Notes under the pieces: model-generated | Told to the model about the DNA's origin: nothing | Seen by the model: only the letters and a program-made list of their open reading frames with translations | The model's database searches: none | From: the human T2T-CHM13v2.0 reference genome, Homo sapiens | Assembly: GCF_009914755.1 (NCBI RefSeq) | Contig: NC_060937.1 | Reading direction: 5' to 3' (one strand) | Length of the DNA: 64,000 nucleotides | Position numbers and translations under genes: made by a program | Part shown: in pieces, positions 1 to 64,000 of the stretch | Layout: every line of letters begins with the position of its first letter | Numbering within the stretch: the first letter of the stretch is position 1

Positions 1-978
1 GTGTTGGCAGTTACTGGTGGGCCGGTTCCTGGGCCTTAGGTGGTTTGCATGGATGCTGGTAGTGGCAGCAGTGGGCTAGGTGACTGAACAGGTTCTCACG
101 TCGCTGGGAAACAATTGTGCTATGGGTCATGGCAGTAGAGGTGGTGAATGACCCTCTGGGTCCTGCATGCTGTGGGCTGGTGTTGGTGGTGGCTGTGCTA
201 CAGGTCACCACCCACAGTTCCAGACATGCTGTTCTCAGGTTCTTCTGCTCTCTGCAGCAGCAGTGCTACAGTGCCATGTGAAAGGAGGAAGAACCTTGCT
301 TTCACTCCAGATCCCAGGCATGCAGGCCATGTTACACTGTGAGGTTGTAGTCACTACTTAGAGCCTCAGTCAAGCAGGTCTCTGGATCACCTGCCCCAGG
401 CTTCAGCAGCAGTAGCAGAAGTGGGTGTGTGGAGGAGGAGGAGATGTCCTGTTCTCTATGTGTGAGCCTGAGAACAGAGACTCTTCCGCCGGTGGGAGAG
501 GAAATCAAACTAATGAGTATAAATTACTCCAGTTTGCCATTAAAGGGAAGGATAAATATGGTGAGATGGTGGTAGTTGGAAGGAGTTCTGGAGTCTATTG
601 AAGCGTTTGCTGTGTTAATGTGTTTTGTTTTAATAGAGAGAAAATGAACTTAAATATATTGGTATAGCTATTTTATTGAATCAGTTAGCTTTAATTAGTT
701 CCACTTAAGTAGGAAGCAAACATTATTTTCTTACTACTGCCCTTCAATCTCATGTGGCATATGTATCTCTCTAAAAGCTTTTCTAGTCAGTTTTGTCAAT
801 TAGCTCTATCTCATTTTCAGATATTGAATTACTTGTTTCATCTAAATTAGTACTTCCATATAGTGTACAATCAGACTGTGTCCCTTCTCCAAGCTCAACC
901 TAGGCCTGCTAATTCTTACACAAGCCAAGGGAAGGAGGGGCCTGATCAGTTCTTCAACCCTATTTTTTTACTCTCTTT

Positions 979-1295
979 TTCTATTCTTTTCATTTTTCCT
1001 TTTTCTTTTTTTTTTGACAGGGTCTCACTCCGTCACCCAAGTTGAAGTGCAGTGGTACAATCATGGCTCACTGCAGCCTCAATCTCCTGGGCTCATGGTA
1101 CCCTCCCACCTCAGCCTTCTGAGTATCTGGGAGTACAGGAGCATGATGCCACACTTGGCTAATTATTTTTTTTTTGTAGGGATAGGAGTATTGCTATGTT
1201 GCCCAGGCTGGTCTTGAACTCCTGGCCTCAAGCGATCCTGCTATCTCAGCATCCCAAAGTGCTGGGATTACAGGCATGAGCTACTGTGCCTGGCC
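979..1295 (-). mobile_element. AluJ-type SINE
   Basis: Full Alu dimer on the reverse strand with a T-rich tail; TSD-like tactctcttt on both sides. Confidence 0.9.
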
Positions 1296-2523
1296 CTACT
1301 CTCTTTCTCAACTCATATTATAGTTTTTGGTTCCTCTATAAGTGGGGCAAGGTGTGGGGAAGAGTTAAGTTGTTAAAAAGTTAAAAATTAAAGTGAGAAT
1401 CAGCATCAGTCTTGTACCCCATGGAAATGTCAGGAGATACAAGTCAAGTAGTTAAAATGATTCTCTTATATTACTCTGATCAGGAAACAGCACTAGTAAA
1501 CCAATACATTTTGCTGTTCTACAAGTATCAGTCAGGGAGGTGGATAGGGGAAGAGTGAGATGTTACTTTCTCCTTGTGGCATATATTCCTCTTCTCTATA
1601 AAAAGTCTCCCTCACTTGGTTTGAGATAGGGGACATCATCCCTCCTACACCCTCCATGGGGAGGGAAAAATCAGGGAAATGCATAGAACTCCAATAGCTC
1701 TGTTCAGAAGAAATACTGTCTCCAAACTCAGATCAGTCTCTAGCAATCCCATATAGACAACAGATGGGTAAAGGGTGAAGTGTTGAAGGACTAATTTTGG
1801 CCACCCCTTGGCAAATTTTGCCTTAATGAATCTATTATCTCCTCATTTGAATGTACAGATCCTCATCATTTATTGCACTCAGCTGAGAGAACAGAAAAAT
1901 GTCATTTCACATTCTGTTGCATAGGAAAGAAAAGGCATATATGATTCCTGCCTAAGAATGCAAGCTCAGTGGATTTTCTGGACGTAAGATAGAAAAGAAT
2001 ACTTATTGTTATAACCTAAATGAGCTTATGGCACCTGTAACCACTATCAGATTGTTATCATCTTCAAAAGACACATTGGTCTGACATCTGGCATTTAAAA
2101 GAAATGTAAATCTTTGGTCAAGGAAATTTCAAATGAGGGAGAGCTAATGATGTATGATAAATAGCAAAACTTCATCAATTGTATCCATCCCTATTGCCAG
2201 AGTTTTAGTGATAACCTCTCAAAAATCTAGTCTATTATTGGAGCTTATATCTCCCCTTCTCTCTACCAATTCTGTTCTTCCAAGAATAGCTCTCTACCCT
2301 TTTAAAATCTAATACAATTTAGCCTTGTCACTTCTCCGGTTGCTCACTCAAACTTTATACCAGTCATGTCAACACACATCCTGGTAGCTGAGCAAGTGTA
2401 TACAGAAACATTTTTAGAAGGTGAGAAAGGGGTGAGTGGGTAAAGAAAAGTGAATGCTAAGATATTTTGTCTGTGACATATTGATAAATATAATTTAATT
2501 TTTCTTTTTTTCTTTTGGTTTAG

Positions 2524-3201
2524 CTAAAACTGGTAAAATTGAGTCACTACATGTAGCATTCACTGAAGATGAAACCACTTCCATTAAAATGGATAGAACT
2601 CGTTTTCCTGATGTTTTAAGAAATCAATCACTAACACCTATCAATATCCAAAATATCTTTCTTGATCACTGTGTACAAGAAAGAGTGACTGCAATTTCAT
2701 CACCCCAGAAATCTACTAAGCATGTCCGTGAGCAGATTCCAGATACTGCTACTGGTTCCATATTTTTTCCACATTGTAATTCAGCTTCTACTCGAATTTT
2801 TGGGAAACAAACAAACAAAATGGAAAGTTCAAGAAAGTTTAAAACTATGAAAGATGTTTATACTGAAAAAAGGCTAGAAAACATTTTAATTCTTTCTTCC
2901 AAGTTTTCCAAACCTAAAAGTACTCCTGGCTCAGTTATCGCTCAAAAACTTGAGAAAATGCACCCTAAGCATCAACCTTTACCAGAGAGTCCAGGCTATA
3001 CTTATCAGCACATCTCGAGAGACTTAAGTGCAACAGTGCCAAGCCCTCCACCTATGACTGTATCTATGAAACCAGAAGGACAGTGGCCTGAACATTTTAA
3101 ATCAACTGCTACATTGACACTAAGAGTTACTGAATTTCCAGGTTTTGTTTCCTTGCCAACACCAGTTTTACCAAGAAAACCTCACAGGCAGTCTGTGATA
3201 G
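2524..3201 (+). CDS. LRRC63: LRRC63 large internal coding exon (678 nt, phase 1-1), Ser/Thr/Pro/Lys-rich N-terminal region (xKTGKIESLHVAF...PHRQSVI)
   Basis: Long polypyrimidine tract and TAG acceptor ending at 2523; donor G|GTAAAT at 3202; open frame contains ORF 2589..3227; splices in frame to the next exon. Peptide matches my recollection of human LRRC63. Confidence 0.93.
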
Positions 3202-3676
3202 GTAAATACAATCTGAACACGGTATAATTATAGAGTCAAGTAGAGCAAAGGGGAGAGAAGGCATGCAAGCTAATGGTACCCCTCCCGCTTTGGGTTTGCA
3301 GAATGGGAGGATGGAATCACCTTTTATATATACATGTAATACTTGAGCCATAGGGCAATAACAGAAGTCCTGACCTTGCAGATCTGCCAAGGCCAGACTG
3401 GGTACTCCATTCAGATGGTGATAATGGGAACCAACAAGGGAATTCAAAGGATCGGAAAAGCTAATATAAAGAAGCAGTGAGAATACACAGTCATTCAAAG
3501 GTGATCTAGAAGAACTCCAGAAGTAGAATGCCAGTGCTGATAGACGCCTTCATGAATATATTTTCATGGATAATTGGAATCCATTAAATGATGAACAATT
3601 ATATTGAAGTCATAAAACCCTCAAGTGAATTTTTACAAATATCCAAAGTCATCCCATTTGTTTTTCATTTTTCTAG

Positions 3677-3745
3677 AAACTCTTGTAACAGAAAATGGAA
3701 ATATAGAAAGTGTCCCAAAGCAAATCCCACCAAGACCACCTGAAG
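3677..3745 (+). CDS. LRRC63: LRRC63 coding exon (69 nt, phase 1-1): ETLVTENGNIESVPKQIPPRPPE
   Basis: ttttcatttttctAG acceptor; GAAG|GTAAAT donor; frame continuous with both neighbours. Confidence 0.9.
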
Positions 3746-4651
3746 GTAAATGCTAGATTTATACAATTCTTTTAGAAAATGTATGTAAGATTATATCTTT
3801 AAAAAATTATGGGTGATTTTTTGTGTTTATGTGTGTGATTCACACATGCATAACACACATATGTCTTACCTCATTTTCAGCTCCCTAAGTCATTTATGGA
3901 GCAGCTATTTTTAATATATTGACTATGAACCAAATATATTGATATTGAGAATATAAAAGCTGATGCACTCGTAATCTGGGTGGGGTGGACAGGCATACAG
4001 AAATATGAATTAACTATTTGCCATGTGCCAGGCAAATCAAACAAATGAAAATGAAAAATATATTTGAAGAAAGATTATACCATCCTAGATGTTACATTAT
4101 GTCTACAAACAATCTCTCAAATATAGTGTGTGGCAAATAATTCACAATTACCAGGCACACAAAGAGAAAGACAAAATGAATGAAAACTAGCAGAAACAAT
4201 AAGCAGTAGAAACATATCCACAGGATTATTTGGTATTAGAATTATTGGGCACATTTTTTAATAACCTGGTGACTTCTGGGTTTTTTCCATTACTAAGTAG
4301 TTTGTAATGGACTAACCTTACCAAAATCAACTATTAAAGCTGCCAAAAATATATAAAGTAGCTATTGAAGGAACTGGACAGTAACCAATGTGGGCGTGAC
4401 TTGAGTAGAACTGGACAGTAACCAATGTGGACATTACAATTCCTGAAAGAAGGGAAGCTCTGCCTTTACCTTGGCTCATGCCTGAGGGTGTTTGTGGTGT
4501 GGGAGAATGGATTACAAGTAGAATGTGGTGGTTTTAGTGGATTGAGGAGCTAGTAGTCAGACTTCAGAGCAGCCAATATACTTGGGACTTGAGGGAGAAA
4601 ATCTTGGCGAGGAGAGAATTGAAGGAAGGTGAATCAAAAAATCTGCATACA

Positions 4652-4761
4652 AGCTGGGCACAGTGGAGTGCAGCTGTAGTCTCAGTTCTTGAGAGGCTGA
4701 GGTGGAGTATCACTTTAGCCCAGGAGTTCGAGGCCCGCCTGGAACATAGTGAGACTCAGTC
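4652..4761 (+). mobile_element. FLAM (free left Alu monomer); its tail is displaced to 7298-7314 by the MST insertion
   Basis: Monomeric Alu-like sequence; TSD aaaaatctgcataca / aaaaatcttcataca at about 4637-4651 and 7310-7324. Confidence 0.8.
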
Positions 4762-5310
4762 TGTGTTAGGCCATTCTTGCATTGCTATAAAGAAATACCT
4801 GAGACTGGATAATTTATAGGGAAGAAAGACTTAATTGGCTCACAGTTCTGCAGACCTTACAAGAAGTATGGTGCTGGTATTTGCTGCTGGTGAGGGCCTC
4901 AGGGAGCTTTTACTCATGGTATACAGCAAAGTGGGAGCTTGAACATCACATGATGAGAGCGGGAGCAAGAGAGAGAGTGGTGTGCGGTACAGGTGCCACA
5001 AACTTTAAAACAGCCAGATCTTATAAGAACTCACTATCATGAGGGCAGCACAAAGCCATGAGGGATCTACTCCCATGAACCAGACACCTCCCACCAGGCC
5101 CCATGTCCAACACTGGGAGTTACATTTCAATATGAGATTTAGAGGGGACAACATCCAAACTATATCACTCCACCTCTGGCCCCTCAAATATCATGTTCTT
5201 CTCGCATTGCAAAATACAATCATCCCCTGCCAATAGTTCCCCAAAAGTCTCAACTGATTTCAGCATCATTCAAAAGTGCAAAGTCTCACGTGAGACAAGG
5301 CATGTCCCTT

Positions 5311-5601
5311 TGTATTAGTTTGGGTTCTCTAGAGGGACAGAACTAATAGGATATATGTATATATGAAAGGGAGTTTATTAAGGAGAATTGACTCACCATC
5401 ACAAGGTAAAGTCCCATGATAGACCGTCTGCTAGTTGAGGAGTAAGGAAGCCAGTAGTGACTCAGTTTGAATCCCAAAACCTCAAAAGTAGGGAAGCCGA
5501 CTGTGTAGCTTTCAGTCTATGGCTAAAGGCCCGAGAGCCCCTGGCAAACCACTGATGTAGGTCCAAGAGCCCAAAAGCCGAAGAACTTGGAGTCTGATAT
5601 T
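5311..5601 (-). mobile_element. MLT2A (ERVL) LTR fragment inside MST-int
   Basis: tgtattagtttgggttctctagagggacagaactaatagga... is the reverse-strand MLT2A terminus; truncated after about 290 bp. Confidence 0.8.
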
Positions 5602-6498
5602 CTATGGGAGGGGCTGCCACAATGGTCTCTGAAATGTCTTTGAGGCCTTGTTCCTCTTGGCTATTTGTATTTGGATCCTTTTTAGTTATGCACATCTCTC
5701 TAGCAAGTGGTTACTCTATAGCCTGCTGGAATCCCTCTCCCAAAGCTTTTTCTTTCCATGCTGTATGGCCAGGCTGCAAATTTTCCAAACTTTTACAATC
5801 TGCTTCCCTTTCGAATATAAATTTCAACTTTGTCATTGCTTTGCTCCCACATCTGAGCATAGGCTGTTACAAGCAGCCAGGCCAAATCTTGAATGCTTTG
5901 CTGCTTAGAAATTTCTTCTATCAGATACCCCAAGTCATCACTCTGAAGTTCAGACTTCCACAGATCATTAGGACATGAATAGAATTTAGCCAAGCTCTTT
6001 GCTAAGGTGTAACATGGGTGACTTTTGCTCCAGTTTCAAATAAGTTCTTCATTTCAATCTGAGACCTTGGCAGCCTGGACTTCACTGTCAATATAAATAT
6101 CAACATTTTGGTCATGCTGTTTACCTAGTCTCTGGGAAGTTCCAAACTTTCCCTCATCATCCTGTCTTCTTCTGAGCCCTAGAAACTTCCAACCTCTGCC
6201 TGTTACCTGGTTCCAAAGTGGCTTCCACATTTTCATGTATCTTTATAGCAATGCCCTTCTCCTCAGTACCAATTTTATGTGTTAGTTTGTTCTTTCATTA
6301 CTACAAAGAAAAACCCAAGACTGAGTAATGTGTAGAGAAAAGAGGTTTAATTGGTTTACAGTTCTGAAGGCTATACAAGCGTAGTTATGGCATTCCCTTG
6401 GCTTTTGGGGAGGCCTCAGTGAGCTTTTACTCATGGCAGAAGGCAAAACAAGAGCAGGTATATCACACCACTGCAAAAGCAGAAGCAAGAGAGAGTGA

Positions 6499-7126
<628 letters not shown>

Positions 7127-9203
7127 TGCCACACACTTTTAAACAACATCGGAATTCCACTCACTACCACAAGGACAGCACCAAGCCATAGGAGATCTGC
7201 CCCCATGACCCAAACACCTCCCTCTGGGACCCACATCCAACATTGGGGTTTACATTTCAACATGAGATTTAAAGAGGACAACATCCAAACTATATCACAG
7301 TCTCTTTAAAAAAATCTTCATACAAACTCCAAGGTTGCTAGCTAATTGTAAGCTGTGAATGTATAGAACAAGACTCCAAGAAACACAGTAGAAAACATCA
7401 GCTGAGAAGACAAGAAATTTATCATAGAGTTTTGTGTTTGCACAAAAGATGGATAATAGAGTTCAAGCTCTGCCAAAGTGTTGGGGCCTTTGTAAACACA
7501 TTGGAATTTCCGTTGAAATTCCATTCCTTAGGAATAAAGATGATGTTCTAGGAAAGAGGACAAAACTAAAATAGCCAAGCCCTAACAAAGCTCAAACCAA
7601 TCCTTGATAATGGTGTTTTCTGCCTAATCAAGGAAAACCTAACACGTTGAGAGAAAGATAGAGAGAGAAAGAGAGAGGGCGTATTATCCAGACTTCTTAA
7701 AATAGTTCATCCTCGAAGTCCAACATTAAATTTAAAAAATTACAACACATTCTAAAAAAAAAATAAAATATCTGAAAAATGGTAGAAAGAAACAGGCAAT
7801 AAAACAGCCCTATATTTGATTCAGATATTAGAGTTTCAAATGGATTTAAAAGTAACTATGATTACTATGTCCAAGAAAACAAAGAGGTCATTGGAGAATT
7901 TCACCACAGAACTGGTATTTTTGTTTTTTAAAATGAGTCAAATAAAATTCTAGAACAATAAAAATAATATACCCAATTAATAATTCAAATAGCTGCATTT
8001 AGTAAGAGGTTATACACAGCAGAACACTCTAACCATAACCTACCATTCCTCCCAGAACTTTTGTACCCTTGTCTATGATGTAAATTAACTTCCGGGTGTC
8101 TTCCATGTCATGCTGCCATTTTTGCTTTATTGAGTTTCTTCTCTGGTAGTTTCCTCCTTAGAAAATTTAAGAATCCTCAGATTCTTGAGAGATCACATCC
8201 TCTTCATCTCCATCTTCCTCATTTCTACTCAACAACCAACTCTGTGGGCTTAGAGCAGGGAGCAGGCCACAGACTTATGTCTTAATTCACTCTCTTTCCC
8301 TTCTTGCTCCATTCTTTCTACCAAGCCAAGGCATCTCTATATTACATTATATATCTTTCTTTATTCTGTGGTCAGCTTTCACATCTCTTGATCTGAAATG
8401 GGCACAGAGGTTCTATTTTAGAAATTAAAAACCTTTTTTTGTTTTCTTTGTTCTAGGATGCTTATTTTCTCTCATCAAACCAGTAGCATAAGAATTACTG
8501 ACATTATAAAATATGTTTCTGCAAACAATGCAGCAATAATGGCTGCAAAAGTAAAATATATAAAATTTTAAAATACTTTCCTGCCACATTTGGTGTATAC
8601 TTGCATAGGACATTTTTGATGGAAGGTGAAACCCATAGGGTCATAATAAAGTAAATTTAAATTTAGATGGTCTTTCTTTGGCTTACTCCTGAGATGTTTG
8701 TTTGTTTCCTATGGGGGATCTACAAACTAAAGGAAGAGTTTAATTACACAGGGCATTTGAATTATACATCAAAGTGATGCTAAGGAAAAAGTGAGGCTGA
8801 TGTCTTCATGAGGTATTCTTACATGATGTTGCTTATTAATTTTATGAGCCAAGAAGTTCTTTATGTAATTCGTAGTAAATTTTAAGAGAACATTTTTACA
8901 CATAGTATACAAAGACTGATATTGATGGAATCTAAATTATCTAGACAGAAATCTATGAGCATATGGTTTACTTTGGGGAAGATAATGGTGCATTTAAAAT
9001 TACAAAACAAAACAACACCCACTTTGGCAAACAGAACTAACTGAGTTTGGGTAGATGAAGGCTATGGGGAATCCCTGCCAGAGGATGTGTACACTTAAGT
9101 CCTTAGGGTAACTCAATATTATCATAAGATAAATACCTCTTAACTTTCATTCTAAGTGATAACACATTTAAATTTTATGTTTTGTTTTGTTTTGTTTATT
9201 TAG

Positions 9204-9361
9204 GTCTCACCAAAACTGAAAAAATAGAATCAGAGATACACGTTGTACGTGGTGAAGGTTTTAAGACTGTTGCAGCAACACGATATGAAACAATAACAGC
9301 CATGACCAACCTGGCCATAGTAAACTGTCAAGTATATGGGAGAAATGCACTTAATCTGAAG
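9204..9361 (+). CDS. LRRC63: LRRC63 coding exon (158 nt, phase 1-0): GLTKTEKIESEIHVV...YGRNALNLK
   Basis: tttgtttatttAG acceptor; AAG|GTATGC donor; lies within ORF 9182..9370. Confidence 0.92.
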
Positions 9362-9714
9362 GTATGCTAGATCTTTTTAATGACAGTGCCCTCCTGTATT
9401 ATCAATTATTTTTGCTTTAAATTTCCCAATATAGATTAGTTTCCATGGTATTGAGGGGAATTTTCCTATTACAATAGAGATTTCTTAGGAACACATTCAA
9501 ATTGCATCTCTAAACCTATATTCCTAGTTTGCCTTCAGTTTAAAAAGATTCTGAGGTTCAAGTCAATCACAGTGCTTTTTTTATTACTTAGCATAAGAGA
9601 ATTTGAATTCAGATTTATTGTATTTTTAAGTTATTAGCAATCTTTGGTTCTGTGACAAATCTAGTACTAGGATGGCTTTTCACTGAACACAAGCTCAATA
9701 TCATGAATAGCAAT

Positions 9715-9920
9715 AATATTAGTTATCATTTGTTAAGTATCCACTATGTGCCAAGTACACATTACTCCTAAAACACAATTATGTAACGTAAGTATTATAA
9801 TCTTTACCCTACAGATAAGAACACTGAGCCTTAATGAAAGTAACTTGTATAAGATCACACAGTAAGCAAGTTGTAGAGCTTGGGTTTGAACCCAGAACTT
9901 TCTGGCCTCAAAATCAATGC
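9715..9920 (-). mobile_element. MIR
   Basis: MIR core (acagataagaacactgagcc...gatcacacag...tttgaacccag). Confidence 0.7.
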
Positions 9921-9989
9921 TTTTTTATTTTAAGTTTTATTTTGAAATAAGTTCTAACTCATAGAAAAGTTGTAAAAATAGGAAAAGCT

Positions 9990-12900
9990 ACAGAGAGTTT
10001 ATTTGAAAAATTAGGCATTAAAATAATATTCACATATACTGGGAAATTTGGAAAGCCAAATGCATGGCTGGGGCTAGAAACATTCTTAGAAAAGACCTGA
10101 GAAGACCCTAAGCTTTCACATTTCGCTGACCTCTAAATGCAGTACAAGCAGGAAGTAAAGGCTAAGGTGGTTGTAAATGGCCTGGCTAAGCATTGAAGGA
10201 GTGCCTTAGCACAGAGTCGATCTGAAAAGATGAAGTTCTCTCTGTCCTCCTCCCTCTGTCTTCTGTTGTGTAAGGAAATCATGTCAAAACAATAACTGAA
10301 CACAAGTTAAAGGAGCAGAGATTTTAAAGAAAATATATGTCAAAGAATACAGACTTCACAAAAAAAGTTTAGAAAATTATTAAACAACCCAATAGCTATA
10401 GCTCATATCAAGCCTACAGAAATTCTGGAGCTGAAAAATACAATAACTGAAATGAAAACTTCACTGGAAGATTTCAATAGTAGATGTGATCAGGCAGAAT
10501 AAAAATAGAAATAGAAACCAAAACAACAAAACAAACCCCAAAGAGAGGGGAAAATGTGATTTCCAGAGTTAACACATAATAATTATTAAGATGTCCAGTT
10601 CCACTTTTTAACAAAAATTATGGAATATGCAAAAAAAAATGCTTGTTCACAGAAGAAACTAACAGAAGCTCTATTTTTTCACGTCAGATGGGTAATGTGC
10701 CAATGTCATAAAAAGGCTTGAGGGAGGCATATTTTATTCATGAGCATAAAAAGCCAATCATCATGCTTATGAACTACTAAAGGATTAGAAACTACTTATG
10801 AGGAAGCACAGACATTGGACTTACTGGAAAAAGGACCTTAAATAAACTGTCTTAAATATGTTCAAACTGCTAAATGAAACTATGGACAGAGAGCTAAAAA
10901 GAATAATGTGTGAACAAAGATTTCAATAAGGAGAATAATGTGTGAACAGAGATTTCAATAAAGAGATGGAAATGACAAAAGAAAAAACACAAAACAAAAC
11001 AATTCTGGAGCTGAAAACTACATTACCAAACTGAAAACTTCTCTAGAAAGTTTCAATACTAGAAATATTGATTAGGCAGAATAAAGAATTATAGAACTAG
11101 AAAATCGGTCAATTGAAATGATCAAGTATGAAGAACAGAAAGAAAAAAAATAAAGAAAAATGAACACAACCTAAGGGACCTCTGGAACATCATCAAGTAT
11201 ACCAACATACATTTAATGGGGTCTCTGGAGAAAAGAAGAGAGAGAGAGAGGAAAGGGCAGAAAAAGTATTTGAAAAAATAATGGCCAAAATATTCCAATT
11301 TGATTAAAAGCACAAATCTATACATCCAGGAAGCTCAATCAACTCCAAGAAGGATAATTGCCAAGAAATCCACAATGAGACATATAATCTAATTGTCAAA
11401 AGCCAAAGTCAAAGAAAGAATCTTGACAGCAGCAATCAAGAAGTGTTTTGTCATGTACAAGGGCTCTACAATGAAATTCACAGCCAGTTTGTTGCCAGAA
11501 ACTATGGAGGCAAGAAAGGAATGGGATGACATCTTTATAGTGCTGAAAGAAAAGCAATCTGTCAACCAAAAGTCTATACCCAGAAAATCTATCCTTCAAA
11601 AACAAAGGAGTAATTAAGACATTCCCCAATAAGCAAAAGCTGAGGGCATTTGTTGCCAGTACACCTGCCCTATAAGAAATGCTAGAGAGTTGTTCAGGCT
11701 ACAGTGAGAGAACATTAGACAGCAACTCAAAGTCTTAAGAAGAAATAAAGAACTCTGATGAAGGTAACTACAAAGGTAAATATAAAAGTCAGTATTATTT
11801 TGGTTATCGGTTTATATTACTTTTTCTTTCTTATATCACTTAAAAGACAAATGTGTAAACATAATTATAAATGTATATTAATGGACACACAATGTATAAA
11901 GATTTAATTTGTGACAAAACAGAAGGGAGATGAAGCCATATAGGAACAGAGATTTTGTGTGCCATTGGAGTTAATTTGGTATCAATCCAAACTACATTGT
12001 TGTAAATTTAGGATGCCAAGTGCAATCCCATAGTAACTACTACTGAAAAACAATATTAAAACATACACAAAAGGATGTGAGGAGGGAATTAATGTGGCAC
12101 ACTACAGAAAATTAATTAAATACAAAGAAGGCTGTAACGAAGGGAATGAACAAAACCAACAATGACAAAACATTCTGGAAAGGGCAAAAATGTAAAGGCA
12201 GTAAAAGTATCTGTGGTTTTCAGGGTTGTGGCAGAAGGGAAGAAAGGATGAATAAGAGAAGCACAGGTGATTTTTAGGGCAGTGATTCTGTATGATACTG
12301 TAATGGTGAATCTATTTCCTTATGCATTTTGAAAACCCATAGAATATATAACACAAGGTGTGAACTATAATGTAAACTATGGACTTGGGTTGATAATGAT
12401 GTGCCAATGTTGGTTCATTGATTGTAACAAATATACCAACATGGTGTACAAGTTGTTAATGTTGGGGGAAGGCTATAGGTACATGTGGTGAAGGGGTATG
12501 TGGAGAAGAAAAATCTCAAATTAAGAACTTAACTTTACACCTTAAAGAACTTGAAGAAAGAGAGCAAACTAAATCCAAAGCTAACAGAAGGAAGAAAACA
12601 ATAATGATAAGAGCAGAGATAAATGAAATAGAGAATAGAAAAACAGTAGAGAAAATTAATGGAAACAAAGATAGGTTATTTGTAAAGATCAATAAAATAA
12701 ACAAATCATTAGCTAGACTAAGTAAAAGAGAGAGAATGTACAAATAACTAACATTAGTCATGAAAATTGAAATATTACAACTGGCCTTACAAAAATGAAG
12801 GGGATTGTAAGAGAATACTATAAATAATTGTACACCAATGAATTATATAACCTAGATAAAATGGAAACATTTCCAGAAAAACACAAATTACCAAAACAGA

Positions 12901-13000
12901 CTCAAGAACAAAAAAAATCCGAGCAGATGTTTAATAAGTAATGAGATTAAATCAGTAACAAAAAACTTCCAAACAAAGAAAAATCCAGGACCAGATGGAC
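9990..13000 (+). mobile_element. Mosaic of old L1M pieces: 5'/ORF1 (to about 12130), L1MC/MD-like 3' end (about 12170-12505), ORF2 fragment (about 12505-13000)
   Basis: ORF1-like peptide in ORF 11393..11617 (ETMEARKEWDDIFIVLKEK); typical L1 3' end and ORF2 motifs. Confidence 0.75.
10682..10785 (-). pseudogene. U13 (SNORD13) snoRNA retrocopy
   Basis: Reverse complement reads ATCCTTTAGTAGTTCATAAGCATGATGATTGG...GCACATTACCCATCTGAC, colinear with recalled U13; C box (TGATGA) and D box (CTGA) present; short T-run on the left. Confidence 0.88.
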
Positions 13001-13425
13001 CTAATTTCAGGCAACCCTAATTTCAGACAAAACAGGCTTTAAACCAACAAAGATCAAAAAAGACAAAGAAAGGCATTACATAATGTTAAGGGCTCAATTC
13101 AACAAGAAGACATAACTATCCTAAATATATATGCACCCAATAGAGGAGCAGCCAGATTCATAAAGCAAATTATTAGATTCCTACAAAAAGACTGAGACTC
13201 CCTCACAATGAATAGTGGGAGACATCAACACTCCACTGACAGCATTAGACAGATCATCAAGGCATAAAATTAACAAAGATATTCAACATTGGACAAAAAT
13301 GGATCTGGACCTTTACAGAACTCTACCCCTAAAACAACAGCATTCTTCCCATTTCCACATGACACATACTCTAAAATCAACCATGTAATCGAACACAAAA
13401 CAAGTCTCAGCAAATGCAAAGTAAT

Positions 13426-13778
13426 TGTATTAGTACATTGTCATACTGCTATGAAGAAATACCTGAGACTGGGTAATTTATTAAAAAAAAAGAGGTTTAA
13501 TGGACTGACAGTTCCACATGGCTGGGGAGGTCTCACAATCATGGCAGAAGGCAAAGGAGAAGCAAAGACATGTCTTACATGACGATAAGCAAGCATGTGC
13601 AGGGGAACTGCCCTTTATAAAACCATCAGCCCTCATGTGACTTATTCACTTTCAGCATGAGAAAAACTCACCCCTATGATTCATTTACCTCCCACCAGAT
13701 CCCTCCCACGACACATGGGGATTATGGGAGCTACAATTCAAGATGATATTTGGGTGGGGACACAGCCAAACCATATCA
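13426..13778 (-). mobile_element. THE1 (MaLR) solo LTR inside L1
   Basis: tgtattagtac...cacagccaaaccatatca, 353 bp. Confidence 0.88.
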
Positions 13779-15093
13779 ATAACCAAAATTATACCAAACA
13801 CAATCTTGGACCACAGTACAATGAAAATAGAAGTCAAGACTTTTAAAATCACTCATACCATACAATTACATGAAAATTAAATGACATGCTCCTGAATGAC
13901 TCTTGGGTAAATCTGAAATTAAGGCAGAAAAGAAGTACTTTGAAATTAATGAGAATAAAAATGCAACATATTAGAATCTGTGGTACACAGCTAAGGCAAT
14001 GTTAAGCAGGAAATTCATAGCACTGAATGTCCACATCAAAAAATTAGAAAGATGTTACATTAGTAACCTAACATCAAAACCAAAAGAATTAGAGAAGCAA
14101 GAGTAAACCAACCCCAAAGCTAGCAGAAGACAAGAAATAACCAAAATCAGAGCTGAACTAAAGAAAATTGAGACACAAAAAAGAATTCAAAAGATCAGCA
14201 GATCCAGGAGTTGATTTTTTGAAACAAATAATTAGTAATATAGGCCACTAGTTAGACTAATAAAGAAGAAGAAAGAGAAAATCCAAATAAACACAATTAG
14301 AAATGACAAAGGGGAAGTTACTCCTGACCCCACAATAATAAAAATAACCATCAGAAACTGCTACAGACACCTCTATGCACACAAAGTAGAAAACCTAGAA
14401 GAGATGGATAAATTCCCAGACACATACATCCTCCCAAGACTGAACCAGGAAGAAATTGATTACCTGAACAGACCAATAATGAGCTCCAAAACTAAATCAG
14501 TAATAAATAGCCCACCAACCAAAAAAAGCCCAGTGCTACACAGATTCACAGCTGAATTCTGCCAGATGTACAAAGAAGAGCTTGTACTATTTCTGCTGAA
14601 ACTATTCCAAAAAAATTGAGGAGGAGGGGCTCCTCCCTAACTGATTCAGTGATGGCAGCATCATCCTGATACCAAAACCTGGCAGAGACACAACAGCAGC
14701 AACAACAACAACAACAAAACTTTAGGCCAATATTCTTGATGAACACTGATGCAAAAATCTTCAACAAAATACTGGCAAACTGAATCCAGCAGCACATCAA
14801 AAAGTTTATCTACCATGATCAAGTAGACTTTATCCCTGGGATGCAAGATTGGTTCAACATATGCAAATCAATAAATGTGATTCATCACACAAATAGAACT
14901 AAAAACAAAAACTATATGATTATCTCAATTGATGCAGAAAAGGCTTTTAATAAAATTCAACATCACTACATGTTAAACACTCTCCATAAACTAGGTATTG
15001 AAGGAACATACCTCAAAATAATAAGAGCCACCTATGACAGACCCACAGCCAACAACATACTGAATGGGCAAAAATTGGAAGCATTCCCCTTAA

Positions 15094-15438
<345 letters not shown>

Positions 15439-18400
15439 AAGGATGCCCTCTCTCAACACTCCTATTCAACAAAGTATTGGAAATCCTGGCCAGGGTAATC
15501 AGGCATGAGAAAGAAAGAAAGAACATCCAAATAGGAAGAGAGGAAGCTAAACTATCCCTATTTGCAAATGGCATGATCCCATGTCTAGAAAACCTCGTAG
15601 TCTCAGCCCAAAAGCTCCTTAAGCTGATAAACAACTTCAGCAAAGTCTCAGGCTACAAAATCAATGTGCCAAAATCACAGACATTCTTATACACCAACAA
15701 CAGTCAAGCTAAGAGCCAAATCAGGAACACAGTCCCATTCACAATTGCCACATAAAGAATAAGATCTTTAGGAATACAGCTAACCAAGGATGTGAACGAT
15801 CTCTACAAGGAGAACTATGAAACACAAAGTTCAAAGGAATCAGAGATGACACAAGCAAATGGAAAAATGTTCCATGCTAATGGATAGGAAGAATCAGTAT
15901 TATTAAAATGGCCATACTGACGAAAGCGATTTATAGATTGAATGCTATTCCTGTTAAACTACCAGTGACATTCTTCACAGAACTAGAAAAAACTATTATA
16001 AAATTCATATGGAACCAAAAAAGAGCCTGACTAGCCAAGGCAAGCCTAAGCAAAAAGAGAAAAGCTAGAGGCATCATGCTACCTGCCTTCGTACTATACT
16101 ACAGGGCTATAGCATGGTGCTGGTACATAAACAAACACATAGACCAATGGAACTGAATAGAGAACCCAGAAATAAGGCTGCATACCTACAACTATCTGAT
16201 CTTTGACAAAGCTGACAAAAACAAGCAATGGGGAAAGGATTCCCTATTCAATAAATAGTGCTGGGATAACTGGCTAGCCATATGCAGAAGATTGAAACTG
16301 GACCCCTTCCATACACCATATACAAAAATTAATTCAAGATATATTAAAGACTTTAATGTAAAATGCAAAACTATAAAAACCCTGGAAGACAACCTAGGCA
16401 ATACTATTTGAGGCATAGGAATGAGCAAAGATTTAATGATAAAGACACCAAAGCAATTGCAACAAAAGCAAAAATTGACAGATGGGGTATAATTAAACTA
16501 AAGAGCATCTGCATTACAAAGAAAACTATCAACAGAGTGAACAGACAACCTACAGAATGGGAGAAAATTTTTGCAAACTATGCATCTGACAAAGGCCTAA
16601 TATCCGGCATTTATAAGGAACTTAAACAAATTTACAAAAGAAAAACAAACAACCCCATTAAAAAGTGGGCAAAGGCCATGAAAAGACACTCCAAAAGAAG
16701 ACATACATGTGATCAACAAGCATGAAAAAAGCTCAATGTCACTGATCATTAGAGAAATGCAAATCAAAATCACAATAAGATACCATCTCACATCAGGCAG
16801 GATAGCAATTACTAAAAAGAAAAAAAAATAACAGATGCTGTTGAGGTTGTGGAGAAAAAGGAACATTTATACACTCTTGGTGGGAGTGTAAATTAGTTCA
16901 ACCATTGTGGAAGACAGTGCAACAATTCCTCTAAAACCTAAAAACAGAAATATCATTTGACCCAGCATCCCATTACTGGGTATATACCCAAACCAATATA
17001 AATTATTCTATTATAGGGACACATGCGTATGCTTATTGCAGCACTATTTGTGATAACAAAGTCATGGAATCAACCTAAATGCACATCGATGATAGACTGG
17101 ATAAAGAAAATGTGGTACATATACACCATAGAATACTATGCTGCCATTAAAAAGAACATGAGCATGTCTTTTGTGGGAACATGGATGGAGCTGGAGGCCA
17201 TTATACTTAGCAAACTAACTCAGGGACAGAAAACCAAATATTGTATGTTCTCATTTATAAGTGGGAGCTAAATGATGAGAACACACGGACACATAGAGGG
17301 GAACAATACACACCGGATCCTATTGGAAGGTGGAGGGTGGGAAGAGGGAGAGGATTAGGAAAAATAACTAGTGGGTACTAGGCTTAATACTTGGGTGATG
17401 AAATAATCTGTACAAGAAACCCCCATGGCATAAGTTTTCCTATATAATAAACCTGCATGTGTATCCCTGAACTTAAAAGCTAAATTTAGAAAAAAAAGAC
17501 CTAGAAAACATATTTAAGGAAATAATGGCTGAAATTTTCCCAAATCTGGAGATAACCAGCAGCACTCAAGTACAGGAAATTCAAAGGTCACCAATTAGAT
17601 TAAATGCAGGAGGAATTTCCCAAGGTACATCATAATCAAATTAGCAAAAATCAAAGAGAAAGAATATTTGAAGCACAAAGAATAAAGAAACATGTGACGT
17701 TCAACAGAGCCCCAGTACAGCTTTCAGCAGATTATTCAGCAGAAACCCTGCAGGCTAGGAGAGAGTGTTGAAGAAAAAAAAAAAACAAAAAACCTCTCAA
17801 CTGAGACTACTATACCCATTAAAGTGTCTCTTCAAACACAAAGGAGAGATAAAGACTTTCCCCAAATAACAAAAGATGAAGGAATTCATAAACACCAAAC
17901 CTGTCCAAAAAAATGCTACAGGGAGTCCTTCCATCTGGAAGAAATGGACCCTAAGGTGTAACAAGAAAACATTTCAAAATATAAAACTCACTGCTTCAAG
18001 TAAGAAAATTGAAAACTAGACAAATTCAGAATATATTAATACTGTAATTGTGGTAAGTAAACCACTTACATCTTAAATATGAAGACTAAAAGACAAAACT
18101 ATTAAAAACAACAATTGCAACAGCTGGTTAAGAGATAGGCACTATGGAAGGATGTAAGTTGAAACATCAAGAAGTCAAAATATGTAGAAGGTGCTATTAA
18201 AGTGTGGAGTTTGTTTTTGATGCTTTTCCTTGTGAGCAAAGTCAAGTTGTCATCAGTTTAAAATTGCCTATTATAACATGTTTTTTGTAAGCCTCATGGT
18301 AACCTCAAAGCATAAACCTGTAATAGCACAGAATCAAAACACATTACTAGAGAAAATTACTTAAACACAAAGGTAGTAAGAGAGGTAAAAAGGAAGAAAG

Positions 18401-18697
18401 TATTCACACAATAAGCAGAAAATGAATAACAAAATGACAATAGGAAACCCTTACCTATCAATAAAAACCTTGAATATAAGTAAATAAATAAATAATGTAA
18501 GCCCCAGCTATATGCTGTCTATAAGAAACTCACTTTCTCTATAAAGACACAGGCTGAAAATGAAGGGATGGACAAAGATATTCCACGTAAATTGAAACCA
18601 AAAAAGAGCAGGAGCAACTATACTTATATCAGATAAAGTAAACTTTAAGTCAAGAATGGTAAGACAAGGAGGGCCATCGTATAAAAACCAAGAGGAC

Positions 18698-18788
18698 GGG
18701 CTGGTCTCAAACTCCTGACCTCAGGTGATCCGCCTACCTCGGCCTCCCAAAGTGCTGGGATAACAGGCATGAGCCACTGCACCCGGCC
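18698..18788 (-). mobile_element. Partial AluS (5' ~90 nt of the left monomer only)
   Basis: ggctggtctcaaactcctgacctcaggtgatccgcc...acccggcc; no right arm or tail. Confidence 0.85.
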
Positions 18789-19499
18789 CTTGGTTATACG
18801 CTTTAAAGAATTTGTTTGCTATTTTGCACATTTCTGCCTTAAGACTGTGTTTCTAGCAACTATTTAAACTTATAAACTCTTCATTGATAAAGAATAAATC
18901 TTATATCACTAAAAGATGAATATGCAATAAGATGTTTTCAGACAAAGAAAAGCTGAATTCATTTTTCTCAAGCTTATCTCTACTACAAGAAATGTTGGAA
19001 AAAAACCTGAGGAGTACAAAAAAAAATTATACCAAATAGAAACCTAGTTAATTAAGAAACAATGAATAGCACCATAAGTGGTAAATAATCAGTGAATATA
19101 AAGGACCTTTTGAAACAATCTTGAAATCTCTTTAAAAGAATACTGATTATTTAAATAAATACATTAATCATATATTGTGGGTGTTATAGCTAATATAAAA
19201 GTAAAATATTTGACAACAGGAGTACAAAAGGTTGGAAGGGGCTAAATGTATATATCTATTGTAAGGTTCTTTTTTTTTCTTACCCTTTTCTATGGTGCTG
19301 ATATTGTAAGGTTCTTTAATCATGAAGTAGTAGAATATTTTTTGAAGGGTGGTTGTGTTAAGGCACATATTGTGATCCTTAAAGAAGTCACTTTTTTAAC
19401 AACACTAAGGAGAATAACAAGAAAGTCATTTTTAAAAAGTGGTGTTTGAACAAATCGTCTGTTCACAGTAAAGAAGGCAAGAAAAGAATAGAGGAATAA

Positions 19500-19789
19500 G
19501 GCTGAGTGCTGTGGCTCATGCCTGTAATCTAAGTGCTTTGGCAGGTCAAGGCAGGAGGATTCCTTGATGCCAGGTGTTTGAGGACAGCCTAGGCAACATG
19601 GCAAGACCCTGTCTCTACAAATTTTCTGTTTAGAAATTAGCCAGGAATGGTGACATGTACATGTAGTTCTAGCTACTCAGGAGGCTGAGGAAGATCATAA
19701 GAGCCCAGGAATTTGAGGTTTTAGTGAGCTATGATTGTGCCACTGGACTCCAGGCAGGGTGACAGAGCGAGACCTTGTCTCTAAAAAAA
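19500..19789 (+). mobile_element. AluJ
   Basis: Diverged Alu dimer with a short A-tail. Confidence 0.88.
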
Positions 19790-20935
19790 GGGGGAATAGA
19801 GAATAGAAGAACAGAAACAGATCAGACAAACAGAAAACAAGTACCAAAATGGTAAACTTTAGCCTAAACACATTAGTAATTTTGTTAAAGGTAAATGGGT
19901 TAAACACCACAATAAAAAAAATAGAGATTGTCAAACTGGCTAATGAAGAACCACTCAATTATTTGCTATTTACTAGGAAGCGTACTTAAATAAAGATACT
20001 GATGGTTAAAAAGTAAAACTGGAAAAAGATAACAGTAGGCATTATAAAGCTCTTATGGCTGTATTAACTGACTAGGTAGAAAATAATACTAAAGAAAAAG
20101 AATATTACCAAGTATAGAGAAAAGTTTGAAAATGTTTAAAGGGTCAATTCATCAAGAACACAGAACAATCTAAATGTGTATAGATATAATTAGAATGCCT
20201 CAAAATTCATAAACCAAAATTTGACAGAACTAAAGTGAGAAGTAGAACAATTCACCATCATAACTAGAGATTAGACTTAATATATCTTGATCAAGAATTG
20301 ATATGTGCAGTCAAAAACAATTCAATAAAGATATAGAAGATCTGAAATAACTCCAGCGACTAACTTGACCTAATTAACATTTATAGAATGATACATCCAA
20401 CAACTGCAGAATAAACATTACTTTTTAGGTACACATAGAACAATTTCAAGATAGAACATTTGTTGGGCCATAAAACCTGTCTCAGGAAATTTTAAAAGAT
20501 TGAAATATTGTAGTTCTCGTACCACAACAGAAATAAAATAGTCACAATAAGATATCTAGAAAAGTACCAAATATTTGTGCTAAATATTAATTTAAATATT
20601 AAAAAGCACTAAGTGTTTGGAAATCAAACAACACACTAATTAAAAAATAGGTCAAGAAAGAAAACACCGAGGAAATCAGAAATATTTTGAACTGAATAAC
20701 AATGAAGACAGTACAGAAATTGGCATATTTAACAAGAAGTTTCAGATAGATGCTAGAGTAACAGATAGAAATCAGAGAAATAGAGGTGGAGATATAAAAA
20801 GGGGGTAAAGAAAATAATTAAATATAAAATAGATTCAATTATATTTCAGCACATAGCAATGTTTGCTTGTTATTGATTGAAATAATTCTGTCACACGTGT
20901 AATACTACACTTATCACATACAGAAATACTTAGTC

Positions 20936-21325
20936 TGATATGGTTTGGATCTGTGTCCTCACCAAGTCTCATGTCAAATGGTAATCTCCAGTGTTGAAGG
21001 TGGGGCCTAGTGGGAGGTGATTGGATCATGGGGATGGATTTCCACCTTGATGCTGTTCTCCTGATAGCAAGCGAGTTCTCATGAGATCTGTTAGTTTCAA
21101 AGTGTGTGGCACCTCCCCCGTCTTCCTGCTGCTCTGGCCATGTAAGACCGCTTCCCCCTTCACCTGCTATGATCGTAAGTTTCCTGAGGCCTCCCCAGAA
21201 GCTGAGCAGATGCTGCCATGCTTTCTTTACAGCCTGGAGAACCGTGAGCCAATTAAAGCTCTTTTCTTTATAAATTACCCAGTGTCAGATATTTCTTTAT
21301 AGTAGTGTGAGAACAGCCTAATACA
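20936..21325 (+). mobile_element. MST (MSTA/MSTB-like MaLR) solo LTR, sense to LRRC63
   Basis: TGATATGGTTTGG...CTAATACA termini, 390 bp, ATTAAA at 21252-21257. Confidence 0.9.
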
Positions 21326-21538
21326 CAGTGCTTCTACTTTGCTTCTATCTTTTACATACCAAAGAAATTATTATCATGACAGACTAAAAAAAAATGAATG
21401 GACGAGGAGTATAGGCTTGTTAGTATATTGTGTAAAACATTCTCATTCAAATTATGTGCTGATTTTGTTTTACTCTTGTATAAACTATTTTGTGCCTTGT
21501 TAGTGATTAACACCTTATCTCTTGTCACTTTCTTTTAG

Positions 21539-21637
21539 GGCTTTTTTATCCTAAATTGTCCAGACTTAACACCTTTGGCTTTCCAGTTGATATATCTTAA
21601 TTTATCATTTAATGATCTTCATTACTTTCCCACAGAA
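21539..21637 (+). CDS. LRRC63: LRRC63 coding exon (99 nt, phase 0-0), first LRR: GFFILNCPDLTPLAFQLIYLNLSFNDLHYFPTE
   Basis: cactttcttttAG acceptor; GAA|GTGAGT donor; LxxLxLxxNxL motif (LIYLNLSFNDL). Confidence 0.93.
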
Positions 21638-22869
21638 GTGAGTCAACTTTTATTGTTATGTACTGATATAACTTGTCGTGAATAATAATTATAATAAAAA
21701 TAGACGTCTTTTAATACCTTGAAGTTACTATAAAGTACTGTAAATGTATTTTGGATTGCATCTTTTGAATGGCTTATTTTCAGAAGCACAAAATGTACAG
21801 TACATCTTTCTTAGGAAATCCCATGATGTAATCCTCAAAGACTATGTTATAGTGAGACTCTCAAATGTGTTCTCATAATTCTATAATGTATATTAAATAT
21901 TTATTCTTCTAACTCTGAATGTAATCTAAAATAAACCTTATTTATGTGCCAATCAGAAGCTTTAAAAACAAAGTAAACATGCAGTGTTGTAATAAGTTTT
22001 AATTACCAAACGATAAAATATAATATTCTGCTTAATAAAATGTATGAAGGATAATCAGATATGAGATGAGCTAATTTAATGTCATTTCAAGTGAATGAAC
22101 CATTATGAGTGATTAGGACAAATTACGTTTTTCGTGTCTTTAGTCATTGCTTCATTGATTACTGGGTAATTGGTGGTTTTGTGAATTGATTTCCAGAGTA
22201 TTGTCTTTTAGTGAGTTTATTTTTGGCAAATGTATTTTCTTCTTTCAATCAGATGGTATTGAAAACATATATTTTCCATACTTTCTCTATAATATAATGT
22301 TTTTATTTTCAATTGGAGAAGTTATTTCTTTTCTAATACATAACACCAGTTTTATTAATTTGACTAGGAGAAATTGACAAGAATTCCCAAGGAATATAGT
22401 GATCTGAGTTCTTCACACTAATTTAACCTTTCTTCTAAGTAGATACAGATAATATTTGTGTATCTGCCAAAGAAAACTCCATCCACTAAAAAATAAATGT
22501 GTGAAGACAGGAGAGCTAGTCACTTGTAAGATATAAAGTGCTCATTGTTAAAGTGACAGAGATCAACTTGTCATTAAAATGCAGGTCTGTGTTATATAGC
22601 TATAGATAAAATATTCCAATGAAGATGGTAATATCTAAGCTTAGAGAGGCTGTTTTGGGGACAGGCTAATGAGGCCCAGTTGTTAGCATGGCATAAAGGC
22701 AATGAATAAAAGGCTGGGGACTGAGGTAAGTGGGGTGATTCAAATTATTACCGATTTCATGGAAAATTCAAAATGGTTGAATTAGGCAAATTGCAGTGTC
22801 CACTAAAATAGTTTCAGATGGGAGAAGGTAGAAGCAGAAATGTTAAATAAAGAAGATTAATATAGCAAA

Positions 22870-24700
22870 CTCTATATACATATACTTGGTCTTCTTCTCT
22901 AAGATTCTTAAACAGTCATAAAATCATAGTAATAAGTATAATAATGTATTGTTAGGTCTGTAACATATATGGATATGATATATGTAGAAATTATAGACAA
23001 AAAAGGAAGAAGGAATTGAATATGTATGAAGAACATTTTCATATCTCACTGGAATTAAGTTAGTATAAATCTGAAGTAAATTCTGATAAGGTGTATATTA
23101 TAACCTCTAAACAATCACTAAGAAAATAACTCAAGAGAACATACTGAAAACATTTATTGAAGTCATAAAATGTTACACTAGAACATATTCACTTGATGCA
23201 AAAAAAGGCAGTAGAGGAAGAATTAAAAGAACATATGACATATAGAAAGCTAAAAGTGAAATGACAGATGTAAATCCAATCATGTCAATAATAACATTAA
23301 ATGTGAATATATCAAACAATCCAATCAAAAGATACAGATAGTCAAACTGTACAAAATTATACAAGTTCTTATACAGATTCAATGATACGCTGTCTGCAGG
23401 AAACACACTTAAGATTAAAAGAAACACACTTAAGATTGAAGAGGTTGAAGCCAAAAGCATGAGAAAATATATATCATGCAAACAGCAACAATAGAAATGC
23501 TGGAGAGACTATACTAATATCAGACAAAATATATTTTAAAGCAAAAAAAGTTACTAGAGATAAAAAGAGACATTTGTCAATTTATCAGATAATAGAACTT
23601 TATAAACAAATGTTTATTTAGTAACAGAGCCCCAAAGTATATGAAACAAAAACCAAAGGAATTGGAGGAATAGAAAATGCAACTATAATAATTGGACACT
23701 TCAATATCCCACTTTCGATAATGAATAGAAAAATTAGGCAGAAGAACAAGAGGGAAATAGAAGAATTGAACAACACTATAAACCAATTAGACCTAATAAA
23801 TCTGTATGGAATGTATTAGGGTCTAACTCAAACCAATAGCAGCAGAATACACAATTCTTGAGTTCATGTAGAACATTTTCCAGGATAAATCATATGTTAG
23901 GCTACAAAATCAGTCTCAATAAATTTAAAAGGATTGAAAAATTACAAAAGTCTATTTTTGGCTACAATAGAATTAAATTATAAACCAAAAACTGAAAGAA
24001 ATTTGGAAATTCACAAATATATGGAAATTAAGCAACATACTCCTAAATAACCAGTGGGTCAAAGAATAAGTTATAAGTGAAATTAGAAAATATTTTTAGA
24101 TAAATGAAAATGAAAACACAACATACCAAAATTTCTGAGATGCATTACAGAGTACTCAGAGGGAAACTTATAGCTGTAAATGTAAATCTTTTAAAAAAGA
24201 AGAAATACCTCAAACTAACTTTTCATGTAAAGCCACTAGAAAAAAAGGGCAAACTAAACCTAAACAGAGAATAAGCAAGGAGATAGTAAATATTAGTACA
24301 GAAATTAGTGAAATAGAAGATAGAAAAACAGAGAAAATTTAAAAACAGAAGTTATTACTTTTAAAAAATCAACAAAATTGACAAACTTTACGTAGACTTA
24401 ACAAGAGAAAAAGACAGAAGACTTATGTTACTAAAGACCAGGATGAAAGAAGAAACATCACTACTGACCTTAAGAAATTAAAAAGATTTAAAGAAAATAC
24501 TATAAATAACTGTATACCAATCAATTAAATAACTTAGGTGAAATGAACACATTCCTACAAAGACACAAGAAAGGTCTTTAGAAAATATGAATGGCTCCAT
24601 GATCTTAAAAATTATATAGAAATGCAAAGGATTACAAAGAGCCAAAATAATTTTGAAAAGAAAGGCAAACTTGGAGCACTGATGCTTCCTGATTACAAGA
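22870..24700 (+). mobile_element. Old L1M (inter-ORF region and ORF2 5' part)
   Basis: Degenerate endonuclease-domain motifs; A-rich. Confidence 0.75.
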
Positions 24701-25366
24701 ATGAACTTGCTCTACTCCACCAATTTTGGACCTTTATGATGATAACAAGGTTGAATTTAATATTAAAGAGAACTAATATAAGACCTTGTTAATATTCACC
24801 AGAGAAAAATATACTAATCAAGTAAAGATCATAGATTATTTCTTTGTTTTTCTTTTTAAAATTTGTATAAATTTAAGAGGAAGATAATAGATTTAAATGG
24901 TTTACTCTATTTTTTAAATTTCACATGAAAAATCAGTGTACCTGAAATTACTGGGATGTCAGAAATAATCTGGCTTTGATCTCTAACACTTTTCTGATCA
25001 CTAAGGTTAATTCCACCTTTCTTCCTGGTTCTGCAGATACCTCCTTCCTCCCTCATTATTCCGTGATTTCCTCGTATGAAACCGTGAGCTTGATCAGAAA
25101 GGGTAACTTTCACACTTAGGAAAGCACCATTCTTGAGTCAAGGGTGTATGAGTACAGTGGTTGCACTATTTCACCATATCATACCTATTAATGCTGGTCA
25201 CTTGTTTTGAAGGTTGACCGAGGGTGTTTACTGAGTTACATGATATAGCCAATTAATGTTGCTATAATGATTCTACATTAGTTCAGAGAGTTTATAAAAG
25301 GTAACAAATAATGATTTGCATACTTTATTATTCCGCTCATGTTTGTTTCTCTTTTCTGTTCCCCAG

Positions 25367-25503
25367 ATATTATGTCTTAAAAATTTACAAATACTGAAAT
25401 TGAGAAATAATCCTATCAAAGAAATTCCTTCTGAAATTCAACAACTTGAGTTCCTTAGAATTTTCACCATTGCTTTTAATTTAATTACTGTTCTTCCAAT
25501 TGG
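25367..25503 (+). CDS. LRRC63: LRRC63 coding exon (137 nt, phase 0-2), two LRRs: ILCLKNLQILKLRNNPIKEIPSEIQQLEFLRIFTIAFNLITVLPI
   Basis: ttttctgttccccAG acceptor; GG|GTAAGG donor; two LRR motifs. Confidence 0.94.
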
Positions 25504-25811
25504 GTAAGGTTGATGGTCTGAGATTATAAACACAGAAAATAATTCATAATTTCGAAAAAGATCAATTTCCCCTTTCAAAGCAGCTAGCAGCTTTTTGGCT
25601 ATTTAGTAATTTGTATTCTATTCTAATTAGCTAATACGCTTCTTCTTATGGTGTTAAAAACAATCCTACCAGCTACATACAGAGCAATTAATATGGGTCT
25701 AGTGACTATACATTTAGAAACACGTTATCTGAGTACGGGTTAAATTAACAGGAATTATCTAAAGCAGTTCAGGTGAGAGCCTTGCACCTATCTCTTGACA
25801 GCCTTTTTGGA

Positions 25812-25985
25812 TATGGAAAGAGCACTGAATTTGGGATGAGGAAATCTAGTCCTTTGACTTTAAAGTTGATGATAATTATATATTTGATCTGGAGAAAGTA
25901 ATTTAACCATTCTTGGCCTCAATTTCCTAATCTGTAAACTAAGGAGATTGGCTTATATGATATCTAAGACCCTTTCAACTCCATA
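25812..25985 (+). mobile_element. MIR-family SINE
   Basis: ggcctcaatttcctaatctgtaaa core and MIR3-like end. Confidence 0.6.
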
Positions 25986-26489
25986 AGAATGCTGATATTT
26001 GGACATAAAAGAGATGGGTTTCTTCCCACGTATGGACTAGTAATTATTTAACTCCTAATGAAAATTTTAAACCAAAACCTTAACCAAATGTCAAAACAAG
26101 ATACTTATTCCAATCAGAGTTTAACAAATTGAATCTCTCAGTACAAAGAGAAAGGGACTCATAAATAGTTGAATAATACTTTGCAAAATAAGAGTCTTAT
26201 CTATAGTAATTAAGGAAGTGCATCCAAATTCATTTATAAAGATGTTCATTCAGTATTGTTTGTAATTAATGATCTAAAAAATTGTACATTCATAAACATT
26301 CAGTTATTTAAAAGAATAAGAAATTATATTAAAAAATTATACCATTTCTGTATAAAATGCATATACATATCACACATTACACACTACATATATAAAAAGA
26401 AAGAATAAACACTAAAGAAGTAAGAATGTTACATATGGGTATTTTATTTCTGTTTGACTCATCCGGATTTTTCCACAGTACATAAACTG

Positions 26490-26795
26490 TATTTTCCCTG
26501 CCCTGACACTATCTGCCATTTCTCTAAGGAAATCCTGTTTCCTTTTATTAGAAAATAGTGTTTAAAAGCCAAGATCTGGGTGTTGGGTATCCTCATCACC
26601 ATTAGGTTATCATTCCTTCTAGACCCTCTCATTGGAGAGAGCAAAGTAATATATGTATGTATACTAACCCATGTGTACACACATATCTGTAATTGTTTAT
26701 ATAGATACAAACACATATACAATTACATATATACACACACAGAACTATATATGTATAAATATATATGTATATATACAGCATCTAAACATGAATTC
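26490..26795 (-). mobile_element. L1MD/MC-like 3' fragment with a TA-rich tract
   Basis: ccatttctctaaggaaatcctgtttccttttattagaaaatagtg motif. Confidence 0.55.
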
Positions 26796-27479
26796 CTACT
26801 GGATAATCTATAATCATAATTATACATTTTCAATAATCATAACTACCATTTAAACAAAATAAAAATTCCTAAAGCAAGTGAAATGTGATTATAACTAAAA
26901 GGTCAACATTTTGTTCATTGTTTAGATATTGGACAAATAAGTATGAATTGTTGATTATAATCAAAAAGTTTGCAGAAGCTATTTTTAAAAACTATTAGTG
27001 TTTCTGAAATAAAGCGGCATATTTTTATTAAATAACATAGGATATGTATGCATATCAGGGGAAGAATGACAGCATATTAAAGCCAAGAATGAAAAACATA
27101 ATGGGGAAAACTTAACTTTATTGACCTCAAAGAAGACTTCAAGCAAGCTCTGACATAATAAAAATGTTTATTTGCAAAGTTTGTTCAATGAAAACTCACC
27201 AGGAGGGCACTTATACAGTGAAGAATGAAGGTGCTGAATTCTTCATATCTAAGGGTTGTTGTCAGAAATCTACCTTGCTGAGCAAAGAAGACCTCACGGA
27301 GTGTGGTGAGACTTGGAGATCAGTAACTGAATTAAATTGAGTGAAATTTAGTGAACCAAACCATTATGTAATATATTTGAGATATTCTGGCTCCATGTAA
27401 ATTCTGGAGTTTGGACATTATTACCATCACAAGCAATTGCACTGATACACTTTGAATGTTATACTTTCATTCTTGTAAT

Positions 27480-29880
27480 TAATTCAGCAGATGTTCATGA
27501 AGCATCTATTAATACTGTGTGCTCCTAGGAGCTCACCACCTAAAAGGAAGGCAGACAATTCAATACAATTGAGTAAAGTAAAATAATGGAGATGTACACA
27601 GTAAAATGTATGAGTTACATGTAACCCATTCTGAAGGGTGAGAGTTGGTTCCCTGGAAGATGTAGTATTTGATCCAAAGTTGACTGAGTGTGAATTAGGT
27701 GGATTAAACAGGAGAGACAACAAAGGATAGTTGGGCCAATGATAGGGTGGATATTTCTTCAATGAAAAGTTACAACGTATATGAAAAGAAGCAGCATATA
27801 TAACATGAGATGGGAAATACAAGCAGTTTGCTGGTTTTGAAGCTTAGAGGGCAATGCCAAGTGGTAAGAAATGGTACAGTAAGCAGGGACCAGATTATCT
27901 AGGAAGCCTTATGAGCTAAGGTAAAGAATTTATGCTGTATGCAACAAGAAACCATTACAGGTTTTCCATATGTGAGTGGTAGAGTCAAACTTATATTTTA
28001 CGTTATTCTAGTGGCAGTGTGGAGGATGGATGTGAGGGGATAAACAGAATTAAAGGTGACCAGTTGGAAGGCCATTGCAGTAGTTCAAGCAAGAGATGAA
28101 GAGAACTTGGACCAAGGCAATGGTAGTGAGCATGGAGAAGGAGGAACAAATTGTTATGAAATTGAAGTAAAACCTGCAAGATCTAGAACTGAGACATAGA
28201 GGCTATAAGGAACAGAAAAGTCAAAGTAAAAAAAAAAAGTCAAGGTAATGCCCAGATCTCTAGTTAGAGTGAAACAATTCAATCATGTAAAATGTATTTA
28301 TTGAGTATTTACTAAATACTGGGCTCTGTCCTAAGCATTGGGTTCAGATTGTTAAAGGAAAAGGGGCATGATCTTTTCCCTTATGGGGCTTAGAATCCAG
28401 AGCACGATACAGGAATTTTAATAAACACCATAATAAATATATGAATATATAAATATAAAACATTCTAAGGGCTTTGACTGAAAAGAACAATATGATGTCA
28501 GGAGAAAAAAAAATTGAATCACTAAGAAAGGTGTATCTGAGGAAATGACATTTAAGCAGAAGTTTATAAATCCAGTCCAAGAATAAGAAAAAGAATATTC
28601 ATGCAGTGGGAATAACATGGGAGGTAATGAGAGCTTGGACTCCTCAAAGGCTGACAGGAAGCCAGCATGGCTTAGAATAAAACCCAGGTGAGGTTTAGGA
28701 GTTGGATAGGGACTACATCCCATGAAGCTGTGAGGGTCAGGTGAAAATATTTATAATTTATTTAAAGTGCACTGAGAAGCCATTGCTTGTTTTTAAGCAC
28801 AAGAGTGACAATGAAGGCTGAGGAGGTTTGAATGAAGGAAAATAATTGGTTTTGTTTTAGATTAACATGTTGATTTTAGATTTCTGTTTTTCATCACAAT
28901 TCTGGACCTAGACCTATTAACCTCACAGGAGAGTTTTGTGCTGGAGATATTTCTGGAGAAACATCTGTGTTTCAAATACAGACAGATAAAGAAATTATAA
29001 AGACTGAGGAAAAGCCTCAAATTGCATAAAGAGAACCAAGAGTATCATGGAAGCCAGGGAAGTGGATTATTTTGAAAAAGAAGTATGACCAACAGTGTCA
29101 AATACAACAGAGAAGCTCAGTAAGAGTAAAGGTGAGAACAGTTTTAGTGGAATGATGGAAATAAAAGCCAGCTTGCAGTGGGTTGTGATGGAATGGGAAG
29201 AAATTGGTGATAATGAGTGTAGACCATTCTTTGTAGAGCTTTAGATGCAATGTGAGAAGAGTGATTAGACAAAAGCTATAGAGAAAGTGGGATCTTAGAA
29301 ACATTTTTATTGTTAGTTTTTTAAAGACTCGGGCATATTTACAGGATGTTGGAAAGAAACCAATAGGGAATAGATTGAAGATGTGGAAGGATGACAGATG
29401 AAGCAGAATTTCACAGGAGATGGGAGGGGAAGAAGTCATCAGCTCAGGTGGAGATTCTGGTCTTGAACAGGAGGAGTAACCATTATCTCCTAAAACTGGA
29501 GGTAGGTCCTAAAAATGAACATGTAAAATATATAGTTATATGGGTAAGAAAACAGGAAATTCATTTAGTCAACAAAGATTTATTTAGCTCCTATAATGCA
29601 TCAGTTGAGAGAGGTTACTATGAAATAACTTCAGATAATCTTTGAGAGCAAGAAGAATAATGATTGAAAAGAAGTTTTAAAGAAAGTTGTGATGATTTAG
29701 TGTTGATATTGAGAGGAACAGAAAAGAACAGAGCACAGGAAAGTGAATGTTTGAGAGATGATGCTGTGGGCTTAGCTGAGACTGGAAACCAAGGATTCAT
29801 GGTGACACGAATCTGCATTTCTGCTGATTATCTTCAGTAGCTCAGTCATTCATGTGTAAGATGGAGAAGGTAGATTTTAG
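27480..29880 (-). mobile_element. L2 fragments
   Basis: Reverse-strand L2 3' ends at about 27480 and 28275, followed by purine-rich L2 body. Confidence 0.65.
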
Positions 29881-29899
29881 CCTCCATAAAAAGACTTCT

Positions 29900-30478
29900 T
29901 TGGGAATGTCCATAGCAGTTTTATCTGCAATATCCTGAAAAAGTCTGCAATTCAAATGTCCATCAACAAAACAGTGGAAAACCTAATTGTTTTTATTCGC
30001 AATAATCAAAAGGTGGTAACTCAAATGTCCATTAACAGATTAATTAATGAATAAACAAAATGTGATATATACATACATAGAACATTATTCATCTTGAAAA
30101 CAGAATGAAATGCTAGTATATGCTACAACAACAATGAGCCTTGAAAACATTATGCTAGGTGGAATAAGTCAGATACAGAAGGATAAACATTGTGTTATTG
30201 TGCTTATATAAGGTACCTAGAATAGACAAATTTACAGACACAGAAAGTGGAATATAGGTTACTGGGGGCTCAGGTATAGCAGAGAGGGGAGAATTGGGAG
30301 TAGCTGTTCAATGGATATAGAGTTTCTGTTTGGGATGATGGGAAAGTTCTGGAAATACATATAGTGCTGGTGGTTGCATAATACTGTAATTGTAATTAAT
30401 GCTGCTGAATGGCACACTTAACAATGGCTAAAATGGCAGATTTTATGTTATCTATATTTTACTATAACAAAAAATACA
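29900..30478 (+). mobile_element. L1MB-like 3' end
   Basis: gccttgaaaacattatgctaggtgg...ttttatgttatctatattttac motif. Confidence 0.75.
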
Positions 30479-30480
30479 TA

Positions 30481-30678
30481 GAGCCTGGGCAACATGGTAA
30501 AACCCCATCTCTACAAAAAAATACGAAAAATTAGCTGTGCACAGTGGTATGTACTTGTAGTCCCAGTTACATAGGAGGCTAAGGTGGGAGGATCACTTGA
30601 GCCTGGGAAGTTGAGGCTGCAGTGAGCTTTGGGCAACAGAGTAAGACCCTGCCTCAAATATATATATATATATATATA
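30481..30678 (+). mobile_element. 5'-truncated Alu (AluJ/FRAM-like) with a (TA)n tail
   Basis: Begins at gcctgggcaacatgg; right monomer with an internal deletion. Confidence 0.8.
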
Positions 30679-30729
30679 GTTATTAGTAACCTCAATGCTT
30701 TCATCTTTCCTCCTAGTCTTCCTTCTTTC

Positions 30730-31070
30730 TAAAATTTTTAGGTATAATTTATATACAATAAAATGCACAAATCTTAGGTATTTGATTTAAAGTGTTTAAC
30801 AAATATACGCACCCATATAACTACTATCCAAAACAAGATATGGGGTATTCCCATTATCCTAGAAAGTTTACCCTAGAAATGTCCCCATGTACATTTCTAG
30901 TCAATTCCCAGACTTCTAACATCATAGACTTATTTCACCTGTTCTGGAAAATTATAAAAGTTGATTGATACAACAAATGATTTTTTGAGTGTGACATCTT
31001 TCACTCAACATACATTTTGGGGATTCACCCATGTTGTATATATCAGTATTCCATTCCTTTTTAATGATGA
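30730..31070 (-). mobile_element. Old L1 3' end (L1MC/ME)
   Basis: ggtataatttatatacaataaaatgcacaaatcttagg motif. Confidence 0.65.
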
Positions 31071-31074
31071 CCTC

Positions 31075-32468
31075 ATGTCACATGGCCTCAGCCATTTCAG
31101 CAAAGTCAAAAATAGAAATGGGATTAACTAGGAACGAAATTTGTGGACAAGTCTTTTGTCTTATGGAATGAATACCCATGATATACATGGGAAACCCACT
31201 AGGTTCTTGAAGATTTTATACTAATAGAAATGTTGCCAGAGTGTATTAAGAAGGACAAAGACAGTATGAAATGAAAAAAGGCTGTCAGATCTCCAAAATT
31301 CCATGGGCAGGAAACAGCTGAATATATGTGCCAACTTTCATGAAAAAGGGAGGGTGATTCAGAGGGTGGTGCCAGGAACTGGGGAGGATGAAACCAGGAG
31401 CACCGAAGGTGGAGCTGTGATTCTAAAAGACAGAGCCAGAAGCCAGGAGGGCAGAAACTGGAAAGCAGGTGGCAGAGCTGGGAGCTGCTGCTGATTATTC
31501 CCAGGCCTTGAAACCAGATGAAGTTTACTCAGTCCTATTTCAAAATTGCTTGGAATTGGTAATTCCTGTTTACCTTTCATTTTCTCCCTTTTGAACCAGA
31601 ATATCTATAACTTATCCTATGCCTGTCTCACCATTGTATTTTGAGAGCAGATAACTTGTTTCTTTAATTTCATAGATCCACAAATGGAGAAAAGTTGTGC
31701 TTCTGGATGGGTTATATCTGGAGCCTCACCTATACCTAATTTAGATGATGAGATATGGGACTTTTGAGATTTAGATGAGATGTTGAACTTTGAGTTGATG
31801 CTGTAAAGGTTAACCTTTCGGGAAATTGAGATAAGTGAATGTATTTTGCATGTGGGATAGATGTGAATCTTTAGGGATGAACTGTGATAGGGCGAATAAT
31901 GGTCCCCAAAGATGTTCATATTCTACCAGAACATGTGAATATGTTATATTACATGGCAAAGGGAAATTAAGTTTGGAGATGAAATTAAGGGTTCTAATCA
32001 GCTGATCTTAAAGTAGGGAGATTATTCTGGATTAGTTGAGTGGTCCCAATCAAATCACATGAGCTCTTAAAAATGGAAGGGGGATGCAGAAGCATTTGTC
32101 AGAGAGATACCACCTGAGGACTTGACTTGCTTTTGTTGGTTTTGAAGATGGAGGAAGGGAGCCATGAGTCAAGGAATGAGGCAGCTTGAAAACCTGGGAA
32201 TGGCCTTCAGCATACAGCCAACAAGAAAACAAGGGCCTCAGTTCTACAGCCGGAAAGAACTGAATTCTGCCAACAGCCTGCATGAGTAAGAAAACAGATT
32301 CTCCCTAGAGCCTCCAGATAGCAATGCAGTCCTGCTGATGCCTTAATTTTAGTAGAGTGAGACCTTTGCAGACTTCTGACCTATATAACTATAATTAATA
32401 AATCTGAGTTGTTGTACGCCACTGTTTGTGTTGCAATTTGTTAATGGCAGTAACAGCAAACTAAAATA
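31075..32468 (+). mobile_element. MLT1 internal fragment plus 3' LTR (MLT1E-like LTR 31883-32468)
   Basis: LTR begins tgtgatagggcgaataatggtccccaaagatg and contains ctaatcagctga; preceded by MLT-int-like sequence. Confidence 0.75.
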
Positions 32469-33129
32469 AAACCAGTCAAAGATTTCAACTCTTGTGGGAT
32501 CACATTCCCCCAGGAGGAGACAGTCAATATATGTAATAAATAAATTATATAGTATGTGAGAAGGTAATAAGTGATATGAAAAAGAACAAACAGTAAAAGG
32601 GAGTGAGAGTGTGATTTTAAGTGGGATAGCTAAGGTAGGCCTTATTGAGAAAGGGACACTGGAACAAAGTGGGGGTTTGTGATGTAAATTTAGCAGTTCA
32701 AGTCTAATTTAACAGTATTTTATTAAATAAAACAATTGGTTACTCAATTTGTTTGAAGCCCTAGTGTTAGGATTTAAATTAAGATACATATTTTTTCTAG
32801 ATATTATCTAACATAGAAAAATGGTTGTTTATTTTGGTGGCTAAGCATTGTATTTAAAAGATTGTCTTTTTAATTCTTTTCATTATTAGTCTTTTTCTTA
32901 TAGTTTCCATATGTTAAAATATGCATATATTTTTTTTCCCAGATATATTATTTTGGTACCTTCTCAAAGTTTTACTAAAAGTGTAATGGAGTACTTTCAC
33001 TGTTATCTTTCCATTCCTAACAAGATCTTTCTAGTTTCATGAGACTCAAAGTGATAGAGTAGAAAAAGCAAGACACTTTCAGAGGCAAGTTCTGTCCCAT
33101 ATATGCTACAAACTCTAGCAAGCCAGTGA

Positions 33130-33440
<311 letters not shown>

Positions 33441-33539
33441 CTGACCTACTCTTAACTTCAGTTTCCATCTGAAAGTTTAGAAAACTTATACTTGTCTTCA
33501 AGGATGTTACAAAAATTAGGTAAGAAAATCTTGTAAATT

Positions 33540-33838
33540 GGCTGGGCATGGTGGCTCACGCCTGTAATCCCAGCACTTTGGGAGGCCGGGGTGGGCGAAT
33601 CACGAGGTCAGGAGATCGAGACCATCCTGGCCAACATGGTGAAACCCCATCTCTACTAAAAATACAAAAATTAGCTGGGCATGGTGGCGTGTGCCTGTAA
33701 TCCCAGCTACTCAGGAGGCTGAGGCAGGAGAATCGCTTGAACCAGGGGAGTTGCAGGTTGCAGTGAGCCAAGATCACACCACTGCACTCCAGCCTGGTGA
33801 CAGAGCAAGACTCTGTCTCAAAAAAAAAAAAAAAAAAA
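33540..33838 (+). mobile_element. AluSc-like
   Basis: Full Alu (atcacgaggtcaggagatcgagaccatcctggccaac); TSD aaaatcttgtaaatt. Confidence 0.93.
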
Positions 33839-35444
33839 ATCTTGTAAATTATTTTTAAAATCCTTTCAATTATTTTCACAGATTAGTCTCTTTTCCTTGA
33901 CCTAAATTTCTAAAATAAAATAAAATATGCAATATTTTTGAAATTATGTAACAATTGATTGTTTCAATATAGGGCAAATTAGAAGTTAATAAAGAAAAAA
34001 GTTCTATTTGAGTAAAGCACACATTTACTGAGGCCTACATTTTCGTTCCTAAGGTTTTGCTTTGAGCAACTTAGGGCATACTGTGTGAGGCAGCATGGAG
34101 GCAGGAAAGCTCAGCTTCTGTGGGAGAAAGAACAGGGGCCTCCTATTAGTGGCCAGTGGATCAACACTCCCATGTTATGCTTAGAACTTTATTACTATGA
34201 AAAGCTCTTTGATTTGTCTTTTCAACTCTCTTATAAAATGAAGATAATAAATCACTTCAAAAATCCAAATGTTTTTTTTTCCTGTTCCCAAAGCTTTTGT
34301 AGAAAAGATAAAAAAGGGAGAAAAAGGGAGGTGGGGTGAAGGACAGAGACATGTTTTAGACTCATGCCCTGAGGTTATGCAGAAACAACTGTCACAAAGG
34401 TTAAAACAAAAAGTCTTTATCTTTTTCTCAGTGGATAGCAGGAGAAAAATGACATAGGAAATAGCTACTTCAACTGAGGGAGTCAAATCTTTGCCTTACT
34501 TGTTTGACTCAATTTACTTTAATTGGCAGGTAGGTTCTTCGGGAAAGAGAAACTATTTGGAACAAAAAGAACCGAACAGCCTATTTGAAAGCCGTGTCTT
34601 AACAGCAGATCTGAAATTGTACACATTTATTTTCCCATATTGTTATTTATTAAAGAAGGGGATTAAATTACCTTGCCTCCACATATCTGATGAAAAGGGA
34701 TAGCTACATTTTATTTCATACCAAATTGGATACATTGCTTAACCTCTTATAGCTTCCATTTTTTTAACCTGTAAAAAACAATCCTACACTGGTATGTTAA
34801 AAGATCATTCTAAATTACCATATAGTAGGCTTTTAATAAATATTTATATCAGTGTGGTGGTCATCACTGTTAATACATGAAATTATTATTGCTAGTCTAA
34901 TCTTGCAAGCTAACAGTAGGGCTCTAGTTTAGGCAGCTCATTGGCCAATAATTTGCTAATAAATCAAGCAATGAAATAAATGTAAAAAGTTTTACATATC
35001 CTAAAAAATGTGATAGATTTGGTACTGGTGGGACATAGAGTATCAGACCAAACAGGCTGTCTGAACAGATTTTCTCTGTAAAAATCATATATAGATGACA
35101 TAAATTTCAACTCTAGAACCTATTCAGCTTCCTCAGTGCTGCCTACACCTGTTACATCTCACAATCAGCAGGAATATGTCATCCATAGTGAAAGCCTGGA
35201 ACCAAACTAGGTTGCCAGAGCCAAGGTAATAGGGAAGATAGAATGACTCCAGAAACTGCCTGAGGCAAGAAAATGATATGATATTGAATTGAAAGATAGA
35301 GCAAATGGTATTAACATTTTCTTTACAGAGATGATAAGAAGTCAGAGATGAACACTGAATTGAATAGGCATTTCCTTTGTTTTCCTAGTCAGTCTCATTA
35401 ACTTCTCAGAGCAAATTATTTTAAATTAACTGGGGTCACCATTC

Positions 35445-35890
35445 CTTTCATTCAGTTATGATTTACTCAGCACTTACGATGTACTAGACAGCATGTAAGG
35501 CACTGGATGTATAGAAATATGAAATTGAATCCGTGCCCTCTAGAAGCTCATAATTTTAGGAGGCAGACGTTTATTGCACGATGTGATGGGTACTATGAGA
35601 GAGTAAGCAGAGAAGTACAGAAGAGGCATCTCACCCAGTCTGAAGGATTTGGGAAGAGTTTGTTGGAAGAGATGACATCTGAGCCAAGACAAAAAATGAA
35701 AAGACAATGATCAGAGTCAAGCTTGGGGAAATTTTACGTGTTATTTAGAGATATGTGATAACTGGTTAATTCAGGGAATTTTAGCAAATAAATGCTGGAC
35801 CACAGAGGAATATGGGGGATTGTGAGAGGCAAGCTGGACAAGTAGCATGGGACCAGATCATGAGGACCTTTATATGCCATGTTAAGACAG
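35445..35890 (-). mobile_element. L2 fragment
   Basis: ttcattcagttatgatttactcagcac start and purine-rich body. Confidence 0.55.
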
Positions 35891-36229
35891 TAAGAAGTTG
35901 GCGAAAAATTCTGCTCATGATGCCTTAGTTAAAAATCATACAAATAACTTCTCACCTTTTATTTACATGGAAAACAAGAAAGTCTTTGAGAACAGCACAT
36001 ACAGAGAAGGGGGTGTTTACTAGGGATTATGATGACTATGATACTGAGCCCTTCAATTCCAGTCTTCAAGAAGCAATTCCCACTTCCATCCAACCCCTAG
36101 GAGTCAGGGCTTCTGACAGCACAACTATGTTTTTGCAGAGTGTTTGTATTCTTTGGTTCTCACCTTTAAGTACTTGTCTTGATGGAAAGAAAGATTAAAG
36201 GTATTTTACTAGAAAAGTCTTAATGCAAT

Positions 36230-36645
36230 TGTAGTGGGTTGAATAGCATCCCTCGGAAATTCATGTCCTTATAGAACCTCAGAATGTGACCTCATTTGGA
36301 GATAGCGTCTTTGCAGATGCAGTTAGTTAATATAAGGTCATACTTATACTAACTTGGATAAGGGTGAGCCCCAAATTCAATGGCTATTGTCCCTATAAGA
36401 AAGGCATGTGAAGACAAAGGCAGAGGTTGGAGTTATGCTTCCACAAGCCGTGGAATGCCAAAGATGGCAGGCAACCACTGGAAGCTGGGGGAGAAGCAAG
36501 GGACAGTTTCTCCCTCAGAGCCTATGAAGGGAACCAGCCCTGCTAATACCTTCATTTCGACTTCTGGCGCCCTGAACTGTGAGAAAATACATTTCTGTTA
36601 CTTTAAGCCACCCAGATTATGGTAATTTGTTAGGAAACTAATGCA
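36230..36645 (+). mobile_element. MLT1B/C-like solo LTR
   Basis: tgtagtgggttgaatag...ggaaactaatgca. Confidence 0.8.
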
Positions 36646-36920
36646 ACAACAACAACAAAAAAGTATCTTAGTGATAATGAAAATTTTTCTAAATAGGGCT
36701 TTGTCCACTCCAAAAATCTCAAACTGGTCTTAATGGATAGATGAGTAATTCTTAGGAATTTTCATAGTAATTACACGATCTATAATGAAAAGAAGTCCAT
36801 ATAAATTTCAAGATCTTAGAAATCTGGTTTCTATACTCCTGCCTACTTACTCAAGTACTTATTTATTCCCAGTGGTGATACATAATCATTTCTACAATTA
36901 ATTTTCTCTTTCTATTTAAG

Positions 36921-37004
36921 GTTATTTTCCTTGTCTTATCTTGAAGAACTTGATGTTTCCTATAATGAACTTACTTTTATTCCAAATGAAATTCAGAAAC
37001 TCAG
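36921..37004 (+). CDS. LRRC63: LRRC63 coding exon (84 nt, phase 2-2), LRR: (G)LFSLSYLEELDVSYNELTFIPNEIQKL
   Basis: tttctatttaAG acceptor; AG|GTATTT donor; LEELDVSYNEL LRR motif. Confidence 0.93.
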
Positions 37005-38195
37005 GTATTTTGGAAGTACACAGAAAGTTATATGCCCCTTAATTATATATTTAATAATGATTGTGATAGAGAAAATCGATCCTTTCATTTATTTAATAGC
37101 CATAAAATGTAATCTGTGAAGTACAAAGTTTACCAAACATGTAATTTGAATGATTGGTGTACAGTATTTTTAAGACATAACATTTCCAGAAATTATTTAA
37201 AGAAAGTGCAGATGACTACTTAACAGAACGATAAGCTACTTATGTCCATTTGTCTGTGTGTGTACCTGTGGCTCTTATTATGTTTCATTTATTTTTTGTG
37301 AGGAAATACATTTACGCAAAATGCTAATAATACAAAATATAATTTTAATGCAAAGCTTCAATTCTTTCTAACATTAATAAAAGTCTGAAGTTTATCTATG
37401 TCCTTCTAGGTCAGTACTATACTGTTTTGATTGTGACTTCAGAATAATTTTTAATAACTAGTAGGGAGATTATTTTTCAGTAATAGTCTCTTAACTATTC
37501 TCTTTAGAACATAATCTTTCAGATCATTTTGTATAATTTCTAGCACATCCAGCAGCACACATAATCACAGAGTTAGAATTTTAATTGCAATTGCATAGAG
37601 TTTACTCATAAATTTGGGAGAATTTATATTTTTGATCAATTTTTCTACTCTAAAACTTTTTTTTCATTTTTTCAGATCTTGTTTTATGTTCTTCATAGGA
37701 ATTTATGACTCACGTCATATTTTTCTTAATAACCTTTTCTAAGTGTTTTATGATTGTGATTGTTACTATGAATGTAATGTAATATTTCTCTTATTTCCAC
37801 TTGTTTCTAATTATTGTCAGTACAGAATAGAGAAAAACTATGTACTTCTTTACATTAACTTAAAACTAATGTGTGTAACCAAGTTCTTCTGTTAGTTCTG
37901 ATTTAGTTTTACTACATTTTATTTTGTTTCCTAGGAACGTAATCTTCCATTTAGCAGAATGAGATAATTTTACCTTTGCTTTTAAAATATTTAGATCAAT
38001 TATTTAATTTCCTATGTGACAATCTCTATATTTTAGTAGGAGAATTCAGTCTGTTCATATTTATTATGACCAACATATTTAATTTTTGCTTTTCATTTTA
38101 CTTTGTACTTATTATTTATTTACTTTCCCCTTTTCCTACCTATTTTTTTAAGGATGCTGTTTGTTCTCTTTTTAAATTTTTGAATTTATTTTATT

Positions 38196-38440
38196 TTTAA
38201 TTTTTAGAGACAGGATCTCACTCTGTCGCCCAGGCTGGAGTGCAGTGGTATGATCATAGCTCACTACGGCCTTGAACTCCTGGACTCACAATTCTCCTGC
38301 CTCAGCCTCCTGAATAGCTGGGACTATAGGTGTACACCAGCATGCCTCGCTAATTTTTTTATATTTTGTAGAGATGGGGGTCTCACTATGTTGCCCAAGC
38401 TGGTCTCAAACTCCTAGCCTCAAGTGATCCTACCACCTCT
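38196..38440 (-). mobile_element. AluJ, 5'-truncated, within old antisense L1 sequence
   Basis: Right monomer plus part of the left monomer. Confidence 0.85.
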
Positions 38441-39890
38441 TTTTTTCTATGTTATTAATTTTGGCATTCTATTGTACTACCCTAATCTGCTATTTGGCTA
38501 TCTTTCCTTTTCCCAAACTCATAATCAAACTCATTTTCTTTAATATTTTATAAAGGCAATATAAAAAGTACTTCCCCCACCATGATGGTCTGTCTCCCCA
38601 CTGCTGCCTTCCACTGTTCGTTGAGACCTTTAGAACAGTTATTTTCTTTGGAAAGATGCTTTCTTTCCAAACTCATCTTCCCCTTATCCAACTCTAGGCT
38701 TTGCTGAAATAGTTTAGAAACTTTTGTTTCAGATTCTCATTAGTATTTTCCTTTGCATCATGTCTCTTTTTATTAAAGAATGTTTATTTAGCACTTAAAT
38801 CTTACAAGCATTTTAGTTCATTCTCCTTTTATATTTATCTGTATGTATTTCAAGACTCACTGTTTACAGCTGTTTCGCTCCTTTCCTCTCACCTGGAACC
38901 TGGCCGTGTCTCTTTTGATTCATTGGCTGTTTAGCGTTTTTCCTTAAGTATTTTCCTCAGATGGAATACATAGGTAATTTTTTCTCTGAATCTTTAACCC
39001 TGACAAATAAATGATGTCCTGAGTGAGTGGACAAGCTTTCATTCAGCGTGTTTCACAGTAGCCTCCATCATTGTGTCCTCCTCTAGTTTCCAGGGTGCTG
39101 GGGAGGCACCTGATGCCAGTTTGATTCTTTTTTCTTCCTAAGCGACTTTTCTTCTTGACTGGAAAGACTAAGATTCTCCCATAATCTTTGACCTTTCAGA
39201 ATTTTATGAGATTACGCTTACAAGTTGTCTTTTTCTTAAGTTGTCTTTCCCGGAATTCAGTGAATTATTTGAATCAGCCAGCTCAAACTTCTCTTTTCTA
39301 GTTCAGAAAATATGTTTAAATAGTTCCTGTCCTTCTCCATCTGTTTCGTATTTTCTTCCTAAAATGCCTATTGTTTACATGTTAGGTCTCCTAGATCTGT
39401 CTTCCATGGTACCTAGATTTTTCCTCATGGTTTTTATTTATTTATTTATTTATTTAGTTAGTTAGTTAGTTTTGAATTATTTCTTCTACTTCGTCTTTGC
39501 CTCTAATTTGGATCCCCATGAAGATCATGTTCTTCTTTCATTCATCCACTTAACTTTTTAGTTTTACACATCATGCATTTTGGTTCCAGAACATCTCTGC
39601 GTGTCTGTGTGTGCTGTATTTGAATCTTGTTTCCCCACCCCCCTCCCCAACTTTGTATCCATCCCTCCACAGAAGATGCTTGTCCCAGGACCTTTGCTTT
39701 GTGTGTTCTATGTGTTTTTCTCTTCTGGCCACTCTTTCTTCCATGCAAGTCCAATGGCAGTCACATAACACCACTCAGAATGCTAAGAAAGTGAGTGGTG
39801 GATGAGGAGGAAGCTTCTCTGCACCTCAGGGTGCTCAGCTGCCAAGGCAGTCTCAACACAGAGCTATTCTAGCTTTAAGGATGGCTTAGC

Positions 39891-40187
39891 AGCCAGGTGC
39901 AGTGGCTCACACCTGTAATCCTAGCACTTTGGGAGGCCGAGGAGGGTGTATTGCCTGAGGTCAGGCATTCAAGACTAGCCTGGCCAACATGGTGAAACCC
40001 CGTCTCTACTAAAAAGACGAAAATTAGCCAGGCGTGGTGGTGGTGGATGCCTGTAATCCCAGCTACTCGTGAGACTGAGTCAGGAGAATCACTTGAACCC
40101 AGGGGGCAGAGCTTGCAGTGAGCCGAGATCAGGCCACTTCACTCCAGCCTGGGCAACAGAGTGAGACTCCATCTCAAAAAAAAAAAA
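39891..40187 (+). mobile_element. AluS
   Basis: Full dimer with A-tail. Confidence 0.92.
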
Positions 40188-40374
40188 TGTTTAGCCTGCC
40201 TAGCTCTCTTAGAACTCATTGAGGGGAAGGAGGCAGCTAAACAGGTGTGTCCTCCGAGGTAAACCAACTCAGGCAGGGAGAGCCTCACCATGGCTATTCA
40301 GGTGAGCCATGGTGAACCTTCACTAGCATTTGCCTAGAGTGTGCCACACTCATTCTGATTGTCCACATAGAATT

Positions 40375-40723
40375 TGTATTTCTCAGCTTGGGCTACTATA
40401 ACAAAACACCATAGGCTGGGCAGTTATAAAAAACAGAAATTTATTTCCCACAGGCTGGGAAGTCCAATATCAAGGCCCCAGCAGATGTGGTGTCTGGTGA
40501 GGGCCCACTTCCTCATAGACAGCCATCTTCTCACTCTAATCTCACATGACAGAAGGGGTGAGGGCTCTCTCAAGTCTCTTTTATAAGGGCACTAATCTCA
40601 CGCATGAGGGCTCCTGCCCTGATCTAGTCACCTCCTAAAGGCCCCACCTCCAAATACCATCAACTTAAGGTGAAGATTTCAATATTTGAATTTTGGGGGG
40701 ACAGAAACATTCAGACCAGAGCA
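40375..40723 (-). mobile_element. MLT1A-like solo LTR
   Basis: gggctactataacaaaacaccataggctggg...aaacattcagaccagagca. Confidence 0.82.
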
Positions 40724-41748
40724 GGGCTCTCTGCTGCCGGCCCCTAGGCTTGTGATTTGCGCAGAAGAAAAAGGTGACCATGCCAGCTCTCTCATTCAGG
40801 ACTGTGGCAGAGACTGGAGTCTTGCTCACCTTTTTCAGACCATGAGAGGTGAATTAGTCAAACTCTGGTTGAGGGATAAAGAGAGCTGAGGTGCCATCTT
40901 CCTAGCCTCATTGTTTTCAATACCCTTGTTGATCACATTTTAATGTTATCAGCAGGAGTCATAAATAAGTTACACTGTGTAGATATGAGTTATGAAACTA
41001 GACTGTAAATGAGAATCCAGAGGCCCTCAGCAGTTTGTTTCCTAAAGTTCATATATCAGCCTTTTCACCTCTAATACATTTGACAAGTTGGACCAGCCTT
41101 TGATTTGATTTTTATGTGTCTCTCATGAACAGACTCTTTTCCGTCTGCTTCTAGGACTAATTAGAAAGGAGATACATGACTGTACAAAAATACCATTAAG
41201 GCAAGTGAAAATAAGAAAATCAGTAATGTTGGTTCTCTTTGAATAAATAATAAGGGTTATTAGAAGTTATTGACACAGAAAAAACCCAGAGGACCCAGTT
41301 AATGAAAAGTCAAAGCACAAAATAGCACATAATATGTTTTGATAGCATAAATTTCACTATTTTGATTGGGCTTGAATATGTGTTGATGTTTAATTTGTCT
41401 ATGAAAATATATTCTGTGTATCATACTATACCATATTTTATGTAACATGACATTGATTAATCTTGTGTTTGTGGATATTTCTTTTTCCATAGTGATGACA
41501 TATTGCAAAAATCCAAACTATGTACTTAAACCGTGCTATTCACTCAAAGGCACTTATTTGCATAATACTATATTGGTTCTATTGCTTTATAAATTAATTC
41601 TCTTGATTCTAAAGAAATACTTAAATTCATACTTGTATTTTATTGGTACTAGTTTGATGCCAATTTTCATGAACAATTGAGGCAGAATTTTACTTTAATA
41701 TTATGAATTGTATAATACCTTTTAAAGTGTGGTTTCCTTTATTTACAG

Positions 41749-41988
41749 ATCACTTGAAAAACTGACTGTTGATGGGAATGAACTGAGTTTTTTCCCCCAT
41801 GGAATTTTGAAGCTTAACCTGACAAAAATTCAGTTTGAGAATAATTTCACTCATCCTTGTTTTTGGAGAGATAATTATTTGAATAATCCACAACAACTTA
41901 CTCAAATTATTTCTTTGTTCATTGTCCAAAATAAACTACATAAATTTTATGATAAGATCCCAGTAGAAGTTCAGAAGTTACTAAAATG
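41749..41988 (+). CDS. LRRC63: LRRC63 coding exon (240 nt, phase 2-2), last LRRs and post-LRR helical region: (R)SLEKLTVDGNELSFFP...IPVEVQKLLK
   Basis: ttcctttatttacAG acceptor; TG|GTGAGC donor; lies within ORF 41729..41992. Confidence 0.93.
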
Positions 41989-42589
41989 GTGAGCAAATGC
42001 TGAAGCCCTTTTAACCAAAATATACCTTTAAGCATTAAAATGTTCTTCATTACAGGCTTAGATGACAGTGTCACTAACATGCACACATACTCCATGACAC
42101 ACACAAAACCATACACACAATTCTTCAAATCGCTCCATCCAGTTCTTCAGGTATAATAATGTAGTCTGAATCCGGCCCCCTTGTGTGATATTCTCAAGTT
42201 GTTACTTAAATCCAGTGTGAAATATGAGTTGTCTCTATGGCTGTTGCATAAATCTTTTCTATAAATGTCTAAGTTCACAGAAGTGGATTCTTCCAAAAAA
42301 ATTATTTGGCTCCAGACACACTATTCTAGGAGGTGTTTCACTCCACTGTGATGTCATGGAGACCAGGAATGGAGCAGGCATGCATGGAGTAACCTCCCTC
42401 AGGGTATCAATGACCAGTGTTGGAATCATTGCCTAATCTCAAGACCAGGGTACTTAAACTGCCACATCCTTACAATCCACTTAGGCTTGTCGCTTACTTT
42501 CTTCAGATGGTAGAAGACGATTTTCATTGAATTATTGACCATCAGTGCTTAGGTTATTAATTTAACAAATATTTGCTATGTGCCTAAGT

Positions 42590-44800
42590 AAAATGGCTTC
42601 CCAGGAATACATAAATTAGAAACATTGACTCAATAAAAGGCAGAAAACCTAAACAGCCTAGTAACTATTGGAGAAATTGAACAGTGGTTAAAAATCTACC
42701 AACGAAAAAGGAACCAGGCCCAGAAGTTTTTGATTTTATGGTATTAAGATGTCAATATTCATGAATGCACATGAGAAAGCAAGAAAAATCACAAAGGCAG
42801 TAATTTTTTTGAAGAATTATAACCTAACTAGTGTGTGGTAAACAGATATGGGATCATGAGATTTGGATTCACCACAAGGTATTTGGGAAGCTGAACTTGA
42901 GATTCCTGAATTGCATGTGGACCCCAAAAGAGGCTAAATGGTCCCAGAGCAGCGAACTAACTCTCCCAGCAGAAAAAAAGTGTTTGAGAGAAACATCCTT
43001 GATTTAGACTGTAAAGTTTCCAGAAAATTACATTCAAATGAATATTAGCTCACAGCTTAAAGAAATTTCCAAATATATGAGGAAACAAGCCACCAAGGAA
43101 AAAGCAAAACAATCAAACAGATACTAATTTCCAAGGACCTAGGATATGAGTATTGCAACTGTGACCAGGAAAATATGAGAAAGAAATGTTAAGTAAAATG
43201 AAATTCTAGAAACTAAAAATATAATAGTTAACATTAACTCAATGCATGAGTTAAACAGCAGATTATACACACCTGAAGAGAGATCTGAAAAAATTATAGT
43301 AAACATGTAGACCGGAGGTAAAGAGATTGGAGAAAAAAGGACATGATTTAACATACACTTGGATACTCAGAAAGTGAGAACAGAGAGAATGGTGGGAGTC
43401 ATTATTCAATGAGATAATGGCTACAGATTCTTAGAAGTAATAAAAGATATGAATTCGCAGACATCATCGGGAGCTCTATAAAAGCTAAGTAAAATACCTT
43501 GTGGTAAAACTGAAGAACCCCAAAGACAAAGATAAGAACCTAAAATCAGCCAGGAATAAAAAATCCCTTACAAAAAACAACAAATCAACTGCCAGCCACA
43601 GTGGACCAGTGACTGAAAAAAAATATTATTTTGCCCAGCAAAGCTTTCAAGAACAAGAGAAAACATGGTATTTTCAGATAAACCAAAACAGAATTTACTC
43701 ACAATAAATTTTCACCAAAGGAAGTTGCAAAGGATGTACATCAAAAAAAGAAAAATGATTCCAGAAGCAAGTTCTGAGAGGCAAGAAGGAATGGTGAGAA
43801 AAGCAGTTGGAAAATATGTAGGTAAACAAACATGATCTCTATGAAATAACAATGTCTATGATATGGGGTTTAAAAAATATAACTAAAACCAGACATCAAA
43901 CAGTTAGAAATATAATTTTTAAAAGATACTTTTTATGATAGGAAGAAACAAACCTAATGTAGGAATATATTAAGTGAAAAATGTGCAAAACATTTATGGA
44001 AAAAGCTGAAGCTTTATAGAATAGTAAAGAAGGCTGAAATAAATGGAAGAGTTATAGATATTTAGGGATAATAAGACTCAGTACTAAAAACACGTTATCC
44101 CCAAATAGAGCTATAAATTCAATGCGATTCTGGTGAAGATGCCAATAGAATTTTCTCAGAAACTTAATAAGCTGATTCTAAAATGTATATGGAAAAGGAG
44201 AAGATCCAAAATAGTCAAAATAAATCTGAAAAAAAAAAACCCTAACATAAAAGCCTTGCCCACCAGACATCAAGACTTACTATACAAAGTTAGAGAAGGT
44301 AATAAAGGTTGGTATTAAGTGCAAGGAAAGGCAAATCAACCAATGGAAGAGAAAACATAGTCCAGTTATTTTGTTCTCATGCACGTGGGAAAACTTGACA
44401 TTTTGACAGAATAGCACTGTGGATCAGTAGTGAAAGAATAGACTTTGGAATAAATGATGCTGAGACATTTAGTCATCCACAAGGAAAAAACAATAAAATC
44501 AGATTCCAGCTATATAAATGTCACCATCAGACACACAAAAAAATCATTTCCATTTTGATTAAAGATTTAAATATGAAAAGCAAAACTTTAAAGCTTTTAC
44601 AAGGAAGTGTAGAAGGCTCTCTGTATGACTTCATGGTAGGCAGACATATCTTAACTGCAAAGCAAAAAATATAAACAGTAAAGCAAAGTTTTATAAATTT
44701 GACAAAAGTGTAATATTTACATAAATATAAGATACTATCAATGAAATTAAAAGACAAGCCATTAACTGGAAGAAGATATTGCAGTGCTTAAAATAGTTGA
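42590..44800 (+). mobile_element. Old L1ME-like fragments; they continue at about 47300-47840 after MER44
   Basis: Degenerate ORF1/ORF2 motifs (LNKLILKCIWK in ORF 44133..44318). Confidence 0.6.
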
Positions 44801-45068
44801 ATAATATATATATATTATATATATATAGTAGTCGCTATAGATATATATACTATATATCTATATATCTACTATATAGATGTAGTAGATATATCTACTGTAT
44901 AGATATAGTAGACACTATATACATATATATATATATAGTAGTCATCCCTTATCCTTGGGAGATGCATTCCAAGACCTCCAGTGGATGCCCGAAACCATGG
45001 GTAGCACTGAACCTTATATACATTGTGTTTTTCTATACATGCATATCTATAATAAAGTTTAATTTATA

Positions 45069-46908
45069 GGGGTGGTGGCGCCTGAGGTCACCATGGCTAC
45101 CGAGCGCCAAACCGCAGAGCCGGTGGTGCCTTTGTTCGTGGATCAATACTTCACTCGCTGGTACAAAGCAGATGTCAAAGGAAGATCTTGTAAGGACCAC
45201 TGTATACCACAGCACTCTAACCGAATATGTGTCATCACATTGGCAGAATCTCATCCAGTTCTTCAGAGTGGAAAAACAATTAAAAGCATTCCCTGTCAGA
45301 TCAGTCCCAACTGTAGCAGACTTCAGAACAAGGTCTCTGGGAAATTTAAGTGGGGGGCACAGTTTCTAACAGAACTTGCACCTCTCTGTAAGATTTACTG
45401 CTCAGATGGCGAAGAATATACTGTATCTAGTTGTGTTAGAGGATGTTCGATGGAAGTGAATGAAAAACATTCTCCATAAGCCATCTATTCTTCAAGAAAA
45501 GCCATCACTGAAGGCTACATTGCAGTTGAGTTACCCAAATTTGAAGAAAGTAAAAACATAACAGAAGGGTTACTGACACAAAAACGGTATGAAGAAGTCA
45601 TGGTGAAATGCATTAATGCCACAACAGTGACGTCATGAGGACTGACATGGAGCAAAAAGCAAAGTGGGATTCTTGTTACCTGGCCTAAACCATCAGTGCA
45701 CGAAAGGAGAAGAACCAGTATCTGTGAAGCATACTTCACAGCCATAGGCCGAGGAGGCCTGGTGCTTCACTTACCTTCGTTTCCCCTCTCTGGCTTGCAT
45801 AATGAGCCTTGGTTCCCATTTGTCTTCAGCCTGCCAGATCTGGCCTGCCCATGTACTTACCCTGTTCTCTTGCATCTCTCTAACAACTGGCATGCAAGGA
45901 ATGTTTTTCTGATTAAAAACAAACAAACAAAGCTCTTCAAAGAAAATTTAGAAAGTATAGAAAAGTTTTAAGTAGCTAAGTAAAAATAATTTACGCATTA
46001 TCCCATAATCCAGAAGTAAATACATTTGACCCTTGAATAACATGGGTTTAAACTGTTAGAGGGTACCATAAACGAATCAAAAATATATCATTAACCAAAC
46101 ACAAAACCCACTTATAGAGCAGGCTGACTTTTCATATACTCAGTTTCCAAAGAGCCGACTGCAGGACTTGAGTTATGTGTGTATTTGGGTATATGTGGAA
46201 GGTCCTGGAACCGATCCCCCATGTAAACCAAGGGCTAACTGTACTACATTTTAACCTACTTCTGTTTGAACATTATGGTATGGTTATTGCTTTTGCCTCA
46301 TTGTCCTATTAGTTTGAAGTTTAAAAAAACCTAACCCGCCTTTCTTACCCAATCTGCTATAATGTGACGACCAAAAAGTCTAGTCCCAGCCCATCTGCCT
46401 CAACTCCTCTCCCTTTTAGGTTGTAGGGAAGAGGCTGGAGTGCAGATTATATCTTCTGCCCTCCTTATGCCAACAAGATGGCCTTCCCCTCTGAAACAAA
46501 GTAAAACTGCAACACTGTGACTGCTTAAATGAGGGATATGTGAAAAGGCTATGAAAAATACAAAAGCTTTCCTAGGAAATGTATTATAATGCAGTGGGAA
46601 GCTAATTACTGAAATATGCATATTGTAGTCACTCAGTCTCACATACTCTAGTTACCAGCAAATAAGTTACTGAGAATATGTCATTCAAAGGCGTAGAAGC
46701 CTTTGAAAGGAGCAAATGCTTTCACATCATTTAAACTAAAAAAAAAAAAAAAACTCCAACAACTATGAATTTATAGTTTAAGATCAGTTAACACTGAATT
46801 TCAAATAAAAGGACTATAAAACTTGTCATTTTTCTGTAAGGGCTGTAACACATAAATACATTTCAATATCCCTGTTTTTAAATAAAATACACATTTATAC
46901 AGAAAAAA
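45069..46908 (+). pseudogene. FAM206BP: Processed pseudogene of ABITRAM/FAM206A (Simiate), with short 5' UTR, CDS-like 45093-45638 and about 1.26 kb of 3' UTR
   Basis: Intronless translation [25 protein letters not shown]...[18 protein letters not shown]...INATTVTS matches recalled ABITRAM; +1 and -1 frameshifts with a TAA at 45477; AATAAA at 46881 followed by an A-tail remnant; degenerate TSD (45054-45068 / 46906-46915). Confidence 0.92.
46023..46241. mobile_element. MER8-like (Tigger-derived MITE) within the pseudogene 3' UTR
   Basis: TA|catttgacccttgaa ... ccaagggctaactg|TA inverted termini; body matches recalled MER8. Confidence 0.75.
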
Positions 46909-48337
46909 GTTTATAAATTAGGCACAGTAAGAGATAACTAATAATAACTAACAATAACTAATAACTAATAAAATAATAATAACTAATAATAAAATGAGAT
47001 AATTATAACAGTATGCCAGTATCACTACTGTTGCACTTTGGGGCAATATTAAGTAAAATAAGGGTTACCTAAACAAGTACTGCAATACCACAACAGTTGA
47101 TTTGATAACTCAGAGGGCAACAATGGGTAGCGTCTACAATGTGGATACATTGGACAAAGAGATAATTCCTGTCCCAGGTGGGCAGTTTAAAACTTACAAA
47201 TTGCTTATTTACGGGATTTTTCACTTATTATTTTTGGACCACAGTTGATAACTGAAACTGTGGAAAGCAATACCTTCGATAAGAGGACACTACTGTATAT
47301 CTTCCATAAATCAATAAGAAAAGATATAAACCATAGACAAGTAGATAAGTGATAGGAATATGAAATTCATGAATGACGATATACAGATAGGTGATAAACA
47401 TGAAGAATGTAATATCACTAGTAATCAAGAAACTGCAATGTAAAATAGCAACAATCTTTTTTTAACTTACCTATTTTTATCAAAATTTAAAAGACTGATA
47501 TTGTGCTAGCTTTGGATGCCCAAAAATATGACTATCATCATGTATCATTGTTGGTACTATAAATTGGTGAAAGCTTCTTGGAAGGCAATTTGACAGTTTC
47601 TTAGACTTTAAAAGAGCACCTTAAATCTCAGGAATCTGTCTTATAGAAATAGTTACATGTAAACACAAAGTTAGATACAGGGATTATAACTGCAGCCTAA
47701 ATCTGCCTCAGTCAGAGAGTGGTAAAATAACTTATGGCATATTCATACTATAAAACATTATGATGCTGTTAATAAGAATGAAGTAAAACAAAATGTTTTG
47801 ACATGGAAAGTTGTCCAAGACATTTTATTAAGTAAAAAAAGCAAATTGTTCCCACAGACACATACATACACAGTGAGGGTGCACACATGTGAGAAAGATT
47901 CCATTTCTGTAAGAAACAGTTACTTATCTAGGAGCTGGAGGGGACAACCCAAGGGAAGAGCTTTAGTTATTCTAGGGAGAGGAGTTCCAGTGATTGAAGA
48001 GAGGAATAAGCAGGAATCTCTGTGTTTTTCTCTCTATATTTCCTTATTGTTTGGAAATTTTACAAGGACTCATTTTCATGTAAATAAAAACTGACACAAG
48101 TGAATTATAAATAAAAGCAGCTGGAGGAGGAGCTGATAACAAATAGTTGGGGACATAGGGGAAAGATTCAGGGATGAAATAGTATTTGAGAAGGGTCTTG
48201 AAGGACCAGTAAAATTTGGAACTATGTCTTGTGTTCAAGGGACATTCCAGAAAGAGGAAACAAAATGGGAAAAGAGGGATGTGTACAAAGAGAAAAATAA
48301 ATATTCAGCCAGAACAAAACATCCATAAAGGGTAGTG

Positions 48338-48636
48338 GACCGGGCGCGGTGGCTCACTCCTGTAATCCCAGCACTTTGGAAGGCTGAGGTGGCAGATCAT
48401 GAGGTCAGGAGATCGAGACAATCCTGGCTAATGTGGTGAAACCCTGTCTCTACTAAAAATACAAAAAATTAGCGGGGCGTGCTGGCGGGCACCTGTAGTC
48501 CCAGCTACTCAGGAGGCTGAGGCAGGAGAATCACTTGAACCCAGGAGCCTGAGGTTGCAGTGAGCCAAGATTGTGCCACTGCACTCCAGCCTGGGCAACA
48601 GAGTGAGAATCTGCCTTAAAAAAAAAAAAAAAAAAA
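48338..48636 (+). mobile_element. Alu (AluSc/Y-like)
   Basis: Full dimer; TSD-like aaagggtagtg / aaagagtagcg. Confidence 0.92.
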
Positions 48637-48646
48637 GAGTAGCGGT

Positions 48647-48980
<334 letters not shown>

Positions 48981-49709
48981 TTAGCTAGTTGTCCATTGGA
49001 GATCACTGAATGCATTGGAAGTTTTTTTCTTCAGGCCTTGAGAGTCACTGAGTCCAAATAGCACAAATAGACCTGGCAGTATGTCACAGATAGACTAGTG
49101 CAGGGGAAGGCTGGGTGGAGGTCAGTTAAAACACTCATGTCCATAACAGGTAAGGAGGGATTGATCCAAAGTAATAAGTATGGGTATGAACAGGCAGGAA
49201 ATGCAAGACAAATTATGGAGGTAAAATTAACATACCTAGGTATGTGAGCCGAGTGAGAGAGGGAGGATGAAAAATGACAAAGGGTTCAATCTCATCAAAG
49301 ATGACTGTGACATTAGTAAAAATAAGAACAGTGAGGGAGGGATTTGTCACCCAACCACTGTCATCCTCCAGTGTCTGCCCTTGGCTTTAATCCTGAATTG
49401 CTAGCTACTGAAAATTTCGGTACTGTCCTACTTTCGCTGAGTTCTTTGGATTGCAGCTCAGCTGTAGGCTTGCACTAAAGTCACTCTAAGCTCAGCTACT
49501 GCTGTCACTCCAATGGCTGCCCTGTCAATTAGCAGCTATGTATGTCTTTTCTGTCCTGTACAACTTATCATTGCTGTCTGCCTCTCTCTGTCTCTCTACC
49601 CACATTGTATCACCTCAGACAGAGAATCCACTTCCATTGAGAATGGGGTCAGAAGACTCATGTTCCACAGATTTTTACCTTGACTTCCTTGAGCATAAGA
49701 ATGATAGAA

Positions 49710-50945
49710 ATTTTTGTTTGTTTTTATTTTTTTCTTTTATTTTTAGTTGGCACATAATTATACATATTTGTAACATACAGGGTGATATTTCAATACATGT
49801 ATATAGTATGTAATGATAAAATCAGCTTAGTATATCCATCACCTTATTTATCATTTCTTTGTGTTGTGAACATTTAAAATCTTCTAGCTTTTTGAAAATA
49901 CACAATAAATTATTGTTAACTATATTCACCTACAGTGCTATAGAACACTAAAACTCCTATCTACCTGTGATTTTTTTTCCATTTTTAACCTCTCCTATCC
50001 TCCTCTTCCTCTTACCCTTCCCAGCCTCTAATAACCACAATTCTACTCTCTACTTCCATGAGCTCAATTTGTTTTTAGTTTCCACATGAGTGCCGTTCTG
50101 TGCCTGACTTATTTCACTTAACATAGTGTCCTCTAGGATCATCCCTGTTGCCACAAATGACAAGATTTTATTCCTTTTATAGCTGAATAGTATTCCATTG
50201 TGTGTACATACCATATTTTCTTTATCCATTCATCTGTTGATAAACATTTAGGTCAACTCCATATCTTGGCGATTGTGAATAGAGCTGCAATAAATATGGG
50301 GGTGCAGCTGTCCCTTCAATATACTGATCTCCTTTGCTTTGGATAAATACCCAGTAATGAGATTGCTGGATAGTATGATAGCCTTATTTTTAGTTTTTTG
50401 AGAAACCGCCATCCTCCATTCTGATGGCTGTACTAATTTACATTTACCACTGAAACTGTGTAAGAGTTGCTTCTTTTCTGCGTCTTTACCAGCATTTTTT
50501 ACTTTTTGTCTTTTTTATAATAGCCATTCTCACTAGAGTAAGATATCTTATTATGGTTTTGATTTGCATTTCCCTAAATATTAGTGATGTTGAGCATTTT
50601 TTCATATACTTATTGGCCAATTTATATGTCTTGTTTTGAGAATATCTATTCTTTGATCATTTTAAAATCAGATTTTTTTTTTTTGCTGTTGAATTAAGTT
50701 CATCATATATTCATTAGTGCCTTGTCAGATGAATACTTTGCAAATATTTACTCCCATTCTGTAGGCTGTTGATTCTGTTGATTTTTCCTCTGCAGTGCAG
50801 TAGGTTTTTAATTCGAGATTAGTCCCATTTGTCTATTTTTATTTTTGTTGCTTATGCTTTTCAAGTCTTAGCCATAAAATCTTTGCCTAGGTCAATGTCC
50901 TGAAACATTTCCACTGTGTTTTCTTCCAGTGGTTTTATAGTTTGT
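49710..50945 (-). mobile_element. L1MA-like 3' portion
   Basis: Typical reverse-strand L1MA 3' UTR and ORF2 end. Confidence 0.82.
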
Positions 50946-51605
50946 TTAAATACTTAAACATATTCTTATAATCTGATGATTGTGAAATGGTATTTCTTTG
51001 CTATTTTGTTTTGTATTCCCCGATTACTAGGGAGATTGAAAAGCTTTACCTGTGTTCTCTTGACATTCATTTTTTCTTCTTCTGTGAATAGTCTATTCCT
51101 GTACTAATGTTAATGTACTAATGGATTAATATTTTTTAACTGATTTCTAACCATTTAAAAATACATTATGGACTCTAATTCCATACTAGGTTATGATAGT
51201 ACCTTTATTTTTTTAAATGATATATTTATTTTGTATCATAAAAAATAACATGTTTATTATAAAAAATTAGAAAATAAAGAAACACATTATAAAGAAACAT
51301 AAAACCCCTGTGATCACATTTCCCAAGAATAATAACTATTTTCAATTTGGGATCTATCATTAGAGTTTTTTCTTGTTATGCATATATACCTTTCTGTTTT
51401 AAAAAGCTAGGATTGTATTATACATATACCTACTTTATTGTTCAGCTTTTTTAGCGTTTAGTCTTTCACTTAATGGGTAGCACTCACCTAGCTGGTAAGC
51501 TCAATGAAGGTAAGGGCAGTATTTTATACTATTTGGAGTCTTGCATAGCACAGAGTCTTTAGTAAAAATTTATTAAATATTGACTTGCTGTTTCCTCCAT
51601 TTCAG

Positions 51606-51819
51606 CACATCCAGGTGTGAATGGTGTCATGGTCCCAAGTTTGGTGAAGGTTTTCGTGTCATCCGATCCTGTGATATTTTTGGAGCATCACAGCTTCCAG
51701 TTATGTTTTATGTCTGTTCTCCTTCTTGCTATAGAAGAATAAAGGAAAGCAGTTTTGTTTTAGATGGTAGTCCTAGTAGAAGAATAGCTCTAGATGTGGA
51801 GTTGTCAAAAGAATTATAG
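51606..51819 (+). CDS. LRRC63: LRRC63 last coding exon, Cys-rich C-terminus: (C)TSRCEWCHG...VCSPSCYRR...LSKEL*
   Basis: tttcctccatttcAG acceptor; phase matches the upstream donor (TG|C = Cys); TAG stop at 51817-51819. Confidence 0.88.
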
Positions 51820-51834
51820 TACAATGATTTATCG

Positions 51835-51836
51835 TA

Positions 51837-51881
<45 letters not shown>

Positions 51882-51912
51882 ATTTATATATATATATTCA
51901 TATATATATATA
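51835..51912. repeat. (TG)n(TA)n microsatellite in the proximal LRRC63 3' UTR
   Basis: Directly visible. Confidence 0.95.
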
Positions 51913-52110
51913 AACTTTACTGGCTTTTACTGCATATATATCTGCATATAGTAATTCATCTCTTTGAAAGTAGAGGTTCTGTTTGGAAGACATAAGTGTC
52001 TTCTCATACGAATTATCTTTGTAATTCTAGCTCCTTATGAAAGTTTGTGATTGTTTGGGAATTGTTGCAGAATAATTACTCAAGGAGGATTAGTAAAGCC
52101 TTTAGATTTG

Positions 52111-52373
52111 AATAAAGCTCTAGAAAATTTCTTTCAGAGCCTGTTTACTATAAAAGGAAAAATGTTGGAATCCTTTGCAAAATGGGTTATGTCTTACAAC
52201 TGGTCTTTTCATGCATCCATACTAAGTGATGAGATAGCATTGCAGAGTCATCAGTGGGGTATGTGCTGCATAGAGCTTCAATGTCACACATCCAAGTGCT
52301 CAATGCTTGTGCATTTCTGTGGAAATCTGACCAGCACCTTCCATCTCAATTGTAGGTTGTTTTGGGGAATAAA
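52111..52373 (+). terminator. Candidate LRRC63 polyadenylation signals (AATAAA at 52111-52116 and 52368-52373)
   Basis: Canonical hexamers 0.3-0.55 kb after the stop; the second is followed by a GT/T-rich tract (tttgtttgttt). Which one is used cannot be seen from sequence. Confidence 0.45.
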
Positions 52374-53531
52374 AGATTAATTCTATCCCCATTTGTTTGT
52401 TTAAATTAATGTCCCAGGTTCTTAGAGAACTGGTACAGTCTTTAATTGTTACCTTGAACTTCATGTCCTAAAGCTGAGCAACTGGACATTAGTCTGATTC
52501 CATAGGCTAGCACCAGCATCTACCAAGGCCTACAGTGATAGCCTGACACAAAAATAAAATACAGCTTACAAAATAACATTGCAAAGCAGCATATACATAT
52601 AGTAAAACTTACTTTAAGAATTAACGTTTGGTAAGAGAAAGATAAAAGGGCATTTTGATATACAAACAACTTTAGAATGGCATAGAATTGTTTCACATAT
52701 CTTTACACACAGTTCACTTAAATCTCAAATATCATTGCTAAATTTAGTGATATGAAATGATTTACACAGCTATCATCATTAATGTCAGAAAATATACATT
52801 GTCATGTTTGTGTGTATCTTTTAGTGATATCATTTAAATAAAGATAAATCAGGCAGAATAATTTTTCTATTGATTTCAATAAATTGCAATGCTTACACGC
52901 TTTTCCTTGAGACTCTGTTTCATTTTTCAGCAGAATCAGGTAAACTTTACTTTGCTTGATAAGTATACACTATATTCTCCAGCATAAGAATAAAATTATT
53001 TATAATGAGAGAAGTAACTACCATATTACACATGCATGCAGAAAGGGATATTTATAGTATGATAAATTAATTCATTAAAATGTAATATACTCATAATTAG
53101 AAAACAAGATGAAGAAAATAATACTAACTCCCTGTGGCATATAGTTTATTAATACTCACCCTTGTTCCTGAAATATTTCTTGGGGAAGAAATATGTTTAT
53201 TTATTTATTCAAAACATGTTGGGTTTTGGTTTAACTGAGTAATTTCTCAATGAAATAGGAAATAAAAAAGAATAGCTTTCAAGGGAAATGACAAATTCTG
53301 AGGGACGTTTCAAAACTAAATATACCTAGATACTTAGACAAATATGAAATATACTTAGAACCCAATCTCTTCATGCTTAGTATAAACCTTGAATCTGAGT
53401 GATCTCTTATAGATCTTCCAAAAAAAGTAACTTACAGTATTTTTTAATGAAAGTAAGACATATTTATTATAGAAATATTAGAAAATACAACTAAACCTAA
53501 GAAGAAAACAAAATCCTCCTTGTAATGCCTC

Positions 53532-54031
53532 TGTAACTCAGGTTCAGTCATCCACTGCTTGCAGAGTCTGAATAACAAGAGCAAGGTCTGGTGGGAAAAA
53601 AAAAGTGACTTAATTCAAGAGCTACCCGAGGGGAAGTAGTACAGGCTCCTGCCCTGAGATACCACTTCAGCCTTCAGGGCAGAAGGCAAGGGCTTTTAAA
53701 GGGGGGATGGGGAGGAGGGGAGGAGGTGCGGGGTCTGTGTGACTTGCTTCAGATGTCTTATCTATCATGTGGTCTGGCTGGCGCCATGGCAGGCAGCTAC
53801 GTTGTAAATTGAGGCAATCTCTTAGTGGGTGAGAGTTCCAGAGGGGCCTGATTTGCTTCAAGTTTTGGTCTCTGCAACTTCTAAGTAAACACATAGATAA
53901 GCTTGCCATACCTGATGGAGAGAAGGTAAAGGTTATAATTGCATTCCTAAAGAGCTAAGTAGGAAGCGGGGGAAAAGGAAAAAGAAAAAAAAATCATTTT
54001 TTTCCTTTTAAAAATGGGGTACTCGGCTACA
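53532..54031 (-). mobile_element. ERV1-class solo LTR (MER4 group, possibly LTR23/LTR24-like)
   Basis: 500 bp with TG...CA termini; reverse strand begins TGTAGCCGAGTACCCCATTTT; subfamily uncertain. Confidence 0.65.
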
Positions 54032-54518
54032 CCATCAACCAATGAAAGTCAGAGGCAATCATTTCAACATGTGTATGTGTGCATACATTTGTGTAATACA
54101 TATGTGTAATACATTTATATAATGTATTACTTTTTTTAAAAATGGGATTATCTGCCTCACACCACAACAAAGATTAATTTCCAATTTTAGGCCTAAAGGT
54201 CTAAGTTGAAATATAAAAATAAATAGCTATGGTCTTTAAAAAATCAGATTTAGATTTTTTTAAAAGCGGGTAATGAAACCTCAAAGAAAAGATGAACAAA
54301 TTTACCATGTAAAAAATTTTTAAATGTCTGTCGAGCAAAAATAACCAAAAATAAAGACAAGCAGCACACTGGGGAACATATCTATACTATATATGACCAG
54401 AAAGAATGAGGTTTTCAACAACAACAACAACAAAAAATATATATATATGTTGTGCATGTGTCTCCTGGCACAACTCATTCAGGACTCAAACTGTGTCATC
54501 AAGGCATTATCTAGTTTT

Positions 54519-54582
54519 CTGTCTATCTAATCTAGCTCACTCTATCTATTTATCTATCTATCTATCTATCTATCATCTATCT
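54519..54582. repeat. Imperfect (TCTA)n inside an old MLT1-like LTR (about 54445-54950)
   Basis: Repeat directly visible; flanking cattggctcagcctgggtcac motif. Confidence 0.75.
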
Positions 54583-55999
54583 CTTACCAATACTTTCTAA
54601 AAATTTTGTCTCATATCCAGGTAATATGGATGGTCACTAATCATTCCAGGTTCATGTACAAGAATCTCAGGAACCTCAGAGGAAAACACACTGTCTATCC
54701 CAACTGTTACTGTAAAATACATTAGGGATGATTTTCATTGGCTCAGCCTGGGTCACAAATCCAAATACAAACAAATCATTAAAGCTTCATGGATGGCATA
54801 CCCTGGCCAGGCCTGAGTCACATGCCCATCTCTGGAACTGGGTAAGGCAGAATTAGCCCCTCCCAAAACATACTAATTAGATTCTCCACAAGAAAGGAGA
54901 ATTCTAGAACTGAAAACTAGGGGAAGAAAAAGTGTTTTGGACAGCTAAAATCTGGAACTGTCAGAGACCTCTAAAACATCCTGACATCCAATAAGCTGTT
55001 ACAAGTAGCAATAACAACAAAAGATGACCTTAATATAGCTATAACAATCAACATTTAATTTTTGTTTTTTACCATAATAAGTCTAATAATTTTCTGCTAA
55101 AAAATACTTGTGCGTATGTCTAAAAATATATTCAAGTATACTTACCACCAGGATATTTACAATAGTGAAAAACTGGAAACATTCAAAGAGTTCATCAATA
55201 TGTATGTAAATCCATACAAGGCACTATCATTCAGTCATTTAAAAATTAGATAACTGTTTCCTTAAATGGAAAGATATCTACCAACTAGTTTTTGAAAAAT
55301 ATTTACTAGGTAACATAGTCACATAACTCAAAAGGTACAAAAAAGTGTATAGGATAAAAATTCTTTCTTTAACCCTGATGCCTGGCATCCTTTTCCCTTC
55401 TCAGAGACAACCAATGATATCAATCATTTTGTATTCCAGGATAGCTTATGCATATGTATGCTAACATATACATATATTTCTTCCTTATCTGTATAATATT
55501 AGCATAATATATACTCCTTTCTGCATCTTTCCATTCAAATTATGTCATAGAGGTTATTCCAGATCAGTACATTATTAGTTTATGTTCTTTCTTTATGGTT
55601 TCATATTATTCCATTGGGCAAACATATATAGCTTATTTCACCAGTTTACTACTTGATGGACTTTTAACTTTTTAACCTCTTGCTTGGAAAAAAATGTTGT
55701 GATGAATAAGTTTGTATGTTTACATATATCTGTGGTATAATTTCCTGGAAGTAAATTGCTGGGTCAAAAGGTATGTTCATTTATATTTAATTGGGAGTTG
55801 GGAAAAATATGTATTTATTTGCTTTTTAAATAGGTAATACTAGCATACTTTACCCAGCTCAAAAAAGATTTAAGAGTGAAAAGTCTATTTCACATTAATT
55901 TCCTTCAGATGCCCACATATTGTTAACCAGCTTCTTGCATTTACTTAAACACTAAGTACCTATAAGGATGCAGCTGTATATAGAAGAATTTTCCTTATT

Positions 56000-56192
56000 C
56001 CAGTAGTGCTTTTTTTTGTATTATATAATTTAAGAACAGCATTAGCGTCATTCATACACTTGTTAAAAATATGGATTCTCAGACCTACCTCCAACCTACT
56101 AAATCAAAATCTCTGGGAATACTATCCAGGAATCTTAATTACTACCCGGTCTCCAGGTGACTCTAATGCTTGCTGAGCTTGAGAATCACTGT
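56000..56192. mobile_element. MER5-like hAT DNA transposon
   Basis: acctactaaatcaaaatctctggg...ccaggtgactctaatgc...ttgagaatcactg. Confidence 0.7.
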
Positions 56193-56278
56193 TCTCCAGA
56201 GGTCAGAACGCTCACACCAAAGTGTTGATTCAAGAGAGGCAGGTGTTGGTGTAACATACCTCATTATCTTTTCATTAG

Positions 56279-56773
<495 letters not shown>

Positions 56774-57817
56774 TGAGTGAATGTTTCTGTTTCTAGGTTT
56801 TCTTGATCATTGTTGAAAACATCTCAATAACCAGGCTCTTTTTTATCCTTCTTATTCCTTGACTTGCTTGCCTTCCATTCCTTCTCTTTCCAGCCTCCCT
56901 CCTGCCCTCCTCTTGTTCCTTTCTTTCATTCTTTTCTCTTTTCTATCTTTTTCTCACTCCTAGTGCAAAGTGTGCTTTGTTAAATTAAGACATGTAGGGG
57001 GACTAGGAATAACGGAAATTGTCTGTCTGTAAAATACTCAAGAGTATTGCAAAGTCATCCTGCGACAGTGAGTATGTGTGCATACAACTGCCTGTATACA
57101 CAAAGAAAAAGGTTGACAGAAGCCAACTGAATGGTAAACAATGAATTCATGGTTATGTCTGGGAAACAGAATCTAGGGTCTGATTATAGGGTCCTTTGCT
57201 TTTGGCTAGATGAACTTCTCATTGTTTGAATTTTTAATATAATTATGTATTACTCTTATGAAAATTAAAAATGTTTTAACTTTTAATGGGATCATATAAT
57301 GGTGACACTTTCTATTTTTCTCTCCTCAACCTTATATCACAAATACCTTTCTGTTATGATATTCCAACGTTGATGTGTCATTATGGAAGTGCCCCAATTT
57401 ACTTATCTAATATTCTCTAATTAAATTACCTTCATTTTCTCTTCTATTATAAACAACAATTTGATAAAGAACATTTCTAAAGCTAAATCATTGCCAAAAT
57501 CTCTACCCATTTTCATTTAATTTTGATATAAATTTTTTATGATAAAATTGTTCTTCATATCAGTTTACCTCTTCACCAGTAATGTATAAAATGCCCTTTT
57601 TTGCCTAAGCCCACATTACTGATATTAATTAATTAACTAATATATTCATTGCCAATTAGACAATGTCACTGATTTTTGTTTATTACTAGTAAAGTTGATT
57701 TGTGTTCCACGTTAAATAATCATGATCCTATTATCTTTTCTGATTTTTCCTTTTACATCTTTTTCTCACGTTTCTATTGGTATGCTTGTTTATCTTATTG
57801 ATTTGTAACAGCTTAGT

Positions 57818-57857
<40 letters not shown>
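57818..57857. repeat. (TAGA)10 microsatellite
   Basis: Perfect tetranucleotide array. Confidence 0.97.
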
Positions 57858-59012
57858 ATATTAACCTTCTGTCATGTGTGATGAAAATATTTTTCTCAGT
57901 TTACTGCCTGCCTTTTTGAAGTGAGATTTCTTGACGTAACGAAAATGTAAATTTTAGATTATAAAATCTATCGCTCTAGTTTTTGTTTTTCTTCTTAATG
58001 CTAAGCTTAATAAGCCCTTCTTCAGTCCTCAAATTACATATTGATCTAAACTTTACTTATTTTATATTTTTATCTTTGATTCACCTCAGAATTCATCTTT
58101 GATTCACCTCAGAATTACCTCAGTATGGTAAGTGATGTGTGGTTCCACAATTCAAGTCTTTATAGAATTCTGGGAAGTTGTGCCCTCAGCCATTATCTGC
58201 TCAATCTTTACCCCACCAATCTGAAATGCTACTTACGATACACTAAATTCTTACATGGTTAGGCCATTTTTTTCCTCCACTTTCTGTGTCATTAACTTGT
58301 TTATGTAATGCCAATACCACACTGTTTTAATTATTTTAACCAAAACCAAGCCTCAATATATCTGATTTATCAAGTTCCAACTAATTGCTATCCTTATGTA
58401 AAACTTCTTAGCTATTCTCGTACCTTTGTTTTTCTATGATAATTATTATAATCCTTAAAATTATTTTGTTTTATATCCCTTTCCCACACCACATAAACTG
58501 TTTTGGATTTTGGTTAGGATTACTTTAGTTTGAAGAGAACTGAGAGCCACACCGGTTAGAGTCTCCCATCTGGTAATGTGCGTTTAGCTTCACTAATGTG
58601 ATCATGAATGTGATAATTCAGTCATTGGGGAATTCACTTCTCTATGATCCATGTTTTTTACGGTAAAAACAATATAGTCTGAAGTTTTTGTCTGCCTCTT
58701 ACTTGGATATTATGCTTATGCATTTACTCAAAAAGTATAACTTCCAAGCTCAGGGTTTTGCCCGATATATCTCCCATGGAATACTCTGCCTTGTTCTGAC
58801 AAACTGGTCGCCAGCTCTGCCTGCTCTCTGTCCTCTTGTCCATTATCAGAGTTTTGTGTGGAGCAGGTATTCTCAGCTGACTGTGGTTAAAAGCAAGGAT
58901 GAGAAGGTAGAGCAAGGTGTTCTGAGCCCCCTTCACTAGGGATTATCATTTTGTGCTTGTAATCTAAGGGTTGTGTAATATCCTGTCTACCTCACAAGGG
59001 ATATTAAATATC

Positions 59013-59563
59013 GTGTACCCAACAGCTCCGAAGAGACAGCGACCATCAAGAACGGGCCATGATGACAATGGCAGTTTTGTCGAAAAGAAAAAGGGGAAAT
59101 GTGGGGAAAAGAAAGAGAGATCAGATTGTTACTGTGTCTGTGTAGAAAGAAGTAGACATAGGAGACTCCATTTTGTTCTGTACTAAGAAAAATTCTTCTG
59201 CCTTGGGATGCTATTAATCTATAACCTTACCCCCAACCCCGTGCTCTCTGAAACATGTGCTGTGTCAACTCAGGGTTAAATGGATTAAGGGCGGTGCAAG
59301 ATGTGCTTTGTTAAACAGATGCTTGAAGGCAGCATACTCATTAAGAGTCATCACCACTCCCTAATCTCAACTACCCAGAGACACAAACACTGCGGAAGGC
59401 CGCAGGGCCCTCTGCCTAGGAAAACCAGAGAACTTTGTTCACGTGTTTATCTGCTGACCTTCTCTCCACTATTATCCTATGACCCTGCCACATCCCCCTC
59501 TCCGAGAAACACCCAAGAATGATCAACAAATACTAAAAAATAAAAAAATAATTTTAAAAAAAA
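59013..59563 (+). mobile_element. 5'-truncated SVA (SINE-R only; SVA_A/B-like)
   Basis: gtgtacccaacagctccgaagagacagcgaccatc...tgtggggaaaagaaagagagatcag...cccaagaatgatcaa followed by an A-rich tail. Confidence 0.9.
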
Positions 59564-59598
59564 TCCTCTAGGCTGCAGGCACTCAGAAGTAGCTTGCT

Positions 59599-59906
59599 TG
59601 CCAGGCGTGGTGGCTCACATCTATAATCCCAACACTTTGGGAGGCCAAAATGGGTGGATTGCTTGAGCCTAGGAGTTCGAGACAGCCTGGGCAACATGGT
59701 AAAACACCATCTCTACAGAAAATAAAAGAATTAGCCGGGCGTGGTGGTGCGTGCCTGTGGGCCCAGCTACTCAGGAGGCTAAAGTGGGAGGATCACTTGA
59801 ACCCAGGAGGCAGAGGTTGCAGTAAGCCAAGATTGCACTCCAGCCTGGGCAACAGAAGAGACCCTGCCTCAATAAAAATAAAAAATAAATTTAAAAAATT
59901 TTTAAA
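59599..59906 (+). mobile_element. Alu (AluJ/S)
   Basis: Full dimer; TSD aagtagcttgct / aagtagcttact. Confidence 0.9.
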
Positions 59907-60403
59907 AAGTAGCTTACTGGTATCACTGTTTAAACATAAGCTGCCCACCAAGGCAGTGCTTTACTTTCACATATTCGACTTCATGCACCCTGAGCCTCTA
60001 CCCTGATAATCTGACTCCCATAAACTGCCACCAGCAACCAACCATGAGTGACAGTTTAAAGATATTACCTGGTGTCACTGTCTGCCAGAGACAGGGTAGG
60101 GTTAGGGATGGGGAAGGACCAATCCTCAACCAAGGCAGCCAGGCTGGTGCAGCACCAGTGAAGGCTCGTGATGGCACCACCCAAGGGCCTGGCTTCCTGC
60201 AGGCTCAGGAGGAAAGACAGCTGCTGAGGCCCTGGAGTTTGCTTACTCAGGAGGGCAAGATGAGGTTCCCTTCTGCAGTGGTTGGTGAATATGCCCTCTC
60301 CAGGCCAACCACCTCCTCTACTGACGCTTGGTCCCTCCCAAAATTCTCTCTCCTCCCGCTTCCCAGGAGTGTGGGTTAACACCCAGTTGAAAAGCCTCCA
60401 ACA

Positions 60404-60849
<446 letters not shown>

Positions 60850-60887
60850 TCAGGGTCCTCACTTCCAATAAGGTAAAGGAAAGTAGA

Positions 60888-61107
60888 AGCCGAGGCAGCA
60901 TAGTGAAATCCCATCTCTACAAAAAATACAAAAATTAGCCAGACATCGTGGCACATGCCTGTAGTCCCAGATATTTGTGGGCTGAGGCACGAGGATTGCT
61001 TGAGCCAATAGGTCAAGACTGCAGTGAGCCATGATTGTGCCACTGCACTCCAGCCTGGGCAACAGAGCAAGGCCCTTCTCAAAAATGAAAATAAATAAAT
61101 AAATAAA
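60888..61107 (+). mobile_element. 5'-truncated AluJ/FRAM-like
   Basis: Right monomer with (TAAA)n tail. Confidence 0.82.
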
Positions 61108-61344
61108 GCAGAGGTCAAGTGACTTGCCCAAGGCTCCTCATCTTACAGGACGTGCAAAGCACCCGATGCAGGATTTGGCACAGAGTATGGACTCAGAAAA
61201 GGGTAGCTCTTATTTTTAATGTGAGAACTTGTGTCTGCCCAGCCCATTCTCCTTTCTCTTGTAACATGATGGCTGCCTTCAAGGACATTATGGTTTGTTT
61301 TTCTAAAATAGATTTTAAACATGCATTTTCCCAGTTTCTTTTAC

Positions 61345-61553
61345 TTTTTTTTTTTTTTTTACTTTTTTCCCCTTTGTTTCTTTTTTTTAAATTTTATTAT
61401 TATTATATTTTAAGTTTTAGGGTACATGTGCACAACGTGCAAGTTTGTTACATATGTATACATGTGCCATGTTGGTGTGCTGCAGCCATCAACTCGTCAT
61501 TTAGCATTAGGTATATCTCCTAATGCTATCCCTCCCCCCTCCCCCCACCCACA
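61345..61553 (-). mobile_element. Very short young L1PA 3' end (L1PA2-5-like)
   Basis: taagttttagggtacatgtgcacaacgtgc...ctaatgctatccctccccc with a long T-rich tail. Confidence 0.88.
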
Positions 61554-62084
61554 ATGACCTTTTCAAATGATTGAAAGTCGGTTGAGGATCTCTGATTTTT
61601 TCATTTGTTGTTTTCATTACATTTAGGGGAGGGACAGGAGGTAGAGACTAATGACAAAAATTGATTCTTTATATTCTCTCCAAGCTGTGTTTAGTTCAGC
61701 ATTTCTAATCTTTAAATGGGATTCCTTTAGCTAGCAAGCAATGCAAATGTTCCAAATGTAATTAATCTCAGAAATCCATACAGCCACAAATCAAGAGTAC
61801 CAACTCATTTTGACTACCTAGCCACTCTTTTAATATTTCCATTAGGACATATTAGGAAGTCCCATTTTTCACCAATAAGAAATGCGGTGTGTTTGATCAG
61901 AAAACAGTTGTAGGAGGACCTAGGTACAGTAAGGCCAAATGGTTCAGAGTGTTCTTTTGCTGCATAGCTCTGGGGAATCGTGGAGATTCCTTGCTTTATA
62001 GTGGAAGAAAATAACAACTATATTAACCATCTGGTAAAACTTCCAAACTAGTGTTCTCTGGAGATCACAATTGTTAAAGCTTGG

Positions 62085-62620
62085 TTCAATTCATCAGTTA
62101 TTTACTGAGCACCTTCTAGATGCCTGACACCATGCTAGGTCCTTTGCATAAAGTGTAACATAGAATTTCTATGGCAGAGGTATGCCCAGCATGCCGTAGA
62201 AGCACAGTGAAGCAGCACAGAGCCACCTCTGGGGATTCACTTTCTGAGGGAGCATTAGTTAAAGCAATCTTGCTGTTGTAAAATGCATGGCAGAGAATTA
62301 TGGGAGACAATAGTGAAATAAACAAGGCCAGGTCACAAGGCTCTCACATACCATGTAAGGACTGTTAATAGCTGTTAGGGAGTCATGGAAAGGTTTTAAC
62401 TGAGGAATAATATCATCTAATGTGTATTCTGAATAGATTAGTCTGGTAGATGTACAGAGGAAATTCAGAGAAGATGTTAAGGTTTCCAACCGGGCATGGC
62501 AGTAGTAGTAGTAAGGAGGAGAAATTTTAAAAAACATTTAGAATATAAAATTGGCAGATTGGATGTAGAGCATGAGGGAGAAAGGGGAGTTTCTAGGACT
62601 ATTTGCTTAATTTGCATCCT
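62085..62620 (-). mobile_element. L2 fragment
   Basis: ttcaattcatcagttatttactgagcacc start; L2 body motifs. Confidence 0.55.
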
Positions 62621-63665
62621 ATGGAGGAAGAAAGTTTTTAAAAAACTTTACTTCACCCATCAATTCACTAAGCCTATAAATTTCTTATAGAAAAAATAGT
62701 TTTATAGGACTGATATGGCAAAAGTACGAGTTAGTTTTAATTCATGTTCTGTTCTTGGTACTAAAGTGGACTTTATGCCACCTTATACAAATGTGACGTA
62801 TTTTTAAAAATCCAGATTTGTCAAACAAACAAAGGTAATTATTCTCTTTATAAAATGATTATTTGTTCTAGAAAATAAATCTTTATATGACACTTTTAAA
62901 CTGTCAGCTCTAAATATGATTTAATGTACTATTCCTCAGAAACACATTCCTTTTCTAAAAACCGACATACACGTATTTTCAAACTGATTTATTTTTTCCC
63001 AAGATATTTTTATTTTTTTAGAGTAAGTGGCAGATCAGTATTTTCTAGGATTCATTCATTCACTCAGTTAAGAAATACGTGCTGGATTCCTATTCTATGC
63101 CAGACACTATCTTATACTTTTCAGTTATGGCAGAGAATGAAACAGACAAAATATTCTATCCTCATGGAATGTATACTCTAATGGATTATACCTTTTTTTG
63201 TTTTAAGAAATAGGATATGCTATTCATTCTGCTAATTTTAAGTATTTCCTGGCACAGTGCTTTGCACATAGCAGGAACTTTCTATAGATTTATTCAGCTA
63301 AATAAATTCTCAAAACCAGAAAGTGACTCCAATAATATGTTGTGTAAATGATTTCACCATTTTTAATTTTCTTATTTATTGTCAGACTCAGAAGAGATGC
63401 CAGACTATGTATTCTTGTTTTTTTTTTTTTTAATAAATTCAGATATACAGTCATTTGTTGGGAGAAAAAGACACTATGATTTGAATACTCCTAATTTCCT
63501 CCCTTAATCTCTCATCAAAGAGTGTGCTGTCTTTGCATCACTTCAAACTCTTCCATACCAATATAAACCAAGTTACCTTGCCTACACAGTTCAGAATTTT
63601 GCAAAGCACTTTCATATACCAAGGGAGGGGAGAAATGTTTAAGCCATTGTTTTTCTAGTATTACC

Positions 63666-64000
63666 TGTGTGGTGCAGAAGACCGATTAACCACGGCATTT
63701 TCTTTCTCTCTTTCCTTCTTAGGAGCAGAATCCAATTTTTGGATAGGCACAATCGCCTCCTAGTAGAAGCTACTACTTTCCCCAGGCTCCCTTGTAGCTG
63801 CATCTGGCCACTATACTATGGACAGTAACATGAGTGAAAGTATTGGGTCAGACTCCAGGAAGGCTGTTGAAAGGCAGGTGATTGATTCGAGGGAAGATCT
63901 TTCTTACCCTTTGGTCTTACCTTTACTCTTTATTCCAGCGTAGAATGCAGACAATATGACTGGGGTTCCAGCAGCCATTTTTGGCTACAAGGTGACCTTG
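63666..64000 (+). mobile_element. Old MLT1 (J/K/L-like) LTR, running off the window
   Basis: tttcccaggctcccttgtagct...ggccac and ccagcagccattttt motifs. Confidence 0.55.

What the first reader, a model, noticed from the sequence alone, without database searches (positions are those of the whole stretch)
20936..21637. Sense MST LTR provides ATG and a splice donor exactly in frame with the first LRR exon (predicted 259-aa LTR-driven isoform)
Seen: the LTR contains gctATG ATC|GTAAGT (ATG 21169-21171, G at -3, donor at 21175). Splicing over a 364-nt intron to the phase-0 acceptor at 21539 gives M-I-GFFILNCPD..., open to the normal stop. The product would be 259 aa holding only the LRRs and the C-terminal module, without the low-complexity N-terminus. 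The LTR also carries TGATTGGATCA (21018-21028), a DUX4-like site, and a start-stop ATGTAA at 21140. Established: MaLR LTRs can act as germline/early-embryo promoters and first exons (e.g. the MT LTR-driven oocyte Dicer isoform in mouse), and DUX4 activates MST/THE1 LTRs. Inference: a primate-specific short isoform. Caveats: this ATG/donor is a common MaLR feature, so the frame match is roughly a 1-in-3 chance, and the TATA-like position is degenerate (TTTCAAAG).
Basis: partly seen in the sequence, partly recalled or inferred. Interest (0 to 1): 0.72.

Follow-up and report, generated by a model that had tools for sequence, protein, structure and literature searches.

The report
Old MST retroviral LTR in LRRC63
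An end-piece of a retrovirus-like element about 50 million years old sits in an intron of the sperm gene LRRC63; its start codon and splice signal do line up with the next exon, but thousands of sister copies carry the same signals and nothing available shows that this copy is used.

Summary
Every sequence detail in the finding is correct. A 390-392-nt MaLR LTR of MST type lies at 20936-21325/7, in the same direction as LRRC63. It has ATG at 21169, GTAAGT at 21175 and a 364-nt gap to the phase-0 exon at 21539. By arithmetic the product would be 2+257 = 259 aa.

None of this exceeds chance. The ATG-3 nt-donor block is inherited. Its 23-mer, with Y/R allowed at two places, occurs 5,738 times in the genome, in MST-like and THE1-like LTRs alike. 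Phase-0 junctions make up 47% of chr13 coding introns.

The DUX4-like site is the ancestral MST form. It misses the printed consensus at a core A, and printed ChIP data show 3.0% of MSTA copies bound against 30-33% for THE1B/C. The TATA-like box has a C where 26 of 37 and 27 of 29 relatives have A. None of the 22 RefSeq LRRC63 transcripts has an exon in the LTR.

The element is a real solo LTR of the ERVL-MaLR family. It is MST type, probably MSTA, and about 45-60 My old (simian). It is most likely inert. An LTR-driven isoform is unsupported but not excluded, because I had no expression data.

The parts
20936..21327 (+). Solo LTR of an ERVL-MaLR element, MST type (probably MSTA). It is sense to LRRC63, in the intron between exons 9204-9361 and 21539-21637. 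The likely true end is 21325 (..ACA).
   Evidence: End-to-end matches at 78-82% identity to 39 other scored genomic copies, out of 11,199 first-look candidates. Aligns end to end with the LTR 24.7 kb upstream of RHOBTB3, which print calls MSTA, and only in pieces with two THE1B copies. The flanks match no flank of 29 other copies, so it is solo.
20931..20935 (+). Left candidate target-site duplication, TAGTC. Its partner CAGTG lies at 21326-21330, and 3 of 5 bases agree.
   Evidence: Read. The RHOBTB3-upstream copy shows a 5-nt duplication in the same register. The evidence here is weak.
21018..21028 (.). DUX4-like site TGATTGGATCA, the ancestral MST form of the place where THE1B copies carry the printed MaLR DUX4 motif.
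   Evidence: Identical in 13 of 29 and 12 of 37 copies. G at the place of 21019 in 36 of 37 and at 21024 in 32 of 37. Matches the printed consensus TAAT[T/C][T/C]AATCA at 8 of 11 positions on the + strand and 10 of 11 on the - strand (PMC4730607).
21095..21102 (+). TATA-like place TTTCAAAG, with an uncommon C at 21098.
   Evidence: A stands at the place of 21098 in 27 of 29 and 26 of 37 copies, and C in 4 of 37. The RHOBTB3-upstream copy also has A.
21140..21145 (+). Start-stop ATGTAA, a family feature, upstream of the main ATG. Its GTAAGA is also donor-like.
   Evidence: Identical in 13 of 29 and 13 of 37 copies.
21169..21174 (+). ATG ATC, the proposed two-codon coding start, with G at -3.
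   Evidence: ATG is kept at this place in 19 of 29 and 28 of 37 copies.
21175..21180 (+). Donor-like GTAAGT, an inherited feature of late MST and early THE1 LTRs.
   Evidence: GT is kept in 13 of 37 copies, GTAAGT in 11 of 37, and the whole ATG+3 nt+GTRAG block in 8 of 37. The 23-mer pattern occurs at 5,738 places.
21251..21257 (+). LTR poly(A) signal-like AATTAAA, 76 nt downstream of the donor-like site.
   Evidence: Identical in 26 of 37 copies. Column shares are 25-29 of 29.
21175..21538 (+). No tool or annotation predicts it.
   Evidence: Arithmetic. No RefSeq transcript has this junction.
21539..21637 (+). LRRC63 coding exon, phase 0, 33 codons, with its native acceptor (pyrimidine-rich tract then AG).
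   Evidence: Used by 21 of 22 RefSeq transcripts, always after exon 9204-9361.

Best explanation
This is an ordinary, decayed solo LTR of the non-autonomous ERVL-MaLR group. It is MST type, most likely MSTA. It inserted in sense orientation into a pre-existing LRRC63 intron in a stem-simian ancestor about 45-60 My ago.

The ATG, the donor-like GTAAGT three bases later, the ATGTAA, the DUX4-like site and the AATTAAA are all features this copy inherited from its source element. They lie in the LTR's presumed R region, downstream of the TATA-like place and upstream of the poly(A) signal.

Their frame match with the next exon is coincidence, with p about 0.47 given that the block ends on a codon boundary. 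The copy most likely does nothing for LRRC63. The canonical pre-mRNA reads through it and it is removed with the intron.

What is shown: the identity, orientation, solo state and inherited nature of the motifs; the frame; and the absence from RefSeq models. What is inferred: inactivity as a promoter or first exon.
For: Family identity:
- The LTR aligns end to end with the print-named MSTA upstream of RHOBTB3. It shares a 9-nt and a 33-column segment that two THE1B copies lack, and it lacks their 10-nt insert.

Inherited motifs:
- 23-mer pattern at 5,738 places. Of 20 places sampled, 10 were MST-like and 10 THE1-like.
- In 37 copies sampled without regard to likeness: ATG 28, GT 13, whole block 8, DUX-like site identical 12, ATGTAA 13, AATTAAA 26.

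Chance:
- Phase-0 share 47.1%.
- Of the first 100 places of the 23-mer pattern, 89 keep the donor G, and 10 of those lie in sense inside a protein-coding gene. That implies roughly 570 such copies genome-wide and some 200-300 expected frame matches (my extrapolation).

No sign of use:
- 0 of 22 RefSeq transcripts touch the LTR.
- None of the 7 chr13 places of the exact 23-mer coincides with an annotated exon.
- 0 papers hold LRRC63 with LTR or with DUX4.

Weak promoter signals:
- Uncommon C in the TATA-like box. The MSTA copy reported active in oocytes keeps A.
- The DUX4-like site misses a core A. A site with a substituted A in the first TAAT was inactive, and half-sites were inactive (PMC4730607).
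- MSTA: 3.0% bound by DUX4, 1 bound region activated (PMC3836709).

Age:
- Pairwise K2P 0.241 within the MST sample, 0.222 from the window copy to it, and 0.190 within a THE1 sample.
Against: - I had no RNA-seq, CAGE, long-read or ChIP data, so inactivity is inferred from annotation and base rates.
- RefSeq models can miss rare oocyte or embryo isoforms.
- This copy is among the minority (8 of 37) that keep ATG+3 nt+GTRAG, and it sits only 364 nt upstream of a strong native acceptor.
- MSTA LTRs do start spliced transcripts in human oocytes (RHOBTB3, GLIS3; PMC6908575).
- LRRC63 is testis-elevated (PMC6356071), and DUX4-bound repeats are reported active in testis (PMC3836709).
- The minus-strand reading of the DUX-like site is only one base from the consensus.
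Confidence: 0.8

Rival explanations
1. The LTR acts as a germline or early-embryo promoter and first exon. Transcription starts about 25-35 nt after the TATA-like place, translation starts at ATG 21169, and the donor at 21175 splices to exon 21539. The product is a 259-aa LRRC63 that lacks the low-complexity N-terminal 330 residues.
For: Sense orientation, ATG with G at -3, all six intron positions of the donor match the consensus (recalled), phase-0 acceptor, open frame. MSTA LTRs are documented oocyte promoters that splice into genes (PMC6908575). MaLRs are enriched among DUX4-activated promoters and enhancers (PMC3836709; PMC8990217). LRRC63 is testis-elevated.
Against: - No RefSeq model (0 of 22) and no paper.
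- Uncommon C in the TATA-like box and a non-consensus DUX-like site.
- MST base rates for DUX4 binding are 3-5.6%, and for activation 0.2-0.8% of bound regions.
- The good-context ATGTAA start-stop lies 24 nt upstream of the ATG and would intercept scanning ribosomes (inference).
- The LTR's own AATTAAA lies 76 nt after the donor.
- The print-named active MSTA upstream of RHOBTB3 has no GT at the homologous place. So this donor is not shown to be the one MSTA-initiated transcripts use.
- The frame match is a 0.47 event.
Confidence: 0.06
2. The LTR is occasionally exonised within transcripts from the normal LRRC63 promoter. An acceptor-like site in the LTR (pyrimidine run then AG at 21066-21067) pairs with the donor at 21175. 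This would give a frame-breaking cassette exon of about 107 nt, or use of the LTR poly(A) signal, that is, splicing noise or a poison exon.
For: The acceptor-like and donor-like sites can be read. Print reports that sense-oriented MaLRs are depleted inside genes, and attributes the depletion to splice and poly(A) signals (PMC1794541). My sample shows the same bias: 10 sense against 21 antisense.
Against: None of the 13 non-coding and 9 coding RefSeq models, several of which have odd exons elsewhere in the gene, includes any LTR base. I computed no splice-site scores.
Confidence: 0.08
3. The LTR serves as a DUX4-responsive or other enhancer-like element rather than as a promoter.
For: DUX4-activated enhancer-like regions are enriched in ERVL-MaLR (PMC8990217). 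The DUX-like site is retained.
Against: Same site and base-rate arguments as above. There are no functional-element rows in the RefSeq table for this window.
Confidence: 0.04

Closest known systems
MSTA LTR about 25 kb upstream of RHOBTB3, which starts an oocyte transcript that splices into the gene (Bogutz et al. 2019, PMC6908575; passages read)
   Same: Same LTR type. The window LTR aligns end to end with the LTR found 24.7 kb upstream of RHOBTB3: 77% by blastn, K2P 0.173. Both are sense to the gene and share the same DUX-like site letters.
   Different: That copy lies upstream of the whole gene, keeps A in the TATA-like box and lacks GT at the homologous donor place. Its activity is documented, while the window copy's is not. 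My identification of that copy as the paper's MSTA rests on its position only.
THE1B LTRs used as promoters (CSF1R in Hodgkin lymphoma, PMC6558280; THE1B-HEY1 under DUX4, PMC3836709)
   Same: Same MaLR lineage. The ATG-ATT-GT arrangement persists in THE1B-type copies as ATGATT followed by GTGAGG (4,237 places).
   Different: The THE1B copies lack 9-nt and 33-column segments, carry a 10-nt insert, and have the printed DUX4-active form of the site (TAATTGAATCA in the CSF1R copy). THE1B is bound by DUX4 ten times more often than MSTA: 29.6% against 3.0%.
MT-C LTR-driven oocyte Dicer isoform in mouse (Flemr et al. 2013; recalled, not read here)
   Same: An intronic sense MaLR LTR that supplies a promoter and first exon and yields an N-terminally truncated protein.
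   Different: That isoform is experimentally established and abundant. Here there is no transcript evidence at all.

Membership tests
ERVL-MaLR LTR, MST group | Dispersed high-copy LTR with homology along its whole length | tested here: met
   11,199 first-look candidates. The 39 other scored copies match at 78-82% over about 1-390 of 392 nt. 37 of 40 copies picked by a junction 17-mer cover at least 85% of it.
ERVL-MaLR LTR, MST group | Closer to a print-named MST copy than to print-named THE1 copies | tested here: met
   Full-length alignment with the RHOBTB3-upstream MSTA. There are only 84-167-nt pieces with the CRH and CSF1R THE1B copies, and the segment differences appear in alignment A1. 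Only one named MST locus and two named THE1B loci were used.
ERVL-MaLR LTR, MST group | LTR ends TG..CA and a 5-nt target-site duplication | tested here: inconclusive
   Starts TG and ends ACA. The candidate duplication agrees at 3 of 5 bases.
ERVL-MaLR LTR, MST group | Subfamily (MSTA, MSTB, MSTB1 and so on) by match to library consensus | not testable with these tools
MSTA is favoured by three things: closeness to the named copy, an age only 1.1-1.27 times that of the THE1 sample, and abundance (MSTA 19,782 against MSTB 8,562, MSTB1 5,073; PMC4419796).
ERVL-MaLR LTR, MST group | Restricted to primates, or to simians for MSTA/MSTB | not testable with these tools
   No other primate genome was available. 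Taken from print (PMC10735291).
LTR-derived alternative promoter and first exon of a host gene | Sense LTR upstream of a coding exon, with an in-frame ATG and donor | tested here: met
LTR-derived alternative promoter and first exon of a host gene | Transcript model or reads that start in the LTR and splice to the exon | tested here: not met
   0 of 22 RefSeq LRRC63 transcripts. Read-level data were not available, so this holds for annotation only.
DUX4-bound MaLR element | Match to the consensus TAAT[T/C][T/C]AATCA or the MaLR form TAATTGAATCA (both as printed in PMC4730607) | tested here: not met
   The + strand differs from the MaLR form at positions 2 and 7. The - strand reading differs from the consensus at position 2.
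DUX4-bound MaLR element | DUX4 ChIP occupancy at the locus | not testable with these tools
   The peak lists are in supplements, which are closed. The family base rate is MSTA 3.0%.

The most novel reading that the evidence does not exclude
A simian-specific MSTA LTR has been recruited as a germline or cleavage-stage promoter and first exon. It would produce a 259-aa LRRC63 made only of the LRRs and the Cys-rich C-terminal module, a human counterpart of the mouse oocyte Dicer case, in a sperm protein of unknown function.
Probability: 0.05. Interest if true: 0.45.

Novelty: already known. Interest (0 to 1): 0.15.

Why it matters
As it stands it matters little. It is one of tens of thousands of MST LTRs, and its frame match is expected at a few hundred loci by chance.

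The useful result is a calibration for this kind of finding. The ATG-3 nt-donor block is a lineage-wide MST/THE1 feature, so an in-frame LTR start codon and donor is not by itself a signal. The MST form of the DUX4 site is the weak, ancestral form of the site that THE1 copies carry in its active form.

If junction reads were found, it would add a simian-specific truncated isoform of a poorly known sperm protein.

Tried and rejected
- RefSeq soft-masking covers only 21167-21328 of the LTR and gives no family name, so it was of no use for naming.
- A first dating from the 29 best blast hits (K2P 0.203-0.220) was set aside, because those hits are biased towards the closest copies.
- A second sample of 20 copies was picked by the ATG-donor 23-mer. 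It turned out to be a mix of 10 MST-like and 10 THE1-like copies. Its MAFFT distances (0.34-0.35) were not used for dating.
- The final dating used 40 copies picked at even steps from the first 99 places of an MST-specific junction 17-mer, of which 37 were kept and 3 dropped for under 85% coverage. It also used 20 copies from a THE1 junction 21-mer, of which 19 were kept and 1 dropped. All of these are from chr1. CpG sites were not removed, and differences between source copies are included.
- Hierarchical clustering found no clear subgroups: 36+1 at k=2. However, copies that keep GT are closer to each other (0.208) than the rest are (0.246).
- Pfam by single exon gave only sub-threshold LRR hits for exons 25367 and 36922, and none for exon 21539 or the C-terminal exon. 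NCBIfam gave only generic LRR noise.
- PDB sequence search of the last exon gave one weak hit, to LRRC58 (E 0.052).
- Naming the subfamily from print failed. The diagnostic features in PMC10735291 are in figures and supplements that I could not see.
- The supplements of PMC3836709 (DUX4 peaks, LTR-gene fusions) and PMC6908575 (oocyte LTR transcripts) may list or exclude this locus, and were closed.
- The clock of 2.2e-9 per site per year is recalled, not taken from a call.

Full report
**Observation**

I read 20700-21800. Every quoted letter is at the stated place:
- the LTR starts with TGAT at 20936;
- TGATTGGATCA is at 21018-21028;
- TTTCAAAG is at 21095-21102;
- ATGTAA is at 21140-21145;
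- ATG is at 21169-21171 with G at -3, followed by ATC and then GTAAGT at 21175-21180.

The distance to the exon at 21539 is 364 nt. In the select mRNA NM_001282460.2 the coding parts before that exon sum to 990 nt, so the exon begins in phase 0. The annotated coding exons from 21539 to the stop hold 774 nt, which is 257 aa plus the stop. Two LTR codons plus 257 gives 259 aa. I did this by arithmetic and did not join LTR letters to the exon. The first in-frame stop upstream of the ATG is at 21082. Three further GTRAG sites lie in the LTR, at 21142, 21244 and 21307.

**What the element is**

The 392 nt find 11,199 first-look candidates in the reference. The 39 other scored copies match end to end at 78-82%. 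The 500-nt flanks of the window copy match none of the flanks of 29 other copies, while 15 of those flanks match each other over at least 150 nt. So this is a solo LTR with no internal part beside it. The ends are TG..ACA, and the 5-nt duplication is only 3 of 5.

To name it I used copies that print names:
- Bogutz et al. (PMC6908575, passages) describe an MSTA about 25 kb upstream of RHOBTB3.
- Zuo (PMC10204343, passages) cites a THE1B upstream of CRH.
- PMC6558280 (passages) refers to the CSF1R THE1B.

In the 40 kb upstream of RHOBTB3 the window LTR finds a full-length sense copy 24.7 kb upstream, plus a 99% twin 7 kb further on. Near CRH and CSF1R it finds only 84-167-nt pieces.

The four-way alignment shows that the window copy and the MSTA copy share a 9-nt stretch (the GTAAGTTTC place) and a 33-column stretch that both THE1B copies lack. 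The two also lack a 10-nt insert that the THE1B copies carry. The window copy holds CCTGAGG at 21183-21189, which I recall to be the MstII site the family is named after.

The family is therefore ERVL-MaLR, MST type. Naming needed no inner genes.

The subfamily could not be fixed without a library. MSTA is the best guess, for three reasons:
- the K2P to the named copy is 0.173, lower than the 0.222 median to the sample;
- its age is only slightly above that of the THE1 sample;
- MSTA is the commonest MST (19,782 copies against MSTB 8,562, MSTD 7,665, MSTB1 5,073 and MSTC 3,169; PMC4419796 table).

**Age**

I took 40 copies at even steps from the first 99 genomic places of an MST-specific junction 17-mer (1,911 places). 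Of these, 37 cover at least 85% of the window LTR. The results:
- their 666 pairwise K2P distances have a median of 0.241 (IQR 0.217-0.265);
- the window copy lies at 0.222 from them, and 5 of 37 copies have a smaller mean distance to the sample than the window copy has;
- a control of 19 of 20 copies picked by a THE1 junction 21-mer (4,237 places) gives 0.190.

The 13 sampled copies that keep GT at the donor place are closer to one another (0.208), and the window copy sits at 0.209 from them.

Half of these values is 0.10-0.12 per lineage for the MST group and 0.095 for the THE1 group. With a recalled clock of 2.2e-9 per site per year, that is about 47-55 My for MST and 43 My for THE1. The THE1 value fits print:
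- 'more than 40 million years' (PMC10204343);
- origin 55 Mya (PMC1794541 Table 1, which gives 75 Mya for MST).

Zuo 2023 (PMC10735291; Introduction and Results read) finds all MST and THE1 members only in primates. It places MSTB, MSTA and THE1 only in simians, after the tarsier split (under 70 My), in the order MSTB, MSTA, THE1D, C, B, A.

I therefore date the insertion to about 45-60 My ago, in a stem simian. 'Primate-specific' holds and can be narrowed. I could not check orthologous loci.

**Is the ATG-donor arrangement special?**

It is not.
- The 23-mer from the ATG through the donor occurs in the exact window form at 104 places. With Y/R allowed at the two bases around the junction it occurs at 5,738 places (reversed control 0). 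Of the first 100 places, 89 keep the donor G.
- Twenty of those places, taken at even steps, split into 10 MST-like and 10 THE1-like LTRs. So the block belongs to the late-MST and early-THE1 lineage as a whole.
- THE1B-type copies keep ATGATT followed by GTGAGG after a 9-nt loss.
- In the 37 copies sampled without regard to the donor, ATG is kept in 28, GT in 13, GTAAGT in 11 and the whole ATG+3 nt+GTRAG in 8. The window copy is thus one of about a fifth that keep the block.
- The C at 21174 is unusual: T stands there in 35 of 37 copies.
- A variant with GGAA at the donor place is rarer, at 471 places.

Because the block ends on a codon boundary, it needs a phase-0 acceptor. On chr13, 1,439 of 3,057 coding-coding introns (47.1%) are phase 0. 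Of the 89 donor-keeping places, 10 lie in sense inside a protein-coding gene, 21 in antisense and 58 outside. This shows the antisense bias that PMC1794541 reports for MaLRs. By my extrapolation, roughly 570 copies share this setting and 200-300 should match the frame of the next coding exon by chance.

**Promoter signals**

At the TATA-like place the window has C at 21098, where 27 of 29 close copies and 26 of 37 sampled copies have A. The RHOBTB3-upstream MSTA also has A. The start-stop ATGTAA and the AATTAAA are family features, identical in 13 of 37 and 26 of 37 copies.

If transcription starts some 25-35 nt after the TATA-like place (my inference), two things follow:
- ATGTAA would be the first ATG, in a good context (G at -3) and only 24 nt before the main ATG;
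- the LTR's own poly(A) signal would follow the donor by 76 nt.

Both work against an efficient protein-coding isoform. This step is inference.

**The DUX4-like site**

Zhang et al. (PMC4730607, passages) print the following:
- the ChIP consensus is TAAT[T/C][T/C]AATCA;
- the MaLR form is TAATTGAATCA, which gave 2.4-fold activation against 8-fold for the best site;
- a ZSCAN4 site with the A of the first TAAT substituted was inactive;
- half-sites were inactive.

In alignment A1 the CSF1R THE1B copy has exactly the MaLR form at this place. The window and the MSTA copy have TGATTGGATCA, with G for A at positions 2 and 7. Read on the other strand, the site is one base from the consensus, and the mismatch again falls on the first A of the first TAAT. 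The G's are the family state: 36 of 37 and 32 of 37 copies.

This fits Young et al. (PMC3836709, section 6 Table 1). DUX4 peaks cover 32.9% of THE1C and 29.6% of THE1B, but only 5.6% of MSTD, 4.0% of MSTC and 3.0% of MSTA (588 of 19,782). Just 1 bound MSTA region was activated. So the site is homologous to the real DUX4 site of THE1, but in its weak ancestral form.

**Evidence of use**

None of the 22 RefSeq LRRC63 transcripts (9 mRNAs and 13 non-coding models) has an exon in 20936-21327. The 21 that contain exon 21539 all reach it from exon 9204-9361. None of the 7 chr13 places of the exact 23-mer meets an annotated exon.

Of 32 papers that mention LRRC63, none of the 25 listed concerns an LTR or an isoform. 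No paper holds LRRC63 with LTR or with DUX4. LRRC63 is called testis-elevated and was seen in a sperm proteome (PMC6356071, one passage).

- MSTA LTRs do start spliced oocyte transcripts at RHOBTB3 (human and macaque) and GLIS3 (human only).
- MaLRs are enriched among DUX4-activated promoters and enhancer-like regions in hESC (PMC8990217, passages).

However, the RHOBTB3-upstream copy reads GGAAAT at the donor place. The ATG-adjacent donor is therefore not shown to be the one such transcripts use.

**The predicted product**

The 257 host residues hold the LRRs. Pfam LRR_4, LRR_8 and LRR_1 match exons 25367 and 36922 below the cut-offs, and the repeat pattern is visible by eye from LIYLNLSFNDL in exon 21539. 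They also hold a Cys-rich C-terminal exon with no Pfam match and a weak likeness to the C-terminus of LRRC58 (PDB 9t7v_B, E 0.052). The 330 residues that would be lost gave no Pfam match in the two exons tested.

**Verdict**

The element is real: a solo MST (probably MSTA) LTR about 45-60 My old. The frame match is a coincidence of inherited family motifs. The isoform has no support in annotation or print, and several sequence details weigh against it. It remains possible at low probability, because I could not see expression data or the supplements of PMC3836709 and PMC6908575.

My confidence is 0.80 for the inert LTR. For the rivals it is 0.06 for the LTR-driven isoform, 0.08 for sporadic exonisation and 0.04 for an enhancer role.

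Noticed in passing
L034:4723-5571 and L032:1794-2649 (chr5, 24.7 and 18 kb upstream of RHOBTB3): The LTR that print calls the RHOBTB3 oocyte-promoter MSTA is present twice in T2T-CHM13, as an 858-nt local duplication 7 kb apart. The segment is 97.3% identical and the LTRs 99%. The paper speaks of one element.
   Followed up: partly
genome-wide; window 21169-21191: The ATG-ATT-GT arrangement survives the 9-nt loss that separates THE1B-type from MST-type LTRs: ATGATT then GTGAGG, at 4,237 places. A donor-like site right after this ATG has therefore been kept through the MST to THE1 succession, which hints at a role in the element's own RNA.
   Followed up: partly
window 51607-51816: The Cys-rich C-terminal exon of LRRC63 has no Pfam or NCBIfam match. 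It has one weak PDB hit, to residues 301-340 of LRRC58 (9t7v_B, E 0.052), so the two may share an unnamed C-terminal module.
   Followed up: partly
window 24954-25225 and 25037-29131: The 7SK pseudogene RN7SKP5 lies just upstream of coding exon 25367. It is partly inside a long Gnomon non-coding exon of LRRC63, in XR_008488745.1 (and the given table).
   Followed up: no
window 10682-10785 (-): An annotated U13-like snoRNA lies antisense in the same LRRC63 intron as the LTR (given table).
   Followed up: no
window 49717-51728 (-) against 51606-52131 (+): The first listed exon of lncRNA LOC105370194 overlaps the last coding exon of LRRC63 on the opposite strand.
   Followed up: no
window 21167-21328: RefSeq's soft-mask covers only the 3' 160 nt of the 392-nt LTR. 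The 5' 230 nt, including the DUX-like and TATA-like places, are unmasked.
   Followed up: no

What the first reader, a model, noticed from the sequence alone, without database searches (positions are those of the whole stretch)
41888..51729. LRRC63 C-terminus resembles the LRRC58 BC-box/cullin-box plus Cys-rich module: candidate ubiquitin-ligase substrate receptor
Seen: after the LRRs the spliced protein reads PQQLTQIISLFIVQNKLHKFYDKIPVEVQKLLK|CTSRCEWCHGPKFGEGFRVIRSCDIFGASQLPVMFYVCSPSC. This has a CxxC...CxxxC arrangement. Recalled knowledge: LRRC58 ends PPTLLELAARTI...DLPGNLLRYL...CPNPKCGG...RQIKFVDFCGKYRLPLMHYLCSPEC and has been described as an Elongin BC/cullin adaptor for CDO1 turnover. 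RVIRSCDIFGASQLPVMFYVCSPSC aligns without gaps to RQIKFVDFCGKYRLPLMHYLCSPEC, and IPVEVQKLL sits where the cullin box lies. Inference: poorly characterised LRRC63 may be a CRL2/CRL5 receptor with a Zn-binding or cysteine-sensitive tail. Caveat: the BC-box is degenerate (QLTQII, with Ile at the usual Cys/Ala position), so it could be a decayed or decoy receptor.
Basis: partly seen in the sequence, partly recalled or inferred. Interest (0 to 1): 0.8.

Follow-up and report, generated by a model that had tools for sequence, protein, structure and literature searches.

The report
LRRC63 tail matches LRRC58 ligase module
The end of the little-studied sperm protein LRRC63 is an evolutionary relative of the part of LRRC58 that plugs that protein into a ubiquitin-ligase machine, so LRRC63 is probably an unlisted protein-degradation receptor, although binding has not been tested.

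Summary
Window 41888-41988 and 51606-51729 encode PQQLTQIISLFIV...IPVEVQKLLK|C|TSRCEWC...CSPSC.

The likeness to LRRC58 is homology, not chance:
- A profile of 16 mammalian LRRC63 tails finds only LRRC58 (9t7v_B) among PDB sequences, at E 4.5e-6 over residues 241-349.
- The same profile finds 7 LRRC58-like proteins among 143 hits in 1.84 billion representatives.
- hhalign gives 98.5% probability over 76 columns covering the BC-box, Cul2-box and the CxxC...CxxxC element.

Across 123 family members the BC-box Leu is kept in 122 and the four Cys in 119-123. The Cul2-box pattern is intact in human.

Human and other anthropoids have Ile at BC-box position 5. That position is A/C/S in 55 of 58 non-placental LRRC63 rows but in only 15 of 52 placental rows.

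The LRRC58 "cysteine-sensor" residues and its -VLLG end are not kept. LRRC63 is absent from the 2026 E3-ome tables.

Verdict: a new candidate member of the LRRC58-type CRL2/CRL5 receptors. Elongin B/C binding is inferred, not shown.

The parts
41749..41988 (+). Penultimate coding exon of LRRC63. It encodes the last LRR strand, the FTHPCFW cap turn, the BC-box and the Cul2-box.
   Evidence: Translation and AG/GT splice sites. In the AF2 model the helices are 487-497, 500-503 and 509-515, with pLDDT above 90.
41897..41923 (+). BC-box helix core L487-T-Q-I-I491-S-L-F-I495. Numbering is the in-window residue plus 29, by alignment to the 587-aa orthologue P0004. It aligns to LRRC58 L262-L-E-L-A266-A-R-T-I270.
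   Evidence: Alignments. Leu is kept in 122/123 family rows. Position 5 is A41 C32 T25 S10 I9 V6. ATT (Ile) at 41909-41911 was read.
41957..41983 (+). Cul2-box I507-P508-V-E-V511-Q-K-L-L515. It aligns to LRRC58 L282-P283-G-N-L286-L-R-Y-L290.
   Evidence: Pro is kept in 104/123 rows and the last Leu in 103/123. The Cul2-box pattern is quoted from PMC13061254 (passages).
51606..51819 (+). Last coding exon: Zn-loop cysteines, beta-hairpin, C-terminal strand and the TAG stop at 51817-51819.
   Evidence: Translation. It is 100% identical over 70 aa to P0003.
51616..51627 (+). C521-E-W-C524, the first cysteine pair. It aligns to LRRC58 C296...C301 with a 2-residue deletion.
   Evidence: Cys is kept in 123/123 and 121/123 rows.
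51652..51714 (+). Predicted two-stranded beta-hairpin (residues 533-541 and 544-553). The turn D540-I-F-G-A-S545 aligns to the LRRC58 C-cap D317-Y322.
   Evidence: AF2 models. Alignment. The LRRC58 two-stranded sheet and C-cap are described in PMC13156300 (passages).
51715..51729 (+). C554-S-P-S-C558, the second cysteine pair. It aligns to LRRC58 C331-S-P-E-C335.
   Evidence: Cys is kept in 122/123 and 119/123 rows.
51754..51768 (+). F567-V-L-D-G571, a short predicted strand after the Zn element. It is conserved as ESSF[VI]L[ED]G in placentals and may be the counterpart of the LRRC58 C-terminal -VLLG.
   Evidence: Strand 567-570. C-terminal tails are listed. The equivalence is an inference only.

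Best explanation
The last ~90 structured residues of LRRC63 (human 484-571) form the same module that follows the LRRs in LRRC58. In order it has:
- a BC-box helix;
- a Cul2-box helix;
- a four-cysteine zinc knuckle;
- a long beta-hairpin whose tip caps the LRR solenoid.

By homology, LRRC63 is a substrate receptor. The BC-box Leu487 would insert into Elongin C. The I507-P508...L515 box would contact CUL2 (or CUL5, as LRRC58 can). The zinc knuckle would fix the angle between the LRR/C-cap substrate surface and the cullin arm.

The substrate is unknown, and the protein is testis/sperm-enriched.

Shown here: homology, conservation and the predicted fold. Inferred: zinc binding, Elongin B/C and cullin binding, and ligase function.

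The family-wide ancestral state has a canonical BC-box. Placental mammals, and anthropoids most of all (Ile491), have drifted at position 5, so human binding may be weaker.
For: 1. Profile of 16 mammalian tails against 1.84e9 representatives: 143 hits at E<=1e-3. Seven of the 143 are LRRC58-like (P0145 1.7e-6 to P0193 9e-4) and match over profile positions ~2-114. P0191 is an LRRC58 orthologue: 9t7v_B at E 1.6e-93 in one stretch.
2. The same profile against PDB sequences finds only LRRC58, at E 4.5e-6 over residues 241-349; the next hit is at E 3.6. A profile of 12 non-mammalian LRRC63 tails gives E 1.1e-5.
3. hhalign with the LRR strand removed gives Prob 98.5, E 2.7e-15 over 76 columns. The BC+Cul2 part alone gives Prob 97.3, and the Zn part alone gives Prob 96.0.
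4. Full-length P0004 aligns to 9t7v_B in one collinear stretch, 341-562 vs 116-339, at E 7.1e-21. Of the 60 PDB hits shown (180 matched), it is the only one that runs past residue ~472.
5. Conservation over 123 module rows: BC-box Leu 122; position 5 only A/C/T/S/I/V (123/123); Cul2-box Pro 104; four Cys 123/121/122/119.
6. The AF2 model has pLDDT above 90 for ~300-570. It shows helices at 487-497 and 509-515 and a hairpin at 533-553 flanked by the two Cys pairs. This matches the description of LRRC58 in PMC13156300.
7. In LRRC58, A266F, A267D, L282D and L290D abolish function. LRRC63 keeps hydrophobic or small residues at the aligned sites (I491, S492, I507, L515).
8. The protein is real. It was seen with two unique peptides in human sperm and described as testis-elevated (PMC6356071, passage).
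9. Proteins named LRRC63 or LRRC63-like, or closely matching them, occur in shark, gar, bichir, frogs, turtles, Capitella and Hydractinia.
Against: 1. Human LRRC63 fails the strict BC-box consensus [TSP]Lxxx[CAS]xxx-phi (PMC13342108) at two places: Q486 at position -1 and I491 at position 5.
2. Position 5 is canonical in only 15/52 placental rows, against 55/58 other LRRC63-like rows and 7/7 LRRC58-like rows. Position -1 is T/S/P in 3/52, 21/58 and 7/7.
3. A bulky residue at that site (A266F) disrupts Elongin B/C binding of LRRC58 (PMC13156300 legend).
4. The BC-box exon alone finds no BC-box protein in the PDB; its 3 hits are all LRR proteins at E>=0.1.
5. LRRC63 has 0 occurrences in the E3-ome supplement, which collates cullin and Elongin interaction evidence. 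LRRC58, LRRC28 and LRR1 are there.
6. The tail folded alone has no significant solved analogue: Foldseek best E 0.11, VIA best Z 2.8. Those libraries do not show 9T7V.
7. Some rodents have a damaged Cul2-box, for example P0029 with ISDAV and no Pro.
Confidence: 0.6

Rival explanations
1. Decayed or decoy receptor. LRRC63 descends from an Elongin BC-binding receptor. In placentals, and most of all in anthropoids with Ile491, it has lost or much weakened Elongin C binding. It now acts as a non-ligase LRR scaffold in sperm or as a substrate trap.
For: - Position 5 is canonical in 15/52 placental rows against 55/58 non-placental rows. Anthropoids carry I or V.
- A266F kills LRRC58 Elongin B/C binding.
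- The placental clade sits on a long branch (0.48, SH-aLRT 98) in the quick tree.
- LRRC63 is absent from the E3-ome tables.
Against: - The BC-box Leu is kept in 52/52 placental rows.
- Position 5 never becomes aromatic, charged or Pro in 123 rows.
- Position 6 stays S/A/C in 52/52 placental rows.
- The Cul2-box pattern is kept in most placentals.
- Such conservation of residues that are surface-exposed in a monomer is hard to explain without a partner.
Confidence: 0.27
2. Purely structural tail. In the LRRC63 family the helices, zinc knuckle and hairpin only cap and stabilise the LRR solenoid and never recruit a cullin. The likeness to LRRC58 reflects common descent of a capping domain.
For: - No interaction data for LRRC63 were found in any of the 31 listed papers, out of 32 that hold the name.
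- Position -1 of the BC-box is off-consensus family-wide, with T/S/P in only 21/58 non-placental rows.
Against: - Non-placental LRRC63 has L-x-x-x-A/C-A-x-x-phi followed by phi-P-x-x-phi-x-x-x-L. This is the VHL-box pattern in the same register as the experimentally validated LRRC58 one.
Confidence: 0.08
3. Chance resemblance of two Cys-rich tails, that is, convergent zinc ribbons.
For: - The single-exon search is only marginal (E 0.052), and ribosomal zinc-ribbon proteins follow closely at E 0.6-1.3.
- The tail-only fold search weakly lists Rlp24/eL24 and FYVE zinc folds.
Against: - Library-wide E-values are down to 1.7e-6.
- PDB-wide E is 4.5e-6 with the next hit at 3.6.
- The alignment is collinear through two helices, both Cys pairs and the hairpin.
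- The non-Cys BC/Cul2 part aligns on its own at Prob 97.3.
Confidence: 0.01

Closest known systems
LRRC58 (human; PDB 9T7V chain B), substrate receptor of CRL2/CRL5 for CDO1
   Same: - Both have LRR solenoid, then BC-box helix, Cul2-box helix, CxnC, long beta-hairpin (C-cap), CSxxC.
- They are collinear over 222 residues.
- The profile and hhalign matches are significant.
- Both have a Cul2-type box and no LP-phi-P Cul5 box.
   Different: - LRRC63 has a ~330-residue N-terminal extension of low predicted order and fewer LRRs.
- The first Cys pair is CxxC rather than CxxxxC.
- BC-box position -1 is Q and position 5 is I, instead of T and A.
- The LRRC58 residues needed for cysteine-dependent instability are deleted or changed: P297, N298, C319, Y322 and the -VLLG* end.
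- LRRC63 lacks the acidic Ser-rich linker.
- The two fall in separate clades in the quick tree (SH-aLRT 92).
- LRRC63 is testis/sperm-enriched.
LRR1 (CRL2-LRR1; PDB 7PLO chain O, 7SHK chain L)
   Same: - It is an LRR protein that binds Elongin BC-CUL2.
- In the representative-chain search it gives the longest structural alignment to the LRRC63 model: 232 residues, Z 19.4, rmsd 3.6, model range 71..566.
- It is rank 2 for the tail alone: E 0.16 over 97 columns.
   Different: - The tail-only match is not significant.
- No sequence-level match was seen.
- No four-Cys element was detected by any search here.
- LRR1 has an N-terminal domain of another kind (recalled, not tested).
VHL-box (BC-box + Cul2-box) receptors in general (VHL, FEM1B and others)
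   Same: - Leu at BC position 1, a hydrophobic residue at position 9, and a phi-P-x-x-phi-x-x-x-phi box about 20 residues later.
- The consensus is quoted from PMC13342108 and PMC13061254.
   Different: - Human LRRC63 departs from the consensus at BC positions -1 and 5.
- The motif sits inside a larger Zn/hairpin module seen only in the LRRC58/LRRC63 superfamily.
- Pfam has no model that hits it.
LRRC28, LRRC14, LRRC42 (listed as BC-box LRR receptors in the E3-ome)
   Same: They are listed as LRR-type CRL2 and/or CRL5 substrate receptors.
   Different: They were not compared here because no sequences were in hand.

Membership tests
LRRC58-type C-terminal module (BC-box, Cul2-box, Zn loop, two-stranded C-cap sheet) | Significant sequence-profile similarity over the whole module | tested here: met
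   7 LRRC58-like hits of 143, E 1.7e-6 to 9e-4 in 1.84e9 proteins; 9t7v_B at E 4.5e-6, residues 241-349; hhalign Prob 98.5 over 76 columns.
LRRC58-type C-terminal module (BC-box, Cul2-box, Zn loop, two-stranded C-cap sheet) | Module follows the last LRR directly, collinear with LRRC58 | tested here: met
   a single stretch, 341-562 vs 116-339 of 9t7v_B, at E 7.1e-21.
LRRC58-type C-terminal module (BC-box, Cul2-box, Zn loop, two-stranded C-cap sheet) | Two cysteine pairs flanking the hairpin (candidate Zn ligands) are conserved | tested here: met
   123, 121, 122 and 119 of 123 rows. C521, C524 and C554 are invariant and C558 is at 90% or more in 62 sequences. Which LRRC58 cysteines bind Zn is not named in the main texts, so the assignment C296/C301/C331/C335 is my inference.
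LRRC58-type C-terminal module (BC-box, Cul2-box, Zn loop, two-stranded C-cap sheet) | Long two-stranded beta-sheet between the cysteine pairs | tested here: met
   AF2 predictions only. Strands are 533-541 and 544-553 in the full model, and 78-86 and 89-98 in the tail model.
LRRC58-type C-terminal module (BC-box, Cul2-box, Zn loop, two-stranded C-cap sheet) | Residues required for cysteine-dependent instability (P297, N298, D317, F318, C319, Y322, Y329, L330, -VLLG*) | tested here: not met
   Alignment against the list. P297/N298 fall in a deletion. C319 aligns to F542 and Y322 to S545. The protein ends ...SKEL. Only D540 and Y552 match, and I541 and V553 are conservative changes.
BC-box/Cul2-box (VHL-box) substrate receptors of CRL2/CRL5 | BC-box consensus [TSP]Lxxx[CAS]xxx-phi | tested here: not met
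   Human has Q-L-T-Q-I-I-S-L-F-I. Leu and phi are met. Position -1 (Q) and position 5 (I) are off-consensus. The non-placental family meets position 5 in 55/58 rows.
BC-box/Cul2-box (VHL-box) substrate receptors of CRL2/CRL5 | Cul2-box phi-P-x-x-phi-x-x-x-phi downstream of the BC-box | tested here: met
   I507-P-V-E-V511-Q-K-L-L515. It aligns to LRRC58 L282-P...L290.
BC-box/Cul2-box (VHL-box) substrate receptors of CRL2/CRL5 | Physical binding to Elongin B/C and CUL2 or CUL5 | not testable with these tools
No interaction data were found.
SOCS-box (BC-box + Cul5-box) proteins | Match to a SOCS-box model or an LP-phi-P Cul5-box | tested here: not met
   Pfam scan of the 132-aa tail gives 0 families at E<=10. 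The sequence has IPVE, with no second Pro.

The most novel reading that the evidence does not exclude
LRRC63 and LRRC58 are the two surviving vertebrate branches of a pre-bilaterian family of LRR receptors. The family is defined by a VHL-box fused to a zinc knuckle and a hairpin C-cap. On this reading LRRC63 is a germline-specific CRL2/CRL5 receptor. Its own stability or activity would be tuned through the Zn/C-cap element by a small molecule or redox cue, as LRRC58 is by cysteine. It would control a sperm metabolic or structural protein.
Probability: 0.12. Interest if true: 0.8.

Novelty: new member of a known kind. Interest (0 to 1): 0.55.

Why it matters
- LRRC63 has no described function: "function unknown" in PMC5031903, and only gene-list mentions by the titles and abstract openings of the 31 listed papers that hold the name (main text read in three of them).
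- It is missing from the 2026 E3-ome tables.
- Placing it in the LRRC58-type receptor family gives it a concrete, testable biochemical role.
- It adds a candidate testis/sperm E3 receptor to the human list.
- It shows that the unusual LRRC58 cullin-binding/Zn/C-cap module, which has no match in the Pfam copy used here, is an old metazoan domain rather than a one-off.
- The placental drift at the Elongin C contact offers a natural series (A, C, S, T, V, I) for asking how much bulk that pocket tolerates.

Tried and rejected
- ESM Atlas look-alike search of the tail gave no usable hit.
- Searching with the third-clade protein P0148 to get a name returned only itself.
- Fold search of the full AF2 model was dominated by generic LRR proteins. 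9T7V does not appear among the rows listed by the Foldseek library (entries to 2026-04-08) or the representative set. A direct structure-to-structure comparison with LRRC58 was therefore not possible.
- The tail folded alone gave no significant solved analogue: Foldseek best E 0.11 (Rlp24), VIA best Z 2.8 (FYVE/eL24).
- Model coordinates are not exposed, so Cys-Cys distances could not be measured.
- Complex prediction was not used. Elongin B, Elongin C and cullin sequences were not obtainable inside the session, and its reference option covers only bacteria, archaea and phages.
- The careful tree search did not finish in 288 s, so only the quick tree is reported.
- The odd C-terminus of the short isoform-like record P0133 could not be placed in the window.
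- One paper search with min_terms 2 was uninformative because it did not force LRRC63.
- Supplements of the bioRxiv LRRC58 deep-mutational-scan paper are closed. Whether Ile or Thr is tolerated at LRRC58 A266 could therefore not be read off.

Full report
**1. The observation**

- Window 41750-41986 (+) translates to ...NNPQQLTQIISLFIVQNKLHKFYDKIPVEVQKLLK.
- The exon ends with TG at 41987-41988, followed by GT. The next exon begins with C at 51606 after an AG, which gives a Cys codon.
- 51607-51819 translates to TSRCEWCHGPKFGEGFRVIRSCDIFGASQLPVMFYVCSPSCYRRIKESSFVLDGSPSRRIALDVELSKEL*.
- The stated limits 41888 and 51729 are the first base of the Pro codon of PQQL and the last base of the last Cys codon.
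- All 8 annotated coding exons in the window have AG in front, and the 7 internal ones have GT behind.
- Joined in a script, they give 558 codons without an internal stop. The product is 540/558 identical to the orang-utan-cluster LRRC63 P0003 and 498/558 identical to macaque P0004.

Residue numbers below are the in-window residue plus 29, by alignment to the 587-aa P0004.

**2. Is the likeness to LRRC58 more than chance?**

PDB chain 9t7v_B prints ...DPPTLLELAARTIKIRNISYTPYDLPGNLLRYLGSASNCPNPKCGGVYFDCCVRQIKFVDFCGKYRLPLMHYLCSPEC....

Single sequences give weak results:
- The last exon alone has LRRC58 as its top PDB hit, but only at E 0.052. Ribosomal zinc-ribbon proteins follow at E 0.6-1.3.
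- The BC-box exon alone finds only LRR proteins: 3 hits, all at E>=0.1.

Profiles settle the question:
- I collected 50 placental LRRC63 orthologues and cut the tails of 16 of them (alignment A2). That profile was searched against 1.84 billion representative proteins.
- It gave 143 hits at E<=1e-3. Seven of them carry the LRRC58 hallmark F[LVI]D[FL]CG, and five of the seven end in ..LLG. Their E-values run from 1.7e-6 to 9e-4, and the matches span profile positions ~2-114, which is the whole module.
- One of the seven, P0191, matches 9t7v_B at E 1.6e-93 in one stretch, so these are LRRC58 orthologues.
- Against all PDB sequences the A2 profile hits only LRRC58, at E 4.5e-6 over residues 241-349. 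The next hit is at E 3.6.
- A profile of 12 non-mammalian LRRC63 tails gives E 1.1e-5.
- Local hhalign of the 16 mammalian tails, with the LRR strand removed, against 7 LRRC58-like tails gives Prob 98.5, E 2.7e-15 over 76 columns.
- Cut into parts, the BC-box plus Cul2-box stretch (32 columns, no cysteines) gives Prob 97.3. The Cys/hairpin stretch (37 columns) gives Prob 96.0. The cuts were taken from a joint alignment, so these two numbers are not fully independent.
- Full-length P0004 aligns with 9t7v_B in one collinear stretch, 341-562 vs 116-339, at E 7.1e-21. Of the 60 PDB hits shown (180 matched at E<=1e-5), it is the only one that continues past residue ~472.

**3. Residue mapping**

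| Element | LRRC58 | LRRC63 |
|---|---|---|
| BC-box | L262, A266, A267, I270 | L487, I491, S492, I495 |
| Cul2-box | L282, P283, L286, L290 | I507, P508, V511, L515 |
| Cysteines | C296, C301, C331, C335 | C521, C524, C554, C558 |

The first cysteine pair has a two-residue deletion in LRRC63, giving CxxC instead of CxxxxC.

In LRRC58, A266F disrupts Elongin B/C binding (PMC13156300, legend read). A267D, L282D and L290D abolish function (bioRxiv 10.1101/2025.09.23.678073, section 11 read).

That LRRC58 cryo-EM paper describes a BC-box, a canonical CUL2-box, a zinc-bound loop and a ~30 A two-stranded sheet whose far loop caps the LRRs (passages). Neither main text names the Zn ligands, so the assignment to the four shared cysteines is my inference.

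**4. Predicted structure**

AF2 on P0004 with 62 homologues gives pLDDT above 90 for about residues 300-570 and below 50 for most of residues 21-295. Its elements are:
- helices 487-497, 500-503 and 509-515;
- strands 533-541 and 544-553;
- helix 556-564;
- strand 567-570.

The order is therefore BC helix, Cul2 helix, first Cys pair, long hairpin, second Cys pair, as described for LRRC58. The tail folded alone gives the same elements.

Fold searches could not compare it with 9T7V, which is not among the rows listed by either structure library.
- The full model hits generic LRR proteins. LRR1 from the CUL2 complex (7plo_O) gives the longest alignment: 232 residues, Z 19.4, rmsd 3.6.
- The tail alone has no significant match: Foldseek best E 0.11, with 7shk_L (CRL2-Lrr1) second at E 0.16; VIA best Z 2.8.

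**5. Conservation**

Across 123 rows that cover the module (52 placental rows, many of them close copies; 58 other LRRC63-like; 7 LRRC58-like; 6 others), one search gives:
- BC-box Leu in 122;
- position 5 as A41 C32 T25 S10 I9 V6 and nothing else;
- Cul2-box Pro in 104 and the last Leu in 103;
- the four Cys in 123, 121, 122 and 119;
- the "RSC" Cys539 variable (C 67 of 123).

By clade:

| Clade | Position 5 canonical [CAS] | Position -1 T/S/P | BC-box Leu |
|---|---|---|---|
| Placental LRRC63 | 15/52 | 3/52 | 52/52 |
| Other LRRC63-like | 55/58 | 21/58 | 57/58 |
| LRRC58-like | 7/7 | 7/7 | 7/7 |

Within placentals, position 5 varies by lineage:
- Ile in apes, Old World monkeys, Aotus, Sapajus, Microcebus and a seal;
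- Val in marmoset and lorisoids;
- Ala in Prolemur;
- Thr in cats, dog, rhino, rabbit and hystricognaths;
- Ser in Tupaia;
- Cys in murid and cricetid rodents.

The Leu and the Cul2-box stay fixed.

**6. Family and distribution**

Named relatives of the non-mammalian tails are LRRC63 of paddlefish, gar, frogs, turtles and a shark, an unnamed bichir protein, a Capitella protein, and "LRRC63-like" of Hydractinia.

A quick ML tree of 86 module rows puts 73 LRRC63-like rows on one side. The 7 LRRC58-like rows plus 6 others fall on the other side, with SH-aLRT 92. The careful search was not finished.

Pfam finds only LRR families in LRRC63, in an LRRC58 orthologue and in two other members, and nothing in the 132-aa tail at E<=10.

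**7. What is not shared with LRRC58**

The deep mutational scan of LRRC58 names P297, N298, D317, F318, C319, Y322, Y329, L330 and the terminal -VLLG* as needed for cysteine-dependent instability. In LRRC63:
- P297/N298 fall in the deletion;
- C319 aligns to F542 and Y322 to S545;
- the protein ends ...SKEL.

A cysteine-sensing role is thus not supported. A short strand F567-V-L-D-G571 (ESSF[VI]L[ED]G in placentals, "SLxxxLYG" in many other LRRC63 proteins) may correspond to -VLLG. This is speculation.

**8. Literature**

- 32 papers in the library hold "LRRC63" and 31 were listed. None has it in the title. By the titles and abstract openings shown, all look like omics or gene-list mentions; I read LRRC63 passages in only three of them.
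- The 7 papers that also hold "ubiquitin" (6 listed) are, by their titles, not about a ligase role.
- PMC5031903 says the function is unknown (passages).
- PMC6356071 lists LRRC63 among testis-elevated "missing" proteins seen with two unique peptides in human sperm (passage).
- PMC10376747 lists it in a sheep sperm-motility QTL interval.
- None of the three LRRC58 papers mentions LRRC63 in the main text (find).
- The E3-ome compendium supplement mmc1.xlsx (3.8 million characters, not cut) has 0 occurrences of LRRC63 and of LRRC69. LRRC58, LRRC28, LRR1, LRRC14 and LRRC42 are listed as BC-box receptors.
- bioRxiv supplements were closed, so the LRRC58 scan tables were not seen.

**9. Verdict**

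- The resemblance is homology (about 0.95).
- The ancestral LRRC63 family very probably is an Elongin BC/CUL2-type receptor (about 0.8).
- For human LRRC63 I put about 0.6 on retained receptor function and about 0.27 on a weakened or decoy state.
- Zinc binding by the four Cys is likely (about 0.85). Cysteine sensing is unlikely (about 0.1).
- This is a new candidate member of a known kind. It is useful rather than startling.

Noticed in passing
window 41984-41992: If the intron after 41988 is not spliced, the frame reads AAA TGG TGA (K W stop). This gives a protein ending ...KLLKW that keeps the BC-box and Cul2-box but lacks the whole Cys/hairpin element. Several library representatives from other mammals end this way (P0079, P0084, P0093, P0110).
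   Followed up: partly
P0133 (87 aa); window 41729-41902: A human-like short record shares the exon up to ...RDNYLNNPQ and then continues with unrelated residues, so it loses the BC-box. The continuation was not found in the window by tblastn.
   Followed up: partly
P0004 residues ~5-16 (encoded upstream of the window): An N-terminal motif LLRRPLPPK is conserved from primates to a frog LRRC63 (P0070) and, as LLRRPLPE, in an unnamed distant LRRC63-like library protein (P0109). It sits at the head of a long region of low predicted order. Its role is unknown.
   Followed up: no
window 51754-51768; tails listed: Many non-mammalian LRRC63 proteins carry (S/T)LxxxL(L/I)YG about 12-17 residues after CSxxC, placentals carry ESSF[VI]L[ED]G, and LRRC58-like proteins end in [KR][VI]L[LI]G. 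These may be one homologous C-terminal strand.
   Followed up: partly
P0148, P0174, P0175, P0189, P0192, P0137: Further unnamed LRR proteins carry a canonical S-L-x-E-[LI]-[SC] BC-box, a P-containing box and CxxC...CSxxC. They group with LRRC58-like rows in the quick tree, so the module family is wider than LRRC58 plus LRRC63. P0148 has no named relatives.
   Followed up: partly
window 51838-51912: A long (GT)n(TA)n microsatellite lies in the 3' UTR directly after the stop codon.
   Followed up: no
P0029 (Mus caroli), P0044 (Rattus), P0055, P0056: Some rodent and other placental LRRC63 proteins have a damaged Cul2-box: ISDAV without Pro, DPVVV, or a deletion. These could serve as natural tests of cullin binding.
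   Followed up: no
PMC5031903: LRRC63 mRNA is reported as one of three genes that classify HIF2A-mutant paragangliomas and is highest in those tumours. This is curious given that the protein looks like a VHL-box-type receptor.
   Followed up: no
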